The notes under the pieces are model-generated. The model was not told where the DNA came from. It saw only the letters and a program-made list of their open reading frames with translations, and made no database searches. Shown here piece by piece: positions 1 to 64,000 of a stretch of DNA of 64,000 bases (its first letter is position 1; every line of letters begins with the position of its first letter). Origin of the DNA: Thermoanaerobaculia bacterium (GTDB lineage Bacteria; Acidobacteriota; Thermoanaerobaculia; Gp7-AA8). Both the position numbers and the translations under genes were made by a program. The stretch lies in the NCBI GenBank assembly GCA_035999335.1, contig DASYGV010000175.1, positions 10,807 through 74,806 on the forward strand, given 5' to 3'.

Positions 1-1154
1 GCGATCTCGAAAAGCACGAGGCGCGGGTCGCGGATCGGTGCGAGCGATACCCACCACACGCCGTCCTCCATCTCGCGGAGAAGCGCGGCGCCGACGTCGA
101 GGCTGAGGCGCGTCTTCCCCGTGCCGCCCGGTCCGGTGAGCGTGACCATGCGCACGTCGTCGCGGCGCAACAGGGACAACACGTCGTCGCGCTCCGGGTC
201 GCGTCCGACCATGGGCGTGAGCATGTGGGGAAGGTTCGACGGCGGCGGCTCGGACGCGCTCACGGTCTCCGTCGTGGCCATGCGCGATTCGTCGGAGCCC
301 TCGACGAGCGCCGCATCGTGCGTGAGATCGGCCTGCAGCTCCCGCAGATCCCAAAGCAGATCCTGCGCGGTCTGATAGCGGCGCGCGCGATCCTTCGTCA
401 GCGCCAGCATGATGATCATGGTGAGACGCGGCGGTGCGGGCTTGCCGTCGCGCTGCAGCAGCGGAGGCGGCTCGCTGCGGAGGATGGTGGCCGCAACCTC
501 GGACGAGCTGTCGCCTTCGAACGGCAGACGTCCGCTGATCAATTCGTACAGCAGCACGCCAGTGCTCCAGACGTCGCTGCGCGAGTCGAGCGTGATTCCG
601 CGCAGCTGTTCCGGCGACATGTAGAACACGGTGCCGCGCACGATGTTCGGGTCGGTGCGCCGGTCAGGCTCGGGCGCGGCGATCAAGCGCGCGAGTCCGA
701 AGTCGAGCAGCTTCACGTATCCATCGCGCCGCACCATGATGTTGTCGGGCTTGATGTCGCGATGCACGAGTCCCGCGGCCTCGGCCGCCGCGATCGCGGA
801 CGCGACCTGGATGCCGAGGTCGAGGACGTCGCGCAGGGACGGGTCGCCACGGGTCATGCGCTGGCGCAGCGTCACGCCGTCGACGTATTCGGTGGCGATG
901 AAACGCTCCTCGCCGAGCTGGCCGATGTCGTAGACGGTGAGGATGTTCGGGTGATTGAGCGCCGAGGCCGCGCGCGCCTCATGCTCGAGGCGCTTGCGCA
1001 GGTCCTCGTCCGTTCGAGCCGCTTCCCCCAGCACCTTCAGCGCCACCGGCCGGTGCAGGTGAGGATCGTGCGCGAGATACACCTCGCCCATGCCGCCGAC
1101 TCCGAGGAGCGAGCGGATCTCGTAACGGCCGAGCTTCGATCCGGGTTGGAGCAA
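1..1154 (-). CDS. Ser/Thr protein kinase fused to a P-loop (PknK/MalT-like) ATPase; 3' end runs off the window
   Basis: Missing from the ORF track because it is open at the window edge. My minus-strand translation gives GRYEIRSLLGVGGMGEVYLA (Gly loop), VALK, HRDIKPDN, DFGLA and SPEQ, then LTGPGGTGKTRL (Walker A) near positions 130-165. The start is uncertain: TTG at 1154 or ATG at 1214. The ATG would translate the heptamer repeat. Confidence 0.85.
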   Translation of the reverse strand, partial: MLQPGSKLGRYEIRSLLGVGGMGEVYLAHDPHLHRPVALKVLGEAARTDEDLRKRLEHEARAASALNHPNILTVYDIGQLGEERFIATEYVDGVTLRQRMTRGDPSLRDVLDLGIQVASAIAAAEAAGLVHRDIKPDNIMVRRDGYVKLLDFGLARLIAAPEPDRRTDPNIVRGTVFYMSPEQLRGITLDSRSDVWSTGVLLYELISGRLPFEGDSSSEVAATILRSEPPPLLQRDGKPAPPRLTMIIMLALTKDRARRYQTAQDLLWDLRELQADLTHDAALVEGSDESRMATTETVSASEPPPSNLPHMLTPMVGRDPERDDVLSLLRRDDVRMVTLTGPGGTGKTRLSLDVGAALLREMEDGVWWVSLAPIRDPRLVLFEI

Positions 1155-1168
1155 GGGGAGCCATTCTA

Positions 1169-1228
1169 GTGCTGAGTGCTGAGTGCTGAGTAGGGGGCGG
1201 GAGGGACTCAACATTCAGCACCCAGCAC
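1169..1228. repeat. Hairpin-forming repeat built from tandem GTGCTGA heptamers (family 1, copy a)
   Basis: gtgctgagtgctgagtgctgagta ... ttcagcacccagcac. The arms are reverse complements. It lies in the divergent region between the kinase and tetR. Confidence 0.8.
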
Positions 1229-1296
1229 TTCGCGCTACTGTCACGCTCTCGTCACAACTGACCCTATCGTCCTTGCCACTGACCCGAAATTCTGGT

Positions 1297-1318
1297 TCAC
1301 TGACCAGCCGTTCAGTGA
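1297..1318. promoter_or_regulatory. Candidate TetR operator (inverted repeat TCACTGA-N8-TCAGTGA)
   Basis: The inverted repeat ends 8 nt upstream of the tetR start. An additional direct half-site CACTGACC occurs at 1277-1284 and 1298-1305. Confidence 0.3.
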
Positions 1319-1325
1319 GCTGAAT

Positions 1326-1946
1326 ATGCTTCCACTCAGATCGAAGGAAGAAGTCGTCCAGGAGTTCCGGATCCAGTCGATCCAGGATGCGACCATGCGC
1401 GTGATCGCGCGCAAGGGAATGGCCGCGGCCACGGTCCAGGAGATCGCCGACGAGGCGGGAGTCGCCAAGGGCACGATCTACCTCTACTTCCGCGACCGCG
1501 ATGAGCTGATCGAGAAGACCTTCGAAGGCGCAATGGCGCAGCTCATGGCGCGGGTCGATGCCGTCCTCGATCAGGACCTGCCGTTCGACCAAAAGATCCG
1601 CGAGACCATCGCGGCGAAGCTCGCGTTCTTCAGCGACAACCGCGAGTTCTTCCGCCTCTATCTCACGCTGCGCATGCCGGAAGGACCGGCATCGCGACAG
1701 CGGCGGAAACAGACCTGTCATCCGCAATATCGCGCGCGGGCGAAGAAGCTCGCGGGCGTTCTGAAGCAGGCGATGGATCGCGGCGAGATCCGCGAAGTCG
1801 ATCCGTACCGCCTCGCGCTTTTCATCATGGAAGGAAGTACCGCCGTCATCCTCGAGCGCCTCACCGAAGATTCCTCGCCCGCCGATGCTGCGGACGTGGA
1901 GCTCATGGCCGGCCTCGTGCTCGACGGGATTCGAAAACGGGAGTAG
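1326..1946 (+). CDS. TetR/AcrR family transcriptional regulator
   Basis: N-terminal HTH RVIARKGMAAATVQEIADEAGVAKGTIYLYFRDRDELI. It lies directly upstream of the efflux genes. Confidence 0.9.
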   Translation: MLPLRSKEEVVQEFRIQSIQDATMRVIARKGMAAATVQEIADEAGVAKGTIYLYFRDRDELIEKTFEGAMAQLMARVDAVLDQDLPFDQKIRETIAAKLAFFSDNREFFRLYLTLRMPEGPASRQRRKQTCHPQYRARAKKLAGVLKQAMDRGEIREVDPYRLALFIMEGSTAVILERLTEDSSPADAADVELMAGLVLDGIRKRE

Positions 1947-1949
1947 GGG

Positions 1950-3236
1950 TTGAGACGAATCATTCCGGTCATTCTCATCGCGCTCAGCGCGATGACCGTA
2001 TCCGCACAAACACGATTGACGTTCGACGGCGCGCTGCAGCGCGCGATGGAGGTCAACAACAGCGTCGAGCGGACGCGCGAGCAGATCGCCTTCGCCTCGG
2101 CGCAGCGCGATGAGCTCGTGTCCGCGGTGCTGCCGCGCATCACGCTGAAGGGCGATCTCACGCGCAACTCGATCGAACAGCGTTTCGGCGAGGGCGACGA
2201 TTCGATCGCGATCCTCCCGCGCAATGACTGGGCCTACCGCGTCATCCTCGAGCAGCCGGTCTTCGCCGGACGCCGCGAGCTGCGCGCGTATTCGCAGGCG
2301 AAGTTGAACGTCGAGAACGCGCGCGAAGGGGCGCTCGGCTCGGAAGACGCCGCGCTGGTGCGCGTCGCCTCGAGCTATCTCGCGGTCGTCAATGCCGACC
2401 GGCGCGTCGAGGTCGAGAAAGGCAACATCGCGCTCGCGCAGCGCCGCCTCGGGCAGGCCCAGGCCTTCTACGAGGCCGGCGAAGTGACGAAGGTCGACGT
2501 GTTCCGCGCCGAGACGGCGATGAAGGCCGCGCAGCGTCTGCTCGCGGTCGCCGCACAGCAGCGCGAGCACGCGGTCGCCGCGCTTCGCACCGAGCTCGAT
2601 CTCGACGGCGCGATCGAAGTCGCGCCGCCCGACCGCAAGTTGCCGCCGCTGCCCGCGGAGAGCGAACTGCTCGTACGCGCGGAATCGTCGCGGAGCGACA
2701 TCGACATCGCCGAGAACAACGTCCGCATCGCGAAGCTCGAGATCCAGAAGCAGCGCGGGTTCTGGCTGCCGACGGTCACGTTCGACGGCGGGTTCGTGCA
2801 GCAGAGAACGCCCTTCCCGGCGAACCAATATTCGTACGGTGCGCTGCGCTTCACGGTCCCAATCTTCCAGTCGGGCGAGGTGGTCGCACGCGTGGCCGGG
2901 GCGAAGAGCCTCGAGAAGCAGGCCGAGATCGCGCTCGACGAAGCGAAGATCAACGCGCGCGAGGACGTCCGCCGCGCGCTCGCCGATCTCCGTTCCGCGG
3001 AGACGGGGCTGCAGCTCGCGGGCGAGCAGCTCGAAGCGGCGCAGGCCGAGTACGAGCAGGCGTTCGACCTCTATCGGGCGCAGGAAGCGACGTCGCTCGA
3101 CGTCGCATCGTCCGAACAATCACTCGCCGACGCGCGCCGCGCGGTCGCCGAAGAAACCCTCAACCGCGATCTCGCCGAGCTGCGTGTCTGGTTCGCCGCG
3201 GGACAAATCAAGACTGCCGTTGGAGTAAGTGAATGA
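1950..3236 (+). CDS. TolC-family outer membrane efflux protein
   Basis: Signal peptide MRRIIPVILIALSAMTVSAQ. Two-fold repeated coiled-coil-like TolC pattern. The start is 4 nt after the tetR stop and the 3' end overlaps the next gene by 4 nt. Confidence 0.85.
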   Translation: MRRIIPVILIALSAMTVSAQTRLTFDGALQRAMEVNNSVERTREQIAFASAQRDELVSAVLPRITLKGDLTRNSIEQRFGEGDDSIAILPRNDWAYRVILEQPVFAGRRELRAYSQAKLNVENAREGALGSEDAALVRVASSYLAVVNADRRVEVEKGNIALAQRRLGQAQAFYEAGEVTKVDVFRAETAMKAAQRLLAVAAQQREHAVAALRTELDLDGAIEVAPPDRKLPPLPAESELLVRAESSRSDIDIAENNVRIAKLEIQKQRGFWLPTVTFDGGFVQQRTPFPANQYSYGALRFTVPIFQSGEVVARVAGAKSLEKQAEIALDEAKINAREDVRRALADLRSAETGLQLAGEQLEAAQAEYEQAFDLYRAQEATSLDVASSEQSLADARRAVAEETLNRDLAELRVWFAAGQIKTAVGVSE

Positions 3237-4135
3237 AGCGTTCTCTGATTCTTCTGATGATTCTCACGCTCTCGCTCGCGCTGTTTGCGTGCGGCGGAGA
3301 CGAGTCGAAAGCCGCACAAACTGAAACCACCGCGACAGCGGAAGCGCCGCCGCTGCCTGAAGACGTACAGGCCGTGAGCACGGGCATGGCGGCTACCACC
3401 GCCGCGTCCGAGGCGCAGATCGACTCGAGCATCTACTCCGCGACGGGCGAGTTCGTCTCGCCGGTGCGCTCGGAGCTGTCTCCGAAGCTCCCGGGCCGCG
3501 TCGCGAAGATGTACGTCGAGGAAGGCTCGCGCGTGCGTCGCGGACAGCCGGTGCTCGAGCTCGAGAGCGATTACACGCGGCTCAACCTGCAGTCCGCGAA
3601 CGCCGAGGTGGCGCGCGCGAAGGCGGCGCTCGACGAGGCGTCGCGCGATCTCGAGCGCAAGAAAGGGCTGGTCGCGAAGGACTCGATCCCGAAGGCGACG
3701 TTCGACCGCTCGCAGGCAATGTTCGATCAGGCCAGCGCCGCGCATCAGGCCGCGATCGCGCAGGCCGCGTTGTTGCGCCAGCAGGTCGGCGACTCGACGC
3801 TGCGCTCACCCGTCGACGGCATCGTGGCCGAGAAGCGCACCGACGTCGGCGCGCGCCTCGGCGACGGCGGCGTGGCCTTCGTGGTCGTGCAGCTCTCCCC
3901 GCTCAAGCTGCGCTTCTCCGTTCCCGAGCGTTTCCTCGGACGCATCAACGCCGGTGACCGCGTGACCGCGACGGTCGACCCGTACCCGAACGAGAAGTTC
4001 GAAGGCAAGGTCAAGACCATCGGCGGCGTGATCGACCCGAAGACGCGAACGATGTTCGCGGAAGCGGAGTTCGCGAATCGCGATGGGCGCTTGCGGCCGG
4101 GACTGTTCGCGCGTGTGGAGGCGAAGCTGGACTGA
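3233..4135 (+). CDS. RND efflux periplasmic adaptor (HlyD/MFP) lipoprotein
   Basis: Lipobox LALFAC. Biotinyl-lipoyl-like motif GRVAKMYVEEGSRVRRGQPVLELE. TLRSPVDGIV hairpin return. Confidence 0.9.
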   Translation: MKRSLILLMILTLSLALFACGGDESKAAQTETTATAEAPPLPEDVQAVSTGMAATTAASEAQIDSSIYSATGEFVSPVRSELSPKLPGRVAKMYVEEGSRVRRGQPVLELESDYTRLNLQSANAEVARAKAALDEASRDLERKKGLVAKDSIPKATFDRSQAMFDQASAAHQAAIAQAALLRQQVGDSTLRSPVDGIVAEKRTDVGARLGDGGVAFVVVQLSPLKLRFSVPERFLGRINAGDRVTATVDPYPNEKFEGKVKTIGGVIDPKTRTMFAEAEFANRDGRLRPGLFARVEAKLD

Positions 4136-4142
4136 CGGAGAG

Positions 4143-4212
4143 GTGCTGAGTGCTGCGTGCTGAGTGCTGAGTGAGTCTTGCCAAGAGCGACTCAGCACTC
4201 AGCACCCAGCAC
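4143..4212. repeat. GTGCTGA-heptamer hairpin (family 1, copy b), intra-operonic
   Basis: gtgctgagtgctgcgtgctgagtgctgagtgagtc - ttgccaagagc - gactcagcactcagcacccagcac, located between the MFP stop and the RND start. Confidence 0.85.
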
Positions 4213-4233
4213 TGCGACGTACCGGAGCTCATC

Positions 4234-7200
4234 ATGCAAAAACTTGCCGAAATCTGCGTCCGCCGCCCCGTCTTCGCGACAGTGATCATCCTCGCCCTCG
4301 TGGTGGTCGGCGCGTTCTCGTACTTCAAGCTGGGCGTCGATCGTTTTCCCAACGTCGAATTCCCGTTCGTCATCGTCACGACAGTGCTGCCGGGCGCGGC
4401 GCCTGAGGAAATCGAGACCGAGCTGACCGACAAGATCGAGGAATCGGTCAATACCATCAGCGGCATCGACGAGCTGACGTCGTTCTCGTCCGAGAACGTG
4501 TCGGTGGTCATGATCAGCTTCACGCTGGAGAAGAACCGCGACGTCGCCGCGCAGGAAGTGCGCGACAAGGTCTCGACCATCCTCGGCGATCTCCCGCAAG
4601 ACGCCGAGCCGCCCATCATCCAGAGCTTCGACCCGGGCGCGATTCCGGTCGTGACCATCGCCGTCTCCGGTCCCGGCTCGCAGCGCGACATCTCCGAATA
4701 CGTCGACAAGAACCTCCGCCGCCGTCTCGAGACCGTGTACGGCGTCGGCCAGGTGCTGGTCATCGGCGCGCGTCCGCGGCAGATCAACGTCGTCGTCGAC
4801 AACGCGAAGCTCGCCGCGCAAGGACTCACCGCCGCGCAAGTCGTCAGCGCGCTGCAGTCGCAGAACATTCAGATCCCGGGCGGCAAGGTCGAGCAGGGCG
4901 TGCGCGACCTGACGCTGCGCACGTACGGGCGCGTCAGCTCGCCGGAGTCGTTCGGCAACATCCCGATCGCGAACGTGGGCGGCACGGCGATCCGGGTCCG
5001 CGATGTCGCGCGCATCGAGGACAGCATGTCCGAGGTGGAGTCGGCGGCGACGGTGAGCGGGAAGTCGGCGGTCGTGTTGATGGTCCGCAAGCAGTCGGGC
5101 ACGAACGCGATCCAGGTCGTCGAAGGCATCAAGGGACGCGTCGAGGAAGTGCGTCCGACGCTGCCGGCCGGCTACAAGCTCGACGTCATCCGCGATCAGT
5201 CGGAGTTCGTCCTCGCCGCGGTCGGAGCGGTGAAGGAACATCTGATCCTCGGATCGATCTTCGCGGCGCTGGTGGTTTGGCTGTTCCTCTCGTCGCCTCG
5301 CTTTCTCACCGTGATCGCGATGCTGGCATCGACGCTCGCGTTCTACTTCCTGCTGTGGGGACACAGCTTGCCGGTGCCGCGCGCGATCGCAGTGCCGCTG
5401 GCGTTGATCATCGGCATCGGGATGTTCTTCTATTTCGCCAGGAAGTCGCGGCCGACGCTCATCGCCGCGGTGGCGATCCCGAGCTCGCTCATCGCCACGT
5501 TCGCGGCGATGCAGTACATGGGCTTCACGCTCAACGTCATCACTCTGCTCGCGCTGACGTTGGCGGTGGGCATCGTCATCGACGACGCGGTGGTCGTGCT
5601 CGAGAACATCTTCCGGCACATGGAAGAGAAAAACATGAGTCCCGCCGAGGCGGCGGTGGCGGGGACGAAGGAAGTCGGCCTTGCGGTCATGGCGACCTCG
5701 ATGTCGCTGATCATCGTCTTTCTCCCGGTCGCGTTCATGGCCGGCATCGTCGGACGCTTCATGTACTCGTTCGGCGTAACCATGGCGTTCTCGATCGCGG
5801 TGTCGCTGCTGGTGTCGTTCACGCTCACGCCGATGATGGCCGCGCGCTACCTGCGCCGCGAGGACCTCAATCACGAGGGCGGCAGCACGCGCGAGAAGGG
5901 CTTCTACGCGGTCATCGAGCGGGGCTACATGGCCATGCTCGACTGGTCGATGGCTCATCGCTGGGTGATCGTCGTGATGATGCTGCTGGTCCTGTTCTCC
6001 ACGGGCCCGCTGTTCACGGTCGTCGATAAAACGTTCCTTCCGTACGACGACGAAGGCCAGTTCGCGATCACGGTGCGCGCGCCGGAGGGCGCGAGCGTCT
6101 CCTCGACTTCCACGATCGCGGAGTCGATCGCGTCTCGCGCGCGCAAGCTGAAGGGCGTGACGAACACGGTCGTCACGATCGGCGACGATCCGCAGCAGAC
6201 GCTCAATCTCGCAACGGTGTACGTCAAGCTCGGGCCGGCAGACGGGCGCGAGAATCAGTACGAGATCATGGACCGCGTCCGCACGGAGGTCCTCCCACAG
6301 TACCAGCGTCTCAATCTACGCACGACCGTCGCGCCTGTGAACGAGTTCGGCGGCGGAACGGATGCGGAGGTCATGTTCTGGATCGGCGGTCCCGATCTCG
6401 AGCAGCTCGACAAGTACGCGCGCCAGCTCACGGACGCGATCAAGGACCCGAAGCTCGGCACGACGGACGTCGACACGAACTTCATCGTCGGCAAGCCGGA
6501 GCTGGCCGTGCGCATCGACCGCGACAAGGCCACGGACCTCGGCGTCCGCGTGCAGGACCTGGCCGCGACGCTGAACGTGCTGGTCGGCGGACAGCAGGCG
6601 ACGAGCTACTACGAAGGCGGCGAGGAGTACGAGGTGCACGTGCGCGCCGAGGAGAGCTCGCGCAATACCGTGGCGGCTATTCAGCAGATCGAAGTGCCGT
6701 CGTCGACGGGCGCGAACGTGAAGCTGAACGATCTCGTGAAGCTCGAGGAAGGCAGTGGGCCGTCGGTCGTCAATCGCTACAACCGCCGGCGCATGGTCAT
6801 GGTGCTGGCGAACATGCAGCCAGGCCATTCGTCGCAGGCGGTCATGGATCTGCTGCAGCGGAAGGCGAAGGAGCTGAACATGCCGGCGTCGTATTCGGCG
6901 GGTTTCACCGGGCGCGCGCAGGAGCAGCAGAAAGCGGGCGTCAACTTCATGCTCGCGTTCGTGCTGTCGATCATCTTCATGTACCTGATCCTGGCCGCGC
7001 AGTTCGAGAGCTGGGTGCATCCGATCACGATCCTGTTGTCGCTGCCGATGACCGTGCCGTTCGCGCTGCTGTCGCTGGTGCTGCTGAATGAGTCGGTGAA
7101 CATCTTCTCGGCCCTCGGCATCGTGGTGCTGTTCGGGATCGTGAAGAAGAACTCGATCCTGCAGGTCGACCACACGAATCAGCTCCGCGAGCGCGGCATG

Positions 7201-7494
7201 GCCCGCCCCGAAGCGATCCGCGAGGCGAACCGCGACCGTCTGCGCCCGATCCTGATGACGACGATCGCGTTCGTGGCCGGCATGATCCCGCTGGTCGTCT
7301 CCAGCGGCGCCGGCGCCGCGACGAACCGCGCCATCGGCGCGACGATCATCGGCGGCCAGACGCTCGTGCTCCTGCTGACGCTGCTCGCGACGCCGGTTCT
7401 CTACTCGCTCTTCGACGACGTGCAGGAGCTCTTCCGCCGGCGGCGGAAGGTGCGGGTGGAGGAAGAGGTCGTGATCGAGGGTGTGACTACGTAA
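4234..7494 (+). CDS. RND (AcrB/HAE1-type) efflux permease
   Basis: MQKLAEICVRRPVFATVIILALVVVGA is a typical AcrB N-terminus, and the 12-TM pattern has two large loops. The track start at 4171 would translate the hairpin repeat, so I chose the ATG at 4234. Confidence 0.93.
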   Translation: MQKLAEICVRRPVFATVIILALVVVGAFSYFKLGVDRFPNVEFPFVIVTTVLPGAAPEEIETELTDKIEESVNTISGIDELTSFSSENVSVVMISFTLEKNRDVAAQEVRDKVSTILGDLPQDAEPPIIQSFDPGAIPVVTIAVSGPGSQRDISEYVDKNLRRRLETVYGVGQVLVIGARPRQINVVVDNAKLAAQGLTAAQVVSALQSQNIQIPGGKVEQGVRDLTLRTYGRVSSPESFGNIPIANVGGTAIRVRDVARIEDSMSEVESAATVSGKSAVVLMVRKQSGTNAIQVVEGIKGRVEEVRPTLPAGYKLDVIRDQSEFVLAAVGAVKEHLILGSIFAALVVWLFLSSPRFLTVIAMLASTLAFYFLLWGHSLPVPRAIAVPLALIIGIGMFFYFARKSRPTLIAAVAIPSSLIATFAAMQYMGFTLNVITLLALTLAVGIVIDDAVVVLENIFRHMEEKNMSPAEAAVAGTKEVGLAVMATSMSLIIVFLPVAFMAGIVGRFMYSFGVTMAFSIAVSLLVSFTLTPMMAARYLRREDLNHEGGSTREKGFYAVIERGYMAMLDWSMAHRWVIVVMMLLVLFSTGPLFTVVDKTFLPYDDEGQFAITVRAPEGASVSSTSTIAESIASRARKLKGVTNTVVTIGDDPQQTLNLATVYVKLGPADGRENQYEIMDRVRTEVLPQYQRLNLRTTVAPVNEFGGGTDAEVMFWIGGPDLEQLDKYARQLTDAIKDPKLGTTDVDTNFIVGKPELAVRIDRDKATDLGVRVQDLAATLNVLVGGQQATSYYEGGEEYEVHVRAEESSRNTVAAIQQIEVPSSTGANVKLNDLVKLEEGSGPSVVNRYNRRRMVMVLANMQPGHSSQAVMDLLQRKAKELNMPASYSAGFTGRAQEQQKAGVNFMLAFVLSIIFMYLILAAQFESWVHPITILLSLPMTVPFALLSLVLLNESVNIFSALGIVVLFGIVKKNSILQVDHTNQLRERGMARPEAIREANRDRLRPILMTTIAFVAGMIPLVVSSGAGAATNRAIGATIIGGQTLVLLLTLLATPVLYSLFDDVQELFRRRRKVRVEEEVVIEGVTT

Positions 7495-7569
7495 AGGGTG
7501 TTTCTCGCGGCTCTTGAAAGGTGTGCGCGTTGAGCACAGGCCGTTTGAACGTCGTCCGTGTTTGGAGAG

Positions 7570-10500
7570 CTACGGTGCCCAGGCGAAGGCGATCACCCGT
7601 TCGGTCGCCATTCGGACAACGAGGGTCACGTGGTCGCCCGGTTGATGCTCCGAAGGCACCATGGCACTGTTCTGGATTGGGCCGGCAAGTCCGCTCACCG
7701 GATGACGGGCCCTCCATCCTCCCTTTTTCGTCCGTTCAGCAAGCAACTCTGCAACCACCAGATCGCCCGCCTTTGGCAGAGTTGCGGGAGGCGTTGTCGG
7801 TACCTTGACGGGAATCTTGCTGGAGGTGGAAGGCGCGGGAGGCTTCAAACAGCGCTCACTTAGATCGTGGGCCACTGCGGGTGTTATGTCATCACGCCCC
7901 TGGAGGCGCGACAACAGGTTTGAACGGCTCACGATGCTTCGAAGGACTGGTGCGTACCCGGCGCGGTGGTAATTGTCGCCGAGCCATCTTGCGATAAACG
8001 CATCCATTCCTTCAGTCTGTATGTCGAGCTCGATCGATTTCAACAGAAGGCGATGAATCTGATCTGGGATTTCCTTAGCAAGCACGTGCAGGCATTCCAG
8101 TGTCGCATGCGAATCACTGTCGCGCCTAATGGCATAAACAATGGAGTCACGGACGGCCCTTTTGCGATAGTCATCGGCTGGCCCTCGGAGATAGGAAGCT
8201 GCAGCCGAGGAGTTGGCCACTGCCGCCTTACCGAGGTTTTTGAGGAGGAAGCCCCTATGGCTACGCGCTTCGGGTCTGCCTGCGTAAGCTAAGGCCATGT
8301 CTATATATTGGGCCGCGGCCTTGCCGGCCGTCAGGAGCACCGCAAGGATCTGCTCCGGGTGGAGCGCATTGAATGCACGAACGTAATTGACGCCTCGCAG
8401 GAGCCATTCGGCGTCTCCATTCGAGCGCGCGATCAACGTCCGGAGGAGTTCGTACCTGCTGCTCGCGGTGACGTCTTGGCGGTCCAGCCACTGTCTTGCC
8501 CGTTCCACCACGCCGGCGTCCAATGGGTTTGTGGCGATCGAGGATCTGAGCAAGTCGTGCGCCTGTGGATGAGACGTGTTCACATCCAACCATTGCGTTG
8601 CGCGATTACCAAGGTCTGCATCCAACGGGTTTGCAGTGATCAAGGTTGCCAGCAGCTTGTACGCTTGAGGATGCGATGTATTCGCATCCAACCACTGCGT
8701 TGCGCGATTGCCGAGGTCGGTGTCCAACGGGTTCGCAGCGATCAAGGAGACGAGTAGCTGGTACGCTTGAGGATGCGACGTATTCGCATCCAACCATTGC
8801 GTTGCGCGATTACGAAGGTCCGTGTCCAAGGGGTTCGCAGCGATCAAGGTCCTGAGTAACTCGTGCGCCTGGAGATGAGATCGGTTCGCATCCAACCATT
8901 GCGTCGCGCGCTCGCGCACGTCCGGGTCTAATCGATTTCCCGCGACGAGCGCGGCGAGTAGATAGTGTGCGTTGGGATGCGAGGCGTTTGTGTCCAACCA
9001 TTGCGTGGCGAGCGCGCGAATGTCTGCGTCCGACGGATTTCCCGCGACGGATGCGGCGAGTGGATAATGCGCGTTGGGATGCGACCCGTTTGCCTCCAAC
9101 CATTGCGTCGTGCGCTCGTGAACGTCTGTGGACGACGGATTCCATGCGACGAGCGTGGCGAGTAGTAAATATGCGTTGGGATGCGACCCGTTTGTATCCA
9201 ACCATTGCATCGCGCGCTCGCGCAAGACCGCGTCCGATGGGTTTCCAGCCACAAGGCTGACGAGTAGATCGTACGCGTTGGGATGCAAGGCGTTCGAATC
9301 CAGCCACTCCGTCGCTCGAAGGAATATATCGGCGTTCGCCGGGCTCCTCGCAACCAACGGCGCGATGACAAGGTACGCAGGGGGGCGCCGGCTGTTTACA
9401 GTCAACCAGGCAAAGACAATACGACGCGCCTTCTCGGGCTGGCGTGAGCGCGCCAGAAGTGTCTTGAGCGCCTGTACTAAGCCTGGATTCTCAGGCATCG
9501 CGAAGAAGAATCTCTCCGCCGCATCCTTGAGGGCAATGCCGTTTTCGAGCGCATTCTCGCCGAGAAGCCACAGCAACCCGGCAACGGAACCATGGAGCAT
9601 GCGAGCGGTGCTCTCGTTCTCCATGGCTCGGACGGCTTCGGACGAAGGTGCCGGTATCAGGTCCAAGCCCGCGACTGTCGCTTCGAGTTCAAGCCATCGC
9701 GTAAGCGCTCGGGAATCTGGATGTCCGCCATGCGTCCCCAGATGCAGTCGGTAGAATTCGCGGATGACGTTCTTACGATCGGCGATCCGGATCGACTCCG
9801 AATCGGCGATCGTGCCAAGGTGGGTCGAGGTCAGGATCGTGCGAATTGGCGCGAATGGGAGAGGTTCCGCAACGTCGCGAGCACGCGTCTCCACGATCTG
9901 ATGAATCTCGCGCGCCAATGCCTTCTCGAGGGTCTCCGGCGGTCCCACCCACTCTTGAAACAGCAACCAGGCGAGGTGGGGGTGCGCCAAGCGCACGCCT
10001 CCTGGTGGATTGTCATCGATCCGAAAGTGGAGCTGATCCTCACGACAGAGTCTTTCGAGCTCATCGCGCAAACTTGGCTCGGCGATGAGGCCGAGAGGCG
10101 CATCGAGGTACAGCGCCGTCCCCGCCACAATCGTGCGCGCCGCTTCATAGACGCCGAAGCTTTTCAGCCGCCGCCCGAAACGGAGCGCGAATTCCGGCAT
10201 TCGCACACCTTGCGCAAGCTCGAAGACGAGTTGCACGAGAAGCGGATTCTCGCGCGTAAGCGAGGCCGGATCGAGCGGACGGTCGCTTCGCGCTTCGTAC
10301 CAAGCAACGAACTCCTCCAGCTCGACCGCATTCAAAGGGGGCAATACAAAGGAAGTGATCTCAAACACTTCCGGAAGGCGGCTGGAGAACTGTTCGAGTT
10401 GTTCGGTCGGGCCGCAGGTCAAGAGACCGATCGGGGGTGTCGCCAGCATGCAAGCCTCTCGCACCGCCTGTTCCCAGGCCTCGCGGTCGTGCTGATCGTA

Positions 10501-11589
10501 GATGTCATCCACCACCACGAGTGGGCGTCCCGCAGATCCTTCGGGAGGTGGCCACTTGGAAGAAAGGGCGAGCAGGTCCGCCACCTCGCCGGGGGTCACT
10601 TGAAGGATGGAAGGACCGGTCGCCGAAAGCAGAAGCTCGGAGATCAACTGAAGCTGGAGCACGGACTTCCCTTCGCCCGATCGCCCCGCGATCCAGAACA
10701 CCGGTACTTTGCCAATCAGCTCGTCACTCCCCACTCGGTTAAGCCAATGCTCGAGAGAAGTGCGAACCGCCTTCAGCATCGCCGGGCGGTCGCGAAAGAA
10801 TCCTTTGCGCAGATGTTCGATCTTCGGTGTTTGGCCCGCGAGTACTTTTCGGTTGTCGGCGGCGTCGGGATCGAGCTGGACGTGTGCCGACGTCAGGACG
10901 CGTCCGACGGGACTCCACTCCCTGCGTCGTTCCGCGCTGAGGTAAATGCTCCACAGGTCGCGGCCGATGGATCGCGTCGCCTCTGGCGGCTCGGCAAGAA
11001 AACCGGACAAGAGCCGCCCGAGGAGGCGGTCGAGGAGCGTCGTCGGGTCGCGGATGCCAGCGTTCCAGAACACGACACTCAGCTCGTCGAGCGGGTCGCG
11101 CTCCTGGAGCACGGGAGTGATCGGATCGATCCGCTCGATCATCTCTCGCCAGCACGTTTCATCCCCGTCAACCAAGACCTCGGTCATCGGCACGTCCGCC
11201 GGATGGTGAGCAGTAGCCCGCGTCCGACAAGCGACCTGAAAGCAAAGGCGGGGGAGAAGCCGCGGAATCTTTTTGCGGCAAAGCTCGGTGAGGAGATATG
11301 CCTCCTCGAGAAAGGCGCGCATCGCTTTCAGGTCGAGCGTCCTTTTGACCTGGATCAATCGCAGAAGACCATCCGTGGGGCAGACGATGTCGGAGATGCT
11401 CTCCATCTCCGCCATTCCGCCGGGCTCGAGGGCTTCCTGCTCCACTCTCTGGAAGAAGCGAGCTAGAAACGCGGCGGCCTGATAGGAAAAGCCAGAGAGT
11501 GACCACCAGCCGCCGGTCGCCCGCCGTCCGTGGTGTTCGCGCCAGAGCGCGAGAAGACCAGCAAGATCGTCTCCGGGGTTCGCGGACAC
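7570..11589 (-). CDS. STAND-type P-loop NTPase with N-terminal Cap4/DUF4297-like PD-(D/E)xK nuclease motifs, 34-aa helical repeat array and C-terminal OB/S1-like domain (candidate Avs-like defence protein)
   Basis: aa 33-37 GFSYQ. aa 63-82 ESISD...LIQVK (E/D...QxK). Walker A GRSGEGKS (aa 302-309). Walker B LVVVDD (aa 357-362). About 10 repeats of the type RATQWLDANTSHPQAYxLLxxLIAANPLDxDL (aa 724-1060). Pro-rich linker followed by GDLVVAELLAERTKKGGWRARHPVSGLAGPIQNS...GDHVTLVV. Confidence 0.9.
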   Translation of the reverse strand: MSANPGDDLAGLLALWREHHGRRATGGWWSLSGFSYQAAAFLARFFQRVEQEALEPGGMAEMESISDIVCPTDGLLRLIQVKRTLDLKAMRAFLEEAYLLTELCRKKIPRLLPRLCFQVACRTRATAHHPADVPMTEVLVDGDETCWREMIERIDPITPVLQERDPLDELSVVFWNAGIRDPTTLLDRLLGRLLSGFLAEPPEATRSIGRDLWSIYLSAERRREWSPVGRVLTSAHVQLDPDAADNRKVLAGQTPKIEHLRKGFFRDRPAMLKAVRTSLEHWLNRVGSDELIGKVPVFWIAGRSGEGKSVLQLQLISELLLSATGPSILQVTPGEVADLLALSSKWPPPEGSAGRPLVVVDDIYDQHDREAWEQAVREACMLATPPIGLLTCGPTEQLEQFSSRLPEVFEITSFVLPPLNAVELEEFVAWYEARSDRPLDPASLTRENPLLVQLVFELAQGVRMPEFALRFGRRLKSFGVYEAARTIVAGTALYLDAPLGLIAEPSLRDELERLCREDQLHFRIDDNPPGGVRLAHPHLAWLLFQEWVGPPETLEKALAREIHQIVETRARDVAEPLPFAPIRTILTSTHLGTIADSESIRIADRKNVIREFYRLHLGTHGGHPDSRALTRWLELEATVAGLDLIPAPSSEAVRAMENESTARMLHGSVAGLLWLLGENALENGIALKDAAERFFFAMPENPGLVQALKTLLARSRQPEKARRIVFAWLTVNSRRPPAYLVIAPLVARSPANADIFLRATEWLDSNALHPNAYDLLVSLVAGNPSDAVLRERAMQWLDTNGSHPNAYLLLATLVAWNPSSTDVHERTTQWLEANGSHPNAHYPLAASVAGNPSDADIRALATQWLDTNASHPNAHYLLAALVAGNRLDPDVRERATQWLDANRSHLQAHELLRTLIAANPLDTDLRNRATQWLDANTSHPQAYQLLVSLIAANPLDTDLGNRATQWLDANTSHPQAYKLLATLITANPLDADLGNRATQWLDVNTSHPQAHDLLRSSIATNPLDAGVVERARQWLDRQDVTASSRYELLRTLIARSNGDAEWLLRGVNYVRAFNALHPEQILAVLLTAGKAAAQYIDMALAYAGRPEARSHRGFLLKNLGKAAVANSSAAASYLRGPADDYRKRAVRDSIVYAIRRDSDSHATLECLHVLAKEIPDQIHRLLLKSIELDIQTEGMDAFIARWLGDNYHRAGYAPVLRSIVSRSNLLSRLQGRDDITPAVAHDLSERCLKPPAPSTSSKIPVKVPTTPPATLPKAGDLVVAELLAERTKKGGWRARHPVSGLAGPIQNSAMVPSEHQPGDHVTLVVRMATERVIAFAWAP
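8410..9420 (-). repeat. In-frame 102-nt (34-aa) tandem coding repeats within the STAND gene
   Basis: atccaacca(t/c)tgcgttgcgcgatt recurs at 8584, 8686 and 8788 with 102-nt spacing. Repeats 5-7 are near-identical at the protein level. Confidence 0.9.
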
Positions 11590-11893
11590 CGTTCTATGCT
11601 AGCGGAAACCAATTACGTATGTGCTGATGCACACGGCGTCGATCCTCCGCGCCGGCCCCTTCCATTCGCCTCTCTGCACGTGCGTTCGCAACGCCGGTCA
11701 GGAACTGTGGTTGCGATCAACGTCCTTACGCTAATGGCGATGGGCATGGGCGCAGCTTGTTCTTGTACTTCTACTTCGCCAAGACCTTGCAGACGCTGCT
11801 GGTGTCTTCACGCGGATGATGGTCGCTGTGTTGCGGGGGCGCCGGCCCGAAAACGCGCGATAAATACAGATTCGTATAAATTCATTGTTGTAT

Positions 11894-12091
11894 TCAGGCA
11901 CGCGCGTTTTCTGCTCGCGTCCCGTTGGTGCAGCTTCCGATTCTCGCTGCGCGGAGATAGATGAGAACGCGCGCTGAAGCACTTCGAACTGCGTTGGGTG
12001 CGGCCATACGATTGACGCAGCACCACAATTCCGCGCTTCTGATCTGCTGTGCCGCGAGCGCAGTGATTTTGAGAGGAAGCGGCTCGTTCAT
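11894..12091 (-). pseudogene. ParE/RelE-like toxin remnant (N-terminal part only)
   Basis: MNEPLPLKITALAAQQIRSAELW..NR..AP resembles ParE-family N-termini. The ATGA overlaps the upstream antitoxin-like ORF. At 65 aa it is too short, the C-terminus is non-homologous-looking, and AT-richer decayed DNA follows. Confidence 0.35.
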
Positions 12092-12234
12092 TCGCGACTG
12101 CGCATCTCGCGCACGAGCGCTTCGGCGGAGATCGTCTCTCCCCGTTCTCCCTGGGCGATCGACTCGAGGAGCACGGCTTCGAGCTCCTCATCGACTCTGA
12201 AGGTCTCTTCACCGTCGAGCTCGAGGAGTGTCAC
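12088..12234 (-). pseudogene. ParD/RHH-type antitoxin C-terminal fragment
   Basis: The 48 aa ...EELEAVLLESIAQGERGETISAEALVREMRSRE resembles the C-terminal tail of ParD-like antitoxins. There is no N-terminal ribbon-helix-helix region. Confidence 0.3.
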
Positions 12235-12290
12235 GTCTGCTCCTTCCGGTAGCTCGAAAGGAAGATGTGCGTATCGAGCAGCAACCTCAT
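12231..12290 (-). pseudogene. VapC (PIN) toxin remnant, truncated after 19 codons
   Basis: MRLLLDTHIFL is the canonical PIN-toxin N-terminus. The ATGA overlaps the Phd stop. A stop follows after SSYRKEQT. Confidence 0.6.
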
Positions 12291-12517
12291 TGCTCAAAGT
12301 CTCGCAGGATCTCTTCCGGCAGCGGATCGTCGAAATCGTCCGGCACGACGAAGGATCCGCGGGCGAGGCCGAACGGTCGCGGCCGCCGCACGGCTTCAAT
12401 CGGCCGAATCTCTGCGACCGGCCGGTCCCGCTCGGTGACAATCAGCGTCTCGCCGTCCAGCACGCGATGAAGCACTCCTTCGGGATCGCGCTTGATCTCC
12501 TCGACAGTCACGTTCAT
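12287..12517 (-). CDS. Phd/YefM family type II antitoxin
   Basis: MNVTVEEIKRDPEGVLHRVLDGETLIVTERDRPVAEIRPI ... VVPDDFDDPLPEEILRDFE is typical of a VapB/Phd-type antitoxin. Confidence 0.8.
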   Translation of the reverse strand: MNVTVEEIKRDPEGVLHRVLDGETLIVTERDRPVAEIRPIEAVRRPRPFGLARGSFVVPDDFDDPLPEEILRDFEQ

Positions 12518-12624
12518 CGCTTCGAAAGTTTAGCAGAGGCGCTCAAGGCACCTCGGCGTTCCGTAGTCCTTTTCCGGGTAGGGATCTCCCTTTCCTCCGA
12601 CACTCCTACCACGAGGGGTGAATC

Positions 12625-14166
12625 TTGACTCGAATGAACATTCGGCCGCTGGTCGTGTCTCTTGCCGCGCTCTTCCTTCTCGCGAATGCTCCCGACGCGC
12701 ATGCGTTCTTCGAAGACCTCTGCCTGCCGCGCAATCCGGCGCAGGGGAAGCTGTCCTGGTGCCTCAATCCTACGTGCGTGAATCGGCCCGCGCCGAGCCG
12801 CGCCTGTCCGCAGCAGATCCTCGACTTCGCCACCGTCAAGGCGGGGCGGAGCATGATCCACGCGGACTCCACCTACTTCCTCGCCCAGGCCCTCGGCTAC
12901 CGCGCGGACGTCGCCTACTGGATCGCCGCGTACAACGAAGTCACCGACTACACGCAGTACGTCCCCATCGACCAATGCGGCGTGCAGGCGAGCACGCAAA
13001 ACTCGGGCGCGCCGTACATCACCGCCCAATACAACGGCTTCCAGCGGACGAACGTCAACACCGACGGGCCGCTCGATCACTACCTCGTCTCGTTTTCGCC
13101 GAACGGGCAGGGGACCGACGTCCACGGCGCGATGGGTGTGCAGGCGATCTATCCGTTCTACTACCCGCGTCCCGGCTATCCGCTGCGCATCGACGACACG
13201 TATCAGAAGACCCTCGCGAACCTCCGCCAGTGGGGCATGCTGCGCTCGCGCGATCCGGGCCTGCTCTGCGTCGTCGGCATGACCGATTCCACGGGAACGA
13301 CCTGCCTCAGCGGCGGAACGGTGTCGGGCGTCGTACCGACGCTCACCAATCCGAACGCGCCGAGTCCGATCAGCATCAGCGCGCCGCTCGGGAAGAAGGT
13401 GCTCAACCTCGACACGAGCACGGATCCCTGGACGACGGTCTATTACGAACAACTCGGCCCATGGCTCGACGACAAGTCGCGCACGACCGGCACGCTGTGG
13501 AAATCGAAGGTGCCGATCCCGGTGCCCGTGCAGATCGCGCGGCTCGGACACTATCTCCACACGATGCAGGATTCCTGTTCGCACTCGACCTACTGCGGCG
13601 ACGAATCGCCGTCGCCTCCCGATGGCGGCGATCCGGGCACGTTCATGGTTCTCTCCGACAACAACTTGAAGCTCTCTTTCGGCAACTCGTGTGCGATGAG
13701 CCCTCATCTCGCGGGACACATTCAGGAGACCGGCACCGGCGACAATCCGCTCCCGCTGCGCGTTTACACGGCGCTGAACCTCACGGTCGACGAGCTGATC
13801 GAGTTCGGGAACAACGTCGCGAAACATCACGAAGGATGGATCGTCAATCCCGATCTGCTGCCGCCCGACGTCGTCGGCGGCAAGAGCGCGCGGGGCGCCA
13901 GCGCGGCCGATTTGAAGAACACGCTCGTCGGCGCGATCGTCTCCGGCACCGCGTACAGCCGCGCGGAGGTGTATCAGTCCGGCGTCGTCACGCTGCCGCT
14001 GCAGCAGACGAATACCATCGCGCGCCTATCCGCGATGAATCTCGCACTGAGCCGGTACTCCGATACTCTCCGCAATCAGTCCGCGAACCCCGCGACCTTC
14101 ACATCGCTCGAGCACATGCCCGGAAACTCCGCGAAACCGGACGACACCAGCGTCTGCTGGAAGTGA
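12625..14166 (+). CDS. Secreted hypothetical protein (weak zinc phospholipase C / P1 nuclease-like motif)
   Basis: Signal peptide RPLVVSLAALFLLANAPDAHA. ARLGHYLHTMQDSCSH loosely resembles the LG..LH...D...H metal site, but the spacing differs by 2 residues. The start could instead be the ATG at 12634. Confidence 0.75.
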   Translation: MTRMNIRPLVVSLAALFLLANAPDAHAFFEDLCLPRNPAQGKLSWCLNPTCVNRPAPSRACPQQILDFATVKAGRSMIHADSTYFLAQALGYRADVAYWIAAYNEVTDYTQYVPIDQCGVQASTQNSGAPYITAQYNGFQRTNVNTDGPLDHYLVSFSPNGQGTDVHGAMGVQAIYPFYYPRPGYPLRIDDTYQKTLANLRQWGMLRSRDPGLLCVVGMTDSTGTTCLSGGTVSGVVPTLTNPNAPSPISISAPLGKKVLNLDTSTDPWTTVYYEQLGPWLDDKSRTTGTLWKSKVPIPVPVQIARLGHYLHTMQDSCSHSTYCGDESPSPPDGGDPGTFMVLSDNNLKLSFGNSCAMSPHLAGHIQETGTGDNPLPLRVYTALNLTVDELIEFGNNVAKHHEGWIVNPDLLPPDVVGGKSARGASAADLKNTLVGAIVSGTAYSRAEVYQSGVVTLPLQQTNTIARLSAMNLALSRYSDTLRNQSANPATFTSLEHMPGNSAKPDDTSVCWK

Positions 14167-14174
14167 GCGATCGC

Positions 14175-15716
14175 ATGCAGCGATTTCTCATCGGATTCTT
14201 CTGCGTCGCCGCGATCGAAGTCGCGGCGCAGAACTCCTCCGTCGACGTCCTTCACTACGCGATCGACATCACGCTGCCGCGCAGCGGCACGGAGATCACC
14301 GCGAGTGCGGAACTGACCATCGCTTCGCGAACGGCGCCGCTGGAATCGGTGGTGCTCGACTTCGGCAATCTCGTCATCGATGCGGTGAGCATCGAAGGGA
14401 AAGACGCGCCGTGGACGCGCGATGGCGACCGGCTGACGATCGCCGCCGCACGCGCGACGCGCGATCCATTCCGCGTGCGCATCGCCTATCACGGCAAGCC
14501 GGCGGACGGACTCGTGTTGCAGCAGAACAAGCACGGTCACTTTGGCGTCTTCGCCGACAACTGGCCGAACCGCGCGCACCAGTGGTTCCCCGCGGTCGAT
14601 CATCCGTCGGACAAAGCAACGGTGGAGTTTCGCGTGACCGCGCCCGAGGCCTTCGACGTGATCGCGAACGGGACTCTGATCGAGAGCGCGAGCCTGCTGA
14701 ATGGCTCGAAGCGTTGGCACTGGAGCGAATCCACGCCGATCCCCGTGCACTGCATGGTCATCGGCGCGACGGAGTTCGCGATCGTGCGCGCCGGCGAAGA
14801 CGAAGGCGTCGAAGTTTCGTACTACCTCTATCCCGGCGACCGCGACGCCGGCGTTCGGCAGTTCGGACGCGTCGAGCAGATGCTCGACTTCTACTCCGAC
14901 ATCATCGGGTCGTATCCCTACGACAAGCTCGCGATCGTGGAGTCGTCGACGCGCTTCGGCGGCATGGAGAACGCGAGCGCGATCTTCCTCGACGAGAAAC
15001 GCATTCACGGCACGGAGTCGCTCGAAGGCCTGGTCGCGCACGAGATCGCACATCAGTGGTTCGGTGATTCCATATCGCAGCGCGAGTGGCACGACCTCTG
15101 GCTGAGCGAGGGCTTCGCGACGTACTTCGGCGCGCTTTTCTTCGAGCGCGCGAACGGCACTGAGGAGATGCGGCGCATGATGCGCGCGAACCGCGACGAC
15201 TACCTGCGCGATCCCGCATTCGCCACGCGGCCGATCTACGACCCTGCCGTCACCGACCTCACGAAGCTGCTCAACGCGCTCCGCTACGACAAGGCCGCAT
15301 GGGTGTTGCACATGTTGCGCGGGGTTGTCGGCGACGACGCGTTCTTCGCCGGGATCCGCGACTACTACGCCGCGCACCGCAACGGCAACGCGAGCACGGC
15401 GGAGCTGCGCATGATCATGGAACGCCACGCGAAACAGCCGCTGGAGTGGTTCTTTCAGCAGTGGATCTACGAGGCCGGGCATCCGGTCTTCACCACGAAA
15501 TGGACCTGGCGTCGCGGAAAGCTGACGGTGGACGTTGGGCAGACGCAGCCGGGAACGGTCTTCCGCACGCCGGCCGTCCTCGAAGTGCGCAACGCCGTCG
15601 GCGCGTACCGCGAGAACGTCGTCATCGACGAGCGCACCGAGCGCTTCGAGCTCGAGGCGGAGGTGCGGCCGACGGAGGTGGTGCTGGATCCGGACGAGTG
15701 GATCTTGAAGCAATAG
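14175..15716 (+). CDS. M1 family aminopeptidase (aminopeptidase N-like)
   Basis: GGMENASAIF (GxMEN) and HEIAHQWFG...WLSEGFATY (HExxH-18-E). Signal-like N-terminus MQRFLIGFFCVAAIEVAAQ. Confidence 0.92.
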   Translation: MQRFLIGFFCVAAIEVAAQNSSVDVLHYAIDITLPRSGTEITASAELTIASRTAPLESVVLDFGNLVIDAVSIEGKDAPWTRDGDRLTIAAARATRDPFRVRIAYHGKPADGLVLQQNKHGHFGVFADNWPNRAHQWFPAVDHPSDKATVEFRVTAPEAFDVIANGTLIESASLLNGSKRWHWSESTPIPVHCMVIGATEFAIVRAGEDEGVEVSYYLYPGDRDAGVRQFGRVEQMLDFYSDIIGSYPYDKLAIVESSTRFGGMENASAIFLDEKRIHGTESLEGLVAHEIAHQWFGDSISQREWHDLWLSEGFATYFGALFFERANGTEEMRRMMRANRDDYLRDPAFATRPIYDPAVTDLTKLLNALRYDKAAWVLHMLRGVVGDDAFFAGIRDYYAAHRNGNASTAELRMIMERHAKQPLEWFFQQWIYEAGHPVFTTKWTWRRGKLTVDVGQTQPGTVFRTPAVLEVRNAVGAYRENVVIDERTERFELEAEVRPTEVVLDPDEWILKQ

Positions 15717-15730
15717 TTGCCTTCCAGTCT

Positions 15731-15832
15731 ATCCCGCGCACAGACGCGGGATCTCCGGTGACACCGCGCGGATCGCGCCTGTGGCGAAGTTGGACCCGAT
15801 ATGACCAGAGATCCCGCGTCTACGCGCGGGAT
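15731..15832. repeat. Two copies of hairpin ATCCCGCG-N6-CGCGGGAT, 80 bp apart
   Basis: atcccgcgcacagacgcgggat (15731-15752) and atcccgcgtctacgcgcgggat (15811-15832), in an intergenic region. Confidence 0.8.
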
Positions 15833-15845
15833 AAACTGATCACGC

Positions 15846-17480
15846 ATGGACGCACCCTGGCTTCAGCATTACGACGAAGGCGTCCCTCACTCCATCGGGA
15901 CCTATCCCGAGAAAACGCTCGTCGACTTCGTCGCCGACCACGCGCGTGAGAAGCCGGACGCACCGGCGCTGATCTTCAAGGGCAGACCGCTATCGTGGCG
16001 CGAGCTCGACGCGCAGAGCGACGCGCTCGCGGGCGCGCTGCAGGCGGAGGGAGTGAAGCCCGGTGACCGCGTGGCGTTGATCCTGCCCAACTGCCCGCAG
16101 TTCGTCATCTCCGAGCTCGCGATCTGGAAACTCGGCGCGATCGTCGCGTCGGAGAACCCCATCTACACCGATCACGAGCTCATCGAGTCGCTCGAGGAGA
16201 CGACGCCGCGGCTCGCCATCGTCCTGACGCGGTTCTACGAACAGATCAAACGCATCCAGCCGCGGACGACTCTCACGCGCGTCATCGCGACGAACATCAA
16301 GGAGTATCTTCCGCCGCTGCTGGGCGTGATGTTCACGCTCTTCAAGGAGCGGAAGGAAGGACATCGCGTCGCCCTCCATCCGTCGGACTTCTCGTTTCGG
16401 GAGGCCCTCTCGAATGAGCCGGCGCGCTACACGCCGCCGAAGCCGGACGATCCCGCGGTCATCATCATGAGCGGCGGCACCACCGGCACGGCGAAGGGCG
16501 TGCTGAGCGATCACCGCGCGCTCGTGATCGCGGGGACGCAGATCGGAGCATGGCTGCGTGAAGCGCTCGAAGGCCCGGGCGCCTCGGTCATGCTGCCGCT
16601 GCCGCTCTTCCACACCTACGCTTGCACGGGAGCGCAGGGCATCACCTTTCTGCGCGGCATTCCGCTGATTCTCATTCCCAACCCGCGCGACATCGACGAC
16701 CTCGTTGCGTCCGTTCATCGCGACAAGCCCGCGCTCTTCTGCGGCGTGCCGACGCTCTTCAACGCTCTCCTGAATCATCGCGACGTGATCAGCGGCAAGG
16801 CCGACTTCCGCTCGATCCGCGCGTGCTTCTCCGGCGCGGCGGCGTTGATGGCGGAGACGAAGAAGCGATTCGAGGAGCTGACCGGCGGACGCATCGTCGA
16901 AGGCTATTCGCTCACCGAGGCGGCGATGGCGTGCTGCGTCAACCCGGTGCGCGGGCCGAACAAGATCGGCTCTGTGGGGATGCCACTGCCGGACGTGCTC
17001 GTGAAGATCGTCGACGGCGAGATCGTCATGAAGGCGCCGCAGATCATGCGCGGCTACTGGAACCATCCCGAGACCACCGCGGAGATCCTCCGCGACGGTT
17101 GGCTCTACACCGGCGACCTCGGCACGATGGACGAGGACGGTTACGTCTTTCTCATCGACCGTAAGAAAGACGTGATCAAGGTGAGCGGCCTTCAGGTCTG
17201 GCCGCGCGAGGTGGAGGAAGTCATCGCCGCGCATCCGTCCGTGGCGGAAGTGGGCGTGGCCGGTCTTCCCGATCCGGTGAAGAGCGAGATCGTCGCCGCC
17301 TGGATCGTGCCGCGGCCCGGCGAGACCGTCGACGCCGAGACGATCAAGCAGCACTGCCGCAAGACGCTTGCGCCGTACAAGGTGCCGTCGCGCATCGAGT
17401 TCCGCGAGTCACTGCCGAAGACGATGGTCGGGAAGGTATTGCGGCGCGAGCTGGTGGCGGAAACTTTGGCGAAAGTCTAG
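15846..17480 (+). CDS. Long-chain fatty acid-CoA ligase (AMP-binding enzyme)
   Basis: IIMSGGTTGTAKGV (AMP-binding P-loop), YGLTE-like EGYSLTEA, GWLYTGDLG, DRKKDVIKVSG. Confidence 0.9.
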   Translation: MDAPWLQHYDEGVPHSIGTYPEKTLVDFVADHAREKPDAPALIFKGRPLSWRELDAQSDALAGALQAEGVKPGDRVALILPNCPQFVISELAIWKLGAIVASENPIYTDHELIESLEETTPRLAIVLTRFYEQIKRIQPRTTLTRVIATNIKEYLPPLLGVMFTLFKERKEGHRVALHPSDFSFREALSNEPARYTPPKPDDPAVIIMSGGTTGTAKGVLSDHRALVIAGTQIGAWLREALEGPGASVMLPLPLFHTYACTGAQGITFLRGIPLILIPNPRDIDDLVASVHRDKPALFCGVPTLFNALLNHRDVISGKADFRSIRACFSGAAALMAETKKRFEELTGGRIVEGYSLTEAAMACCVNPVRGPNKIGSVGMPLPDVLVKIVDGEIVMKAPQIMRGYWNHPETTAEILRDGWLYTGDLGTMDEDGYVFLIDRKKDVIKVSGLQVWPREVEEVIAAHPSVAEVGVAGLPDPVKSEIVAAWIVPRPGETVDAETIKQHCRKTLAPYKVPSRIEFRESLPKTMVGKVLRRELVAETLAKV

Positions 17481-17585
17481 GAGTGCGGCGTCGAGCCGCC
17501 GCTCTGGTACGCCCGCAGCGCCGCCCGCCCACCCTACCAGAGCGGTGGCTCCACCCGCCCGGCCTTCCCGCCACCGCACTCCTAG
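17477..17585. repeat. MITE-like palindromic element bounded by CTAG (family 2, copy a)
   Basis: CTAGGAGTGCGG...ccgctctggta...taccagagcggtgg...CCGCACTCCTAG. The left CTAG supplies the TAG stop of the ligase gene. Confidence 0.8.
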
Positions 17586-17587
17586 AG

Positions 17588-17627
17588 TTGACAGATGGTG
17601 CATCGCTGTATTAAGCTATTAATACAG
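17588..17627 (+). promoter_or_regulatory. Putative promoter (TTGACA-17-TTAAGC) overlapped by perfect inverted repeat CTGTATTAA-gcta-TTAATACAG (GntR operator candidate)
   Basis: TTGACA at 17588-17593. The inverted repeat at 17606-17627 ends on the GTG start codon of the GntR gene, which implies a leaderless or very short-leader mRNA. Confidence 0.45.
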
Positions 17628-18022
17628 TGTTCGACATCAACCCTTCCGACGCCGCGCCGATCTGGAGACAGATCGAGGAAGGCATGCGGCGGATGATCTC
17701 CCTCGGCACGCTGGCGCCTGGGAGCGCGGTGCCGTCGGTGCGCGAGCTCGCGCAGCAGTTGCGGGTGAATCCGAACACCGTCGCGCGCGCATATCAGCGT
17801 CTCACCGAGCAGGGCGTGTTCGCGGTGCGGCGCGGCGAGGGGACGTTCGTCGCCGAAACGCCGGTGCGGCTGAAGAAAGCGCAGCGCAATGAGACTCTGC
17901 GCGACGCCGCCACGCGCTACGCCGGTACCGCGCTCAGCGTAGGCGCGGAGCTCGAGGAAGCGTCCGAGGAATTGGCCGGCGCGTTCGAGCGCGTGCTGCG
18001 CGAGCACAGGAGGAAACCATGA
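17627..18022 (+). CDS. GntR (YtrA-like) family transcriptional regulator
   Basis: PIWRQIEEGMRRMISLGTLAPGSAVPSVRELAQQLRVNPNTVARAYQRL is a winged HTH. It overlaps the next gene by 4 nt. Confidence 0.9.
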   Translation: MFDINPSDAAPIWRQIEEGMRRMISLGTLAPGSAVPSVRELAQQLRVNPNTVARAYQRLTEQGVFAVRRGEGTFVAETPVRLKKAQRNETLRDAATRYAGTALSVGAELEEASEELAGAFERVLREHRRKP

Positions 18023-18885
18023 CGGCAATCGCCGTTGAAGATGTATCCGTTCGTTACGGCAGACGCACGGCCGTCGACGGCGTGACGCTCAACGTTCCGA
18101 CCGGCGCGGTCTATGCGCTCCTCGGACGCAACGGCGCCGGGAAGTCGTCGCTCGTCCGCGCGCTCCTCGGCCAGCTCCAGCCGAAGCGCGGCAAAGCGGC
18201 GCTCTTTGGCGAGGACGTGTGGCGCCACCGCGCGCGCCTGATGCAACGCGTGGGCGTCGTTGCGGAGGAAGCGGATGCGCCGCCCGAGATGCGCGTGCGC
18301 GACCTTGGCTGGTTCGCGTCGAAGCTGTACGCAAACTGGGGCCAGGGCTCGTTCGACCAGCGCATCGCGCGCTTCGGCATCGCCCGCGCCGCGCGTTTCG
18401 GCGAGCTGTCGAAGGGGCAGAAGAAGCAGGTGGCGCTGGCCCTCGCATTGGCCACTGCGCCGGAGCTGCTGGTGCTCGACGACCCGACCCTCGGACTGGA
18501 CGTCGTCGCACGCAAGTCGCTCTTCGAGGAAGTCATCGCGGACATGGCCGACCGCGGGATCACCGTGTTCATCACCACACACGACCTCGGCGCAATCGAA
18601 TCGATCGCCGATCACGTCGGCGTGTTGAAGGACGGAAAGCTCGTGCTCGACGAGCCGCTCGAGACATTGCGCGGGCGTTTCCGCCGCATCCGCTTCGCGG
18701 GGCCGGCGTCGGAGCTGGCGATGAACGCGGCCTCGACGCGCGCTTGGGGGAGCGGCACCGAGGCGATCGTGACGAATTTCGACGAGGACGCATTCGAGAC
18801 ATTGCGGGCGCGGTCGGCCGCCGAGATTTCGACGCTGACGCTCGAGGAGATCTTCGTCGCGGTGGCAGGGGAGGAGCGAGCGTGA
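18019..18885 (+). CDS. ABC transporter ATP-binding protein
   Basis: Walker A GRNGAGKSS, signature LSKGQKKQ, Walker B LLVLDDPT. Confidence 0.92.
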   Translation: MTAIAVEDVSVRYGRRTAVDGVTLNVPTGAVYALLGRNGAGKSSLVRALLGQLQPKRGKAALFGEDVWRHRARLMQRVGVVAEEADAPPEMRVRDLGWFASKLYANWGQGSFDQRIARFGIARAARFGELSKGQKKQVALALALATAPELLVLDDPTLGLDVVARKSLFEEVIADMADRGITVFITTHDLGAIESIADHVGVLKDGKLVLDEPLETLRGRFRRIRFAGPASELAMNAASTRAWGSGTEAIVTNFDEDAFETLRARSAAEISTLTLEEIFVAVAGEERA

Positions 18886-20705
18886 AGACTTCGATGATCA
18901 TCGCTGCACGAGAGGTGCGGGAAAAGGCGCGGCTATTCGTCATCTGCGCGGGGCTCTCGCTCGTTCCGTTCGCAGCCACCCTGCTGCCCGGCGCGCGAGG
19001 GCAGAGCGCGGACGTAATCGCGATCGTCGGCGGATTCCTTTCCGCAATCCTCGGCCTTGGGATCGCTGTGACGTTCGGTGCGTCGACCATCGTTCGCGAT
19101 CTCGCCGAGCGGCGGATGTCGTTCTACTTCACGAGGCCGGTGAGCGCGCCGGCGATCTGGATCGGCAAGGCCGCGGCGGGATTGTTCATCAGTCTCGCTT
19201 GCTTCGCGATCATCGCCACGCCGTCGGCACTCGCGGCGCGGAAGGCATGGGCCACGCAGTGGCTCGGCGACATCGAGCCGCTCTCCGTTGCCGCGCTCGC
19301 GATCGTCGTGCTGTTCTTCCTGAGCCACACGATGAGCACGATCATCCGTTCACGTTCGCCGCTGCTCGCGCTCGACTTCCTCTTTGCGATCGCTGCCGTC
19401 GCGGCGCTGTATCTGATCGCGCGCCCGATGCTCATCGGCGCTGCGACGGACCTCGCGCGCATCGTGTTGACCGCGATCGGGATCGCGGTCGTGCTCGTGC
19501 TCGCGATCGCGCCGGTGTGGCAGCTCGCGAACGGGCGGAGCGACATCCGCCGCAGCCACGCGGCGCTGATGCGTTTTCTCTGGCCGTCGATCGCGATCGT
19601 GCTGTTGATCGCGGGCGGTATCGTGGCCTGGGTCATTCAGGTGTCGCCCGCGGACATCGTGGTCCGGTATGTCGGTCAGCCGCCGCGCGGAACCGCGGCG
19701 ATCGTGACGGGACGAGCGCCGCGGGCCGTCGACTACCACGCGACGTTCGTCATCGACCGCGCGAGCGGCGCTTCCAAGCGGATGGGCACGCCGCCTTGGT
19801 GGGGAGCGCATTTCTCGGACGACGGGCGCGTGCTCGTGTGGCTGCAGCCGGTGGGGACGTTTTCACTCCAGGGTGTGGAGTTGCACACACTGAACGGTGC
19901 AACCGGCATCGTCATCCCGCTGTCGTCTTCCATCGTCCTGTCGGGCGACGGTGCGCGAGTTGCGATCACGAATGGAAAGCTACTCGCGGTCCACGAGCTG
20001 GCGACGGGCAAGCTCCTCGCGTCGGCGGCTGGACTCGATTCGCGCGCGAGACATCAGGTCTTCTTCCTGACGCCGGACGTTGTTCGCGTGTTCGAGTATC
20101 AGCAACAACTTCGCACGCCGACGCCGCTGCGGATCTTCGAGCTCGACATTCGCGCGCGCTCGATCCGCAAGACGGGCGAGCGGATGCTCGTGACGACGCG
20201 GCAGGCGGTGTCGGTCTCCGGAGACGGCGCGCGGATGTTCGTCCGCGGGGCGAACGTCATCGCCGACGGGCGTACCGGCCAGACGATCGCGGAGATCGCG
20301 GCGTCGGACGTGTCTTCGTCAGCGATGCTGTTCGACGGAAGCGTCGCGCTGGTTTCGTACGGTCGCGGCGTGCCGCATCTCCGCACGTACGATCGCGACG
20401 GAGCACCGCGGCACGACGTGGCGTTTCCGAACGTGCGCAGCGTCTGGATTGCCGGCGAGATCGAGAACGGCAAGTTGATCCTCACCGTGCATGGCCGCAC
20501 GATGTGCGTCGTCGATCTCGCCAGCGGTTCGATCGAGCAGAGGCTCGAGAATGTGAGGGGACCGATGCCGCACTGGTCCACCGACCCACGGCTCATTCGT
20601 TATGCGGCCGATCAGGAGTTTGTCGCCGTCGACAAGAACGGGAAGCTGATCGTCTGGAAAAACGAAGGGCGGGCCTCAGCCCGCCCTCTGTTGTCATCGC
20701 GGTGA
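18882..20705 (+). CDS. ABC-2-type membrane permease-like protein with C-terminal beta-propeller-like domain
   Basis: The GTG start overlaps the ATPase stop (GTGA). About 6 hydrophobic helices are followed by repeated SGDGARV / DGR strands. The tail NEGRASARPLLSSR is encoded by a REP-like hairpin. Confidence 0.75.
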   Translation: MKTSMIIAAREVREKARLFVICAGLSLVPFAATLLPGARGQSADVIAIVGGFLSAILGLGIAVTFGASTIVRDLAERRMSFYFTRPVSAPAIWIGKAAAGLFISLACFAIIATPSALAARKAWATQWLGDIEPLSVAALAIVVLFFLSHTMSTIIRSRSPLLALDFLFAIAAVAALYLIARPMLIGAATDLARIVLTAIGIAVVLVLAIAPVWQLANGRSDIRRSHAALMRFLWPSIAIVLLIAGGIVAWVIQVSPADIVVRYVGQPPRGTAAIVTGRAPRAVDYHATFVIDRASGASKRMGTPPWWGAHFSDDGRVLVWLQPVGTFSLQGVELHTLNGATGIVIPLSSSIVLSGDGARVAITNGKLLAVHELATGKLLASAAGLDSRARHQVFFLTPDVVRVFEYQQQLRTPTPLRIFELDIRARSIRKTGERMLVTTRQAVSVSGDGARMFVRGANVIADGRTGQTIAEIAASDVSSSAMLFDGSVALVSYGRGVPHLRTYDRDGAPRHDVAFPNVRSVWIAGEIENGKLILTVHGRTMCVVDLASGSIEQRLENVRGPMPHWSTDPRLIRYAADQEFVAVDKNGKLIVWKNEGRASARPLLSSR

Positions 20706-20711
20706 GCCGCG

Positions 20712-21083
20712 TTACGTGGTTTTCGTTTTCGCGAGGCCGGCCTTCGCGCTCTCGACGAGGACGGTGAAGGCGGCGGCGTCGCGGACAGCGATGTCGGCCA
20801 GGATCTTGCGGTCCAGCGTGTTCCCCGCGGCCTTCAGGCCGGCGATGAACGTCGAGTAGGACATTCCGTTGAGGCGGGCGGCAGCGTTGATGCGGGCGAT
20901 CCATAGCGTGCGGAAATCACCCTTGCGGTCCTTGCGGCCGGTGAAGGCGGCGTTGAGCGCCTTGTCGACGGCCTGCTGCGCGATTCGGTTCCCGCGCGAC
21001 CTCATCCCGTAGAAGCCCTTGGCGAGCTTCAGGATTTTAGTGCGGCGGTTCTTTCTTTTTGGGCCTCGTTTGACTCTCGGCAT
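20712..21083 (-). CDS. rplT: 50S ribosomal protein L20
   Basis: [26 protein letters not shown]... Confidence 0.97.
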
Positions 21084-21156
21084 TGCGTTCTCCTCGTTTT
21101 CCTTTCATGAGCGGACGGGCCAGGAGTAGTGGTGCCTCGTCTCGCTCGGTTGTTCA

Positions 21157-21183
21157 GTGCTGGGTGCACTCAGCACTCAGCAC
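21157..21183. repeat. GTGCTGA-type hairpin (family 1, copy c) between rpmI and rplT
   Basis: gtgctgggtgc-actca-gcactcagcac. Confidence 0.75.
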
Positions 21184-21189
21184 CCCGTA

Positions 21190-21387
21190 CTATTTGTACG
21201 GGATCATGCGGGCCACGGTCTTCGCGTTCGCGCTCGAGACCTCGACCTCGCCGGCGAGCCTCGACTTCCGGCCCGGCGATTTCTTGGTCAGGATGTGCGA
21301 ATGGAAGGCGTGATTCCGCTGAAGCTTTCCGCTTCCGGTCTTCTTGAACCGTTTGGCGGCTCCGCGGTGCGTCTTCATCTTAGGCAT
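21190..21387 (-). CDS. rpmI: 50S ribosomal protein L35
   Basis: [22 protein letters not shown]... Confidence 0.97.
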
Positions 21388-21439
21388 AGAAATCCCCTCT
21401 AAAGCTTGGCTGGTAACCGGCTGAGGCGGTTGATCATTC

Positions 21440-21994
21440 CTACTTCGCGGGAGCGATGACCACCGACATCCGGTTCCCCTGCAAGTCGGGGTGCTGGTTC
21501 TCGGAGACGCCGAACTCCTTCACTTCCTCGAGGAGACGGTCGAGCACGGCCTTGCCGAGCTCCATGTGCGTCATCTCGCGGCCGCGGAAGCGGACGATGG
21601 CCTTGACCTTGTCGCCGTGCTGGAGGAAGCGCACGACATGGTTCTTCTTGAAGTCGAAGTCATGTTCGTCGATGCGGGGGCGGAACTGCACCTCCTTGAC
21701 GATGATGACCTTCTGCTTCTTCCGGGCCTCGCTCTCCTTCTTCTTCTTCTCGAAGAGGAACTTGCCGTAATCCATGATCTTGCAGACCGGCGGTGTCGCG
21801 GTCGGCGAGATCTCCACGAGATCGAGGTCCTTCTCGCGCGCCATCTCCTGGGCCTGCGCGATGGGGACGATTCCGACCTGTTTTCCTTCGGAATCGATCA
21901 GGCGCACCTCGGGGTGGCGGATCAGGTCATTGATGCGGTTTTCGGGTTCTACCGGTCGGCGGTCGAATCGTGGGTTACGGCGCGGCGGAAAAAT
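21440..21994 (-). CDS. infC: Translation initiation factor IF-3, ATT start codon
   Basis: The track ORF starts at an internal GTG (21907). In-frame upstream sequence reads ...[16 protein letters not shown] back to ATT at 21994. That ATT is preceded by AGGAGG at a 7-nt spacing and by an in-frame TAG, with no canonical start in between. Confidence 0.9.
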
Positions 21995-22088
21995 ACGATG
22001 TTCCTCCTAATTTGGGTCGCACAATGTACGGATAAAGGCGACGAGACGTCAAGCCGACGCGTCGTCGCTCGATTTCCGACGATTTTCC

Positions 22089-24008
22089 TCAGAAACTCAG
22101 TGAGCGGCTCGCAATCAAAGCGTTCGCCTGCCCGATCAATTCCTCGATGCTCAGAGCCCCCTGGTCCCCGCCGGTCCGCTTGCGCAGGCTGACGGTGCCG
22201 CTCGACGCTTCTTTTTCCCCGACGATCAGCATGAACGGGATCTTGCGGAGCTGGGCGTTGCGGATCTTGGCGCCGAGCTTTTCGTTGCTCGCGTCGACCT
22301 CGACGCGCACGCCGGCGGCGCGCAGTCTTGCGCCGACTTCGTTCCCGTAGTCGGTGAACTTCTCCGACAGCGGCAACACGCTCGCCTGCACCGGTGCCAG
22401 CCAGAACGGGAACGCGCCGGCGAAGTGCTCGATGAGGATGGCGATGAGTCGCTCGAACGAGCCGTAGATCGCGCGATGCAGGACGGCCGGGCGATGCTCC
22501 GCGTTGTCCTCGCCGACGTAAGTCAGGTCGAACCGCTCCGGCGCGTTGTAGTCGAGCTGGATGGTGCCGAGCTGCCACTTGCGGCCGATGGAGTCGGAAA
22601 CATCGAAGTCGATCTTGGGACCGTAGAACGCGCCTTCACCTTCCTTGACCTCGTACGGCCGGCCGAGGGCCTCGAGCGCGCGGCGAAGGAACTCCTCGGC
22701 GCGATCCCAAAGCGCGTCGTCGCCGATGCGCTGCGGCGGCCGGGTCGAGAACTTCGCGGTGTACTCGAGGCCGAAGGTCGAGTAGACCTCGTCGAGGAAC
22801 GCGACGAAGCGGCGCACCTCGTCGGTGACCTGGCTCTCCATGCAGATGATGTGTGCGTCGTCCTGCGCGAACTGCCGCACGCGGGTCAGGCCACCGAGGG
22901 TTCCCGACGCTTCGTTGCGGTGCAGGACGTCCTGGGTGCTCAGCCGCAGCGGCAGGTCGCGGTAGCTGTGCTTCTTCATCCCGTAGTAGAGGTAATGCGA
23001 AGGGCAGTTCATCGGCTTGAGCGAGAAATCGTGCTCGCCGGTCTCGCTGTCCAGCACGAGGAACATGTTCTCGCGGTACTTGCCCCAGTGGCCGCTGATC
23101 TCCCACAGCCCCTTGTTGAAGAGGAGCGGGGTCTTGATCTCGACGTACCCGTTCGCGCGCGCCATCTCGCGCATGTACTGCGAGAGGGTCTGGTAGACGG
23201 TGGTGCCGTTCGGGGTCCAGAACGCCGCCCCTGGAGCGAAAGGATGGAAGTTGAAGAGGTCGAGCTCCTTGCCGAGCTTGCGGTGATCGCGCGCCTTCGC
23301 TTCCTCGACCTGCTTGAGGTGCGCCTCGAGCTGTTCCTTGTCCGCCCACGCGGTGCCGTAGATGCGCTGCAGCATTGCGTTGCGGTTGTCGCCGCGCCAG
23401 TACGCGCCGGCGACGCTGGTCAATTTGAAAGCGCCGAGGCGGCCGGTGGAGGGGACGTGCGGTCCGCGGCAGAGATCGAACCATTCGCCCTGGCGATAGA
23501 CCGACAGCGCCTCATCGCCGGGGATGGCCTTGATGATCTCGACCTTGTACTGCTCGCCGAGCTTCTCGAAGGTGGCGATGGCCTCGTCGCGCGACCACTC
23601 CTCGCGCTGCACGGGCAGGTCGCGCTTCACGATCTCATGCATCTTCTCTTCGATGCGGCGGAGGTCTTCGTCGGTGAATGGGCGATCGGTGCCGAAGTCG
23701 TAGAAGAAGCCGTTCTCGATCACCGGACCGATGGTCACCTGAGTGCCGGGGAAGAGCTCCTGGACGGCCATGGCCATCAGGTGAGCGGTGGAGTGGCGGA
23801 TGGTGTCGATGCCCGCCTCGCTCTTCGGCGTGACGATCTCGACTTTCGCGCCGTCGGGCACGGGCGCGTAGACGTCGACGACTTTGCCGTTGACCTTGCC
23901 GGCGATTGCGTCTTTCGCGAGACGCTTGCCGATCGACGCGGCGACGTCGGCCACGGTCGCGTTCGCGGCGACCTCTCGTACGGAACCATCGGGGAGCTGG
24001 ATGTTCAT
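22089..24008 (-). CDS. thrS: Threonine-tRNA ligase
   Basis: TGS domain N-terminus, editing-domain motif HSTAHLMA, class II motifs, 639 aa. It is followed by infC-rpmI-rplT in the classical operon order. Confidence 0.97.
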
Positions 24009-24019
24009 GTCGACCTCGT

Positions 24020-24053
24020 AAAAACAGAAAAGACAGGGCTTGTGGGCCCTGTC
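24020..24053 (-). terminator. Intrinsic terminator 11 nt upstream of the thrS ATG (candidate attenuator)
   Basis: Minus strand: GACAGGGC-ccacaa-GCCCTGTC-TTTTCTGTTTTT, then acGAGGtcgacATG (thrS). Confidence 0.7.
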
Positions 24054-24087
24054 TCGTGATCATGTTGTCAGGATTGCAAACGGACGA

Positions 24088-24153
24088 TCAGCGGCAGGGC
24101 GACGAGCTCGGGCTCGTCGTTCGCGTCTGTGCGGTCGTCGTCGTTCGGCTCAT
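24088..24153 (-). CDS. Putative Thr-rich leader peptide (21 aa) of a thrS attenuator
   Basis: atg agc cga acg acg acg acc gca cag acg cga acg acg agc ccg agc tcg tcg ccc tgc cgc tga = MSRTTTTAQTRTTSPSSSPCR*. Seven of 21 codons are Thr. A TATACT hexamer lies 11 nt upstream (24165-24170). Confidence 0.5.
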   Translation of the reverse strand: MSRTTTTAQTRTTSPSSSPCR

Positions 24154-24253
24154 AAAGGTCGCGGAGTATAGCACGGCGGGAGAGTTCCGAATTCCACGTA
24201 CAGACATCTAATAACCTCCGTGTTACTCTGCGCGCGGTCCGAGGTTTATCCAC

Positions 24254-26371
24254 ATGTACGTCCTGGCAACCGTTGTCGCACTCCGTCTGCTGAACCCGAA
24301 CGACCTTGCGGTCCACGCCACGCTGCGCTGTGGCGAAGACGCGCGGTGGGCCGTGCGTCTCGAGGCACGCGAGCTCCGCGATGTCGACGGCTGCGCGTCC
24401 GCCGAGGCGTTCGTTCCGCTCGTGGCGATCGAGACGTCGTTCGATGGCGAGCGTGAGTGGCAGCACGTCCTCGATGCCGATGCCGAGTGCGGCACCGCTT
24501 CGATGGCCGTGCCGCTCTTCGCGTGCCGCAACGGCGTTGCCACCGCGTACGTCGCTCCCGTCGATGGCGCCACGTACGCGTGGAACGCGGAAGGGGCGGT
24601 CATCACGGCAGGTGCGAACACGAGTCGCGTGCTCGTGCAACTCGGCGACGCCGCGACCGCGAAGCTGACTTGCGTCATCACCACTGAGGAGTGCACGAAG
24701 AGCGCGACGGGCGTCATCGGCGTGCGCGAGCCGATCGTCGTGAAGAACTTCACCGTTCCCGCGACCGCCGATGCGAACCAGCCGCTGACCATCACCTGGA
24801 GCTATGAGCCCGGCCGCGAGCCGGCGACGCAGATGCTCACCGGCGACCTCTTCGCGCAGCCGGTGACGCTCACGCCTCAACAACGGAGCTACACGACCAC
24901 GCCGCAGAACGGCGGCGCGCGGAGCGTCGAGCTGCGCGCGAGCTACGGGCGCGCGATCCACGTCACCCCACTGCCGAAGAAGCGCCGCCGCTCCGTCGGC
25001 GGAGGCGTGACGGCCACGGAGTGTCCGTCCGCGCTGGCCACCGCGCGCATCGACGTGCGCGGCTGCGTTTCGCGCGAGCCGGTCGTCCAGGCTCCCTTCG
25101 ACGTCGCGGCAGGCTCCACGTTCGAAGCCTTGATTCCCGACCTGGACGATGATGACAAGGTCCAGTGGAGCGTCGACAACGGCACGATCTCCTATCTCTC
25201 GCCGTTCGGCGAGCGCGCGCTCGTCGTTGCCGGCATCAGCGGGAAGACCGACGTTCATGCCCGCGTCGAGCGTTCGGCAGGTTGCTTCGCCAACGGCTCG
25301 GCCGCGGTGGGGATCATCCGCCCGGCGGGGCAATGCGCGATCGCTCCCTCTGCGGCGCTGACACTCGTCTCCACCAATTGCAACGGCGCGCTCGTTCGCG
25401 CGAGCTTCACCGGCACACCTCCCTTCGCGGGCCGGTGGTCCGATGGCACAGAATTCCGCACGTCCGCGGACTATGCGCATCACGAGTTCAGTACGACCGG
25501 TACGTACGGCATGACGGAATTCCACGACGGGGCCTGTTTCGGCGGGACGACCGGCTCACCGCAGGTCACGATGCTCCGTCCGACGGTGAAGCTCACCGGC
25601 GTCGAAGGATGCGCGGGCGGAGCGTTGACCGCGACGTTCAGCGGCAACCCGCCGTTCAGCGGGACGTGGTCGGATGGGCAGAGCTTTACGACGTCGAATG
25701 CGACGCTCACGCGCACGGTCGGCGAGGGCACGTGGTCCGTTCAGAACCTCACCGACGTCACGTGCTCGACGGCGAAGGCGAGCAGCAACAACGTCGCGTT
25801 TGGGCCGCGTCCGCGCGCGTGGATCCCGAAGCCCGCGACCTGCTATCTGCCGAGTGTCGAGCTCGTCGGTTATGTCCCGCTGGAGACCGCCGGAGGGAAC
25901 GCGCCGTACGTGTACGAGTTCACCGATGGCGCTGTGTTCACGACGAATTCCGCGAAGACGTACCGCGAAGTGCGGAACACTTCGGATGTGCAGAATTATG
26001 AGCTGAAGCGCGTGACCGCAGCGGGGTGTGAGGCGACGTTGGAAAACCGCGTCGTCACGGTCCATCGGCGGCACCCGGCGACGATCCCCGGCGGCCGCCG
26101 CGTCGAGTGCACTCAAACCGACATTACCGTTCCGTCGATCTGGGAGCCCTCGCTCGGCGCTCAAATCAACTGGGGCGTTTGGGGCTCCGGATTCAAACCT
26201 GCCGCACCTGTCATCGTGTCGGGAGAGCGGACGACGGCGATCACGTTCCGCTCCAAGATCCCCGGCACGGCATACCTCACCGTCGAAACGAGGTGGCCGG
26301 ATGGACTCTGTTACTACCGCGCACCGACTCAGGACGTCGAGTTTGTCGTTTGCAACTCGGCGGAGAAGTAA
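24254..26371 (+). CDS. Cys-rich repeat protein, paralog 1 (Ig-like / SprB-repeat-like modules)
   Basis: 705 aa. Modules have the form C..G.L.A.F.G.PPF.G.WSDG...GTY....D..C. It shares an N-terminal region of about 430 aa with the next gene. No classical signal peptide. Confidence 0.8.
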   Translation: MYVLATVVALRLLNPNDLAVHATLRCGEDARWAVRLEARELRDVDGCASAEAFVPLVAIETSFDGEREWQHVLDADAECGTASMAVPLFACRNGVATAYVAPVDGATYAWNAEGAVITAGANTSRVLVQLGDAATAKLTCVITTEECTKSATGVIGVREPIVVKNFTVPATADANQPLTITWSYEPGREPATQMLTGDLFAQPVTLTPQQRSYTTTPQNGGARSVELRASYGRAIHVTPLPKKRRRSVGGGVTATECPSALATARIDVRGCVSREPVVQAPFDVAAGSTFEALIPDLDDDDKVQWSVDNGTISYLSPFGERALVVAGISGKTDVHARVERSAGCFANGSAAVGIIRPAGQCAIAPSAALTLVSTNCNGALVRASFTGTPPFAGRWSDGTEFRTSADYAHHEFSTTGTYGMTEFHDGACFGGTTGSPQVTMLRPTVKLTGVEGCAGGALTATFSGNPPFSGTWSDGQSFTTSNATLTRTVGEGTWSVQNLTDVTCSTAKASSNNVAFGPRPRAWIPKPATCYLPSVELVGYVPLETAGGNAPYVYEFTDGAVFTTNSAKTYREVRNTSDVQNYELKRVTAAGCEATLENRVVTVHRRHPATIPGGRRVECTQTDITVPSIWEPSLGAQINWGVWGSGFKPAAPVIVSGERTTAITFRSKIPGTAYLTVETRWPDGLCYYRAPTQDVEFVVCNSAEK

Positions 26372-26380
26372 ATTTCAATC

Positions 26381-28756
26381 ATGACCCTAATCGCTGCCGT
26401 CGTTGCTCTCCGCCTGATGAATCCGAACGACGTCGCCCTCGAGGCGACGCTGCGCTGTGGCGACGAGTCGCGTATGTTGCGGCTCGAGGCTCGTGAGGTG
26501 CGTGACGTCGACTCGTGCACGTCGGCGTCGTCATCGCAGCCGCTGGTCGCGCTCGAGACCTCGATGGAGAACGGCGTCGAATGGCAGACGGCCCTCGAGC
26601 CTGACGCCGCGTGCGCGATCCCGTCGATGTACGCGCCGCTCTTCGCGTGTCGAAACGGCGCCGCCACCGCGTACGTCGCACCGGTGGAAGGCGCGAGCTA
26701 CGAGTGGAGCGCCGAAGGCGCGGCGATCCTCGGCGGAGCGAACACCAACCGCGTGGCACTGCGGATTACCGGCGACACGAGCGTGCAGCTTCGCTGCACG
26801 GTTCGAACGAGCGAGTGCGCCGCGACGACCGGATCGGGCGTCATTCAGATCCGCGAGCCGATCGCGGTCCGCGAATTCAAAGTTCCGGCGACGACGAACG
26901 CGAACGAGCCGCTGACCATCACCTGGTCGTATCTGCCCGGGCGCGAGCCGCAGTCGCAGATCCTCACTGGCGATCTCTTTCCCCAGCCGGTCCCGCTGAA
27001 CACCAGTCAACGGAGCTACACCTTCACCCCACAGACCGGCGGCGCGCGCACGGCCGAGCTGCGCGCGAGCTACGCGCGCGCCATCACTGTTGCTCCGCGC
27101 TCGAAGAAGCGTCGCCGCTCCTCCGCCAGCGGCGCGCCCAACGCATCCGAATGCCCGGCCGCGCTGGCGACGGCGAAGGTCGAAGTGCGCGGCTGCGTCG
27201 AGTCGGAGCCGGTCCTCGACGCGCCGTTCGACGCGGCGGCAGGCTCGACGTTCGAGGTTGCCGTCGACATCGATGACGGGCAGAAGGTCGAATGGAGCGT
27301 CGAGAACGGCAGCGTGCAGTCGGTCTCGCCGTTCTTCCACGAAGCGACGATCGTCGCCGGAACGAGCGGCGTGACCACGGTGACTGCCCGCGTCGAGCGG
27401 AAGGCGGGATGCTTTGCCACCGCATCGGCACCGGTCGCATTGATTCTCCCCGCGAGTCAATGCGCCGTTCCTCCCGTCGCGACGCTGTCGAATCTGTCCG
27501 TCAACTGCGATCAGGCGATCATGAACGTCTCCTTTACCGGCAACGGACCTTTCGCCGGTGAGTGGTCGGATGGCACACCGTTCCGCTCGAGCACGAACAC
27601 GGGTCACGTCTTCACGAAACCGGGCACGTTCACCATTCACAACTTCCGCGACTCCGCCTGCTTCGGGACGGTCAACGGCGCGAAGGCGGTCGAGCAGTTC
27701 CGGCCGGTCGTTCTCCTCAACTCCACCGACAGCTGCAACGGTACGAATCTCGTGGCGACGTTCAAAGGTGTGCCGCCGTTCGTGGGATCGTGGTACGACG
27801 GCGAGCCCATCTCGACGAGCGATACGACCATTTCACGGACGGTGAAGGGGCTCGAGTATTCGCACCAAAATCGCTGGCTTGCCTCAGTCTCTGACAGCGT
27901 GTGCTCACAAAGATCCTACAGCCGCTTCATTGAGATTCCGGAGACGCCCACGCTCATCTATGGCGGCTACGCTTGCCAGACCGATCCTCTCGCAAAAACT
28001 TGGATCTCGGCCTATTTCAAGGGCGGCCGCATCGGGCCATTCAGCGTGGAATGGGCGGATGGCGTCAAGGCCACTTCGACGTCGATCTATCAGAGCCCCC
28101 AGCGTTCGGTGGGACCGATCACCGCGGCGTCGGCTCCATTCGAGATCGTGCGCGCGACCATTGGTGAATGTGAGCTCGATGATGTCGCTGGCCTCGTCAC
28201 AACGCTGTTGAACCGCCCCTCCGCGATGATGCAGACGCCACCGACGACGAACGGGTGCACGGGCGAGCCTCTCACCGCAACGCTTTCGCGATCGCCGCTG
28301 CCGGAAGCAACGATCGAGTGGGTGTTCTCCACCAATGCGCGTGTCATCTCCGGACAGGGAACTCCGACGATCACGTTCACGGTCGATTCGCCGCTGAAGT
28401 TCGATCTCGCCGTCGTGACGAAATATCCCGACGGCCGCTGCAGCAACTATCCCTGGACCACTCCGAAAGTGACGTACACCATCGCGCAGCGCCGCACGGT
28501 GAAGAACATCCGGCTCGAGCCGTCGACGATCCAGGCGGGTGAGAGGGCCACGATCACGTGGGAGCTATTCGAGAATCCCGGCGTGAGCGTGACCACCACG
28601 CAAGCGCGCAAGCTCGAATTGCATCAGGCGGAGGAATGCTGCACCGCGTATTTCGTCGACACGACCGGGCCGGGAACGGTGCCGATCTACATCGATTGGT
28701 ACGACCCCTGTCGCGGATCACAGCGTGAGACGCTGACGCTGACCATCGCGCCGTAG
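26381..28756 (+). CDS. Cys-rich repeat protein, paralog 2
   Basis: 791 aa. The N-terminus MTLIAAVVALRLMNPNDVALEATLRCGDE parallels MYVLATVVALRLLNPNDLAVHATLRCGED of paralog 1. A KKRRRS motif is conserved in both. Confidence 0.8.
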   Translation: MTLIAAVVALRLMNPNDVALEATLRCGDESRMLRLEAREVRDVDSCTSASSSQPLVALETSMENGVEWQTALEPDAACAIPSMYAPLFACRNGAATAYVAPVEGASYEWSAEGAAILGGANTNRVALRITGDTSVQLRCTVRTSECAATTGSGVIQIREPIAVREFKVPATTNANEPLTITWSYLPGREPQSQILTGDLFPQPVPLNTSQRSYTFTPQTGGARTAELRASYARAITVAPRSKKRRRSSASGAPNASECPAALATAKVEVRGCVESEPVLDAPFDAAAGSTFEVAVDIDDGQKVEWSVENGSVQSVSPFFHEATIVAGTSGVTTVTARVERKAGCFATASAPVALILPASQCAVPPVATLSNLSVNCDQAIMNVSFTGNGPFAGEWSDGTPFRSSTNTGHVFTKPGTFTIHNFRDSACFGTVNGAKAVEQFRPVVLLNSTDSCNGTNLVATFKGVPPFVGSWYDGEPISTSDTTISRTVKGLEYSHQNRWLASVSDSVCSQRSYSRFIEIPETPTLIYGGYACQTDPLAKTWISAYFKGGRIGPFSVEWADGVKATSTSIYQSPQRSVGPITAASAPFEIVRATIGECELDDVAGLVTTLLNRPSAMMQTPPTTNGCTGEPLTATLSRSPLPEATIEWVFSTNARVISGQGTPTITFTVDSPLKFDLAVVTKYPDGRCSNYPWTTPKVTYTIAQRRTVKNIRLEPSTIQAGERATITWELFENPGVSVTTTQARKLELHQAEECCTAYFVDTTGPGTVPIYIDWYDPCRGSQRETLTLTIAP

Positions 28757-28762
28757 CGGCCG

Positions 28763-31074
28763 TTGTTGCTTGTTATTTGGTATAAGAGTCGGGTGATCCC
28801 TCGCCCGTTTGTACTGTTCGCGTTTGTCCCGCTCGTTGCGCTCTCTGCTTTCGCGGTCCAGGTCGGGCCGGAGACGGCGGTCGCGACAACGACCATCGAC
28901 ACCGCGCCGCATCTGCGCGGGACGCCGAGGGTGGCGTCGAACGGGACGGACTTCCTCGTCGCATGGCATGACCGTCGCGGCGACGCAACGGAGATCCGCG
29001 CGACACGCGTCGATCGCGACGGCAACTTGCTCGACGCCGAGTCCTTGCTCGTCGGCGCGGACACAGGCGCGGCGCTCTCCGTCGCTTCCGATGGCGAGGA
29101 CTATCTCGTCGCGTACAACTGCCATCCCACCGATCCCGGCATCTGCGTCGCGCGCGTCGATGCCGAGACGGGCGCCGTCGCACACGCGGCTTCGGTGGAC
29201 GGCGTCAACCCATCGCTCGCGTCGAACGGAAACGGATACCTCCTCATCCATCAGTCGGGCGCGCAGAACTTCGACGTCCGCGGCCGTGGTCTGCGCGGAG
29301 ACGGCGTACTCGCGGGCGAGCCGTTCACGATTGGCACCTCGGGCTATGCGCCGACCGTGGCCGCGAACGAAGACGCATACTTTGTCCTCTGGAGCACGCA
29401 CACGCATCTCGAAGGCGTGCTCGTCTCCGACAGCGCGGTCATCGGATTGGAGCAGCGATTCACGAACGCGGTGCCGTCCTTGGGACCCGGACCATTCACG
29501 TGGTCCGTTGCGTCCAACGGCGATGACTTTTTCGTCGCGTGGCAGCAGAACACGGGCGTGATCGGCACCGAGTACACGACGGAGTTGCGCGCGAGCCGGG
29601 TCTCCGCGACGGGGATCGCGTCCTTGTCGAAGAAGATCGGCAACGACGACGCGTGGCAGCCGCACGCGACGTGGACCGGCGCGGACTATCTCGTTACGTA
29701 CACGCACAGCGCCTCGCCCGCGATCGCGCCGTATCTGCTGTTCGATGCGACCGGCGATATCCGCGCTGTGACCGTGAGCGCGGACGGCGAAGTCTCCGGC
29801 GAGATCGCGAACATCGCCGCCGGATCCGGCCGCCAGACCGCAAGCGCCGCTGCATCGAACGACGCCGCGACGCTCGTAACTTGGGAGAACCAGCATCGTC
29901 CCGGCACCGCGCGCATCGAGTCGAGCCTCGTGCCGCGCGGCGGCAACGCCTCCGCAACGCGGGTGCTCTCGAAGAGCACGGGATGGCAGCAGAACGTCGT
30001 CGCCAGCCGCGACACCACGGGTCTGATCAACCGGGCCATCGCCTGGGACGAGGTGACGGGCGACGAACAACTGAGCAAGGTCTACGTGCAACGCTACGAT
30101 CAAAGCGGGGCGCCGCTCGACGGCCGCGGCATTTCGGCCGCGCAGTCCCAGCATCATCAGCGACGTCCCGTGTTCGGTCGCGCGATGATCGCGTGGATCG
30201 AGGAGGATCCCGTGACCGGCGCGGCCTCGGTGTGGTGGCGGGGGTTCTATGCGCCCTCCTTCTCCCTCACCGGTCCGGCTCCTGCGGAGTTTGTCGATCT
30301 CCCCGTTCGCGTCGCCGATGCCGCGCCGGGATCGCGCGTCAGCATCAGCCACGCCCACGTCTTCCACGTGCTCTTTTGGGAGTCTCCCGAGGGGCGCATC
30401 AAGGGCGTAAGGGTGTCGATGTTTGCGCGCATCGGCTACGACCCCTTGCCGTTCTACGTGTCGCCCGGACCAGGCGATTCGAATCCCGCCGCCGCGGCGA
30501 CATGGGGCAACTCGGTGCTCGTCACCTGGAACCGCGGCATCCACAAACGGTGTGTCCCGGCTTCTGTTTTCCGGCGCAGCACTCCATCCACGCGAAGTCG
30601 ATGGAGGTTTTCGGATATCCGCCGATCTCGACGAACGAGATCGCCGCGACGGACGTCAGCGAGCCGCGCCCGGTCTTCAACGGCACGGACTTCTTCGTCT
30701 TCTGGTCCGATCCGCGACGCGGAACGCTGGCTCGCCGCGTGAGCGCGACCGGAGTGCCGATCGGCGCCGAGCGCCTGCTGCATCCCGGCACGCTTCAGGA
30801 CGTCGTGTGGCTCGAGGGGCAGTTCTTCATGGCTGTGGACGAGGGCGCGCGGTTCGCGTTCCTTCGTCTCGACGCCGATCTGAACGTCGTCGAGAGCGTG
30901 CCGTTCCACGCACGCCTCGCGCCCGGCGAGTCGATGTCGATCGCGCCGTCCTGGTCTGGCGACTTCGTTCTCGCGTACGCGGCGAGGAATCCGAACGAGG
31001 GCGCGTCTTCGCGAGCGGTGTTGCGCTTGGTAGGGGAGAACGTCGCATCGCCGCGTCGGCGCACCGTGCGCTAG
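28763..31074 (+). pseudogene. Secreted repeat (beta-propeller-like) protein interrupted by a frameshift near 30545-30600
   Basis: Signal peptide RPFVLFAFVPLVALSAFA. Recurring motif ASNG(T/D)DF(L/F)V(A/F)W. The frame starting at 28763 decays into Arg-rich nonsense after VTWNRGIH. The motif resumes in the frame that ends at 31074 (VFNGTDFFVFWSD, SWSGDFVLAY). Confidence 0.7.
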
Positions 31075-31120
31075 GCGTGCATCCGCGACCTGGCGGCACT
31101 ATGCTGTACGGCATCCCTCC

Positions 31121-32251
31121 ATGCGACCCGCACGGCTCTGCAGCATTCTGCCGCCGTACCTTCTCCGCGCTATCGCCGCGAACGGCGATGACGAGGACCG
31201 CACGCTCGCGCTGGCGGCGCTGGCGCTGTCGAGCGGCCCGCGGCGCGAGCGCCAGGCGCTGCTGCAGCTCGCCGGCAAGCTCGTGCTGCCGCCGCGGGTG
31301 AAGCGCCGCACCGTGTTCGACGCGGAGCAGCGGCGCGCATTGCCCGGACGCATCGTGCGTCCGGAAGGCGCGCGCCGCACGCGCGACGCGAGCGTGAACG
31401 AGGCCTACGATGGCGCGGGGAAGACGTACGACTACTTCCGCCGCGTGCACGGTCGCCGTTCCGTCGACGACCACGGTCTCGGCATCCGCTCGACGGTGCA
31501 TTACGGCAAGCGCTTCAGCAACGCGCATTGGAACGGACGGCAGATGATCTACGGCGACGGCGACGGGAAGTACTTTCACTGCTTCACGTCGTCGCTCGAT
31601 GTGGTCGCGCACGAGCTCACGCACGGCGTCACGCAGTACTCCGCGGCCCTCGGATTCAGCGGCCAGTGCGGCGCGCTGGCCGAGCACTTTTCCGACGTCT
31701 TCGGCATTCTCGTGAAGCAGTACTGGCTGAAGCAGCGCGTCGTGCAGTCGGACTGGCTGATCGGCGCAGAGCTGCTGACGAGCCGCGTGAACGGCGCGGG
31801 GATCCGTTCGATGAAGGCGCCCGGCTCCGCGTACGACGACGCGGTTCTCGGATCCGACCCGCAGCCCGCGCACATGCGCGATTACGTGAAGACACACGGC
31901 GACGATCGCGGCGTGCACGTCAACTGCGGCATCCCCAATCACGCGTTCTACCGCGCGGCCACGCTCCTCGGCGGATACGCGTGGGAAAACGCCGGACGGA
32001 TCTGGTATCGCGCACTCACGCGCGAGCTCGGTCCCCGCGCGCGCTTCCAGCAATGCGCCGACGCAACGTGGCGCGTCGCGGGGGAGTTGTACGGCGCCGG
32101 CAGCGCGCCGCAGGACGCGGTGCGGACCGCGTGGCACGAAGTCGGGATCGAGGTAGCCGCGATCGCGGCGCCGAAGCTGCGCATCCGCCGCGGCGTCCGC
32201 GAGTCGTTCGATCTGCCGGTCGCCGCGGCCGAGCTACCGTACCTGGGTTAG
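31121..32251 (+). CDS. M4 (thermolysin-family) protealysin-like metalloprotease
   Basis: HELTHGV...GALAEHFSDVFG (HExxH + ExxxD), GVHVNCGIPNHAFY, and the N-terminal CSILPPYLL motif typical of protealysin-like propeptides. No signal peptide. Confidence 0.88.
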   Translation: MRPARLCSILPPYLLRAIAANGDDEDRTLALAALALSSGPRRERQALLQLAGKLVLPPRVKRRTVFDAEQRRALPGRIVRPEGARRTRDASVNEAYDGAGKTYDYFRRVHGRRSVDDHGLGIRSTVHYGKRFSNAHWNGRQMIYGDGDGKYFHCFTSSLDVVAHELTHGVTQYSAALGFSGQCGALAEHFSDVFGILVKQYWLKQRVVQSDWLIGAELLTSRVNGAGIRSMKAPGSAYDDAVLGSDPQPAHMRDYVKTHGDDRGVHVNCGIPNHAFYRAATLLGGYAWENAGRIWYRALTRELGPRARFQQCADATWRVAGELYGAGSAPQDAVRTAWHEVGIEVAAIAAPKLRIRRGVRESFDLPVAAAELPYLG

Positions 32252-32272
32252 CCCCCGGCTTCAGCCGGGGGT
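32251..32272. repeat. GCCCCCGGCTTCAGCCGGGGG hairpin (family 4)
   Basis: gcccccggcttcagccgggggt overlaps the protease stop codon. Confidence 0.8.
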
Positions 32273-32297
32273 TGCGTCCCTCGTATACTCCCCCGTC

Positions 32298-34946
32298 GTG
32301 CTTTTCCAATCCGGTACCCGAGACGTCGTCAAGCGCCTCGCCAACAAGGAATTCAACACCGCCGAAGAGCGGGACGCGCTTCTCGCACGCCTTGCGTCGG
32401 CGGAAGACCTGCGCCCGCAGGATCTCGTCTGGACGCTCTTCCGTCCCGACCGCGTGATGCGCGACGCGGGCGCGAAGCTCCTCCAGCGTCTTCGCGATCC
32501 CGAGACGTTGAGCGTCTTCATCACCGAGGCGAAAGGAAAACCCGAAGCCGCGTTCCGCGCGGCGACCGGGGTCTTCTTCAGCCTCGGATTGCCGGGCGTC
32601 GAGAGCGAGCTCCCGAAGCTTCTCGCTCCGGCGAAGGAGACGAAGGAAGCGCTCGAGATCCAGGACCTCGCGCGACGCATGATCGCCGAGGCGCCCGCGA
32701 GCCGAGCGCTCGAGCCGCTGCTGTGGCAACTCGCGGCGACTGGTTCTATCGACGACCGCATCGCGTTTCTCGCCAGACTCGCCGCGCAGGAGCCGGACGA
32801 GCGCGGCATCGTGCGCTGGCAGCGGCTCGTGCAGGACGCCGATCCGCGCGTCCGTGAAAAAGCGCTCGAAGTGCTGGCCACGCGCGCGCCGATGTCGTCG
32901 GTCGATCTCTTCGTGCAGCACCTTCCGCTCGTCAGCTACAACGTTCAGCAGGTTCTGATCGAGGCGCTCACGCGCGCCGCGGCGACACAGCCGCCCGAGT
33001 TCGCGGAACAGCTCCTTCCGCTCGTCGCCTCCGGCGATGCCGGCACCCGCAGCGCCGCGATGAAGATCCTTCTCGGGATGCGCGACCGCTCGGGTCTCGT
33101 GAAGCGCTACATCCGCTTCACGCAGAAGCTCGCCGGGTTCGTGCGCGACCGCGCCATCGAGTCGATCCGCGCGTTCGGCGATCAGGTCATCGACTCGACC
33201 ATCGAGCTCCTCGGCGATCCCGATGCCGACTTGCGCGCCGCGGCCATCGCCGTCGCCGGCACGTTCGAAGACCAGCGCATCGTCCCCGCGACGATCGTCC
33301 TTCTCAAGGATCCGGACTGGTGGATCCGCATCGTGGCCGCGGAGACGCTCGGGCGACTCAAGGACCCGCGTGCGGTCGAGCCGCTGATCGCCCTGCTCGC
33401 CGAGCCCGAGGCGAAGTGGGCCGCGGTCGAAGCCCTCGGACACCTCGCCGATCCGCGTGCGCTCAGCGCCCTCGGACGCATGCTCGGTGACCCCGAGGCG
33501 AACGTGCGCATCGAGGTGATGCAGTCTCTCCGCAACTTCAATCATCCGCAGGTCGTCACCGCGCTCACGCAGATGGCGACGAAGGACCCCGAGCGCGCCG
33601 TGCGCATGCGCGCGCTCGACATCCTCGAGGAGATCGAGAAGCGGGAGAACGCATCCGTGCGCAGCGACGCGCTCGCGGCGCGTCCGCGCGCGGGTGAGCC
33701 GAAGCTGCATGCGTTCCTCATCAGCACGCGCAACAGCGGCGCGTCCGACTTCCACCTATCCGTCGGACAGCCGCCGATCGTGCGCATGGCCGCCGACCTG
33801 CTCCGCGCGCAAGGCGAGCCGTTCACCGCCGAGCAGACCGAGGCGCTGCTTCGCGAGATCCTCACCGACGCGCAGTGGGAACATCTGCGGCGCGACCAGC
33901 AGCTCGACTTCTGCCACTACATCCCGCAAGCCGGCCGCTACCGCGCAAACGTCTTCCTCGATCACAGCGGCATGAACGCGGTGTTCCGCGTGATCCCGGA
34001 GAAGTCGCCGACGATCCAGGAGCTCGGACTTCCCGCGCATCTCGCGGAAGTCGCGGACTACCACCAGGGACTCATCCTCATCTGCGGTCCGTCGGGCTCC
34101 GGCAAATCGACCACTCTCGCCGCGCTCGTGAATCTCTTCAACGAGACGCGCACGGATCACATCCTGACGATGGAGGACCCAGTCGAGTTTGTGCATCCGT
34201 TCAAGAACTGCCTGATCAATCAGCGCGAGGTCGGGACGCACACGGAGTCGTTCGCGCGGGCGCTCCGCGCAGCACTGCGCGAAGATCCGGACGTGATCGT
34301 CATCGGCGAGCTGCGCGACAACGAGAGCGTTGCGCTCGCGCTCACCGCCGCCGAGACCGGCCACGTCGTCCTCGGTACGCTCAGCGCAACGAGCGCGCCG
34401 AAAGCAATCGATCGCCTCATCTCCAGCTTTTCAGCCGGCGAACAGCCACAGATCCGGGCGTCGCTCTCCGAGTCGCTGAAGTACGTCATCGCGCAACGGC
34501 TCCTTCCGGCGAAGGAAGAACGCCGGCAGGTGGCGTGCTTCGAAGTCCTCAAGGGGACGATGAACATCGCCAACATGATCCGCACGAACAACGCCGCGAA
34601 GACGATGGACCGCATCATCAGCGTCTTCCCTTCCGGCGAGCAGGAAGGCATCCGCAACGTCCTCGGCGAAACGATCCGCGCCGTGCTCGCGCAGCAGCTC
34701 ATCCCCCAGATCGGCGGAGGCCGCGTGGCCGCGCTGGAGATCCTCTTCAGCTCCCCCGCGATCGGCAACATGATCCGCGAAGGAAAAACGTCGCAGGTCA
34801 CGTCCGCGATTCAGACGGGTGTTCGCGAAGGGATGGTGGACATGGACACGTCGATCCGGCGGCTATACGAGGCGAAGCGGATCAGCGCACGAGCCGCGTA
34901 CGACAAGGCGATCGACAAAGAGAGTTTCAAGGATCTGGAGGGGTAA
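32298..34946 (+). CDS. HEAT-repeat domain fused to a PilT-type (type IV pilus retraction-like) hexameric ATPase
   Basis: HEAT/PBS-lyase repeats (DPDWWIRIVAAETLGRLKDPRAVEPLIALL...). PilT core motifs: GPSGSGKSTT, EDPVEF, VIVIGELRD, GHVVLGTLSATS. The C-terminal segment is duplicated. Confidence 0.88.
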   Translation: MLFQSGTRDVVKRLANKEFNTAEERDALLARLASAEDLRPQDLVWTLFRPDRVMRDAGAKLLQRLRDPETLSVFITEAKGKPEAAFRAATGVFFSLGLPGVESELPKLLAPAKETKEALEIQDLARRMIAEAPASRALEPLLWQLAATGSIDDRIAFLARLAAQEPDERGIVRWQRLVQDADPRVREKALEVLATRAPMSSVDLFVQHLPLVSYNVQQVLIEALTRAAATQPPEFAEQLLPLVASGDAGTRSAAMKILLGMRDRSGLVKRYIRFTQKLAGFVRDRAIESIRAFGDQVIDSTIELLGDPDADLRAAAIAVAGTFEDQRIVPATIVLLKDPDWWIRIVAAETLGRLKDPRAVEPLIALLAEPEAKWAAVEALGHLADPRALSALGRMLGDPEANVRIEVMQSLRNFNHPQVVTALTQMATKDPERAVRMRALDILEEIEKRENASVRSDALAARPRAGEPKLHAFLISTRNSGASDFHLSVGQPPIVRMAADLLRAQGEPFTAEQTEALLREILTDAQWEHLRRDQQLDFCHYIPQAGRYRANVFLDHSGMNAVFRVIPEKSPTIQELGLPAHLAEVADYHQGLILICGPSGSGKSTTLAALVNLFNETRTDHILTMEDPVEFVHPFKNCLINQREVGTHTESFARALRAALREDPDVIVIGELRDNESVALALTAAETGHVVLGTLSATSAPKAIDRLISSFSAGEQPQIRASLSESLKYVIAQRLLPAKEERRQVACFEVLKGTMNIANMIRTNNAAKTMDRIISVFPSGEQEGIRNVLGETIRAVLAQQLIPQIGGGRVAALEILFSSPAIGNMIREGKTSQVTSAIQTGVREGMVDMDTSIRRLYEAKRISARAAYDKAIDKESFKDLEG

Positions 34947-35031
34947 TAGGACATATAGGACGGATAGGACTCATAGGACTCATAGGACGTCCTATCTGTC
35001 CTATTCGTCCTATCTGTCCTATTCGTCCTAC
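34947..35031. repeat. 85-bp palindrome built from 9-nt periodic ATAGGACNN units; bidirectional terminator candidate
   Basis: ataggacat ataggacgg ataggactc ataggactc ataggacgt | cctatctgt cctattcgt cctatctgt cctattcgt ccta. It lies between convergent genes, and the amidase stop codon is inside it. Confidence 0.85.
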
Positions 35032-36578
35032 ACCGTTGCCCTGAACTCCGGCGCTTTGCGCGCTTTCGTCGCCTGCTCGAACGCAAACGCGTACTTCAAC
35101 AACGCCGGCTCGCTCCACGCGTCCGCGAAGAACGACAGCCCTACCGGCAATCCGAACGCCGACCCGGCGGGCACGGTGATGTGCGGGTAGCCCGAGACCG
35201 CGGACGCGCTCGAATACCCGCCCACGTAGTGATCGCCGTTCACGAGGTCCGTCGTCCAAACCGGCGATCCCGTCGGTGCGATGAGCGCGTCGAGCTTGTG
35301 CTGCTTCATCACCGCGTCGATGCCCTCGTTGCGCGAGAGTCGATGATTCTTCGCCAGCGCCTTCTTGTACGCGGCGTCGGTGAGCGATCCCTTCTCCTGC
35401 GCCTGCACGAAGATCTCCTGGCCGAAGTACGGCATCTCGCGCTCGCGGTTCTCTTCGTTGAACTTGATGAGATCCGCGAGCGTGCGCGTCTTCACCTTCG
35501 TGTTCGCGAGGTAGACGTTGATGTCCGTCTTGAACTCGTACAGCAACACCTCGAACTCGGAGTCGTTGTACTTGCCGTGCGACTTCATCTCCACCGGATC
35601 GATGAGCGTCGCTCCGAGCTGCCGCAGCGTGTCGAGCGCGGAGTCCATGACCTTCTTCACGTGATCGTTGACGTCGAAGTACTGCCGCGCGACGCCGATG
35701 CGCGCACTGCGCAGACCGTTCGCGTCGAGGAACTGCGTGTAGTCCGCGTGCGCGTGACCTCGGCTCGTCGACGTGATCGCGTCGAGCGAGTCGATGCCCG
35801 TCATCGCGCCGAGGAGGATCGCGGCGTCGGTGACGGTGCGGGTCATCGGGCCGGACGTGTCCTGGCTGTGCGCGATCGGGATGATGCCGCTGCGGCTGAT
35901 GAGACCGAGCATCGGCTTGACTCCGACGAGCCCGCACGACGACGAGGGACAGACGATCGAGCCGTCCGTCTCCGTACCGACGCCAACAGCCGCGAAGCTC
36001 GCCGCAATCGCCGCACCGGTGCCGGAGCTCGAGCCGCAGCAATTGCGGTCCAGCGCGTACGGATTGCGCGTGAGCCCTCCGCGTCCGCTCCAGCCGGACG
36101 TCGATTTCGTCGAGCGGAAATTCGCCCACTCGCTCAGGTTCGTCTTGCCGAGGAGCACCGCGCCCGCTTCGCGCAGCCGGCGCACGATGTGCGCGTCGCT
36201 GCCGGCGATGTGTTCTGCCAGAGCGAGCGATCCCGCGGAAGTGGCCATCCGATCCGCGGTGTCGATGTTGTCCTTGATGACGATCGGAATGCCGTGCAGC
36301 GGTCCGCGCACGTGTCCGGCCTTGCGCTCGCCATCCAGCGCATCCGCGATCGCGAGCGCGTCGGGATTCAGCTCGATCATCGAACGGATCTGGTTCCGAT
36401 CGAATGCCTCGATGCGCCTCAGATACGCCTCGGTCAGCGCACGCGCGGAGAAGCGCTGCATCTGCGCGATAGTCAGCTCTTCGAGCTGGATGTCGTCGGC
36501 GAAGGTGATGCGCGGCAGCGCGAGCGCTGCTGCGCCGAGGGCGCTGAGGCGAACGAATTCACGGCGATGCATCGCCAA
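35028..36578 (-). CDS. Amidase (amidase-signature family), Tat-type signal
   Basis: MAMHRREFVRLSALGAAALALP (twin-Arg). GSSSGTGAAIAASFAAVGVGTETDGSIVCPSS is the AS signature. Confidence 0.9.
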   Translation of the reverse strand: MAMHRREFVRLSALGAAALALPRITFADDIQLEELTIAQMQRFSARALTEAYLRRIEAFDRNQIRSMIELNPDALAIADALDGERKAGHVRGPLHGIPIVIKDNIDTADRMATSAGSLALAEHIAGSDAHIVRRLREAGAVLLGKTNLSEWANFRSTKSTSGWSGRGGLTRNPYALDRNCCGSSSGTGAAIAASFAAVGVGTETDGSIVCPSSSCGLVGVKPMLGLISRSGIIPIAHSQDTSGPMTRTVTDAAILLGAMTGIDSLDAITSTSRGHAHADYTQFLDANGLRSARIGVARQYFDVNDHVKKVMDSALDTLRQLGATLIDPVEMKSHGKYNDSEFEVLLYEFKTDINVYLANTKVKTRTLADLIKFNEENREREMPYFGQEIFVQAQEKGSLTDAAYKKALAKNHRLSRNEGIDAVMKQHKLDALIAPTGSPVWTTDLVNGDHYVGGYSSASAVSGYPHITVPAGSAFGLPVGLSFFADAWSEPALLKYAFAFEQATKARKAPEFRATV

Positions 36579-36595
36579 AGTTTATGGCGTTTTGT

Positions 36596-36723
36596 CTAGG
36601 AGTGCGGTGGCGAGGGTGGTGGGTGGCGGGAAGCCACCGCTCTGGTAGGGTGGGTGGTGGCGCTCCGAACGTACCAGAGCGGTGGCTCTCCGCCGCCCAC
36701 CCGCCTCGCCACCGCACTCCTAG
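36596..36723. repeat. MITE-like palindromic element bounded by CTAG (family 2, copy b)
   Basis: CTAGGAGTGCGGTGGCGAGG...ccaccgctctggta...taccagagcggtgg...CCTCGCCACCGCACTCCTAG. The right CTAG supplies the TAG stop of the minus-strand phosphotransferase gene. Confidence 0.85.
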
Positions 36724-37751
36724 ATCAGTCGCCTGCAACGCCAGTGCAGGTAGTTCACGAGGATCCAGAAACGGCGGAAGCGCGGGTTGCGCGTCTGCTT
36801 GTGGTGATAGCGGTAGTAGATCTGCTGCGCGATCACCGACAGTCGGAAGAGGCCGTAGACCTCGTAAAACGTCCAGTGTTCGGGAGTGAAGCCCGTCTTC
36901 GACGAGTAGTACTCGACGACCTCGGCGCGCGTGAGCATGCCCGGCGTATGCGTCGGCTGACGGCGCGTCCAGCGCGCCATGAAGTCGTCGTCGGCCTGAA
37001 TCCAGTACGCGAGCGCGTTGCCGAGGTCCATCCACGGATCGCCGAGCGTGGCCAGCTCCCAGTCGAGCACGCCGATGATGCGCGTCGGATCGTCGCGGTC
37101 GAGCACGATGTTGTCGAAACGAAAATCGTTGTGCGTGATGCAGATTCTCTCCGCCGGCGGGATGTTGTCCGCGAGCCACTGCATCACGCGCGTGCCCTTC
37201 GCGACGTTCCATGTGCGCGCGTTGCGATAGCGGTCGCTCCATCCTTCGATCTGCCGCCGCGTATAGCCCGCGCCCTTCGCGAGGTGCTCGAGACCCGCCG
37301 CGACGTGATCGACCTGATGCAGCGCGACGAACGTGTCGAGAAACTTCAGACAGAGCTCGCGCACTTTCTCCGGAGGCAGGTCCACGCCGAGCTCGCGCCG
37401 CGGAATGATTCCGTCGAGACGTTCCATGACGTAGAACTCAGCGCCGGTCACGGACTCGTCCGCGCAGTGCGCGATCATCGTCGGCACGTACGGGAACACG
37501 GGCTTCAGCGCGCGCTGCAATCGGAACTCGCGTCCCATGTCATGCGCCGACTTCGCCTTCGTCCCCGCCGGCGGCCGCCGCAGGATCAGATCGTGCGATT
37601 CGTACTGCAGCCGATAGGTCCAGTTCGACGCGCCGCCGGAAAATTGAGTGATGGCCGGCGCGCCGCGAAGATCGGGGATCTGCGTTCGTAGCCACGCGTC
37701 CACGTTGGGGACGTTGAGCTCTTCACCGGGACTGACAGAGCCCTCGTTCAT
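36720..37751 (-). CDS. Phosphotransferase (APH/choline kinase-like) family protein
   Basis: ITHNDFRFDNIVLD catalytic loop and VLDWELATLGDP. It overlaps the upstream acyl-CoA dehydrogenase gene by 4 nt (ACAD10/11-like pairing). Confidence 0.85.
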   Translation of the reverse strand: MNEGSVSPGEELNVPNVDAWLRTQIPDLRGAPAITQFSGGASNWTYRLQYESHDLILRRPPAGTKAKSAHDMGREFRLQRALKPVFPYVPTMIAHCADESVTGAEFYVMERLDGIIPRRELGVDLPPEKVRELCLKFLDTFVALHQVDHVAAGLEHLAKGAGYTRRQIEGWSDRYRNARTWNVAKGTRVMQWLADNIPPAERICITHNDFRFDNIVLDRDDPTRIIGVLDWELATLGDPWMDLGNALAYWIQADDDFMARWTRRQPTHTPGMLTRAEVVEYYSSKTGFTPEHWTFYEVYGLFRLSVIAQQIYYRYHHKQTRNPRFRRFWILVNYLHWRCRRLI

Positions 37752-38968
37752 CGGTACTTGGCCACCTCACGCTTCCCGATCACTCCCAGATGCACCTGAT
37801 CCGGTCCGTCCGCGATGCGCAGGGAGCGCGCGATGCCGAAGAGCGCGGTCAGCGGAACGTCGTGCGAAACGCCGGCGCCGCCGTACATCTGCACCGCGTC
37901 ATCGACGATGCGCTGGAGCAAGTTCGGTGCGACGACCTTGATCGCCGAGATTTCCGTCATCGCCTTCGCCGCGCCGACCGTATCGATGCGCCACGCCGCG
38001 TACAGCGTGAGCAAACGCGCCTGATCGATCGCGATGCGATGCTCCGCGACGCGCTCGCGGTTGCCGCCGAGGTCGATGATCGGCTTGCCGAATGCGACGC
38101 GCGAGAGTCCGCGCGTGATCATCAGCTTCAGCGCGCGCTCCGACGCCCCGATCGAGCGCATGCAGTGATGGATGCGTCCGGGACCGAGGCGACCCTGCGC
38201 GATCTCGAAGCCGCGTCCAAGGCCGGCGATCAGGTTCGTCTTCGGGACGCGCACGTTCGTGTACGACACTTCGCCGTGTCCGTATGGCTCGTCGTATTCG
38301 CCGAACGCGGGAAGCATCCGTTCGATCTTTACGCCGTGCGTATTCAGTGGAACGAGCACCATGCTGTGCTGGTGATGCCGATCGTTCTCCGGATTCGATC
38401 GGCCCATGAAGATCGCGAGCTTCGCGCGTGGGTGTCCGAGGCCCGTCGACCACCACTTGCGCCCGTTCAGCACGAGCTCGTCGCCGTCCTCAACGATCGT
38501 CGCACTGATGTTCGTCGCATCGCTCGACGCGACGTCCGGCTCGGTCATGCAGAAGACCGAGCGAATCTCACCCGCGAGCAGCGGCGTCAGCCACTGGTCC
38601 TTCTGCTGCTGGCTGCCGTAGTGGTAGAGCACTTCCATGTTGCCGGTGTCCGGCGCGTTGCAGTTGAAGATCTCGGGTGCGATGACGCTGTGGCCCATCG
38701 CCTCGGCGAGCGGCGCGTACTCGAGCGTCGTCAGGCCCGCGCCGAGGGTCGCGTCCGGCAGGAACAAGTTCCACAGTCCTTCCGCGCGCGCTTTCGCCTT
38801 GAGCTCGTCGATCCGCGTGGGCACTTTCCACTTCGTCCATTCGCCGCCATGGTTTTTGGAGCGCATTTCTCCGAGAATGGACGCCTCGGCGGGCGCGATG
38901 TGTGAAGCGACGAAAGCGGTGACGCGATCGAGCGCGTCCTGACAGCGCGGGGACAGCTTGAACTCCAT
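37748..38968 (-). CDS. Acyl-CoA dehydrogenase
   Basis: MEFKLSPRCQDALDRVTAFV..., FCMTEPDVASSD, final IADGPDQVH. I preferred the ATG at 38968 because the track start at 39094 overlaps the divergent gene. Confidence 0.88.
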   Translation of the reverse strand: MEFKLSPRCQDALDRVTAFVASHIAPAEASILGEMRSKNHGGEWTKWKVPTRIDELKAKARAEGLWNLFLPDATLGAGLTTLEYAPLAEAMGHSVIAPEIFNCNAPDTGNMEVLYHYGSQQQKDQWLTPLLAGEIRSVFCMTEPDVASSDATNISATIVEDGDELVLNGRKWWSTGLGHPRAKLAIFMGRSNPENDRHHQHSMVLVPLNTHGVKIERMLPAFGEYDEPYGHGEVSYTNVRVPKTNLIAGLGRGFEIAQGRLGPGRIHHCMRSIGASERALKLMITRGLSRVAFGKPIIDLGGNRERVAEHRIAIDQARLLTLYAAWRIDTVGAAKAMTEISAIKVVAPNLLQRIVDDAVQMYGGAGVSHDVPLTALFGIARSLRIADGPDQVHLGVIGKREVAKYR

Positions 38969-39047
38969 GGCGCGAAGTATAGAAGTGTCCGGTGGTCCCG
39001 CGTTTGCGAATGGCGAGGACGGCAGTTGACCGAACCCGGAGGCTAAT

Positions 39048-39974
39048 GTGAGGAAATCCAAGCAGTTGGCGTCACTGACACTGGCTGTGTTCACCCTGGC
39101 GGGAACGTCCGCTTTTGCGGAATCCCGTCATTCGAATGAGACACGGTCGCGCGGCGAAGCCCGCGGTACAGTTCGCCGAGGAGGCACTCCGTCGGGCTCT
39201 CGAGTGACCGTGGAAGGGCGTCGCGGTGACAGTTCGCGAAACCGTTCCGTCGAGAGACGCGGCGAAGGACGCACGACGGAGCGTCGTCAGCAAGGGCGCA
39301 CGGTGGAGCGTCGCTCGACCGTGCGCCGTTCCGAAGGGCGCACGTACGAGCGCCGCGCTGATCGCAACAACGACTCGCGCTATCGCAACGAGTCGCGCAA
39401 TCGCAGCAGCGATCGCTATCGCAATGACGGGCGTTTCGAGAACGACGGCCGCTTTCGCAACGACGGCCGCTACGACCGCAATCGAGGAGGCTCGCGTTAC
39501 GGCAATCGCCAGCCGTACTACGCGAACGGCCGCATCTCGCGCTGCGAACGCTACGGCGGTGGCTATCGCGTGTGGATCCACGGTGCGGCGTATCCGTTCT
39601 ACGTGCCGCTCGCGTACTGGCATCACAACCGTTTCCGCGTCGGCCTGACCATTGGCCTCGGCGGCTACTACAACCCGCTCGGCTACTACGATTACTGGGA
39701 CGGCTACCGCGACGGCGTCTACAACAGCGGCTACCGCGCGCAATCAGAGGCCGACTTCCGCGGCGTGGTGGAGAGCGTTGACCATCGCCGCGACTCGTTC
39801 GTCGTGCGCAACGACGAAACCGGCAACTTCATCACGGTGGTCCTGCGCGACGAGCGTGAGACGCTGCCGCGCGTGGGCGACTACGTCGCGGTTCGCGGCG
39901 ACTGGACCACGCGCGGCTACTTCCGCGCGTACGACATCGATTTCCTCGACAACGACCGATACGAACGGTACTGA
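39048..39974 (+). CDS. Secreted Arg/Asn/Asp-rich low-complexity protein with Tyr/Gly-rich C-terminal domain
   Basis: Signal peptide LASLTLAVFTLAGTSAFA. Repeats GRT.ERR and RNDGRF. No recognisable family. Confidence 0.65.
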   Translation: MRKSKQLASLTLAVFTLAGTSAFAESRHSNETRSRGEARGTVRRGGTPSGSRVTVEGRRGDSSRNRSVERRGEGRTTERRQQGRTVERRSTVRRSEGRTYERRADRNNDSRYRNESRNRSSDRYRNDGRFENDGRFRNDGRYDRNRGGSRYGNRQPYYANGRISRCERYGGGYRVWIHGAAYPFYVPLAYWHHNRFRVGLTIGLGGYYNPLGYYDYWDGYRDGVYNSGYRAQSEADFRGVVESVDHRRDSFVVRNDETGNFITVVLRDERETLPRVGDYVAVRGDWTTRGYFRAYDIDFLDNDRYERY

Positions 39975-39980
39975 TTCAAA

Positions 39981-40055
39981 AGAACGATGAACGATGAACG
40001 ATGAGCGATGAACTCGCCCATCTATGCATCGTTCATCGTTCATCGCTCATCGTTC
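39981..40055. repeat. Palindrome built from tandem GAACGAT heptamers; bidirectional terminator candidate
   Basis: agaacgatgaacgatgaacgatgagcgatgaac ... catcgttcatcgttcatcgctcatcgttc, located between convergent genes. Confidence 0.85.
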
Positions 40056-40058
40056 CGA

Positions 40059-40958
40059 TCACGGCTCCAGTCCCGGCTCATAGTTCGTCGCGAACGACAG
40101 GAACCGCGCCACCTCGAGGATGTCCTTTCCCACGAACCGCACCGAGTGCGCGTCGATGCGCTCGACGTTCGGCAGGAACGCGAGGATCTCCGCGGGCCGG
40201 TAGTTCTTGAACGTGATCTCCAGCGTCACCGGTGTCTTCGTCGGCACAGGGCGAAAATGGCTCCGGTCCTTCAGCGCGCGCTTTACCGCGTCGCGGATGC
40301 GCTCGCGCGCGGCTTCGGGTGTGAGCGTCTTCGCGGAGTGAAAGCCGTACGCCTCTTTCACCACCGCGCCTTCCAGATCGCCGACGATCTTCTTCGCCTC
40401 CGCGACCGCAACGTCGTCGCCGGAGATCATCACGATCGGGACGCGGAAGTGTCCCGCGATCGCGGCGTTGATCCCGGCTTCGGGCATCGACACGCCGTTG
40501 ATGCGCACGTCCGCGAGCCGCGCGCTGGAGATCGTGTGCGCGCGCACGCCCGCGGGGTTCGTGGTGCTGCTGTGATAGCCGATGAACAGCACGGCGTCGA
40601 ACGTCTCGTCGATGCCCTGCATCATCGACAACGGCCGCGGACCGCCGCGGATCACCGCGACGTCCTTCGGCAGCTTGTCGAGCAGAAGGTTCTGAAAGTT
40701 CCCATGCGAGTCGCTGACGACGATCTCCGTCGCGCCGGCCTCTCTCGCCGAGGCGATCGCCGCGAGCACTTCCTCGGTCATGTACTCGCGCGCCTTCGCA
40801 TATTCGAAGCCGGCCGGACTGAGTTGCTCGGCGGTGACCACTCCGCCGACGCCTTCCATGTCCGCGGAGATGTAGACCTTCAACCCGCGCGGCTGCGCGA
40901 AGAGGGAGACGGTGAAGACTGTGACGAGCGCAAATCGAAAAAGCATGTCCGCGATCAT
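40059..40958 (-). CDS. M55 family D-aminopeptidase (DppA-like)
   Basis: KVYISADMEGVGGVV, VVSDSHGN, FIGYHS. Confidence 0.85.
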   Translation of the reverse strand: MIADMLFRFALVTVFTVSLFAQPRGLKVYISADMEGVGGVVTAEQLSPAGFEYAKAREYMTEEVLAAIASAREAGATEIVVSDSHGNFQNLLLDKLPKDVAVIRGGPRPLSMMQGIDETFDAVLFIGYHSSTTNPAGVRAHTISSARLADVRINGVSMPEAGINAAIAGHFRVPIVMISGDDVAVAEAKKIVGDLEGAVVKEAYGFHSAKTLTPEAARERIRDAVKRALKDRSHFRPVPTKTPVTLEITFKNYRPAEILAFLPNVERIDAHSVRFVGKDILEVARFLSFATNYEPGLEP

Positions 40959-41596
40959 ACCGATCGCGTCGCCAGCCAGATGAGAAAGCCGCGCACACGA
41001 AATTCTTCGGCCGTGAATCCGATCTTTCGCAGGCGTCGCGTGAACGCGGAATCCGGTCCTGCCGACCAGATCGCGAGCACGCCGTTCGGACGCAGCGCCC
41101 CGGCGATGGTGCGAAGTCCGCGCTCGCTGTACAACTGGTCATTGCTCTTCGCCGTGAGCGCGCGCGGTCCGTTGTCGACGTCGAGCACGATCGCGTCGTA
41201 GGTGCCCTCGCGGATCACGCGCGCGACGTCCGCCTCGCGGATGACCACGCGAGGATCGTCGAGCGCGCCGTTGGAGACGTGCGCGAGCGGCCCGCGATGC
41301 CACGCGACGACCGCCGGCACGAGCTCGGCGACGACGACTTCGGCGCGCTTGCCGAGGCATTCGAGCATCGCGATCAGCGTGAAGCCCATACCGAGGCCGC
41401 CGATGACGACGCGCCCGTCGGATGGAACTCGCTTGCACACGAGCGACGCCAGCGCATCCTCGGAGCCGTGCACGCGGCTGTTCATCAACTCGTAGTTCTC
41501 GACGCGGATCGAGAACTCGCTGCCGCGCCGATGCAGCCGCATCTCGGTGCCGTCGCCGGGGATGATCGCCGTGTCGATGAGAGTCCAGGGGAGCAT
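40955..41596 (-). CDS. Spermidine synthase-like SAM-dependent methyltransferase
   Basis: MLPWTLIDTAIIPGDGTEMRLHRRGSEFSIRV..., VVIGGLGMGFT, VLDVDNGP. The track N-terminal extension is Arg-rich and overlaps the sigma factor gene. Confidence 0.75.
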   Translation of the reverse strand: MLPWTLIDTAIIPGDGTEMRLHRRGSEFSIRVENYELMNSRVHGSEDALASLVCKRVPSDGRVVIGGLGMGFTLIAMLECLGKRAEVVVAELVPAVVAWHRGPLAHVSNGALDDPRVVIREADVARVIREGTYDAIVLDVDNGPRALTAKSNDQLYSERGLRTIAGALRPNGVLAIWSAGPDSAFTRRLRKIGFTAEEFRVRGFLIWLATRSV

Positions 41597-41598
41597 GG

Positions 41599-42855
41599 CT
41601 ATGTGCCCAACCCTGCCGCGCGTTCCAGCAGCAACTCGCGCTCCCTCGTATTTCGCGTGAGCGCCGCTGCGCGCTCGAGCTCCACGCGCGCCTCGTCGAA
41701 TCGCCCGAGCTTCGCGAGGAAGTCGCCGCGCACGCTCGGGAGGAGGTGATAGGCCTTCAACGTCGGCTCGGACGTCAGCTCGTCCACGATGGCCAGCCCG
41801 GCCGCCGGTCCGTACGCCATTGCGACCGCCACGGCGCGATTGAGCTCTACGACGGGCGTCGGAATCAGGTCCGCGAGCTGGTCGTAGAGCGATGCGATGC
41901 GCTTCCAATCCGTCTCCGCTCCGGTTCGCGCACGCCCGTGACACGCCGCGATCGCGGCCTGCACCGCGTAAGGCCCCGGCGCGCCGCCGAGTTTCTCCGC
42001 GCGTACCAGGGAGTTGAGGCCGCGACGGATGAGAAGTTGATCCCAACGCGAGCGATCCTGATCGAGCAGCAACACCGGCTCACCCTTCGGACCGATTCGC
42101 GCGCGCAGCCGCGACGCCTGAATCTCCATCAGCGCGACCAGCCCGTGGACTTCCGCGTCCTGTTTCGCCAACTCCGCGAGGATGCGTCCGAGGCGAAGCG
42201 CGTCATCGCATAACGCGGGGCGCACCCAGTCTTCGCCCGCGGTTGCGGAGTAGCCTTCGTTGAAGATGAGGTAGATCACCTCGAGCACCGAAGAGAGTCG
42301 CGCGGCGCGATCGCTTCCGCGCGGCACTTCGAATGGAACGCCCGCGTCGGCGAGCGTGCGCTTCGCACGGACGATCCTCTGCGCGATGGTCGGCTCGGGA
42401 ACGAGGAACGCGCGTGCAATCTCCTCCGTGGTCAACCCGCCGAGGAGGCGGAGCGTGAGTGCGACGCGGGCTTCGGTCGACAGCACTGGATGGCAGGCCG
42501 TGAAGACGAGCCGCAGGAGGTCGTCGCCAATGTCGTCGTCGATCGCTGCGGCCATGTCGGGCGTCTCGAGTTTCTCTTCGAGATCGCGTGCGATCTCTTC
42601 ATGCTTCCGATCGAGCAGCGTTCGCCTGCGCAGCGTGTCGATGGCGCGATGCTTCGCTGTGCCCATGAGCCAGGCGCCGGGGTTGTCCGGAACGCCCGAC
42701 GACGGCCACTGCTCGAGCGCCGCCACGAGCGCGTCCTGCGCGAGGTCCTCGGCCACGCCGACGTCGCGCACGATGCGCGCGAGGCCGGCGATGAGCCGAG
42801 GGGACTCCATCCTCCAGACCGCGTCGATGGTGCGATGGGTATCGGCAACCGTCAC
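41599..42855 (-). CDS. ECF-type RNA polymerase sigma factor with long C-terminal (TPR-like) extension
   Basis: Region 2 DLAQDALVAALEQW and GAWLMGTAKHRAIDTLRR. Region 4 LRLLGGLTTEEIARAFLVPEPTIAQRIVRAKR. It is paired with an upstream YciI gene, as is typical for this group. Confidence 0.88.
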   Translation of the reverse strand: MTVADTHRTIDAVWRMESPRLIAGLARIVRDVGVAEDLAQDALVAALEQWPSSGVPDNPGAWLMGTAKHRAIDTLRRRTLLDRKHEEIARDLEEKLETPDMAAAIDDDIGDDLLRLVFTACHPVLSTEARVALTLRLLGGLTTEEIARAFLVPEPTIAQRIVRAKRTLADAGVPFEVPRGSDRAARLSSVLEVIYLIFNEGYSATAGEDWVRPALCDDALRLGRILAELAKQDAEVHGLVALMEIQASRLRARIGPKGEPVLLLDQDRSRWDQLLIRRGLNSLVRAEKLGGAPGPYAVQAAIAACHGRARTGAETDWKRIASLYDQLADLIPTPVVELNRAVAVAMAYGPAAGLAIVDELTSEPTLKAYHLLPSVRGDFLAKLGRFDEARVELERAAALTRNTRERELLLERAAGLGT

Positions 42856-42901
42856 GGCTGCCGATCACACCATCTTCAACCACACCGCGCAAGCGACAGC
42901 A

Positions 42902-43327
42902 TCAGCGATTCTTCTCGGCCTGCTGGCGGATGCGCTCTTCCTGCTCGCGCAGCTCGGGCGTGAACTCGGCGCCGAAGTCCTCGGCCTCGAACACCTGGCG
43001 GATCTCGATGTCCGATTCCTCGTTCATCGGATTCGGGCAGCGCTTCACCCACTCGATGCATTCTTCCATCGAGCGGCACTGGAACAGCCAGAAGCCGGCG
43101 ATCAGCTCCTTGGTCTCGGCGAACGGCCCGTCGATGACGGTGCGGTTCTTCCCGGAGAAACGCACGCGCGCGCCCTTCGAGCTCGGCTGCAGCCCCTCGC
43201 CCGCGAGCATCACGCCCGCCTTCACGAGCTCTTCGTTGTACTGGCCCATCTCGGTCAGGAGCTGCTCGCTCGGCATGACCCCGGCCTCGGAATCCTTGGA
43301 AGCTTTGACGATCACCATGAAACGCAT
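42902..43327 (-). CDS. YciI-family (DGPF domain) protein
   Basis: MRFMVIVKASKDSEAGVMPSEQLLTEMGQYNEEL...IDGPFAETKELIAGFW. A GAAGGAG Shine-Dalgarno sequence lies upstream. Confidence 0.85.
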   Translation of the reverse strand: MRFMVIVKASKDSEAGVMPSEQLLTEMGQYNEELVKAGVMLAGEGLQPSSKGARVRFSGKNRTVIDGPFAETKELIAGFWLFQCRSMEECIEWVKRCPNPMNEESDIEIRQVFEAEDFGAEFTPELREQEERIRQQAEKNR

Positions 43328-43440
43328 TGTTGTGTCTCCTTCTAATTTTCTTTTTCGGAGTTGGGCTCCACTGACACGTCGAACGGGCGACAGTCCGATC
43401 GACACGATCCGAAACTTTTTTTGCGGCGGCGCATTATTGC

Positions 43441-43473
43441 CCGTTCGCTGCAACCAGGAGACCGTTCGCTGCA
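43441..43473. promoter_or_regulatory. Perfect 12-nt direct repeat CCGTTCGCTGCA x2 with 21-bp periodicity upstream of the sulfur operon
   Basis: Copies at 43441-43452 and 43462-43473, 53-85 nt upstream of the rhodanese start. Confidence 0.3.
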
Positions 43474-43525
43474 TCGAGGCGAACCGGGCGCAAGGCGGTT
43501 CGTATCCTCCTGAAAAGGAGACCGC

Positions 43526-44422
43526 ATGCGCTCAATCGTCCTCGCCCTCTGTCTCATGGCCGGCAGCGTCCTGGCCAGTCCTCGCGAATCGCTCGTCGTC
43601 GACGCGGCCTGGCTCGCCAGACATCTCAAAGATCCCAACCTCGTGCTTCTCCACGTCGGCGACAAGGCCGATTACGCTGCGAAGCACATTCCCGGCGCGC
43701 GACATGTCGCGCTCGCCGACATCTCGACGCGCGGCGAGCTGTTCCTGGAGATGCCGCCCTCGGACGACCTCCGCCAGCGTCTCGAGAACCTCGGCATCTC
43801 GAACGACTCGCGGGTGATCGTCTACTACGGCAAGGATTGGGTCTCGCCGACGACGCGGGTGATCTTCACGCTCGACTACGCCGGCCTCGGCGACCGTGCG
43901 TCGCTGCTCGACGGCGGGATGGACGCGTGGATCGCCGCGAGCAACAAGGTCACGGACGTGGTGCCGCCCGAAAAGAAAGGGACGCTCGCGCCGCTGAAGC
44001 TCAAGCCGATCGTCGTGACCGGCGATCAGGTGCGCGAGCGCATGGGCAAGAAAGGGTTCGCGATCATCGACGGACGCTCGGCCTCGCTGTACGACGGCGT
44101 AGACACCGGCGGCATGCCGGAGCATCCGCACAAGACGGGACACATCGCAGGCGCGGGCTCGGTGCCTTACTCCGAGGTGGTCGACGACAAGAATCAGTTG
44201 AAGGCTGCGGACGAGTTGAAGGCGATGTTCGCGAAAGCGGGCGTGAAGCCGGGCGACACGGTGATCGCGTATTGCCACATCGGCCAGCAGGCGTCAGCGA
44301 CGCTGTTCGCCGCGCGATCGCTCGGTTATCCGGTGCTGCTGTATGACGGCTCGTTCGAGGATTGGTCCCGTAGGGAAGACGCGCCGGTCGAGAACCCGTC
44401 AGCGAAGAAGGAGCAGAAGTGA
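43526..44422 (+). CDS. Thiosulfate/3-mercaptopyruvate sulfurtransferase (tandem rhodanese), secreted
   Basis: Signal peptide. Two rhodanese domains. Active-site loop AYCHIGQQAS. Confidence 0.85.
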   Translation: MRSIVLALCLMAGSVLASPRESLVVDAAWLARHLKDPNLVLLHVGDKADYAAKHIPGARHVALADISTRGELFLEMPPSDDLRQRLENLGISNDSRVIVYYGKDWVSPTTRVIFTLDYAGLGDRASLLDGGMDAWIAASNKVTDVVPPEKKGTLAPLKLKPIVVTGDQVRERMGKKGFAIIDGRSASLYDGVDTGGMPEHPHKTGHIAGAGSVPYSEVVDDKNQLKAADELKAMFAKAGVKPGDTVIAYCHIGQQASATLFAARSLGYPVLLYDGSFEDWSRREDAPVENPSAKKEQK

Positions 44423-44886
44423 AGGAAAAGCCCTACGCCGACCCGTACGTTGCGGGCGTCGGCTTGGGTCTCGTACTCCTCGCGTCCTTCGTGTTCGCTG
44501 GCCGCGGCCTCGGCGCCTCAGGCGCGTTCACACGCATCGCGGCGGCCGTTTCTCCCGCCAACCGCCAACTGCCAACCGCCAACGATTCATGGCTCCTCTA
44601 CGAGATCGCCGGCGTCGTCGTCGGCGGTTTCGCGTCCGCTCTGCTCGCCGGGCGCGTGCGCCGCGAAGTCGAGCGCGGACCGCGCCTCTCGAGCGCGTCG
44701 CGTCTCGGACTCGCGTTCGCCGGAGGCGCGGCGATGGGTCTCGGCGCGGTGCTCGCGCGCGGCTGCACGAGCGGGCTCGCGCTCACCGGCGGCGCGCTGC
44801 TGAGCGCCGGGAGCTGGATCTTCATGTTCGCGGCGTTCGCGGCCGCATACGCCGCCGCGCCGTTCCTGCGGAGAGCGTGGAGATGA
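44419..44886 (+). CDS. YeeE/YedE family sulfur-compound transport membrane protein (half 1)
   Basis: Hydrophobic, with LARGCTSG (conserved Cys motif of YeeE/YedE). Overlapping starts. Confidence 0.8.
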   Translation: MKEKPYADPYVAGVGLGLVLLASFVFAGRGLGASGAFTRIAAAVSPANRQLPTANDSWLLYEIAGVVVGGFASALLAGRVRREVERGPRLSSASRLGLAFAGGAAMGLGAVLARGCTSGLALTGGALLSAGSWIFMFAAFAAAYAAAPFLRRAWR

Positions 44887-45413
44887 TCACCGCGTTCGCG
44901 ATCGGAATCGCCTTCGGCTTCGCGCTCGAGCGCGCTGGGCTTGGCAGCGCACGAAAGCTGATCGGCCAGTTCTACGGGACCGACTTCACCGTCTTCAAGG
45001 TGATGTTCAGCGCGATCGTCACGGCGATGCTCGGCGCGTTCTGGCTCTCGCGCCTCGGCCTCGTCGATCTGTCGCGCGTGTACGTGCCGGAAACGTGGCT
45101 GCTACCGCAGCTCGCGGGCGGGTTGATCTTCGGCGTCGGATTCGTGATCGCTGGATTGTGTCCCGGTACATCCTGCGTCGCGGCCGCGACCGGACGCGGC
45201 GACGGCGCGATGGTGGTCCTAGGCATGTTCGCGGGGGTGCTGTTGACCGGACTCGCGTTCGCACCGCTGCGCGCTTTCTACGAAAGCACGAGCCGCGGCG
45301 CGCTCACGCTGCCGGACGTTCTTCACGTGCCGTATGGGGTCGTCGTCTGCGCTGTCGTCGTCGTTGCACTCGCGGGGTTTGCAGTCGCGGAACGAATCGA
45401 GAAGCGCGCATGA
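44883..45413 (+). CDS. YeeE/YedE family membrane protein (half 2)
   Basis: MITAFAIGIAFGFALERAGLG..., IAGLCPGTSCVA. ATGA overlap with the previous gene. Confidence 0.8.
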   Translation: MITAFAIGIAFGFALERAGLGSARKLIGQFYGTDFTVFKVMFSAIVTAMLGAFWLSRLGLVDLSRVYVPETWLLPQLAGGLIFGVGFVIAGLCPGTSCVAAATGRGDGAMVVLGMFAGVLLTGLAFAPLRAFYESTSRGALTLPDVLHVPYGVVVCAVVVVALAGFAVAERIEKRA

Positions 45414-45865
45414 CCCGCAAGCTCCTCGCCGCGACCGCCGCTCTGCTCGGACTCCTCGGCGCGTTCGCGGGAGCTCCGCGATCGATCGACGTCGACGCGC
45501 TCGCGAAGCAGGTCGCGAACGAAGAGGACCACGTCACCGCGCTTGAGCTCGCGCAGTGGATCAAGGATCGCAAACCCGGCCTCCGCATCATCGACTTGAA
45601 CGTAGGGCGGGCTTCAGCCCGCCTCCCCGGTGCGGAGGTGATTCCTCTCGAATCGCTCACGCGTACGCAATTTGCGCCGAACGAAACGATCGTCCTCCTC
45701 TCCGACGGCGGCGCCCACGCCGCGCAGGCCTGGGTCTTCCTGCGCGCACTCGGACATCGCAACGTCTTCTTCCTCCGCGGCGGCATCGCCGAGTGGAACG
45801 CCGAGGTGCTGAACCCGCCTGCGCACACACCCGTCACGCGTTACTTCGCGAGGGGCGGATGCTGA
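45410..45865 (+). CDS. Rhodanese-like domain protein (no catalytic Cys), with a REP-hairpin-encoded segment
   Basis: Signal-like N-terminus. IIDL-NVGRASARL-PGAEVIPL...LLSDGG...FLRGGIAEW. Nucleotides 45603-45624 are the hairpin tagggcgggcttcagcccgcct. Confidence 0.75.
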   Translation: MTRKLLAATAALLGLLGAFAGAPRSIDVDALAKQVANEEDHVTALELAQWIKDRKPGLRIIDLNVGRASARLPGAEVIPLESLTRTQFAPNETIVLLSDGGAHAAQAWVFLRALGHRNVFFLRGGIAEWNAEVLNPPAHTPVTRYFARGGC

Positions 45866-47163
45866 GCTTCGGCGAGCTGCGACGGCGCGAGTTCGGGCGG
45901 CTCGACGCGCAGCATCACGCGTACCTCGATTACACCGGCGCCGCGCTGTACGGCGCGTCGCAGGTGCGCGCGCATCTCGCGCTGCTCGAAGAGGGCGTGT
46001 TCGGCAATCCGCACTCCGACTCCGCTCCGTCGCGCGCGAGCACTGAAGCGATCGATGCCGCGCGGCGCACGGTGCTCCACTTCTTCGACGTGGACGAGTC
46101 GACGCACGACGTCGTCTTCACCGCGAATACGACCGCGGCGATCAAGCTCGTCGCGGAAAGCTATCCGTTCGGTTCCGACTCGGCATTCGTCGTCTCGGCC
46201 GACAACCACAACTCCGTGCTGGGCATCCGCGAGTACGCGCGACGCGCCGGCGCGCGTGTGCGCGTGTTGCCACTCGATGAGGAACTGCGTCTGCGCGATC
46301 CGCTTTCGGTGCTCGACGAAGAGCACGGCGGTCTGCTCGCGTTTCCCGCGCAATCGAACTTCTCCGGCGTACGCCATCCGCTCTCGCTCGTCGACGCGGC
46401 TCACGCGCGCGGTTTCGACGTGCTGATCGACGTCGCCGCATACGCGCCGAGCCACGCGGTGAGTCTGCGCGAATGTCCGGCGGACTTCGCGGCGCTCTCG
46501 TTCTACAAACTGTTCGGCTATCCGACGGGCATCGGCGCACTCGTCGCGCGGCGTGAGGCGCTTTCGCGATTGCGGCGCCCGTGGTTCGCGGGCGGGACCG
46601 TTCTCTACGCCTCCGTCGCCGCGGATCGCCATCGCCTGCGCCCCAGCCGCGAAGGCTTCGAAGACGGCACCCCGAACTTCCTCGGCATCGCCGCGCTCGA
46701 CGCGGGCTTCGCGCTGCTGAGCGAGGTCGGCCTGCCGCGCTTGAGCGCACACGTCGCGCGACTCACGCGGATGTTCCTCGAAGAGCTGACATCGATGCCG
46801 CACGTGCGCGTATACGGTCCGCGCGACATGACCGATCGCGGAGGCACCGTCGCGTTCAACGTTCACGATGTGCCGTACGGTGTCATCGAGACCCGCGCGC
46901 GCGAGTCCGGCGTCTCGCTGCGCGGCGGCTGCTTCTGCAACCCCGGCGCATCCGAAGCCGCGTTCGAACTCGAAGGCGCCCGCGTCGCATCCTGCCTCGA
47001 CGACCTCGGCGAGGACTTCTCCGTCGAGCGCTTCTCCGCCTGCACCGAAAGCGCGGTCGGGGCCGTCCGTGCCTCGTTCGGCATGGCCACGAGCGAAGAC
47101 GACGTCCGCCGCGCGCTCGACGTGATCGCGTCGTTCCAACGCCGGCGTTCTTTCGCTATTTAA
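45859..47163 (+). CDS. Class V aminotransferase-fold protein (cysteine desulfurase / MoCo-sulfurase-like)
   Basis: YLDYTGAALY, FTANTTAAIKLV, SFYKLFGYPTGIGALV (PLP-Lys region), GGCFCNPGA. Confidence 0.8.
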   Translation: MLSFGELRRREFGRLDAQHHAYLDYTGAALYGASQVRAHLALLEEGVFGNPHSDSAPSRASTEAIDAARRTVLHFFDVDESTHDVVFTANTTAAIKLVAESYPFGSDSAFVVSADNHNSVLGIREYARRAGARVRVLPLDEELRLRDPLSVLDEEHGGLLAFPAQSNFSGVRHPLSLVDAAHARGFDVLIDVAAYAPSHAVSLRECPADFAALSFYKLFGYPTGIGALVARREALSRLRRPWFAGGTVLYASVAADRHRLRPSREGFEDGTPNFLGIAALDAGFALLSEVGLPRLSAHVARLTRMFLEELTSMPHVRVYGPRDMTDRGGTVAFNVHDVPYGVIETRARESGVSLRGGCFCNPGASEAAFELEGARVASCLDDLGEDFSVERFSACTESAVGAVRASFGMATSEDDVRRALDVIASFQRRRSFAI

Positions 47164-47302
47164 ACTTAAGCGCTAACGTTTAATAGCGAGAATCGCTATT
47201 TAAAGTTCATCAACAGGAGGACCTGTACAGGCGGCCCGGTCTTATTTAAACTTAGGCGCTAACTTTGAATAGCGTTCTTTCGCTATTCAAAGTTCATCAA
47301 CA
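47147..47302. repeat. AT-rich iteron-like array: six CGCTATTYAAA-type half-sites arranged as two ~75-bp direct repeat units
   Basis: cgctatttaaac-ttaagcgctaac-gtttaatagcg-agaa-tcgctatttaaagttcatcaaca // cttatttaaac-ttaggcgctaac-tttgaatagcg-ttcttt-cgctattcaaagttcatcaaca-aag-ATG(fic). Confidence 0.8.
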
Positions 47303-47305
47303 AAG

Positions 47306-48487
47306 ATGAAACGCGCAAAAACAGGACGAGACGAGATCACCAGCGTCGCCGGAGAGCGTGTTCGCGCGTTCGTTCCCAAGCCATTGCCGCCGCGTCCGAA
47401 GATCGTCTTCGACGGCAAACTACAGAAGTCGCTGGAGTCTGCCGTGCTCGCCCTCGGCCGTCTCGACGCCGTGTCGACACTGTTGCCCGATACCTCGCTC
47501 TTTCTCTACTCGTATGTTCGCAAGGAGGCGGTGCTCTCTTCGCAGATCGAAGGGATGCTGTCCTCGCTTTCCGATCTGCTCCTCTTCGAGCTCGATGAAG
47601 CACCGGGCGTTCCGCTCGACGACGTCGTCGAAGTGTCGAGCTACGTCGCCGCGCTCGAGCACGGGCTGAAGCGCATCCGCGGCGGCTTCCCGCTCTCGAA
47701 CCGATTGATCCGCGAGATCCACCGCGTTCTGTTGTCGCGCGGCCGAGGGAGTGCCAAGGATCCGGGTGAGTTCCGGCGGTCGCAGAACTGGATCGGCGGC
47801 ACGCAGCCCGGAAACGCGACGTTCGTTCCTCCGCCGCATCATCTGGTGTCGGATTGCATGGGCGCGCTCGAGCGCTTTCTTCACGCGGACGACGACGGCC
47901 TGCCGATCCTGGTGCGAGCCGGTCTCGCGCACCTGCAGTTCGAGACGATCCATCCATTTCTCGACGGCAATGGGCGCGTTGGCCGTCTCCTCATCACGCT
48001 CATGCTCTGCAATGCCGGCGTGCTGCGCGAGCCGCTGTTGTACCTGAGTCTGTATCTGAAAGAGCGTCGCAATACGTACTACAACCTCCTCGATGCCGTA
48101 CGCCGCGAGGGTGATTGGGAACGCTGGCTTGCGTTCTTCATCGACGGCGTGCGACAGACCGCCGACAGCGCCGTAAGCACCACCGAGCACCTCGGAACGG
48201 TCTTCACCGAGGATCGTGAGCTCATCGTTGGAATCGGGCGCCGGGCCGGATCGGCGTTGCGCGTTCACGACGCGTTGAAAGCGAGGCCGCTGGCTTCTGT
48301 ACAGGACGTCGTCGCACGAAGCGGGTTGTCGTTTCCGGCCGTCGCCGCATCGATGGACCTGCTCGGAGAGCTCGACATCGTCAGCGAACGAACAGGCCGT
48401 CGCCGCAATCGCATCTTTGCGTACGACCGTTACCTGTCGATCCTCAGCGAAGGAACGGAAAGTCCCGGGGCGTTAAAGAGTGGTTAG
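47306..48487 (+). CDS. Fic family protein (class II, N-terminal inhibitory helix) with C-terminal wHTH-like domain
   Basis: Fic motif HPFLDGNGRVGRLL. Inhibitory motif SSQIEG (S/TxxxEG/N). Confidence 0.9.
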   Translation: MKRAKTGRDEITSVAGERVRAFVPKPLPPRPKIVFDGKLQKSLESAVLALGRLDAVSTLLPDTSLFLYSYVRKEAVLSSQIEGMLSSLSDLLLFELDEAPGVPLDDVVEVSSYVAALEHGLKRIRGGFPLSNRLIREIHRVLLSRGRGSAKDPGEFRRSQNWIGGTQPGNATFVPPPHHLVSDCMGALERFLHADDDGLPILVRAGLAHLQFETIHPFLDGNGRVGRLLITLMLCNAGVLREPLLYLSLYLKERRNTYYNLLDAVRREGDWERWLAFFIDGVRQTADSAVSTTEHLGTVFTEDRELIVGIGRRAGSALRVHDALKARPLASVQDVVARSGLSFPAVAASMDLLGELDIVSERTGRRRNRIFAYDRYLSILSEGTESPGALKSG

Positions 48488-48601
48488 CAACCGCCCGACG
48501 TGATCCGGCGCACTAAATTCCGTCCCTACGTCCTGTAGAGTCTTCCGGAACTCCAGACCCCTGGACCCGCAACCCCGGACGTCAGACCGGAGGAGGTTCT
48601 C

Positions 48602-51600
48602 GTGCGATTGTTCCGTCTCTCTAGGCTAGTTGTGTTTGTTTTCACCGCCACCCTTCACGCCGCGTCGCCCGGCGACGTCGTGGTTTCCGAGGTTGCCTGG
48701 ATGGGCACCACCGGGAGCACGTCGAACGAGTGGATCGAGCTCTACAACAACACTTCTTCGTCGATCAGCCTCACGAGCTGGACGCTCACCGCGGTCGACG
48801 GCACTCCCAGCGTCACCCTGACCGGATCGATCGGCGCGTTCAGCTACTACCTGCTCGAGCGAACCGACGACAACTCCGTCCCCGGCATCACCGCGGACAA
48901 GATCTACACCGGGGCGATGGTGGACGGGGGCGAGCAACTCGTGCTACGCGATGCGAGCAGCAACGTCATCGACACTGCCAACCAGAACGGCTCGTGGTTT
49001 GCGGGGACGACCACGAACCGCGCGACGATGAGCCGCACCGATTCGAACGGATCGGGCACGACCTCGTCGAACTGGCACACCTCGACCGTGAGTTACTCCA
49101 TCGGCCTCGGCACGCCCCGCGCCGCAAACGTCCTCGGCGGCACCTCCGACGACTGGTTCTCGCTCTACTTCACCGATCACCTCAACACGACCATGCCCGA
49201 CTACGGGCCGAAGACGATGGCGAACGCGCTCATCGACGCCATCGACGGTGCGACGACGTCCATCGACTTCGCGGTCTACGGCTTCAACGGAAACGAGGAG
49301 ATCATCGCGGCGCTGGTCGCGGCGAAGAATCGCAGCGTGACCGTCCGCGGTGTCGTCGACTCTTACGAGAGCGGCTTCTATCCCTACCGCGCCACCGAGA
49401 CCGTGGTCGAAGAGATCGGCACCGTCGTCGCCGACATGGACGACCGCATCATGCACAACAAGTTCTTCGTCATCGACGGGCGCTGGGTCTGGACCGGCTC
49501 GACGAACATCTCCCGCCCCGAGATGGAGGCCGAGTACTACGGCGACGTCTCCGTGCTGATCGACTCGACGGCGCTGGCCGACGTCTACACCGAGGAATTC
49601 GAGGAGATGTATGGCGGCGATTTCCATGATGAGAAGACCGACAACACGACCCACGTGTTGCCGACTCTCAGCGACGGAACGGTGATCGAGAGCTACTTCG
49701 CGCCGACCGATGACGCGGAGACGAACGCGATCGTGCGCGCCATCGACGCCGCGCAGATCAAGATCAACATGCGCACGTTCTTCCTCACCAGCGAGACCAT
49801 CGTCGACACGTTGAAGGGCGCGAAGGATCGCGGCGTGACGGTGCGCATCATTCTCGACGCCACCTCCGCGCACAACGAGTACAGCCTCCACGAAGATCTG
49901 CGTTCGTACGGGATCTCGGTGAAGGTCGAAGCGTGGGGCGGGACGGAGCACCACAAGGCGTTCTCCGCCGACGGCTACGTCGTCGTCCTCGGCTCGCAGA
50001 ACTTCACGCTTTCCGGCAACACGCTCAGCGACGAGAACACGCTCTACATCCAGAACCGCCCGATGGCCACGGCCTACGACGCGGTGTTCGAGACGGCCTG
50101 GAGCTCGATCTCGAGCACGTGGCTCACGGCCGATCCCGATCCGGAGTCGAGCGACTCGCCGGGCTCGCTCTCCGACCTCATCGACAACGATCACGACAAT
50201 CTCACCGACGAAGGCGCGGCGGAGTCGATCAACACGACCAGCACCGCCGACGGTGCGATCAACGTCTACTTCAACCGCGGAGCGATTCCCGCCGGTGCGA
50301 CGGCGTCGAATGTGGCGAACTACAACGTGAATCTCGAAGACCGGCTCACCGCGCGCATCGCTACCGCAACGACGTCGATCGACGTCGCCACGTACGAGCT
50401 CGAGCTGCCGGACGTCGTCGACGAGCTGATCGACCGCGCCGACAACGGCGTCACGGTGCGCCTCATCGCCGACGCGAAGGACCCGCTGAATGAGGATCTC
50501 TCCGAGGATTCGAGCTACAAGACCGCGCGCGTGTTCTACGAGAAGATCCTTCGCGGCGCGGACAACACGCTCAACACCTCGGACGACGGACACATCTTCG
50601 CGGACTCCGTGATCTTCGCGGTCGAGGACTCGACCTTCCGCACCGGCCACGGACTCCCCTCGAGTCCGAGCGATCTGCCGTCGGTCACGGTGAAGGTTGG
50701 AACCGCGACGAAGAGCGGCTATCTCCTCGCCGACGGCGAGCTGAAGAACACCTCGGGTGGGTTGAACAACTACTACTCCTGGGGCGATCAGATGCACAAC
50801 AAGTTCGTGATCGTCGACGGCACATGGGTGTGGACGGGAAGCTGGAATTTCACCGTGAACGACACGTTCGGCTCCGACGCCAACCGCACCGCGAATATCC
50901 GCTCAGGCCACACGAACCACGGCATCGAGATCCGTTCCGCCGACCTGGCGGATGCGTACACCGGCGAGTTCGATGAGATGTGGGGCAGCACGACGACCAC
51001 GCCGGACATCGAAGACTCGAACTTCCACAGCCGGAAGGACGACAACACGGACCACGAGATTTACGTGGGCGGCAAGCTCGTGGAGGTGCACTTCTCGCCC
51101 TCCGAGGGCGCACTCGCGCGCGTCAACGAAGCGGTCGCGAATGAGGCGGACGAATCCGCGCACTTCTGCATCTACGCGTTCTCCGATCAGGCGTTGACGG
51201 ACAACCTCAAACTGCTGTGGGAAGGATCGACCAGCGAGTCGACGGGAACGCTCACCGGTTTCACGCTGCAGGGGGTGATGGAAAGCGGTTACTGGGATCA
51301 GTACTGGTCCGCGTCGATGGACATGACCGCGCGCGACGGAGATCCCGATCAGAGCAACAAGTGGAACAACAAAGGCCTGGTCGGATTCGACGGCGAGGAC
51401 AAGCTCCTTCACCACAAGTACATGATCGTGGACCACGACACGGAGAGCGATCCGTTCGTCGTCACCGGTTCGATGAACTGGAGCGCAAACGGCGAGGACA
51501 CGAATGACGAGAACACGCTGATCATCCACGACGCGGCGATCGCGAACCAGTTCTACCAAGAGTTCGCGGCACGGTACTACGCGGCGTACGGAATCGTGGA

Positions 51601-51616
51601 TTTTCTGAAGGAGTGA
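48602..51616 (+). CDS. Secreted lamin-tail-domain protein with two complete PLD-family (4 x HKD) phosphodiesterase modules
   Basis: Signal peptide. LTD VVVSEVAWMGTTGSTSNEWIELYN...LLERTD. HKD motifs HNKFFVIDGRWVWTGSTN, HHKAFSADGYVVVLGSQN, HNKFVIVDGTWVWTGSWN, HHKYMIVDHDTESDPFVVTGSMN. Confidence 0.88.
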   Translation: MRLFRLSRLVVFVFTATLHAASPGDVVVSEVAWMGTTGSTSNEWIELYNNTSSSISLTSWTLTAVDGTPSVTLTGSIGAFSYYLLERTDDNSVPGITADKIYTGAMVDGGEQLVLRDASSNVIDTANQNGSWFAGTTTNRATMSRTDSNGSGTTSSNWHTSTVSYSIGLGTPRAANVLGGTSDDWFSLYFTDHLNTTMPDYGPKTMANALIDAIDGATTSIDFAVYGFNGNEEIIAALVAAKNRSVTVRGVVDSYESGFYPYRATETVVEEIGTVVADMDDRIMHNKFFVIDGRWVWTGSTNISRPEMEAEYYGDVSVLIDSTALADVYTEEFEEMYGGDFHDEKTDNTTHVLPTLSDGTVIESYFAPTDDAETNAIVRAIDAAQIKINMRTFFLTSETIVDTLKGAKDRGVTVRIILDATSAHNEYSLHEDLRSYGISVKVEAWGGTEHHKAFSADGYVVVLGSQNFTLSGNTLSDENTLYIQNRPMATAYDAVFETAWSSISSTWLTADPDPESSDSPGSLSDLIDNDHDNLTDEGAAESINTTSTADGAINVYFNRGAIPAGATASNVANYNVNLEDRLTARIATATTSIDVATYELELPDVVDELIDRADNGVTVRLIADAKDPLNEDLSEDSSYKTARVFYEKILRGADNTLNTSDDGHIFADSVIFAVEDSTFRTGHGLPSSPSDLPSVTVKVGTATKSGYLLADGELKNTSGGLNNYYSWGDQMHNKFVIVDGTWVWTGSWNFTVNDTFGSDANRTANIRSGHTNHGIEIRSADLADAYTGEFDEMWGSTTTTPDIEDSNFHSRKDDNTDHEIYVGGKLVEVHFSPSEGALARVNEAVANEADESAHFCIYAFSDQALTDNLKLLWEGSTSESTGTLTGFTLQGVMESGYWDQYWSASMDMTARDGDPDQSNKWNNKGLVGFDGEDKLLHHKYMIVDHDTESDPFVVTGSMNWSANGEDTNDENTLIIHDAAIANQFYQEFAARYYAAYGIVDFLKE

Positions 51617-51621
51617 TGTGC

Positions 51622-51723
51622 TGTCATCCTGAGCCGGCGGAGCGCGGCGAAGGACCCCCTCCGGATGCACGATGAGCGCACGAATCAGGGGGTCCTTCGC
51701 CGTCTACGCGGCTCAGGATGACA
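51622..51723. repeat. ~100-nt palindromic element TGTCATCCTGAGC...GCTCAGGATGACA (family 3, copy a)
   Basis: Located between convergent genes. Internal ggcgaaggacc / ggtccttcgcc arms. Confidence 0.85.
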
Positions 51724-51732
51724 CCCGGGTCG

Positions 51733-53418
51733 TTAAATCGGCATGCCCCAGAAATACCCTTGCCCGTACTCGATCCCGAGGTTGCGCACGACGTCCAGCT
51801 CGCCCGCGGTCTCGATTCCTTCGGCCACGACCGTGCATCCGAGGCTCGTGGCGATGCGCACGTAACGGCGCAGTTGCTCGATGCGCGTGGGGTCCTGATC
51901 GATCCCGATCACGACGCGCTTGTCGATCTTCATGATGTCGGGTGCGAGGAGCACGAGGCTCTCCAAGCAACTGCTGCCGAAGCCGACGTCGTCGATCGCG
52001 ATCATCATGCCCGCGGCGCGCAGCGCCTGCACGGCCTCGAGGAGATACGACGGGTCGCCGATGATCTGCTGCTCGCTGATCTCGAGGCAGAACGTTTCCG
52101 CCGGGATCGGCATGGGAAAGAGCTCGAGCAGATGCTCGGTCGGAATCGCGAGCAGCGTCGTCGGGAAAACGTTCAGGTGGAACTGCGCGTACGGCGGCAG
52201 CGTCATCGCCGTGTTCACCGCTGCCCGCAGGCAGGCGTGATCGACGAGCGTCAACACATTGCGCTCCGAGCACAGGCGGAAGAAGTTGTCCGGCATCTCG
52301 AACGAGCCGTTCGAATAGCGGCTCAGGAGCTCATAGCCGATCGGACTCTCGGTATCGAGGCGGAAGATCGGCTGCTTCACCGTCAGGATGTTCTGTCCGC
52401 GAGTGAGGTTCGCGCACATGTCCGCCTGCAGGCGCAGCCGCCGCGCCGTGTCGTCGAAGTCGTTCGCCTCGAACAGCACGCGGTTCTTGCCGTCGGTCTT
52501 TGCGCGCGAAAGCAGCAGATGGGCGTTCGCGAGCACCTCGTCGAGCGCCGGCATTTCCGGCGTGAGCAGCATTGCCGCGACCGAGGCCGTGACCGTCACG
52601 GTGCCGGTGCTGTGCTGGATCATTGCGGTCGAGATCGCGAGGCGGATGCGCTCCGCAACGCGGCTCACCTCGGCCGGATCGGTCTCCGGGAGGATGAGCA
52701 TGAATTCGTCGCCGCCGAGGCGGCCGACATAGTCGACCGCGCGCACCGACATGCGCAGCCGCCGGCCGATCTCCTTCAGCACCACGTCGCCCACTGCGTG
52801 ACCGAGGAACTCGTTGACGCTCTTGAAGTCGTCGAGGTCGATGACCAGCAGCGCCGCGGCGTTGTTGCCGCGCGCGAGGTGCTGCACCTCGCGGGTCAGC
52901 GCCTGCTGCAGTCCGCGGCGGTTGAGGAGCTCCGTCAGCGGCTCGATGAGCGTCAAACGCTCGAGGTGTTTGTTCGCGCTCTCGAGCTCTTTCTTCATGC
53001 GCGTGAGATCGCGCACGTTGCGATGACGCTCGACGGCGTAGCGGATGGCGCGCAGCAGCGAGTTGTGATCGACGGTCCCTTTCAGCAGATAGTCCTCGGC
53101 GCCGCGATGGAGAGCGTCCATCGCAAGCGTCTCGTCGCCGCGGCCGGTCAGGACGATCACCGGGATCTCGCTGACGCACTCTTCGAGCTTGCCGAGCGCT
53201 TGCAAGTCCGTGGCGTCCGGGAGACCGAGGTCGAGGATCACGACGTCGATGCCGCCGTTCTCGACCGCGGTGCACGCGGCCGCGGCACTGGTGACATGCT
53301 GGATCGCAAAACGCTCCCCGTTCGACTCCAGCAACTCGCGCAGCAGCCGCGCGGAGGGGAGGTCATCCTCGACGATCAACAACCGGAGTGCACTCGTGAG
53401 TGTGGGCGTGGCGAGCAC
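51733..53418 (-). CDS. Response regulator receiver-GGDEF-EAL protein
   Basis: REC domain LRLLIVEDD...VILDLGLPD. RLGGDEFMLIL (GGDEF). EAL-domain motifs EISEQ and IAIDDVG. Confidence 0.9.
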   Translation of the reverse strand: MLATPTLTSALRLLIVEDDLPSARLLRELLESNGERFAIQHVTSAAAACTAVENGGIDVVILDLGLPDATDLQALGKLEECVSEIPVIVLTGRGDETLAMDALHRGAEDYLLKGTVDHNSLLRAIRYAVERHRNVRDLTRMKKELESANKHLERLTLIEPLTELLNRRGLQQALTREVQHLARGNNAAALLVIDLDDFKSVNEFLGHAVGDVVLKEIGRRLRMSVRAVDYVGRLGGDEFMLILPETDPAEVSRVAERIRLAISTAMIQHSTGTVTVTASVAAMLLTPEMPALDEVLANAHLLLSRAKTDGKNRVLFEANDFDDTARRLRLQADMCANLTRGQNILTVKQPIFRLDTESPIGYELLSRYSNGSFEMPDNFFRLCSERNVLTLVDHACLRAAVNTAMTLPPYAQFHLNVFPTTLLAIPTEHLLELFPMPIPAETFCLEISEQQIIGDPSYLLEAVQALRAAGMMIAIDDVGFGSSCLESLVLLAPDIMKIDKRVVIGIDQDPTRIEQLRRYVRIATSLGCTVVAEGIETAGELDVVRNLGIEYGQGYFWGMPI

Positions 53419-53489
53419 ACTTGTACGGTTAATCCGACGGTAGGCATCGGAATGTGATGGCCGTCACTATTTCTGGCAAAAAATGTGGG

Positions 53490-54299
53490 TCAAAGGCGCA
53501 GGTTCCGAAAGGCGGAAGGGATGTCGGCCGTGAACGTGACCTTCTTTCCCGTCCGCGGATGCACGAAACCGAGGTCGCGCGCGTGCAGCGCGAGGCGTCG
53601 CAGCTCCTCGTCGCGGCCTCTGCCGTACATCGTGTCGCCGACGATCGGATGTCCGGCCTCGGCGAGGTGCACGCGGATCTGGTTTCGGCGTCCGGTCTCG
53701 AGGGTGATCTCGAGCATCGAGTAGCGGCGGCCAGAGGCGATGGTGCGGTAGTGCGTGATCGCTTCCTTTCCCTGCGCGGGATCGGCGACGCTGCGCACGC
53801 GCAGATCGCGGTCCTCGGCCAGGAACGAGCGGAACGTGCCCGACGACTCGCGCAGCTTGCCGTACACGATCGCGACGTAGGTGCGGCCGATGTCGTGCCC
53901 GGCGAAGAGCTCCTGCAGACGGTCGCGAACGTGCGCGTTCTTCGCGAAGACGAGCACGCCCGAGGTGTCGCGGTCCAGGCGGTGGACGTGCAGCACCGGC
54001 GCGTACGCGTTCAAAAACGCCTCCGCGTTCTCGTGACGCACTTCGTCGGTGGGCACGCTGAGGAGATGCTCGGCCTTGTCGACGACGATCAGGTCCGCGT
54101 CTTCGTAGAGGATGCGGATGCGCGGGTCGAGACGCGCCGCGTGCGAGGCGACCTCGACGCGATCACTGTCCGCGATCTCACGCTTCGCGTCGCGCTCCGG
54201 CCCGCCGTTCACGCGCACGCGGTCACTCTTGAGCATCGTGCGCAAGGTCGTCTTCGACGAATCGGGAAAGAGCTGCTGGAGATGGTCGAGAAGGTTCAT
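53490..54299 (-). CDS. RluA-family pseudouridine synthase with S4-like N-terminus
   Basis: HRLDRDTSGVLVFAK catalytic motif. I chose the ATG at 54299 (MNLLDHLQQLF...). Confidence 0.85.
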   Translation of the reverse strand: MNLLDHLQQLFPDSSKTTLRTMLKSDRVRVNGGPERDAKREIADSDRVEVASHAARLDPRIRILYEDADLIVVDKAEHLLSVPTDEVRHENAEAFLNAYAPVLHVHRLDRDTSGVLVFAKNAHVRDRLQELFAGHDIGRTYVAIVYGKLRESSGTFRSFLAEDRDLRVRSVADPAQGKEAITHYRTIASGRRYSMLEITLETGRRNQIRVHLAEAGHPIVGDTMYGRGRDEELRRLALHARDLGFVHPRTGKKVTFTADIPSAFRNLRL

Positions 54300-54411
54300 A
54301 TCGTATCGGAACGCTGCCGTCCCGGCGGCTGGCCCGGCGGCGTCCTCGCCGCCCCGCAGAACGCAGGCGCGGGACGCCTGCGGGCCAGCCGGCGAGGACG
54401 CCAGCGTTCCA

Positions 54412-57037
54412 TTAGAACTCAGCAATCATCAGGCCGGAGGCTTCGTCGATCAACGAAAGCACCGCGCGCAGCCCATCCGGCGAGATCGCGAACGTCTCCG
54501 CCTCCTCGTCGATTCGCAGCAACTCGCGCCGCGACGACGTGGTATCGACGGCTGGCTCGAACGGCTGCGCGTAAATCGTGATGCGCCCCGATGCGTCCGG
54601 CGCGCGGAACGCGATCGTGTGCGTCGCGCCGATCCATTGCGCGCGCGTGGCGCCGACGCCCGTGATCCCACTCGCGAGTTGGAACACGCGTCCGTCCGCG
54701 ACGCGCACGACGTCGATCGCGCTCGCGCCTCCCTCCTCGGGCCGCTGATAGACGACGAACGCGCCGTCGGCGGAGACCGCGGGATGAATCGTCTCCGCCG
54801 CGACCACGAGATCCGCCGTGCCGCCGCGCCGCGAGATCCGCCACAGCCCGTCGCGCTTCGGATTGCTCGAATCGTAGTAGACCCAGTCGCCCGTCGCCGC
54901 GAGGGACGGATTTTCGGCGTCGACGCCGTCGCTCGTGACCTGCCGCGGACTCGCGCCGTCGAGCGACGCGGTCCAGATTTCGAAGTGGCCGCTGCGGCTC
55001 GAGCTCCAGAAGAGCGAGTTGCCCGCGGGATGCGGATCCCAATCGACGGCGCGATGATCGGTGATGCGGCGGAGGCGGCCGCTGTCGAGCAGCACCTCCC
55101 ACAGATCGACATTGCCGCCGCGGTCCGAGGCGAAGACGACGCTCGCGCCGCCGCGCGCGTAGGCGGGCTGGCGGTCGACGCTCATGCCGCGCGAGAGCCA
55201 TCGCGGCGCACGCGATCCATCGATCGCGACTTCCTGCAGGCTCTGTCGCGTCACGTCTTCGGTGAACACGATCCGTCCGTCGCCCACGACATCGACGGTA
55301 TCGACCGCGCTGTGAGGATTGTGCAGAAGCACGCGCGCGCGTCCGCTGTCGACGTCGTGACGCACGATCGCGCTGTTGCCGCGGCGCCGCGGCAGTCCCG
55401 ATCCCGCGAGCGCTTCGAGCTCGGCGTAGATCACGGCGTCGCCGTCACGCGTCCAGGCGACGCCGGAGACGAGGCCGTGAGGCTGCTTGCGTACGAGCTT
55501 GCGCCGCTGACCCGATTCCACGTCGACTAGCAACACCGCGCCGGGATGTGTGCCGTGCGGACTCACTGTCACGGCGATTCGTGATCCGTCCGGCGACCAG
55601 CGCGGCGTCGTGAGCTCCTCCTCGTGCGATGCGGCGACCTCGCGAACGTCGCCGCCGTCGAGCGAAGCGATGCAGAGCGTCGAGAAACGTTCGGACGCCA
55701 TGCGGCTGCGGACGAACGCGATCCGTTTGCCGTCCGGCGACCAGTCGCCGTCGAACGCGTTGTCGAGGAGCTTACGCGGTTCGCCGCCGACGACGGGAAC
55801 GCGATACAGCGCGCTCGCAGCTTCGGCGGTACGCGTGAAGAGGAGCGTCGCGCCGTCGGGCGCGAAGCGCGGCGACGAGTCGTCCGGGCCCGCGGTCACG
55901 GGAGCCTCCGTGCCGTCCGCGAGTTGTTTGATCCAGATGCGCCGCGAGCCGTCGCGCGTCGACACGAAGGCGATGAGACGACCGTCGGCCGATGCGGCCG
56001 GAGATGCGTCGCGGCCGGAGTAGGTGAGCATCGTGAGATGCGGAGGCTCGACCGAATCGCGATCTCGGGCGAGGAACGCACCTGCGATCACGACCGCCGC
56101 AAGCGCCGCAAGGATCAGCACGCGGATCTTGATCGATGGCTTCGCGCGCTCAATCTCGGCGTGTCGCACAACGAGCGGACCCTGGCTCGTGTTGACGGTC
56201 TTGGCCGCGCTTTCGAGCGCAAACGCCAGATCGCGCGCGGATGAGAATCGCTGCGCCGGATCTTTCTCCAGGCAGTGATTTACGAGTGTCGCGACGGACT
56301 CCGGCACCGTCGTCAACTCGGGTGTGTCGTTGACGAGGATCGCGTTCATCGTCTCGACCGCCGATCGCGCCTGGAACGGAACGTGGCCGGTGAGCATCTC
56401 GAACAAGACGATGCCGAGCGAAAAGATGTCCGAGCGCGCGTCGAGCGGTGTGCCCCGGACCTGCTCGGGCGACATGTAGTGCGCGGTGCCCATGACGATG
56501 CCGGGCTCGGTGTGAAGCGCGGTCGCGGCGTCCGAACTGCCGGGCGTCGCGGTCGCAAGTCCGAAGTCGAGGATCTTCAGCAACTCGCCCTCGGTGACGA
56601 AGATGTTCTCCGGCTTGAGGTCGCGGTGGATGACGCCCTTCTGGTGCGCGGCCGCGAGTCCCGACGCGATCTGCGCCGCCCACAGCAACGCCTTGCGTAC
56701 GCCGATGCGGGAGTCGTCGAGGCGGTCGCGCACCCTGGAGCAGCTCCATCACCAGGTAGGGCACGCTCGCGTTGGACTCGGTCAGCTCGCCGACGTCATA
56801 CAGCGCGCAGAGATTCGGATGGCTCAGCGACGACAGCGCGCGCGCTTCGCGCTCGAACCGCATGCGCACTTCCGCGGCGGTCCAGCGATGCTGCGGCAGG
56901 ACTTTGATCGCGACCGCGCGATCGAGCCGCGTATCCGTGGCGTGAAAGACGTGTCCCATGCCGCCGGCGCCGATCTCGGCTTCGATCCGGTAAGGCCCGA
57001 GGCGCGCACCCTTGTTGAGGGCATGGTTGAGAGGCAT
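54412..57037 (-). pseudogene. Ser/Thr protein kinase - TM - TolB-like beta-propeller protein, frameshifted at ~56733
   Basis: The N-terminal frame GPYRIEAEIGAGGMGHVFHA...YLVMELLQG switches frame to RDRLDD...HRDLKPENI, DFGLA, SPEQ. A TM helix follows, then repeated DG..IAF/W.PDG propeller blades. Confidence 0.75.
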
Positions 57038-57075
57038 GAGGGACGGGCGATGGTAGCAAACGGAAACGATCCCTC

Positions 57076-57176
57076 TGTCATCCTGAGCCGCGGAGACGGC
57101 GAAGGACCTCCTCATTCGTGCGCGAGCGTCGCCAACCGCAGGGGGTCCTTCGCCGTCTGCGCGGCTCAGGATGACA
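57076..57176. repeat. Palindromic element TGTCATCCTGAGC...GCTCAGGATGACA (family 3, copy b)
   Basis: Same termini and internal ggcgaaggacc/ggtccttcgcc arms as 51622-51723. Confidence 0.85.
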
Positions 57177-57185
57177 GGGTGAGAG

Positions 57186-58526
57186 TCAGTGCGCGACCAT
57201 CCTCATCACATCCTTCTGCAACAGGAACCCGTCGAAGTGAGCCGGCGAAATCGGGCGGCTGAACAGATAGCCCTGCAGACGATCGCACGCGTGCTCGCGC
57301 AGGAACGCGAGCTGCGCGATCGTCTCGACGCCTTCGGCGATCACCTTGAGATTGAGGCTGTGCGCGAGCGCGATGACGCCGAGGGCCAGTTGCTGGTCGT
57401 GCGGCGAATGGATGTCCTCGAGGAACGAGCCGTCGAGCTTGAGCGTGTCGATCGGGAACTGCTTGAGATAGCTGAGACACGAGTAACCGGTGCCGAAGTC
57501 GTCGATGGCCACGCGCACACCGAGATCCTTCAACGCGCGCAGGATGCGGATCGCGCCTTCGACGTCCTGCATCGCCTGCGCCTCGGTGATCTCGAGCTCG
57601 AGGAACTGCGGACGCAGGCGCGACGCGTCGAGCGCCTCGGCGATGTCGCGCAGCAGCTCGGGCGATTGGAACTGCCGCGGTGAAAGATTCACGGCGACGA
57701 CGAAACGATGTCCGCGGCGGTGCCAGTCCGCGCACTGCCGCGTTGCTTCACGCAGCACCCAGCGTCCGAGGGGAATGATCAATCCCGAATGCTCGGCGCC
57801 GGCGATGAAGCGCTCCGGCAGCAGCAGGCCGCGCTCGGGATGATTCCAGCGCACGAGCGCTTCCACGCCGAACACACCGCCGGTCGGCACGTCGACGAGC
57901 GGCTGGTAGTGCACGACGAACTCCTCGTGCACGAGCGCGCGGCGGAGACCGTTCTCGAGCTCCAGCGCCTCGACCGCGCGCATGTTCATTGATGGCGCGT
58001 AGAACTGAGACGTGTTCCGTCCCGCCTCCTTCGCGCGATAGAGCGCCGTGTCGGCGTTGCGGATCAGCGTCTCGCAATCGGTGCCGTCGAGCGGATAGAC
58101 GGCGATGCCGATGCTGCTGGTGACGACGAACTCGCGTCCGTCGACGACGATCGGTGCGCGAAGAGACTCGAGGATCTTTTGAGCGACTCTACCGGCGTCC
58201 TCGATCTTTCCCATCATGTGGATCAGCACCGTGAACTCGTCGCCGCCGAAACGCGCGACCGTATCTTCCTGCCGCACCGCACCGCTGATGCGCGAGGCGA
58301 TGCCGTGCAGGAGCCGGTCGCCGATCGTGTGACCGAGGGAGTCGTTGATCTGCTTGAAGCGATCGATGTCGAGGAACAGCACCGCTGCTTTGTAGCGATG
58401 CCGCTGCGCGTGTCCGAGGGCGACGGCCACGCGGTCGGCGAAGAGCGAGCGGTTCGGCAGTCCGGTGACGGTGTCGTAGTAGGCGAGGTGCTCGAATTCC
58501 GCGCGGCGCTGCTCGAGCAGGCGCAC
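57186..58526 (-). CDS. GGDEF-EAL domain protein (N-terminus uncertain)
   Basis: YYDTVTGLPNR and RFGGDEFTVLI. EAL motifs ELEITE and VAIDDFGTGYS. In-frame hydrophobic sequence continues upstream of the GTG start. Confidence 0.85.
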   Translation of the reverse strand: MRLLEQRRAEFEHLAYYDTVTGLPNRSLFADRVAVALGHAQRHRYKAAVLFLDIDRFKQINDSLGHTIGDRLLHGIASRISGAVRQEDTVARFGGDEFTVLIHMMGKIEDAGRVAQKILESLRAPIVVDGREFVVTSSIGIAVYPLDGTDCETLIRNADTALYRAKEAGRNTSQFYAPSMNMRAVEALELENGLRRALVHEEFVVHYQPLVDVPTGGVFGVEALVRWNHPERGLLLPERFIAGAEHSGLIIPLGRWVLREATRQCADWHRRGHRFVVAVNLSPRQFQSPELLRDIAEALDASRLRPQFLELEITEAQAMQDVEGAIRILRALKDLGVRVAIDDFGTGYSCLSYLKQFPIDTLKLDGSFLEDIHSPHDQQLALGVIALAHSLNLKVIAEGVETIAQLAFLREHACDRLQGYLFSRPISPAHFDGFLLQKDVMRMVAH

Positions 58527-58658
58527 GATGCGCCGATAGAGAAAAAGGAGGAGAAGTGCGAGCGCGATTGGCCCGCTGACGGAGATGCCGAGGTCGATCA
58601 GAGCTCCACTCCCATCACACGCACCCGAAAGAGTCCGAAGGCGGGAGCAGTATAAGCG

Positions 58659-59360
58659 CTAACGGCGCTCGTGGTAGCTCTGGATGTCGTCCTCGTCGTC
58701 GAGATACTTCAATGCGATCGCGTCGGCTTGTTCGGGCTCGAACGTATTGAGCATCATCGCCAGCCAACGCGCGTCGTCGGGGAATCGCTCGATCAACTTG
58801 TCGATCGCGGGCAGTGAATCGACATTGCGTTGGGCCGCGAGTCCCGCGACGACGACGTAAGCGATGCTGGAGTTCTGGGTATCGAGGCCCTTTGTGAGGA
58901 GAGGGAGCGCTCGTGGATCCGTCGCCGCGACGGCCAGCGCGTCATGGAGGACTCCGTCGTGCTCGTATGATTCGAAGCCGCGCGCTGCGCACCACTCTTC
59001 GAATTCGGTCGCGACATCGCCATCGACGTCCGCGAAACGCACGGCGAGCTCCGCCTCGGCGAGGATGTCGCTCCAGATCGCGGTGTCGTCCGGCGCGTAA
59101 CGCAGAAGCGCGGCGGCGATGCGATGGCGTTCGGAGTGTGTGTCGACAAGGTCATAACGCTTCCGGAGAAGCTCGATCGCCGAAGCGTCCCCCGTTTCCG
59201 CCGACGCGATCAACGCCGAGTGCAGCTCGTAATCCGCGCACAGCGGAATGCCATACGGCGTGTCAGGCGCTTCGTCGCGGCACGGCTCGGGAACGACGTA
59301 GATCGATTCCGCAAACATCGGAGTCACCGCAAGCAACAGGACCATCAACACTCGTCGCAT
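58659..59360 (-). CDS. Secreted hypothetical protein
   Basis: Signal peptide MRRVLMVLLLAVTPMFA. Helical, acidic. No family recognised. Confidence 0.6.
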   Translation of the reverse strand: MRRVLMVLLLAVTPMFAESIYVVPEPCRDEAPDTPYGIPLCADYELHSALIASAETGDASAIELLRKRYDLVDTHSERHRIAAALLRYAPDDTAIWSDILAEAELAVRFADVDGDVATEFEEWCAARGFESYEHDGVLHDALAVAATDPRALPLLTKGLDTQNSSIAYVVVAGLAAQRNVDSLPAIDKLIERFPDDARWLAMMLNTFEPEQADAIALKYLDDEDDIQSYHERR

Positions 59361-59449
59361 TCGATGAGGGTAGTCCTCGGCGGGCCCGCGGCGGTCAAGA
59401 GGCGGTGACGGGTCTCAGACAAAACTGTTTGGAGTCCCATAAGGAAATA

Positions 59450-59595
59450 GCCCCCGGCTTCAGCCGGGGGCTCATGGGCGTCCAGCAGAATCGAGCCCTC
59501 GTAGCGGGCGACAGAACCCGTTGAACGTAGGCCTGTCGCCCGCTGACGCGGGCTCGCAATCGAACGTCCGCCATTCCCCCGGCTGAAGCCGGGGG
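59450..59595. repeat. Composite REP cluster: inverted GCCCCCGGCTTCAGCCGGGGGC hairpins flanking a GCGGGCGACAG/CTGTCGCCCGC hairpin
   Basis: Hairpins at 59450-59471 and 59576-59595 have opposite loop orientation (TTCA vs TGAA). An internal hairpin lies around 59503-59545. Confidence 0.8.
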
Positions 59596-60456
59596 CTAGG
59601 GCTGCCGCACTCCAAACAAGCCGCGCACCACTTCCGCGACGTCGCGCTTGCGGCCGTCGACCTCGTAGTTGAGGCGGCGCATGGCCGCGTCGTCGATCGT
59701 GCCGCGGAGCGATTCGAGTGCGGCCGTCGCGCCTTTGCAGCGCTGGTCGAGATCGTTGCGCGACACCACCACCGCGTCGTACGGCGGGAAGTAGCGGCGG
59801 TCGTCTTCGAGCACGACCAGGCCGAGCGGCTCGATCAGGCCGTCCGTGGAGTTGCCGGCGATCAAATCGATCTCGCCGCTCGCGAGCGCTTTGTAGGTCA
59901 GGCCGAGGTCCATCGTGCGGGGGTTGTTGGTCACTCGCAGACCGTAAGCCTTTTGCAATCCGCTCCAGCCGTCGGGACGCTCGGTGAACTCGTAGCCGAA
60001 TCCGGGACGCACTGTCGCCGCAATTTTCGCGAGGTCGGAGATCGCGCGCAGGCCGTTGCGTTTCGCGGTGGTCTTCCGCACGATCATCGCAAACGTGTTG
60101 TTGAAGCCGAGCGCCGGCGACCAGCGGAGACCGCGCTTCGCGTACGCGTCGCGCACGATCGCGTCGACGCGCGCGCGGTCGTTCATGGACGGCTGTTTGA
60201 GGATTGCCGTGAGCGCGGTGCCGGAGTATTCGACATACGTGTCGATCGCGCCTGACTGGATCGCGGCGTCGCAGACGAACGTCCCGCCCATGTTGAGGCG
60301 ACGGTCGACCTTGCATCCCGCCGCTTCCAGTTTTTGTGCGAGCAGCTCGCCGAGGATCACGGACTCCGTGAAGTTCTTCGAGCCGACGACGATCGGTCGA
60401 TCTTCACCTTTGCACGCGACGAGGAGCAGCAACAGCGCGATCGAAGACTTCTTCAT
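59596..60456 (-). CDS. Osmoprotectant (glycine betaine/choline) ABC transporter substrate-binding lipoprotein
   Basis: Lipobox LLLLVAC. OpuBC-like KNFTESVILGEL. Confidence 0.85.
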   Translation of the reverse strand: MKKSSIALLLLLVACKGEDRPIVVGSKNFTESVILGELLAQKLEAAGCKVDRRLNMGGTFVCDAAIQSGAIDTYVEYSGTALTAILKQPSMNDRARVDAIVRDAYAKRGLRWSPALGFNNTFAMIVRKTTAKRNGLRAISDLAKIAATVRPGFGYEFTERPDGWSGLQKAYGLRVTNNPRTMDLGLTYKALASGEIDLIAGNSTDGLIEPLGLVVLEDDRRYFPPYDAVVVSRNDLDQRCKGATAALESLRGTIDDAAMRRLNYEVDGRKRDVAEVVRGLFGVRQP

Positions 60457-61064
60457 GCTTCACCTCGGCGACGCGCAAAGTGGCGCTCGACGCGCGTGAG
60501 GACGAAGTCCGCCGCGAGCGCGAGCAGCGCCGCGGGAAGCGCGCCGGAAAGGATCAGGCGAGTATCGACCATCGCGACTCCGCGGAAGATCAGTGTGCCC
60601 AGTCCGCCGCCACCGACGGCCGCCGCGATCGTCGCGACGCCGATCGCGGTCACCGCGGCGATGCGGATGCCGGCGACGATCGTGGGCGTCGCGAGCGGCA
60701 ATTCGATGGACCAGAGGAGCTGGCGATCCGTCATCCCCATCGCCGTCGCGGCTTCGCGCACGTGCGGATCGACGCGCTGCAGGCCGACGAGCGTGCTGCG
60801 CACGATCGGAAGGAGCGAGTAGAGGACGAGCGCGACGATCGCGGGGCGCGGACCGATTCCGCCGATCAACGGGAGCGGGATGAGAAAACCGAACATCGCC
60901 AGCGAGGGGATGGTCTGCACGGCGTCGGTGACGCGCAGTGCGATACCGCCCGCGCGGCGGCGGCGGTACGCGAGCGTGCCGAGCGGAACGCCCGCGGCGA
61001 TGGCGATCGTCACCGCCACGACGACGATGAGCAGATGTTCGCCGGTGAGTCGCAGAAGAGTCAT
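60453..61064 (-). CDS. ABC transporter permease (OpuBB-like)
   Basis: Five or six TM segments. EAA-like motif REAATAMGMTDRQLLWSIELP. Confidence 0.85.
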   Translation of the reverse strand: MTLLRLTGEHLLIVVVAVTIAIAAGVPLGTLAYRRRRAGGIALRVTDAVQTIPSLAMFGFLIPLPLIGGIGPRPAIVALVLYSLLPIVRSTLVGLQRVDPHVREAATAMGMTDRQLLWSIELPLATPTIVAGIRIAAVTAIGVATIAAAVGGGGLGTLIFRGVAMVDTRLILSGALPAALLALAADFVLTRVERHFARRRGEA

Positions 61065-61780
61065 GTTGCCGAGGCCAGGAATCTTCTCACGAGCGGATGC
61101 TCGTGCGTCGCGAGCCCCTCGGGCGTCGCGTCGGCGATGATCCGTCCGGCTTCGAACACGATGATCCGTTGCGCGATGCGAAGCGCTTCGCGCACGTCGT
61201 GCGTGACGAAGACGAGAGTCGTGTCGCGAGCCGCGCTGATGAGCATCGTCTGCAACTCCACGCGGATGAGCGGGTCGAGCGCGGAGAACGGCTCATCGCA
61301 CAGAAGGATGCTCGGCGCGCCGATGAGCGCGCGCGCAATCGCAACGCGCTGCTGCTCGCCGCCGGACAGCATTCGCGGATAGCGCGACGCGAAGCGCTCG
61401 AGCGGAAGATCGAGCTGATGCATGAGCTCCTCGGCGCGCTCGCGGATGCGCGCTTCGTCCCATTCGAGGAGACGCGGCACAGTGGCGATGTTGTCGAAGA
61501 CGCTGCGGTGCGGAAAGAGCGCGGGTTGCTGCATGACGTAGCCGATGCGGCGTCGCAGCGCGACGAGATCGTGGGGCTCGGTTCCCTCGATCGCGATCGA
61601 GCCGGAGGTCGGCTTCACCAAGGCGTTGATGAGCTTCAGCGCGGTCGTCTTCCCAGCGCCGCTGCGGCCGAGGAAGGCCACGCGCTCGCCGGCGGCGATG
61701 CGAAGCGAGATGCGGTCGAGGATGGTGACGTCGGGCAGCGCCGCGACCGTGACGTCGCGATATTCGATGATGTAGATCAA
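61061..61780 (-). CDS. ABC transporter ATP-binding protein (OpuBA-like)
   Basis: GRSGAGKTT, LSGGEQQRVAIARAL, ILLCDEPFSALD. The TTG start at 61780 is chosen and uncertain. Confidence 0.85.
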   Translation of the reverse strand: MIYIIEYRDVTVAALPDVTILDRISLRIAAGERVAFLGRSGAGKTTALKLINALVKPTSGSIAIEGTEPHDLVALRRRIGYVMQQPALFPHRSVFDNIATVPRLLEWDEARIRERAEELMHQLDLPLERFASRYPRMLSGGEQQRVAIARALIGAPSILLCDEPFSALDPLIRVELQTMLISAARDTTLVFVTHDVREALRIAQRIIVFEAGRIIADATPEGLATHEHPLVRRFLASAT

Positions 61781-61799
61781 CGGGGACGAGGTTACCGCG

Positions 61800-62471
61800 T
61801 CAGCGCTTCTCGTCCCACCACTTCGAGAGGTTCTGCGTCGGAGTGCGCGGCTGCTCGGAATAGTGCGAGGTGTCGTTGAAGAGCATGAGCCGCACGTGCA
61901 CGGGATCGCGGAAGTCGAGCACGTTGAGGCAGGCCGGGGCCTGATCGAGTCGGTCGCGGTATCCACGGGCGTCGAATCCGAGAAGGCTGCTGATGAGGAT
62001 GCGGATGGTGGCCTTGTGCGACACCACGAGCACGTTCTGTGCGTGATGATTCGTGACGATGTCGCGAATGCATGGCAGCGCCCGCGCCAAGACAGCCACT
62101 CCCGATTCGCCGCCCTCGGGCGCGTAAGTGAACGGGTCTTCCTCCCACGCTTTGTACTCGGCCGCGAAGCGCTCTTCGACTTCGGCGCGCGTCAGCCCTT
62201 CCCAATGTCCGTGAGCGATCTCGCGCAGGCCGTCGACGATCGCGGGCGCGAGCCCGCAGCGGGCGCCGATGATCGTCGCGGTCTCGACCGCGCGCGACAG
62301 GGGGCTCGAGTAGATCGCGTCGATGCCGTCGCGACGAAGACGATCGCCGAGTCGCGCAGCCTGCCGCCGTCCCTCCTCGGATAGGTCGACGCCGACCGCG
62401 CCGGAGAAGCGGTTCTCCGCCGTGAGCTGGGTGGCGCCATGGCGCACGAGGTAGATGCGCGTGGGTTCCAC
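61800..62471 (-). CDS. Histidine phosphatase (phosphoglycerate mutase-like) family protein
   Basis: IYLVRHGAT (RHG motif), later SHKATIR. The start is uncertain; the track ORF extends to 62711 through Arg/Pro-rich sequence. Confidence 0.8.
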   Translation of the reverse strand: MEPTRIYLVRHGATQLTAENRFSGAVGVDLSEEGRRQAARLGDRLRRDGIDAIYSSPLSRAVETATIIGARCGLAPAIVDGLREIAHGHWEGLTRAEVEERFAAEYKAWEEDPFTYAPEGGESGVAVLARALPCIRDIVTNHHAQNVLVVSHKATIRILISSLLGFDARGYRDRLDQAPACLNVLDFRDPVHVRLMLFNDTSHYSEQPRTPTQNLSKWWDEKR

Positions 62472-62538
62472 GGGAGGAGTGATTGTAAGGCGAGGTTGAG
62501 GCCGCCGAGTGCCGGCGGCCTCGAGGTGATGGTGCGGC

Positions 62539-62754
62539 TTACGCGCGGGCGATGCGGCGAACGGTCGCCTGGACGTCGTCGACTTTCTCTTCGACCTTCT
62601 CGATGAGATCACCGGTGACGTTGGCGATTTTCTTCTGCATCTTCTTGCCGGTCGTCGGGGCGAAGAGGAGGGCCAGCACGGATCCGGCGATGGCGCCGAT
62701 GCCGAACGCAACCGCCACCTTGGCGACGGGGAACTTCTGTTTCCGAGAGAACAT
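62539..62754 (-). CDS. YtxH domain-containing small membrane-associated protein
   Basis: GIGAIAGSVLALLFAPTTGKKMQKKI followed by a helical tail. Confidence 0.7.
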   Translation of the reverse strand: MFSRKQKFPVAKVAVAFGIGAIAGSVLALLFAPTTGKKMQKKIANVTGDLIEKVEEKVDDVQATVRRIARA

Positions 62755-62812
62755 GAATAACTCCTTTCAGGGTCGTAGGACTCGCATCGAGTCGAAAGGT
62801 TCCGACTTATGC

Positions 62813-62836
62813 AAAAACGCCGCTCGTTCGAGCGGC
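62813..62836 (-). terminator. Rho-independent terminator downstream of tRNA-Val
   Basis: Minus strand: GCCGCTC-gaac-GAGCGGC-g-TTTTT. Confidence 0.8.
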
Positions 62837-62851
62837 GGGACTCGGGGCGTT

Positions 62852-62928
<77 letters not shown>

Positions 62929-63173
62929 GCGTCGCTGCGAACAGCGGGTAACTCGCACGAACAGAACGGGTTTGAAGGGTTATTCCACTCCATTCCGAAC
63001 GAGGGACGCGGAGCATAGCGCAGGTGCGGCGGCCGAGGCAACGGGACGCCGCACTATGGCAGTGACGGATTCTTCACAAGACTTTCTGCGCTCGCGACCG
63101 GCCGCGCTGTCATTCTGTCGGTGAAGTATTATCCGCAGATCCCCTTCAAGCTCGAGATTCGGAGCCATCGATT

Positions 63174-64000
63174 GTGTACGTGAGCAGTTACAACCCCCTG
63201 CTCGTCGCAGCGTCGTTGTTCGTGGCGATCCTCGCCTCTTATACGGCGCTGGACATGGCGGGCCGGATCGTCACCGCGCAGGGACGGGCAGCCCGCTGGT
63301 GGCTGGTGGGCGGAGCGTCGGCGATGGGGGTCGGCATCTGGTCGATGCACTTCATCGGCATGCTGGCCTTCAGCCTTCCGATTCCGCTCGGCTACGACCC
63401 GGCCATCACGCTGCTGTCGCTGCTCATCGCCATCGCCTCTTCGGTTTTCGCGTTGTGGCTGGTCTGTCAGGAGAACCTGCCGTGGTCGCGGCTGTTGTTC
63501 GGCGCGATTCTGATGGGACTCGGGATCGCTTCCATGCACTACACGGGCATGGCGGCGATGCGCATGCTCCCGATGATCCGCTACATCCCGTCCCTGTTCA
63601 TCCTCTCCATCGTCATCGCCATCGTTGCCTCGGGTGCGGCGTTGTTCATCGCGTTTCATCTTCGGCGCCCGGGGTCCCGCGTTCATCAGTACCGTGCCTT
63701 CGCGGGCGTGGTGATGGGCTGCGCCATCGTTGGCATGCACTACACGGGGATGGCGGCCGCGCAGTTTTCGCTCGGCAGCATTTGCGGCGCGGCCAAGGGA
63801 GGAGTCAATACCGGGTGGCTGGCGCTGCTGGTCATCATCGTGACCATGGCGATCCTGGCCATCGCGTTGATCATCTCGGTGCTGGATATGCGTCTGGAGT
63901 CGCGGACCTCGAAGCTGGCGGTCTCGCTGGCCGAAGCCAATGAGGAACTGACGTACCTGGCGTTGCACGACAATCTGACCAAGCTCCCCAATCGCGCCCT
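63174..64000 (+). CDS. MHYT-domain membrane sensor fused to a GGDEF domain (3' end off window)
   Basis: Missing from the track because it is open-ended. My translation shows three MH(F/Y)(I/T)GM motifs in TM helices (WSMHFIGM, IASMHYTGM, IVGMHYTGM), then LALHDNLTKLPNR. GGAG lies 9 nt upstream of the GTG. Confidence 0.88.
   Translation, partial: MYVSSYNPLLVAASLFVAILASYTALDMAGRIVTAQGRAARWWLVGGASAMGVGIWSMHFIGMLAFSLPIPLGYDPAITLLSLLIAIASSVFALWLVCQENLPWSRLLFGAILMGLGIASMHYTGMAAMRMLPMIRYIPSLFILSIVIAIVASGAALFIAFHLRRPGSRVHQYRAFAGVVMGCAIVGMHYTGMAAAQFSLGSICGAAKGGVNTGWLALLVIIVTMAILAIALIISVLDMRLESRTSKLAVSLAEANEELTYLALHDNLTKLPNRA

What the first reader, a model, noticed from the sequence alone, without database searches (positions are those of the whole stretch)
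7570..11589. Orphan 1339-aa STAND NTPase with nuclease-like N-terminus, helical repeat sensor and OB-like tail: candidate undescribed Avs-like defence gene
The sequence shows a tripartite architecture. (i) The N-terminal ~290 aa carry GFSYQ (aa 33-37), ESISD (63-67) and IQVK (79-82). This is the GF.YQ / E..D / QxK arrangement I associate with Cap4/DUF4297-type PD-(D/E)xK effector nucleases. (ii) A P-loop NTPase has Walker A GRSGEGKS and Walker B LVVVDD. (iii) About ten 34-residue helical repeats follow. The effector-NTPase-repeat order is the logic of AVAST/Avs and related STAND antiphage sensors. Two features are unusual. There is an extra ~120-aa helical region, and a Pro-rich linker leads to a ~65-aa C-terminal segment (GDLVVAELLAERTKKGGWRARHPVSGLAGPIQNS...GDHVTLVV) whose pattern resembles an S1/OB nucleic-acid-binding fold. 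The gene is monocistronic. It is wedged convergently against a housekeeping efflux operon and flanked by ~500 bp of AT-richer non-coding DNA and toxin-antitoxin debris, a typical defence-islet context.
Basis: partly seen in the sequence, partly recalled or inferred. Interest (0 to 1): 0.8.

Follow-up and report, generated by a model that had tools for sequence, protein, structure and literature searches.

The report
Avs-like nuclease sensor with CRISPR-derived tail
This is a real 1339-residue gene that looks like a one-protein bacterial antiviral sensor (nuclease + ATPase switch + repeat sensor), and its unusual extra tail is a small RNA-binding-type fold otherwise found almost only on Cmr6 subunits of type III-B CRISPR complexes.

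Summary
"Orphan" is wrong: 56 related protein clusters exist and 16 loci were found in 185,579 species genomes. These are scattered across phyla and share no synteny.

- **N-terminus (aa 1-285).** A Cap4/LmuA-type PD-(D/E)xK nuclease by family-level HMM evidence. E63, S66, D67, Q80, K82 and E96 are invariant. The fold search was only weakly supportive.
- **Centre.** A divergent STAND P-loop NTPase, nearest Pfam nSTAND_NTPase5. The query itself scores below threshold.
- **Sensor.** Nine to ten in-register 34-aa repeats. Their number varies from 5 to 15 among homologs. A family-wide helical cap follows.
- **Tail (aa 1270-1339).** It models confidently as a five-stranded barrel, and its top 50 PDB fold matches are all S1/TRAM-type OB folds. 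It has no sequence similarity to S1.

The tail belongs to a large family with no Pfam model: 316 representative clusters. In the sampled proteins it sits at the C-terminus of type III CRISPR Cmr6, Cmr6-Cmr1 and Csm5 proteins. Only this small STAND clade also carries it. Distant STAND relatives carry canonical S1 domains at the same position.

Verdict: a probable Avs-like abortive-infection nuclease, a new variant whose tail was borrowed from CRISPR. Its function is untested.

The parts
7570..11589 (-). Whole ORF: 1339 aa, GTG start, stop at 7570-7572
   Evidence: Full-length homologs at 36-66% identity.
10735..11589 (-). N-terminal Cap4/LmuA-type PD-(D/E)xK nuclease domain (aa 1-285). GFSYQ is at 11479-11493, ESISD at 11389-11403 and IQVK at 11344-11355.
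   Evidence: G26, G27, G33, Q37, E63, S66, D67, Q80, K82 and E96 are invariant in 26 sequences. PADLOC LmuA hits 18/26 and Pfam Cap4_nuclease 4/26. The family profile aligns these motifs to AbpA 8zue (E 0.016) and LmuA 9ux7. The AF2 model has pLDDT 80.9 and the best-probability fold hits are LmuA, SgrAI and EndoMS, none of them significant.
9430..10734 (-). STAND-type P-loop NTPase module with helical/winged-helix region (aa 286-720). Walker A is at 10663-10686 and Walker B at 10504-10521.
   Evidence: Pfam nSTAND_NTPase5 scores 23 bits in the query (threshold 34) and 36.7-40.5 bits in relatives P0047, P0054 and P0055. G302-S309 and D361/D362 are invariant. The post-sensor-1 motif FxLPPLxxxExxEF aligns to mS29/DAP3.
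8401..9420 (-). Nine to ten tandem 34-aa helical repeats, presumed ligand-sensing solenoid (aa 724-1063)
   Evidence: In-register repeats. TRF period 102 bp. Repeat number is 5-15 among close homologs and position 17 of the unit is the most variable. Only weak TPR-like hits.
7843..8400 (-). Family-conserved C-terminal helical cap (aa 1064-1249)
   Evidence: L1119, N1126, Y1133, L1134, R1142, W1202, L1203 and R1228 are invariant in 12 family members. Relatives without a tail end with this region.
7783..7842 (-). Pro/Ser/Thr-rich flexible linker (about aa 1250-1269)
   Evidence: Read from the sequence. An equivalent linker rich in Pro/Ser/Thr/Ala precedes the same domain in Cmr6 proteins.
7573..7782 (-). 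C-terminal S1/TRAM-like OB-fold domain of the Cmr6-tail family (aa 1270-1339). W1292 is invariant and the motif TKKGGW is conserved.
   Evidence: 316 representative proteins match at E<=1e-3. The sampled hosts are Cmr6, Cmr6-Cmr1 and Csm5. AF2 pLDDT is 87.8 with 5 strands. All top 50 Foldseek hits are S1/TRAM OB folds at prob about 1.0 and TMq about 0.6.
11590..12087 (.). About 500 bp of upstream spacer holding only short ORFs without a family match, presumed to carry the promoter
   Evidence: 57.2% GC. No sigma-70 consensus found.

Best explanation
The gene encodes a single-protein STAND (NLR-like, Avs-like) antiphage sensor-nuclease.

**Proposed mechanism**
- *Resting state (inferred).* By analogy with SeAvs3 and SeAvs7, the protein is an autoinhibited monomer.
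- *Sensing (inferred).* The solenoid of 34-aa repeats plus the helical cap binds an invader-derived ligand.
- *Switching (shown: motifs only).* This licenses nucleotide-dependent oligomerisation of the central P-loop NTPase. The Walker A and Walker B motifs are intact.
- *Killing (shown: homology and invariant catalytic residues; inferred: the activity).* Oligomerisation brings together the N-terminal Cap4/LmuA-type PD-(D/E)xK domains (D67, Q80, K82). These then degrade DNA indiscriminately and abort the infection.

**The tail**
- *Shown.* A flexible Pro-rich linker tethers an extra C-terminal S1/TRAM-like OB-fold domain. In the sampled proteins the same domain is the C-terminal appendage of type III CRISPR Cmr6, Cmr6-Cmr1 and Csm5 subunits.
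- *Inferred.* This small STAND clade most likely captured it from such a gene.
- *Inferred.* Its most likely role is to bind single-stranded RNA. That could place the sensor on transcripts or ribonucleoproteins, or supply a second, nucleic-acid input to activation.
For: - **Architecture and motifs.**
- **Nuclease homology.** PADLOC LmuA hits 18/26 family N-termini (best E 3.5e-8; query 1.4e-3). Pfam Cap4_nuclease hits 4/26. The profile aligns the GG..GF.FQ / E..D / QVK motifs to AbpA and LmuA structures. E63, S66, D67, Q80, K82 and E96 are invariant.
- **NTPase.** nSTAND_NTPase5 hits run across the family and the Walker motifs are invariant.
- **Effector swapping in relatives.** P0053 carries an alpha/beta-hydrolase and P0054 a trypsin-like peptidase in place of the nuclease. 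This is typical of defence STANDs.
- **Distribution and context.** Only 16 loci in 185,579 species genomes, spread over several phyla. Close homologs share no synteny. Some relatives sit beside DndCDE, HerA, or a helicase-REase plus an SMC-like ATPase.
- **Repeat array.** Copy number varies from 5 to 15.
- **Tail.** Canonical S1 domains occupy the same C-terminal position in distant STAND relatives P0053, P0055 and P0056.
- **Precedent.** SeAvs7 has the order Cap4-NTPase-TPR and forms nuclease tetramers on ligand binding (PMC13581612).
Against: - There are no experimental data for any family member.
- The query is below Pfam thresholds for both nSTAND_NTPase5 (23 bits against 34) and Cap4_nuclease.
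- No PADLOC AVAST/Avs model hits it.
- The fold search with the N-terminal model gave no match at E<=1e-3. The model is weakest around the catalytic strand.
- No solved STAND structure matches the NTPase profile.
- The window's immediate neighbours are an efflux operon and an M1 peptidase, not defence genes. Several homolog contexts are also housekeeping.
- No relatives were found in viral contigs.
- Tail RNA binding rests on fold and position only. There is no sequence similarity to S1, and some S1-fold domains, such as those of eIF2alpha and K3L, bind proteins.
Confidence: 0.65

Rival explanations
1. The tail is not an RNA binder. It is a protein-protein docking module that recognises the same conserved partner in both settings. 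That partner could be a host factor, a phage protein, or a component of the type III CRISPR machinery. On this reading the STAND protein is physically or functionally wired to type III-B CRISPR, or to the factor that Cmr6 tails recruit.
For: - The tail is more conserved than its host. Across 171 pairs of Cmr6 proteins, mean identity is 50.6% in the tail and 34.7% in the RAMP part.
- STAND tails are as close to Cmr6 tails (51.6%) as Cmr6 tails are to each other. This suggests one specific, conserved ligand.
- S1-fold domains of eIF2alpha and K3L, which bind proteins, are among the top fold hits.
- SeAvs7 incorporates host EF-Tu as a structural component (PMC13581612).
Against: - No cas genes or CRISPR array lie near any of the tail-bearing STAND loci examined or in the 64-kb window.
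- Canonical RNA-binding S1 domains occupy the same position in distant relatives.
- Conserved basic and aromatic residues (TKKGGW, R/K-H, N) fit a nucleic-acid-binding surface.
- By my own knowledge of type III complexes, Cmr6/Cmr1/Csm5 sit at the crRNA 3' end, where target RNA enters.
Confidence: 0.2
2. It is a STAND protein without an antiviral role. Examples would be a regulator, or a programmed-cell-death or kin-conflict switch of a soil bacterium, in which the nuclease-like domain serves a non-immune or non-catalytic purpose.
For: - Defence and non-defence STAND clades are interspersed (PMC13581612).
- The window's neighbours are housekeeping genes.
- No known defence HMM apart from LmuA-type nuclease models hits the protein.
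- Highly regular near-identical repeats are unlike the irregular sensors of the characterised Avs1-4 proteins (my own knowledge).
Against: - The catalytic PD-(D/E)xK residues are invariant across the family.
- No DNA-binding HTH or other output domain is present.
- The distribution is patchy and non-syntenic.
- Effectors are swapped for a hydrolase or a peptidase in relatives.
- Some relatives sit next to Dnd, HerA or REase-helicase genes.
Confidence: 0.12
3. It is a decaying or inactive gene, a remnant of a horizontally acquired island alongside the toxin-antitoxin debris.
For: - A truncated VapC-like stub and a lone antitoxin lie upstream.
- The gene's GC content is lower than the window average.
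Against: - The 4-kb ORF is intact.
- All family-invariant residues are retained.
- It aligns end to end with homologs at 51-66% identity.
Confidence: 0.03

Closest known systems
Avs (AVAST) antiviral STAND NTPases with a Cap4 nuclease effector, e.g. SeAvs3 and SeAvs7 (Gao et al. 2022, from my own knowledge; Lee et al. 2026, PMC13581612)
   Same: - The order is N-terminal Cap4-type PD-(D/E)xK nuclease, then STAND P-loop NTPase, then a C-terminal helical-repeat sensor.
- It is a single gene with a sporadic distribution.
- The expected mechanism is ligand-induced oligomerisation that activates the nuclease.
   Different: - No PADLOC AVAST model matches, and no solved Avs structure matches the NTPase or nuclease profiles.
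- The NTPase is nearest Pfam nSTAND_NTPase5.
- The sensor is a regular array of near-identical 34-aa units with variable copy number.
- It carries an additional tethered OB-fold domain.
- No trigger or phenotype is known.
LmuA (Lamassu), Cap4 (CBASS) and AbpA nuclease domains: the DUF4297 / PF14130 family
   Same: - The motif arrangement GG..GF.(Y/F)Q, E..(S)D, QxK is shared.
- Family-level HMM hits were obtained.
   Different: - The query itself is below threshold.
- The fold match is weak (LmuA 9nxx_D, prob 0.89, E 0.14).
- Here the domain is fused to a STAND NTPase, not to a SAVED sensor or an SMC-type partner.
Pfam PF25199, nSTAND_NTPase5
   Same: It is the best Pfam match of the P-loop region. 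Many family members carry it in the precomputed annotation.
   Different: The query scores 23 bits against a gathering threshold of 34, so the family lies at the edge of the model. I found no paper describing nSTAND5.
C-terminal domain of type III CRISPR Cmr6, Cmr6-Cmr1 fusions and Csm5 (no Pfam model; no description found in the searchable literature)
   Same: - The tail is 50-69% identical to these domains (E about 1e-20 to 1e-34).
- It has the same extreme C-terminal position.
- It follows a similar flexible linker.
   Different: - The host protein is a STAND NTPase, not a RAMP.
- No cas genes are nearby.
- Among the 150 listed representatives, only P0003 and P0058 are STAND hosts.
S1 (PF00575) and TRAM RNA-binding OB folds
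   Same: - The predicted fold matches: a five-stranded barrel, TMq about 0.6, prob about 1.0 to eIF2alpha, RNase R, NusA, ribosomal protein S1, Spt6 and RlmCD/MiaB TRAM domains.
- True S1 domains occupy the same C-terminal position in the distant relatives P0053, P0055 and P0056.
   Different: There is no detectable sequence similarity. hhalign gives a probability below 1%, and there is no Pfam or PDB sequence hit.
NLRs of fungi and multicellular bacteria that have highly similar internal repeats (my own knowledge of work by Dyrka, Saupe, Paoletti and colleagues)
   Same: The sensor is built of near-identical tandem units, with variation concentrated at a few positions and a variable copy number.
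   Different: The repeat type and the NTPase clade differ. Diversifying selection was not tested here.

Membership tests
STAND class P-loop NTPases | Walker A GxxxxGK[ST] and Walker B hhhhD[DE] | tested here: met
   GRSGEGKS at aa 302-309 and LVVVDD at aa 357-362. Both are invariant in 12 family members.
STAND class P-loop NTPases | Helical and winged-helix modules after the NTPase core, followed by a C-terminal repeat superstructure | tested here: inconclusive
   The post-core motif FVLPPLNAVELEEF aligns to the STAND-like mS29/DAP3 (E 1.3e-3), and repeats follow. This region was not modelled, and no solved STAND matched by sequence.
Pfam nSTAND_NTPase5 (PF25199) | Score at or above the gathering threshold of 34 bits | tested here: not met
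   The query scores 23 bits, E 7.7e-5. Relatives P0055 (40.5), P0054 (38.3) and P0047 (36.7) pass.
AVAST/Avs types 1-5 as modelled in PADLOC-DB v2 | Match to an AVAST protein HMM | tested here: not met
   Only a LmuA model hit appeared at E<=1.
Avs families in the wider sense (Lee et al. 2026) | Tripartite effector - STAND NTPase - large C-terminal sensor | tested here: met
Avs families in the wider sense (Lee et al. 2026) | Placement in one of the 198 defence-associated clades, plus a phage-protection phenotype and an identified trigger | not testable with these tools
   The paper's supplementary tables are not held.
Cap4 / DUF4297 nuclease (PF14130; LmuA-type) | Sequence match to the family model | tested here: inconclusive
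   The query has no Pfam hit and scores E 1.4e-3 against PADLOC LmuA. Among relatives, 18/26 hit LmuA (best E 3.5e-8) and 4/26 hit PF14130 (best E 3.1e-6, with P0041 at 25 bits against a threshold of 26.2).
Cap4 / DUF4297 nuclease (PF14130; LmuA-type) | Conserved PD-(D/E)xK catalytic residues (D ... Q/E-x-K) | tested here: met
   E63, S66, D67, Q80, K82 and E96 are invariant in 26 sequences. They align with the motifs of AbpA and LmuA.
Cap4 / DUF4297 nuclease (PF14130; LmuA-type) | Restriction-endonuclease-like fold | tested here: inconclusive
   The AF2 model has pLDDT 80.9 but drops to 51-66 around aa 21-40 and 61-70. Foldseek gave no hit at E<=1e-3. LmuA, SgrAI and EndoMS are the highest-probability hits.
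S1 RNA-binding domain (PF00575) | Sequence match to the S1 profile | tested here: not met
   No Pfam hit. hhalign against S1 tails of relatives gives probabilities of 0.2% and 0.95%.
S1/TRAM-like OB fold (structural class) | Five-stranded beta-barrel that superposes on S1/TRAM domains | tested here: met
   pLDDT 87.8 with strands at 16-22, 32-35, 40-44, 59-67 and 72-76 of the 78-aa segment. The top 50 PDB hits are all S1/TRAM type, with prob 0.96-1.0 and TMq 0.46-0.66.
Cmr6/Csm5 C-terminal tail domain (no Pfam model) | Significant profile match over the full 70 aa, at the extreme C-terminus and after a flexible linker | tested here: met
TPR repeats | Match to TPR profiles | tested here: not met
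   Only TPR_19 at E 0.48 and PrsT at E 1.3e-3, both far below their cut-offs. The repeat is 34 aa long and was not modelled.

The most novel reading that the evidence does not exclude
The Cmr6-type OB domain gives this STAND receptor a nucleic-acid input. Activation of the nuclease would then require, or be tuned by, binding of invader or transcript RNA, either alone or together with a protein ligand held by the repeats. That would make it a bacterial NLR-like receptor built partly from a CRISPR type III RNA-handling module. The same experiments would also reveal the function of a widespread, apparently undescribed appendage of type III-B Cmr6 subunits.
Probability: 0.2. Interest if true: 0.8.

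Novelty: new variant of a known kind. Interest (0 to 1): 0.55.

Why it matters
- **Known Avs triggers are proteins.** In Lee et al. 2026 (PMC13581612), all characterised Avs families sense phage proteins. A STAND sensor carrying an RNA-binding-type domain, canonical S1 in one branch and Cmr6-type in another, would be a handle on whether some bacterial NLR-like receptors use nucleic acid as a ligand, co-ligand or scaffold.
- **The tail family is itself a lead.** It has 316 representative clusters at 50% identity. In the sampled proteins it sits on Cmr6, Cmr6-Cmr1 and Csm5. It is more conserved than the RAMP core. It has no Pfam model, no solved structure and no description that I could find.
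- **It shows domain exchange between immune systems.** Its presence on both a CRISPR effector subunit and an Avs-like protein is a concrete example of domain shuffling between two otherwise unrelated systems.

Tried and rejected
- **S1 by sequence.** Rejected. hhalign of the tail against S1 tails of relatives gave 0.2% and 0.95% probability. There was no Pfam or PDB sequence hit.
- **SH3-like reading of the tail.** Dropped. The lead was a weak 2yt6 match at E 1.2, but Foldseek returned only S1/TRAM OB folds.
- **"Orphan".** Rejected.
- **Membership of Avs1-5.** Not supported by PADLOC.
- **Closest solved STAND.** None was found. The best match was mS29/DAP3 at E 1.3e-3.
- **Fold confirmation of the nuclease.** Inconclusive.
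- **Second tail copy, cas genes or a CRISPR array in the window.** No second tail copy and no Rfam CRISPR repeat family were found; there is only one tRNA. Cas proteins themselves were not scanned for.
- **Tail or S1 domains in the 16 genome relatives.** None.
- **Phage-borne relatives.** None.
- **Promoter consensus upstream.** None, but this is uninformative for this kind of organism.
- **Organism identity via cluster look-up.** Uninformative.
- **Partner of the HerA neighbour in L015.** No PDB match.
- **Literature.** Nothing on "nSTAND5" and nothing on a Cmr6 OB/S1 or C-terminal domain. The supplementary tables of Lee et al. 2026 are not held.
- **First attempt at a genome scan.** The 26-sequence alignment failed for lack of a conserved stretch, so a 12-sequence alignment was used instead.

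Full report
**1. Observation**

The ORF 7570..11589 on the minus strand is real. It starts with GTG and encodes 1339 aa.
- GFSYQ at aa 33-37, ESISD at 63-67 and IQVK at 79-82;
- Walker A GRSGEGKS at 302-309;
- Walker B LVVVDD at 357-362.

Written in 34-residue frames, aa 724-1063 fall into nine to ten in-register units of the type RATQWLDANTSHPQAYxLLxxLIAANPLDxDLxN. Tandem Repeats Finder sees the same array in the DNA, with a 102-bp period and 75-80% matches. A Pro/Ser/Thr-rich stretch at about aa 1250-1269 leads into the last 70 residues.

The gene converges on an OEP/HlyD/AcrB efflux operon that ends at 7494. An M1 peptidase and an acyl-CoA ligase lie on the other side. Between the gene and the peptidase there are three things:
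- about 500 bp holding only short ORFs without a family match, at 57% GC;
- a Phd/YefM-like antitoxin ORF;
- a 19-codon stub that reads like the start of a PIN/VapC toxin.

**2. It is not an orphan**

A search of 5.8 billion proteins returned 56 other clusters. Full-length matches run from 66% down to about 25% identity, and many carry the Pfam family nSTAND_NTPase5. The first 720 residues, nuclease-like domain plus NTPase, are conserved as one unit in nearly all of them.

A scan of one genome per GTDB species (185,579 species) confirmed only 16 loci. They come from Hydrogenedentota, several Alphaproteobacteria, Sorangium and Rivihabitans. None was found in viral contigs.

Close homologs sit in unrelated neighbourhoods. 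The family is therefore rare, patchy and non-syntenic.

Some neighbourhoods are defence-like:
- DndCDE next to the Brevundimonas homolog;
- HerA in L015;
- a helicase-REase and an SMC-like ATPase in L022;
- a transposase, DUF4365 and DUF4062 proteins near P0002 and P0003.

Others are plainly housekeeping. I did not do a formal enrichment test.

**3. N-terminal domain**

In an alignment of 26 family N-termini, G26, G27, G33, Q37, E63, S66, D67, Q80, K82, E96 and R268 are invariant.
- The query alone has no Pfam hit here.
- PADLOC's LmuA model hits 18 of the 26 (best E 3.5e-8; query 1.4e-3).
- Pfam Cap4_nuclease hits 4 of 26 (best E 3.1e-6).
- A profile of the family aligns exactly these motifs to the solved AbpA (8zue, E 0.016) and LmuA (9ux7) proteins.

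The AlphaFold2 model has mean pLDDT 80.9 but is weakest around the motif strands. Foldseek against the PDB gave nothing at E<=1e-3. The hits with the highest probability were LmuA, SgrAI and EndoMS, all PD-(D/E)xK enzymes.

I conclude that the domain is homologous to Cap4/LmuA nucleases and keeps the catalytic residues. This rests on sequence evidence. The fold test was inconclusive.

**4. NTPase and sensor**

The Walker A and Walker B residues are invariant in the family.

The best Pfam match is nSTAND_NTPase5. It is sub-threshold in the query (23 bits against 34) and above threshold in three relatives. A profile of aa 286-720 finds no solved STAND protein. Its best match is the STAND-like mitoribosomal mS29/DAP3, on the motif that follows the NTPase core.

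Two relatives replace the nuclease with other effector-type domains: an alpha/beta-hydrolase in P0053 and a trypsin-like peptidase in P0054.

The number of 34-aa repeats ranges from 5 to 15 among the closer homologs. Variation within the array concentrates at a few positions of the unit, with position 17 the most variable.

The helical region after the repeats (aa 1064-1249) is conserved in the 12 closer family members aligned. It is where relatives without a tail end. It is therefore a family-wide cap and not an extra.

**5. The tail**

Within the STAND family, only the five closest proteins (P0001-P0005), plus the fragment P0058, carry the last 70 residues. A profile of these five tails was searched against 1.84 billion representative proteins. 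It found 316 proteins at E<=1e-3 and 154 at E<=1e-10. Almost all carry the match at the extreme C-terminus.

The sampled hosts are type III CRISPR RAMP proteins:
- Cmr6, about 370-420 aa;
- Cmr6-Cmr1 fusions, about 670-950 aa;
- Csm5.

Iterative searches classify about 110 of the 139 hosts that have an N-terminal part as Cmr6-like. Most of the remaining large ones also hit the RAMP model. In locus L007 the domain sits at the end of a cmr2-cmr3-cmr4-cmr5-cmr6/1 operon, followed by Card1, Csx3 and Cas4-Cas1.

STAND tails are 50-69% identical to Cmr6 tails. In 19 Cmr6 proteins the tail is more conserved than the RAMP part: mean 50.6% identity against 34.7%. It is preceded by a flexible linker, as it is here.

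No Pfam model and no PDB sequence covers the domain. I found no description of it in the searchable literature.

**6. Fold of the tail**

With a 63-sequence alignment, AlphaFold2 gives pLDDT 87.8 and five strands. The top 50 Foldseek PDB matches are all S1- or TRAM-type OB folds. They include eIF2alpha, RNase R/II, NusA, ribosomal protein S1, Spt6, exosome cap subunits, RlmCD and MiaB. Probability is about 1.0 and TM-score about 0.6 normalised to the query. E-values are only about 1e-2, as expected for a 70-residue domain.

Profile-profile comparison with genuine S1 domains shows no sequence relationship.

Three distant relatives of the same STAND family (P0053, P0055, P0056) end in canonical S1 domains. 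S1-type domains have therefore been attached to the C-terminus of this STAND family at least twice.

**7. Mechanism**

The best-supported reading is an Avs-like abortive-infection protein. Ligand capture by the repeat solenoid and cap would drive nucleotide-dependent oligomerisation. Oligomerisation would assemble the Cap4-type nuclease, as shown structurally for SeAvs3 and SeAvs7 (PMC13581612).

What is shown here:
- the domain order;
- the intact catalytic and Walker residues;
- effector swapping in relatives;
- the sporadic distribution.

What is inferred: the defence role, the oligomerisation and the DNase activity.

For the tail I favour single-stranded RNA binding, for four reasons:
- the fold;
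- the conserved TKKGGW, R/K-H and N residues;
- canonical S1 domains at the same position in relatives;
- its home on the subunits that, by established knowledge of type III complexes, cap the crRNA 3' end.

The main rival is a docking domain for one conserved partner. The unusually high conservation of the tail would fit that reading.

No cas genes lie near any tail-bearing STAND locus I could see. No second copy of the tail and no Rfam CRISPR repeat family was found in the window.

**8. Comparison and novelty**

In how it would work, this is an Avs. In membership, it fails the PADLOC AVAST models. It sits at the edge of nSTAND_NTPase5. I could not place it in the 589 clades of Lee et al. 2026, because their tables are not held.

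A Cap4-STAND-repeat protein is ordinary in 2026. Two things are new:
- the tethered OB domain shared with Cmr6/Csm5;
- the finding that this domain is a large family with no Pfam model.

I rate it a new variant of a known kind, with moderate interest.

Noticed in passing
window 12231-12517 (-): Toxin-antitoxin remnant. A 76-aa Phd/YefM-like antitoxin ORF (12287-12517; Pfam E 2e-4, below threshold) overlaps by 4 nt (ATGA) the start of a stub reading MRLLLDTHIFLSSYRKEQT*. I read this as the N-terminus of a PIN/VapC toxin cut off after 19 codons.
   Followed up: partly
L007 5877-8345: In a type III-B operon, the Cmr6/Cmr1 fusion gene (5877-7997) and the 114-aa ORF holding the tail domain (8001-8345) are in the same frame. 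A single TAG (…GAG CCA TAG GAC ATG…) separates them. This could be a genuine split, stop-codon read-through or a sequencing error. Several other short 'stand-alone' tail proteins are fragments at contig ends, for example P0208 in L006.
   Followed up: partly
window 8401-9420 (-); P0002-P0040: The number of 34-aa repeats varies from 5 to 15 among homologs (15 in P0004, 5 in P0013). Within the window's array, variation concentrates at unit positions 8, 10, 17, 25 and 33. This resembles the concerted-evolution repeat sensors of fungal and bacterial NLRs. Selection was not tested.
   Followed up: partly
P0053, P0054 (relatives); P0055, P0056: Distant members of the same STAND family swap the N-terminal nuclease for an alpha/beta-hydrolase (PGAP1/DUF676-like) or a trypsin-like peptidase. 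Some end in one to three canonical S1 domains.
   Followed up: partly
L003 14261-14476; L024 3466-5241; L025 3293-5068: DUF4062-containing proteins lie immediately beside two of the closest homologs. Next to P0002 it is a 71-aa fragment. Next to P0003 it is a 591-aa protein followed by an 893-aa protein with no Pfam hit. This may be a recurring neighbour. There is no equivalent in the window.
   Followed up: no
L004 1-3364: The Brevundimonas denitrificans homolog (P0035) lies about 6 kb from a DndC/DndD/DndE phosphorothioation cluster.
   Followed up: no
window 4171-7494 vs 7570-11589 and 12618-15716: Third-position GC is 0.90 in the AcrB gene, 0.69 in the STAND gene and 0.68 in the M1 peptidase ORF as called. 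Low GC3 is therefore not unique to the STAND gene, and composition alone does not mark it as foreign.
   Followed up: no
window 62855-62928 (-): This single tRNA gene is the only Rfam match in the 64-kb window. No CRISPR repeat family was detected.
   Followed up: no

Follow-up and report, generated by a model that had tools for sequence, protein, structure and literature searches.

The regulation of aminoacyl-tRNA synthetases is known mainly from E. coli, through operator mimicry and pheM, and from the Firmicutes, through T-boxes. The E. coli pheM/pheST system is an example of ribosome-mediated attenuation of a synthetase operon, in which a low level of charged tRNA leads to stalling, read-through and more synthetase. 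The E. coli thrL and trpL leaders control biosynthetic operons, and thrL also senses Ile. For thrS itself, the B. subtilis T-box is a direct sensor of uncharged tRNA that needs no ribosome and sets the choice between terminator and antiterminator; the E. coli thrS operator is a ThrRS-binding mimic of the anticodon arm that acts on translation initiation. The Acidobacteriota are abundant in soil and mostly uncultured and, to our knowledge, almost nothing is known of synthetase regulation in this phylum.

For thrS, control by a leader peptide is not a new proposal, as a weaker case is published for S. lividans. RNA-seq of strain TK24 identified a leaderless thrL directly upstream of thrS, which was read as a threonine-dependent attenuator, as well as alaL-alaS, trpL2-trpS and leuL2-leuS (PMC8079986, Table 4). 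The thrL peptide, MKRVRPFLETTPGFVPAR, contains only two Thr residues, and one hairpin and no U-run were found (PMC8079986). In bacilli, a predicted His-leader replaces the T-box at hisS/hisZ paralogues, a prediction based on a screen for premature terminators (Naville & Gautheret 2010, PMC2965389). Outside the papers of Vitreschak et al. 2004 and Lopatovskaya et al. 2010, a search of the literature for thrS leader peptides or attenuators returned only work on the B. subtilis T-box and the S. lividans paper. An earlier note on the DNA studied here had named the T-box and the translational operator as the known controls of thrS; this list is incomplete, given S. lividans thrL (PMC8079986) and the betaproteobacterial Thr leaders described below.

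The thrS leader in Thermoanaerobaculia

The window analysed here is a 64,000-nt stretch of DNA from an uncultured Thermoanaerobaculia bacterium (Acidobacteriota). Upstream of thrS, on the minus strand, it carries an element that is very probably a ribosome-mediated leader-peptide transcription attenuator, through which thrS would respond to the supply of charged tRNA-Thr. The whole case for an attenuator is computational. It builds on the earlier note, whose elements were all recovered on the minus strand and are correct to the base; the attenuator reading offered there is supported by conservation, folding and negative Rfam searches, from which we infer the function. The features are as follows.

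24173-24165, minus strand: extended -10 element, TGCTATACT, with TATACT at 24170-24165 and TGC directly before it
24153-24088, minus strand: leader ORF, MSRTTTTAQTRTTSPSSSPCR, 21 codons plus TGA (ATG 24153-24151, TGA 24090-24088)
24144-24133, minus strand: Thr run 1, codons 4-7, ACG ACG ACG ACC; proposed regulatory codons and 'region 1'
24126-24115, minus strand: Thr cluster 2, codons 10-13, ACG CGA ACG ACG, inside the invariant CAGACGCGAACGACGAGC block
24119-24100, minus strand: hairpin P1, CGACGAGC-ccga-GCTCGTCG, 8 bp, inside the leader ORF
24100-24084, minus strand: region 2, antiterminator 5' strand, GCCCTGCCGCTGATCGT; codons 19-21, the TGA and 6 nt beyond
24063-24046, minus strand: region 3, antiterminator 3' strand, ATGATCA-cgaga-CAGGGC, overlapping the terminator 5' arm
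24055-24020, minus strand: predicted intrinsic terminator, GAGACAGGGC-ccacaa-GCCCTGTCTT and then TTCTGTTTTT, regions 3:4 (consensus scan, minimum-energy folds)
24017-24014, minus strand: thrS Shine-Dalgarno sequence GAGG, directly after the T-run and 5 nt before the ATG; conserved in the alignment
24008-22089, minus strand: thrS, 639 aa (Pfam TGS, tRNA_SAD, tRNA-synt_2b, HGTP_anticodon)
21907-20665, minus strand: infC, rpmI and rplT (Pfam IF3, L35, L20)

As in pheM/pheST, a short ORF rich in cognate codons is followed by alternative antiterminator and terminator structures directly upstream of a synthetase gene. Unlike that system, the codons are for Thr and not Phe, the phylum is another one, there is no sequence similarity, and the Thermoanaerobaculia leader lacks a Shine-Dalgarno sequence and starts 9-13 nt after its -10 box. 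The element has the four segments of the E. coli thrL and trpL leaders, with the codons in segment 1, the stop codon adjoining or within segment 2, a 2:3 antiterminator and a 3:4 terminator, and the 68 nt between its leader stop codon and the U-run end are close to the corresponding distance in E. coli trpL. It differs from thrL and trpL in that a synthetase gene would be regulated, the antiterminator strand contains the stop codon and there is no match to RF00506. With S. lividans thrL it shares a short ORF of leaderless type directly before thrS, but the Thermoanaerobaculia leaders have 4-9 Thr codons, a canonical terminator and an explicit antiterminator and are conserved in many genomes, and the two sequences are unrelated. 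The bacilli His-leader is likewise a leader-peptide attenuator upstream of a synthetase-family gene outside the Proteobacteria, although amino acid, gene and phylum differ. The B. subtilis thrS T-box and the E. coli thrS operator serve the same gene and the same aim, homeostasis of charged tRNA-Thr, whereas the Thermoanaerobaculia leader has neither a T-box match nor an anticodon mimic.

Rfam searches of the window at the gathering threshold and of positions 24350-23900 (451 nt) at E <= 10 found no family at the thrS leader; this includes Thr_leader (RF00506) and the T-box (RF00230), neither of which matched anywhere in the window or, at E <= 10, within 23900-24350. No T-box match was seen in L162 or L001, and a scan of nine related loci gave no family at their thrS leaders. 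These scans bear out the earlier remark that no T-box precedes this gene. A leader profile searched with nhmmer gave no further match in the window and none outside Thermoanaerobaculia loci. An E. coli-type ThrRS operator was considered and rejected, as there is no mimic of the tRNA-Thr anticodon arm, the loops vary and no 7-nt loop holds an anticodon-like NGU.

Conservation was assessed in 12 other distinct Thermoanaerobaculia thrS upstream regions, from a group in which more than 200 ThrS clusters are known; the ThrS of the window is 83-92% identical to ThrRS of Thermoanaerobaculia. ThrS scans of genome and metagenome contigs returned mostly distant phyla, with L001, L002 and L081 as the only close matches, and the remaining close relatives were gathered by protein search followed by look-up of their contigs. 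One relative from a second Thermoanaerobaculia clade, L175, was read separately from the 12 leaders that were aligned and folded. The element is at least partly present in 12/12 of the sampled regions, and promoter, leader ORF, antiterminator and terminator are complete in 11 of them; two sampled relatives carry a decayed element. The Thr ORF, the position of its stop codon and the terminator are kept in 10 further leaders, whose ThrS is 80-92% identical to that of the window, and in L175, so the conservation that the earlier note had made its touchstone is found. The flanking genes, and the sequence that precedes the -10 box, are not the same from one relative to another. Downstream, the gene order thrS-infC-rpmI-rplT is the same in relatives, and infC-rpmI-rplT are possibly co-regulated with thrS unless an internal promoter intervenes; a promoter-like site lies at the 3' end of thrS (22052-22023) and a terminator-like site at the end of the operon (20688-20665).

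The earlier note had pointed to a TATACT hexamer 11 nt before the leader ATG and to a near-leaderless transcript. The box is part of an extended -10 element, T(G/A)N-TATACT, that is invariant or nearly so in 12/12 aligned leaders, in which sequence further upstream is unrelated. The distance to the leader ATG, 11 nt in the window, is 9-13 nt in relatives and 17 nt in L001; because of this spacing, the leader transcript would have a very short 5' UTR or none. No Shine-Dalgarno sequence was found before the leader ATG, so translation of the ORF would depend on leaderless or short-leader initiation, which is putative in Acidobacteriota.

The ORF is Thr-rich as described, with Thr at 7/21 codons; at a Thr frequency of 5-8%, the probability of at least seven Thr per 20 codons is ~3e-5 to 6e-4. 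Orthologous ORFs of 20-22 codons with 4-9 Thr are found in all complete relatives. Start and stop codons are kept among the leaders, every indel within the ORF is a multiple of 3, and codon 2 varies freely, unlike the neighbouring Thr codons. When the run-1 codons of the 12 leaders are compared with ACG, 16 differences fall at position 3 and 4 at positions 1 and 2. The kept AUG and stop, the frame-preserving indels and this 16:4 bias together form a comparative coding signature. In cluster 2, ACG-CGA-ACG is invariant in 12/12 leaders and the following ACG is present in 10/12. We discarded an in-frame extension to 39 codons (ATG at 24207) as the true leader, since its start precedes the conserved -10 box and the added part is unconserved.

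Alternative structures and ribosome position

What the analysis shows is a set of conserved sequence elements, an ORF with a coding signature and a pair of mutually exclusive predicted folds. The terminator proposed earlier at 24053-24020 is present, although its stem is longer than described: the core consists of GACAGGGC (24053-24046), the loop ccacaa, GCCCTGTC (24039-24032) and a T-run to 24020, and with GAGACAGGGC/GCCCTGTCTT the stem reaches 10 GC-rich pairs. From the T-run to the thrS ATG (24008) there are 11 nt, acgaggtcgac. A predicted terminator with a stem of 8-11 bp and a T-run is found in all complete relatives.

GCCCTG does lie at 24100-24095 before the leader stop, identical to the terminator 3' arm, and its pairing with CAGGGC stands; the proposed size does not, as the helix is larger and includes the stop codon. 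The flanking TGATC (24090-24086) and GATCA (24061-24057) are present and belong to this helix, in which GCCCUGYC and UGAUCGU pair with AUGAUCA...GACAGGGC over 14-19 pairs. Across leaders, the last codons and the stop read CCC-UGY-CGN-UGA-UC, which is the antiterminator 5' strand. In 12 sequences, 83.9% of the cells of the antiterminator are paired; a partner strand shifted by 1-3 columns gives 30-46%. A covariation count on the antiterminator did not exceed a column-shuffle control; the core antiterminator and terminator pairs are almost invariant, and the missing covariation signal follows from this near invariance. Some relatives have other versions of these helices: L001 builds its antiterminator from a different sequence (CCCUGU/ACAGGG and UGG/CCA), and in L081 the terminator stem is shifted, with both arms and the leader strand changed to match.

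The perfect 8-bp hairpin noted within the leader ORF, P1, is conserved in relatives. It is predicted in 11/12 folded leaders at -9 to -14 kcal/mol, L001 being without it, and L175 has a 5-bp version (CGGGA/UCCCG). In L170, P1 is CGUGGGGC/GCCUCGCG; both L170 and L175 keep the hairpin through compensatory changes in both arms that alter the peptide. These changes were taken from per-sequence folds, as MAFFT misplaces a one-base bulge. P1 is probably a pause or timing hairpin as well as the core of a region 1:2 structure. Pairs between regions 1 and 2 (6-17 pairs) occur in the unmasked full-length minimum-energy fold of 9/12 leaders, so that Thr run 1, when untranslated, can in these models pair with the antiterminator 5' strand; this pairing would complete a full classical four-segment attenuator.

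The 162-nt leader folds with a z-score of -4.7 relative to dinucleotide shuffles. The two states are competitive, which the earlier note had made a condition of its reading, with antiterminator-containing folds at -21 to -34 kcal/mol and terminator-containing folds at -17 to -29 kcal/mol. Region 2 lies wholly within the footprint of a ribosome that has the stop codon in its A site, and when this footprint is masked the prediction is a full terminator with zero antiterminator pairs in 12/12 sequences. A footprint on either Thr cluster gives an antiterminator of 14-19 pairs in 12/12 nascent RNAs, transcribed up to the terminator loop, and whenever the Thr codons are masked, nascent RNA has the antiterminator as its minimum-energy fold. 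For three relatives, the minimum-energy fold predicted without constraint for the complete leader includes the antiterminator. At equilibrium, however, the full-length RNA usually prefers the terminator plus a residual GAUC hairpin, even with the Thr codons masked; hence, read-through would have to rely on kinetic trapping. Nascent RNA without a ribosome is often predicted to fold into the antiterminator, which makes the branch from no translation to termination uncertain. In silico, then, the position of the ribosome, on the Thr codons or at the stop, selects the structure, with an outcome that depends on the assumed kinetics.

From the sequence and the folding models we infer where transcription starts, that the ORF is translated, that transcription terminates in vivo and that the leader responds to threonine; these steps may be combined as follows. 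Transcription would start at the extended -10 promoter a few nt before the leader AUG, and a ribosome would translate the 21-codon leader. When Thr-tRNA is plentiful, the ribosome would reach the UGA, where its footprint would cover region 2 (GCCCUGCCGCUGAUCGU) and leave region 3 (AUGAUCA...CAGGGC) free to pair with region 4 (GCCCUGUCUU) as the terminator; RNA polymerase would then stop in the U-run that immediately precedes the ribosome-binding site of thrS. When Thr-tRNA is scarce, the ribosome would stall at codons 4-7 or 10-13 and region 2 would be free to pair with region 3 once this is transcribed, so that the terminator would come too late and the polymerase would enter thrS, with read-through possibly extending to infC-rpmI-rplT. 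If there is no translation, Thr run 1 would pair with region 2 around P1 and the terminator would form.

Other explanations of the element

It is conceivable, though quite unlikely, that the leader ORF controls the terminator with a signal other than threonine, the ribosome being arrested by a C-terminal (A/S)PCR-stop peptide or by general translation stress, much as in the arrest or stress-sensing uORFs TnaC and ErmCL. Conservation of the C-terminal P-C-R-stop equals that of the Thr codons, and occupancy of the stop codon by the ribosome is the decisive variable in the attenuation model. However, the codons for P-C-R coincide exactly with the antiterminator 5' strand (CCC-UGY-CGN-UGA-UC), variation at their third positions tracks pairing, and L001, which has P-C-W, retains the helix; a constraint on the RNA therefore explains the conservation of P-C-R. 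Arrest at the stop would, moreover, favour the terminator and have no obvious inducing signal, whereas the variation of the Thr codons is biased to position 3, Thr is cognate to the regulated enzyme, and unrelated lineages, too, show an enrichment for Thr upstream of thrS. An explanation in which the ORF is incidental and ThrRS or another RNA-binding protein picks between terminator and antiterminator is the least probable of those considered. Precedents for protein-controlled leaders exist in the E. coli thrS operator and in attenuation of the TRAP/PyrR type. E. coli ThrRS, in particular, autoregulates through its own leader (PMC2965389), and the CAGACGCGAACGACGAGC block is conserved even at third positions, beyond coding need. 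That block, however, is explained as the P1 5' arm plus regulatory codons, the hairpin loops are unconserved (ccacaa, ccaaaa, uucg, ucc g, gcaa), and the frame-preserving indels, the kept AUG and stop and the synonymous variation of Thr codons argue that the ORF is read.

The hairpin and U-run might instead be constitutive, as a 5' structure that stabilises the mRNA, as a partial terminator setting low fixed expression or as a signal for the divergent gene, beside a non-regulatory ORF, which we regard as very improbable. The terminator is usually the most stable fold at equilibrium, as this explanation would expect, and in L002 the promoter is directly followed by the same hairpin and U-run, with leader and antiterminator absent; short of decay or misassembly, such an arrangement fits poorly with a terminator that is purely regulatory. 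However, L174, a close relative of L002, decays differently, its leader being frameshifted and its terminator 3' arm lost, which suggests a sublineage that is losing the element rather than showing its original function. The gene upstream of the leader in the window is divergent (ATG at 24254, plus strand), so the hairpin cannot terminate that gene. A constitutive structure would also leave unexplained both the conserved Thr codons and the copy of the terminator 3' arm at the leader stop in 12 complete leaders (the window and 11 others).

Thr leaders elsewhere and significance

Among 151 thrS loci from many phyla, short upstream ORFs with at least 3/5 identical residues followed by a terminator were found for Thr at 16 loci and for any other amino acid at 6 loci at most; residue enrichment of this form upstream of thrS is specific to Thr. 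A Thr-leader family unrelated to that of Thermoanaerobaculia, MTPRTT(T), occurs upstream of betaproteobacterial (Burkholderiales/Comamonadaceae-type) thrS and in related metagenome loci. Both elements are absent from Rfam and from the searchable literature. Other versions of a Thr leader stand before thrS in L071 and L092 and hint at more. The parallel MTPRTT(T) family suggests that the solution evolves repeatedly and that annotation pipelines miss such leaders. We would suggest only tentatively, as something rather less than an even chance, that attenuation of thrS by Thr leaders is widespread, unrecognised and repeatedly invented in Gram-negative lineages without T-boxes; if so, the Thermoanaerobaculia and MTPRTT(T) elements would be two independent origins.

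The mechanism is that of the textbook; the gene and the phylum are new for such attenuation, S. lividans thrL-thrS aside. With the leader-peptide attenuator as the preferred reading, thrS joins the synthetase genes under putative leader-peptide control, with an anatomy far clearer than that of the published thrL-thrS. Trans-acting roles have been shown for rnTrpL/peTrpL in Sinorhizobium, and by analogy the conserved peptide or the terminated leader RNA of ~135 nt may act in trans as well. As a compact part of ~150 nt, the element could be moved to a model host and is a possible sensor of Thr-tRNA. For the Acidobacteriota it provides a concrete candidate regulatory RNA, by which leader-peptide attenuation, with initiation of an apparently leaderless type, would operate in this phylum.

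The thrS leader and its neighbourhood

A gap of 245 bp separates thrS (24008-22089, minus strand) from its divergent neighbour, whose ATG is at 24254 on the plus strand, and houses the leader that the earlier note, working from sequence alone, had proposed as a threonine attenuator. All of its coordinates are correct as a minus-strand reading of the window, and the leader ORF, hairpin and terminator are confirmed at their places:

24173-24165, minus: extended -10 box TGCTATACT
24153 (ATG, 11 nt past the -10 box) to 24090-24088 (TGA), minus: leader ORF of 21 codons, MSRTTTTAQTRTTSPSSSPCR
24119-24100, minus: 8-bp hairpin within the ORF (P1), CGACGAGC-ccga-GCTCGTCG
24100-24084, minus: GCCCTGCCGCTGATCGT, covering the last three codons and the stop
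24063-24046, minus: ATGATCA-cgaga-CAGGGC
24055-24020, minus: terminator GAGACAGGGC-ccacaa-GCCCTGTCTT, then TTCTGTTTTT
24017-24014, minus: Shine-Dalgarno GAGG, then the thrS ATG

Seven threonines in 20 codons have a chance probability of ~3e-5 to 6e-4, the leader fold is far more stable than shuffled sequence (z = -4.7), and the distance from the stop codon to the end of the U-run is 68 nt. The ORF 3' of the leader encodes ThrRS in full, with TGS, SAD, class II core and anticodon-binding domains; after it come infC, rpmI, rplT and a terminator that closes the operon.

A sigma-70-like promoter match, TTGACG-18-TACATT (22023-22052, minus), lies at the 3' end of thrS, upstream of infC, within the thrS-infC spacer as delimited (21907-22089). 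The first ~10 positions of the IF3_N profile are missing from the listed infC ORF, whose start is a GTG, and the lengths called for this gene in relatives are 134-195 aa; this suggests a non-canonical start codon and an internal promoter, as in E. coli. Divergent from thrS run two large tandem ORFs of 705 and 791 aa (24254-26371 and 26381-28756, plus strand), for each of which Pfam gave a weak PKD-like match near residues 86-153 and nothing else; the two are probably paralogues that are secreted or lie at the cell surface. At 36586-36733, a long inverted repeat with imperfect pairing (69-nt arms, 83% complementary, 10-nt spacer) contains a 94-nt ARAGORN call of tRNA-Thr(ggt) at 36612-36705. 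This call is almost certainly false, as the Rfam tRNA model did not match the repeat, which matched eukaryotic miRNA-precursor models only, weakly and on both strands.

Conservation and coding pattern in Thermoanaerobaculia

More than 100 protein clusters with a Thermoanaerobaculia (Acidobacteriota) MAG annotation share 83-92% identity with the window's ThrS. Scans of genomes and metagenomes at species level yielded three close thrS loci (L001, L002, L081) and about 155 distant ones, and upstream DNA was added for ten further ThrS clusters and for two clusters of a second Thermoanaerobaculia clade, centred on L002. The whole arrangement is present in 11 distinct relatives. In complete relatives, TGNTATACT is followed after 9-13 nt (17 nt for L001) by the ATG of a 20-22-codon ORF, and then by both strands of the antiterminator, a terminator and U-run, GAGG and thrS; all except L001 have the internal hairpin. 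Neighbouring genes and the DNA upstream of the -10 box vary from locus to locus; what is conserved is therefore the leader specifically. Searched with a profile of the leader, the window gave a single copy and loci of other phyla gave none.

Leader peptides of relatives, by locus
L081: MFRTTTTIGQTRTTSTSSSPCR
L161: MLRTTTTAQTRTTSTPMLAPCR
L162: MHWMTTTGQTRTTSTAMLAPCR
L164: MLRTTTGQTRTTSTSPLVPCR
L165: MLRMTTTGQTRTTSTPPLAPCR
L167: MLQTTTTGRTRTTSTPPLAPCR
L170: MTRPTTTGQTRTWGFCLAPCR
L171: MNRTTTTGQTRTTSLRSLPCR
L172: MTRTATTRQTRTTSSPLVSCR
L173: MLHTTTTGQTRTTSTTLAPCR
L175: MTRTTTTAQTRTGRTPAPCR
L001: MPIMISLTRTTSPTPAPPCW

The start and stop of the ORF are invariant, and its indels are all multiples of three (alignments A1 and A2). 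In the four codons of Thr run 1 (codons 4-7), departures from ACG number 16 at the third position (ACC, ACT, ACA) and 4 at positions 1 and 2, counts that are phylogenetically non-independent, while the adjoining codon 2 varies freely. Such variation is what selection for threonine codons, and not for a nucleotide string, would leave. Thr cluster 2 (codons 10-13, ACG-CGA-ACG-ACG) is almost invariant; it is also the 5' arm of P1 and is therefore doubly constrained.

Damaged versions occur in one sublineage. At L002:100-162 the -10 box is joined straight to the terminator hairpin and U-run, with leader ORF and antiterminator missing; at L174:870-1000 the leader is frameshifted, with fewer Thr codons, and the terminator loop and 3' arm are lost. 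The element is intact in their clade-mate L175. We tentatively read these versions as decay, or possibly as assembly error in the short metagenome contigs from which both come.

The L001 contig, from a related MAG, also carries two convergent Acido-Lenti-1 RNA motifs (RF01687; 6658-6703, minus, and 6810-6855, plus; about 54 bits each), some 1.7-1.9 kb past the stop codon of thrS, and the 5' end of a 16S rRNA gene at its edge (1-125, minus).

A predicted RNA switch and its alternatives

A long helix with interruptions, the antiterminator, has CCC-UGY-CGN-UGA-UC as its 5' strand, and the partner strand, (A/C)GAUCA-N2-5-GACAGGGC, includes the terminator 5' arm. This role in RNA pairing explains the conservation of the C-terminal Pro-Cys-Arg-stop. 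Standard pairs fill 83.9% of cells across 12 sequences, versus 30-46% with the partner strand slid by 1-3 columns; covariation statistics are uninformative because the helix barely varies. The helix is supported by L001, where an equivalent antiterminator is made of different sequence, and by L081, where the terminator stem is shifted with matching changes on both arms and the leader strand. Support also comes from L170 and L175, where P1 is kept through two-sided changes that alter the peptide.

To represent the ribosome, a footprint of 27 nt was held unpaired during folding. Placed so that the stop codon is in the A site, it gives the full terminator and zero antiterminator pairs in 12/12 leaders; placed on either Thr cluster, in RNA that ends at the terminator loop, it gives a predicted antiterminator with 14-19 pairs (-19 to -32 kcal/mol), again in 12/12. 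In most ribosome-free full-length RNAs, the terminator is predicted to form while Thr run 1 (ACGACGAC) is paired, around P1, to the 5' strand of the antiterminator (GUCGUUGAUCGUC). For full-length RNA at equilibrium, the antiterminator is outright most stable in three relatives; since the terminator, accompanied by a residual GAUC hairpin, usually prevails despite masking of the Thr codons, read-through would have to depend on the antiterminator forming before the terminator. Kinetic control of this kind is usual for attenuators.

The proposal of the earlier note is thus supported and extended by conservation in 11 relatives and by a switch predicted in 12/12 leaders, and we consider it very likely that the element attenuates transcription of thrS by a ribosome-mediated mechanism responsive to Thr-tRNA, with transcription start, translation, termination and response all putative. 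The small remaining probability is shared by ribosome sensing of something other than threonine, control by a protein, and a non-conditional hairpin. An E. coli-type ThrRS operator is argued against by loop sequences that differ between relatives, and the leader holds no mimic of the tRNA-Thr anticodon arm. As the upstream gene runs divergently, the hairpin cannot serve as its terminator. The earlier note had seen no T-box consensus, and Rfam matched no T-box, no Thr_leader and no other family at the leader of the window or in relatives.

Threonine leaders of thrS in other lineages

The attenuator reading invokes a mechanism that is already known, that of the classical leader-peptide attenuator, and E. 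coli pheM-pheST is the textbook precedent for a synthetase operon. The predicted four-segment logic of the window's leader is that of the trp, thr and pheM attenuators. To our knowledge, no element of this kind had been described for Acidobacteriota before. His-leaders have been predicted before hisS paralogues in bacilli (PMC2965389). For thrS, the searchable literature gave leader-peptide control in Streptomyces lividans only, where the 'thrL' detected by RNA-seq is leaderless, has 18 codons, two of them for Thr, and lacks a clear terminator (PMC8079986), so that it is much less well defined than the window's element; two comparative surveys on this ground by title (Vitreschak 2004; Lopatovskaya 2010) lay outside the search. 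None of pheM, the His-leaders and S. lividans thrL is homologous to the window's element.

A survey of 151 thrS loci, drawn from many phyla, looked upstream for short ORFs that have three or more identical residues in five and a terminator after them; the repeated residue was threonine at 16 loci, versus at most 6 for any other residue. Two Thr-rich leaders with a terminator downstream, MLTTARTTLNTHTV in a Burkholderiales MAG (L071, -130..-85 from thrS) and MRLRGTTGATTTTTVRTTARGARRTG in a metagenome contig with 57% identity to the window in ThrS (L092, -166..-85), differ from each other and from the other Thr leaders. An unrelated leader, M-T-P-R-T-T/S-(T), lies about 125-190 nt upstream of thrS at 12 loci (L034, L035, L042, L044, L048, L106, L108, L110, L111, L114, L123 and L131); those with organism names are betaproteobacterial, of Burkholderiales/Comamonadaceae type (Rhodoferax, Polaromonas, Giesbergeria, Burkholderiales), and the rest are metagenome contigs. 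Its ORF opens ATG ACA CCG CGA ACT ACN, with a conserved AAGAGCGAGAAAGGCA box before it and a GCGCGG-loop-CCGCGC terminator and U-run after it, about 30-60 nt before thrS; CCGCG in codons 3-4 is the same sequence as the terminator 3' arm. Neither Rfam nor the searchable literature yielded a match to this leader. Given such an unrelated leader at 12 betaproteobacterial-type or metagenome loci, control of thrS by threonine leaders appears to have arisen more than once.
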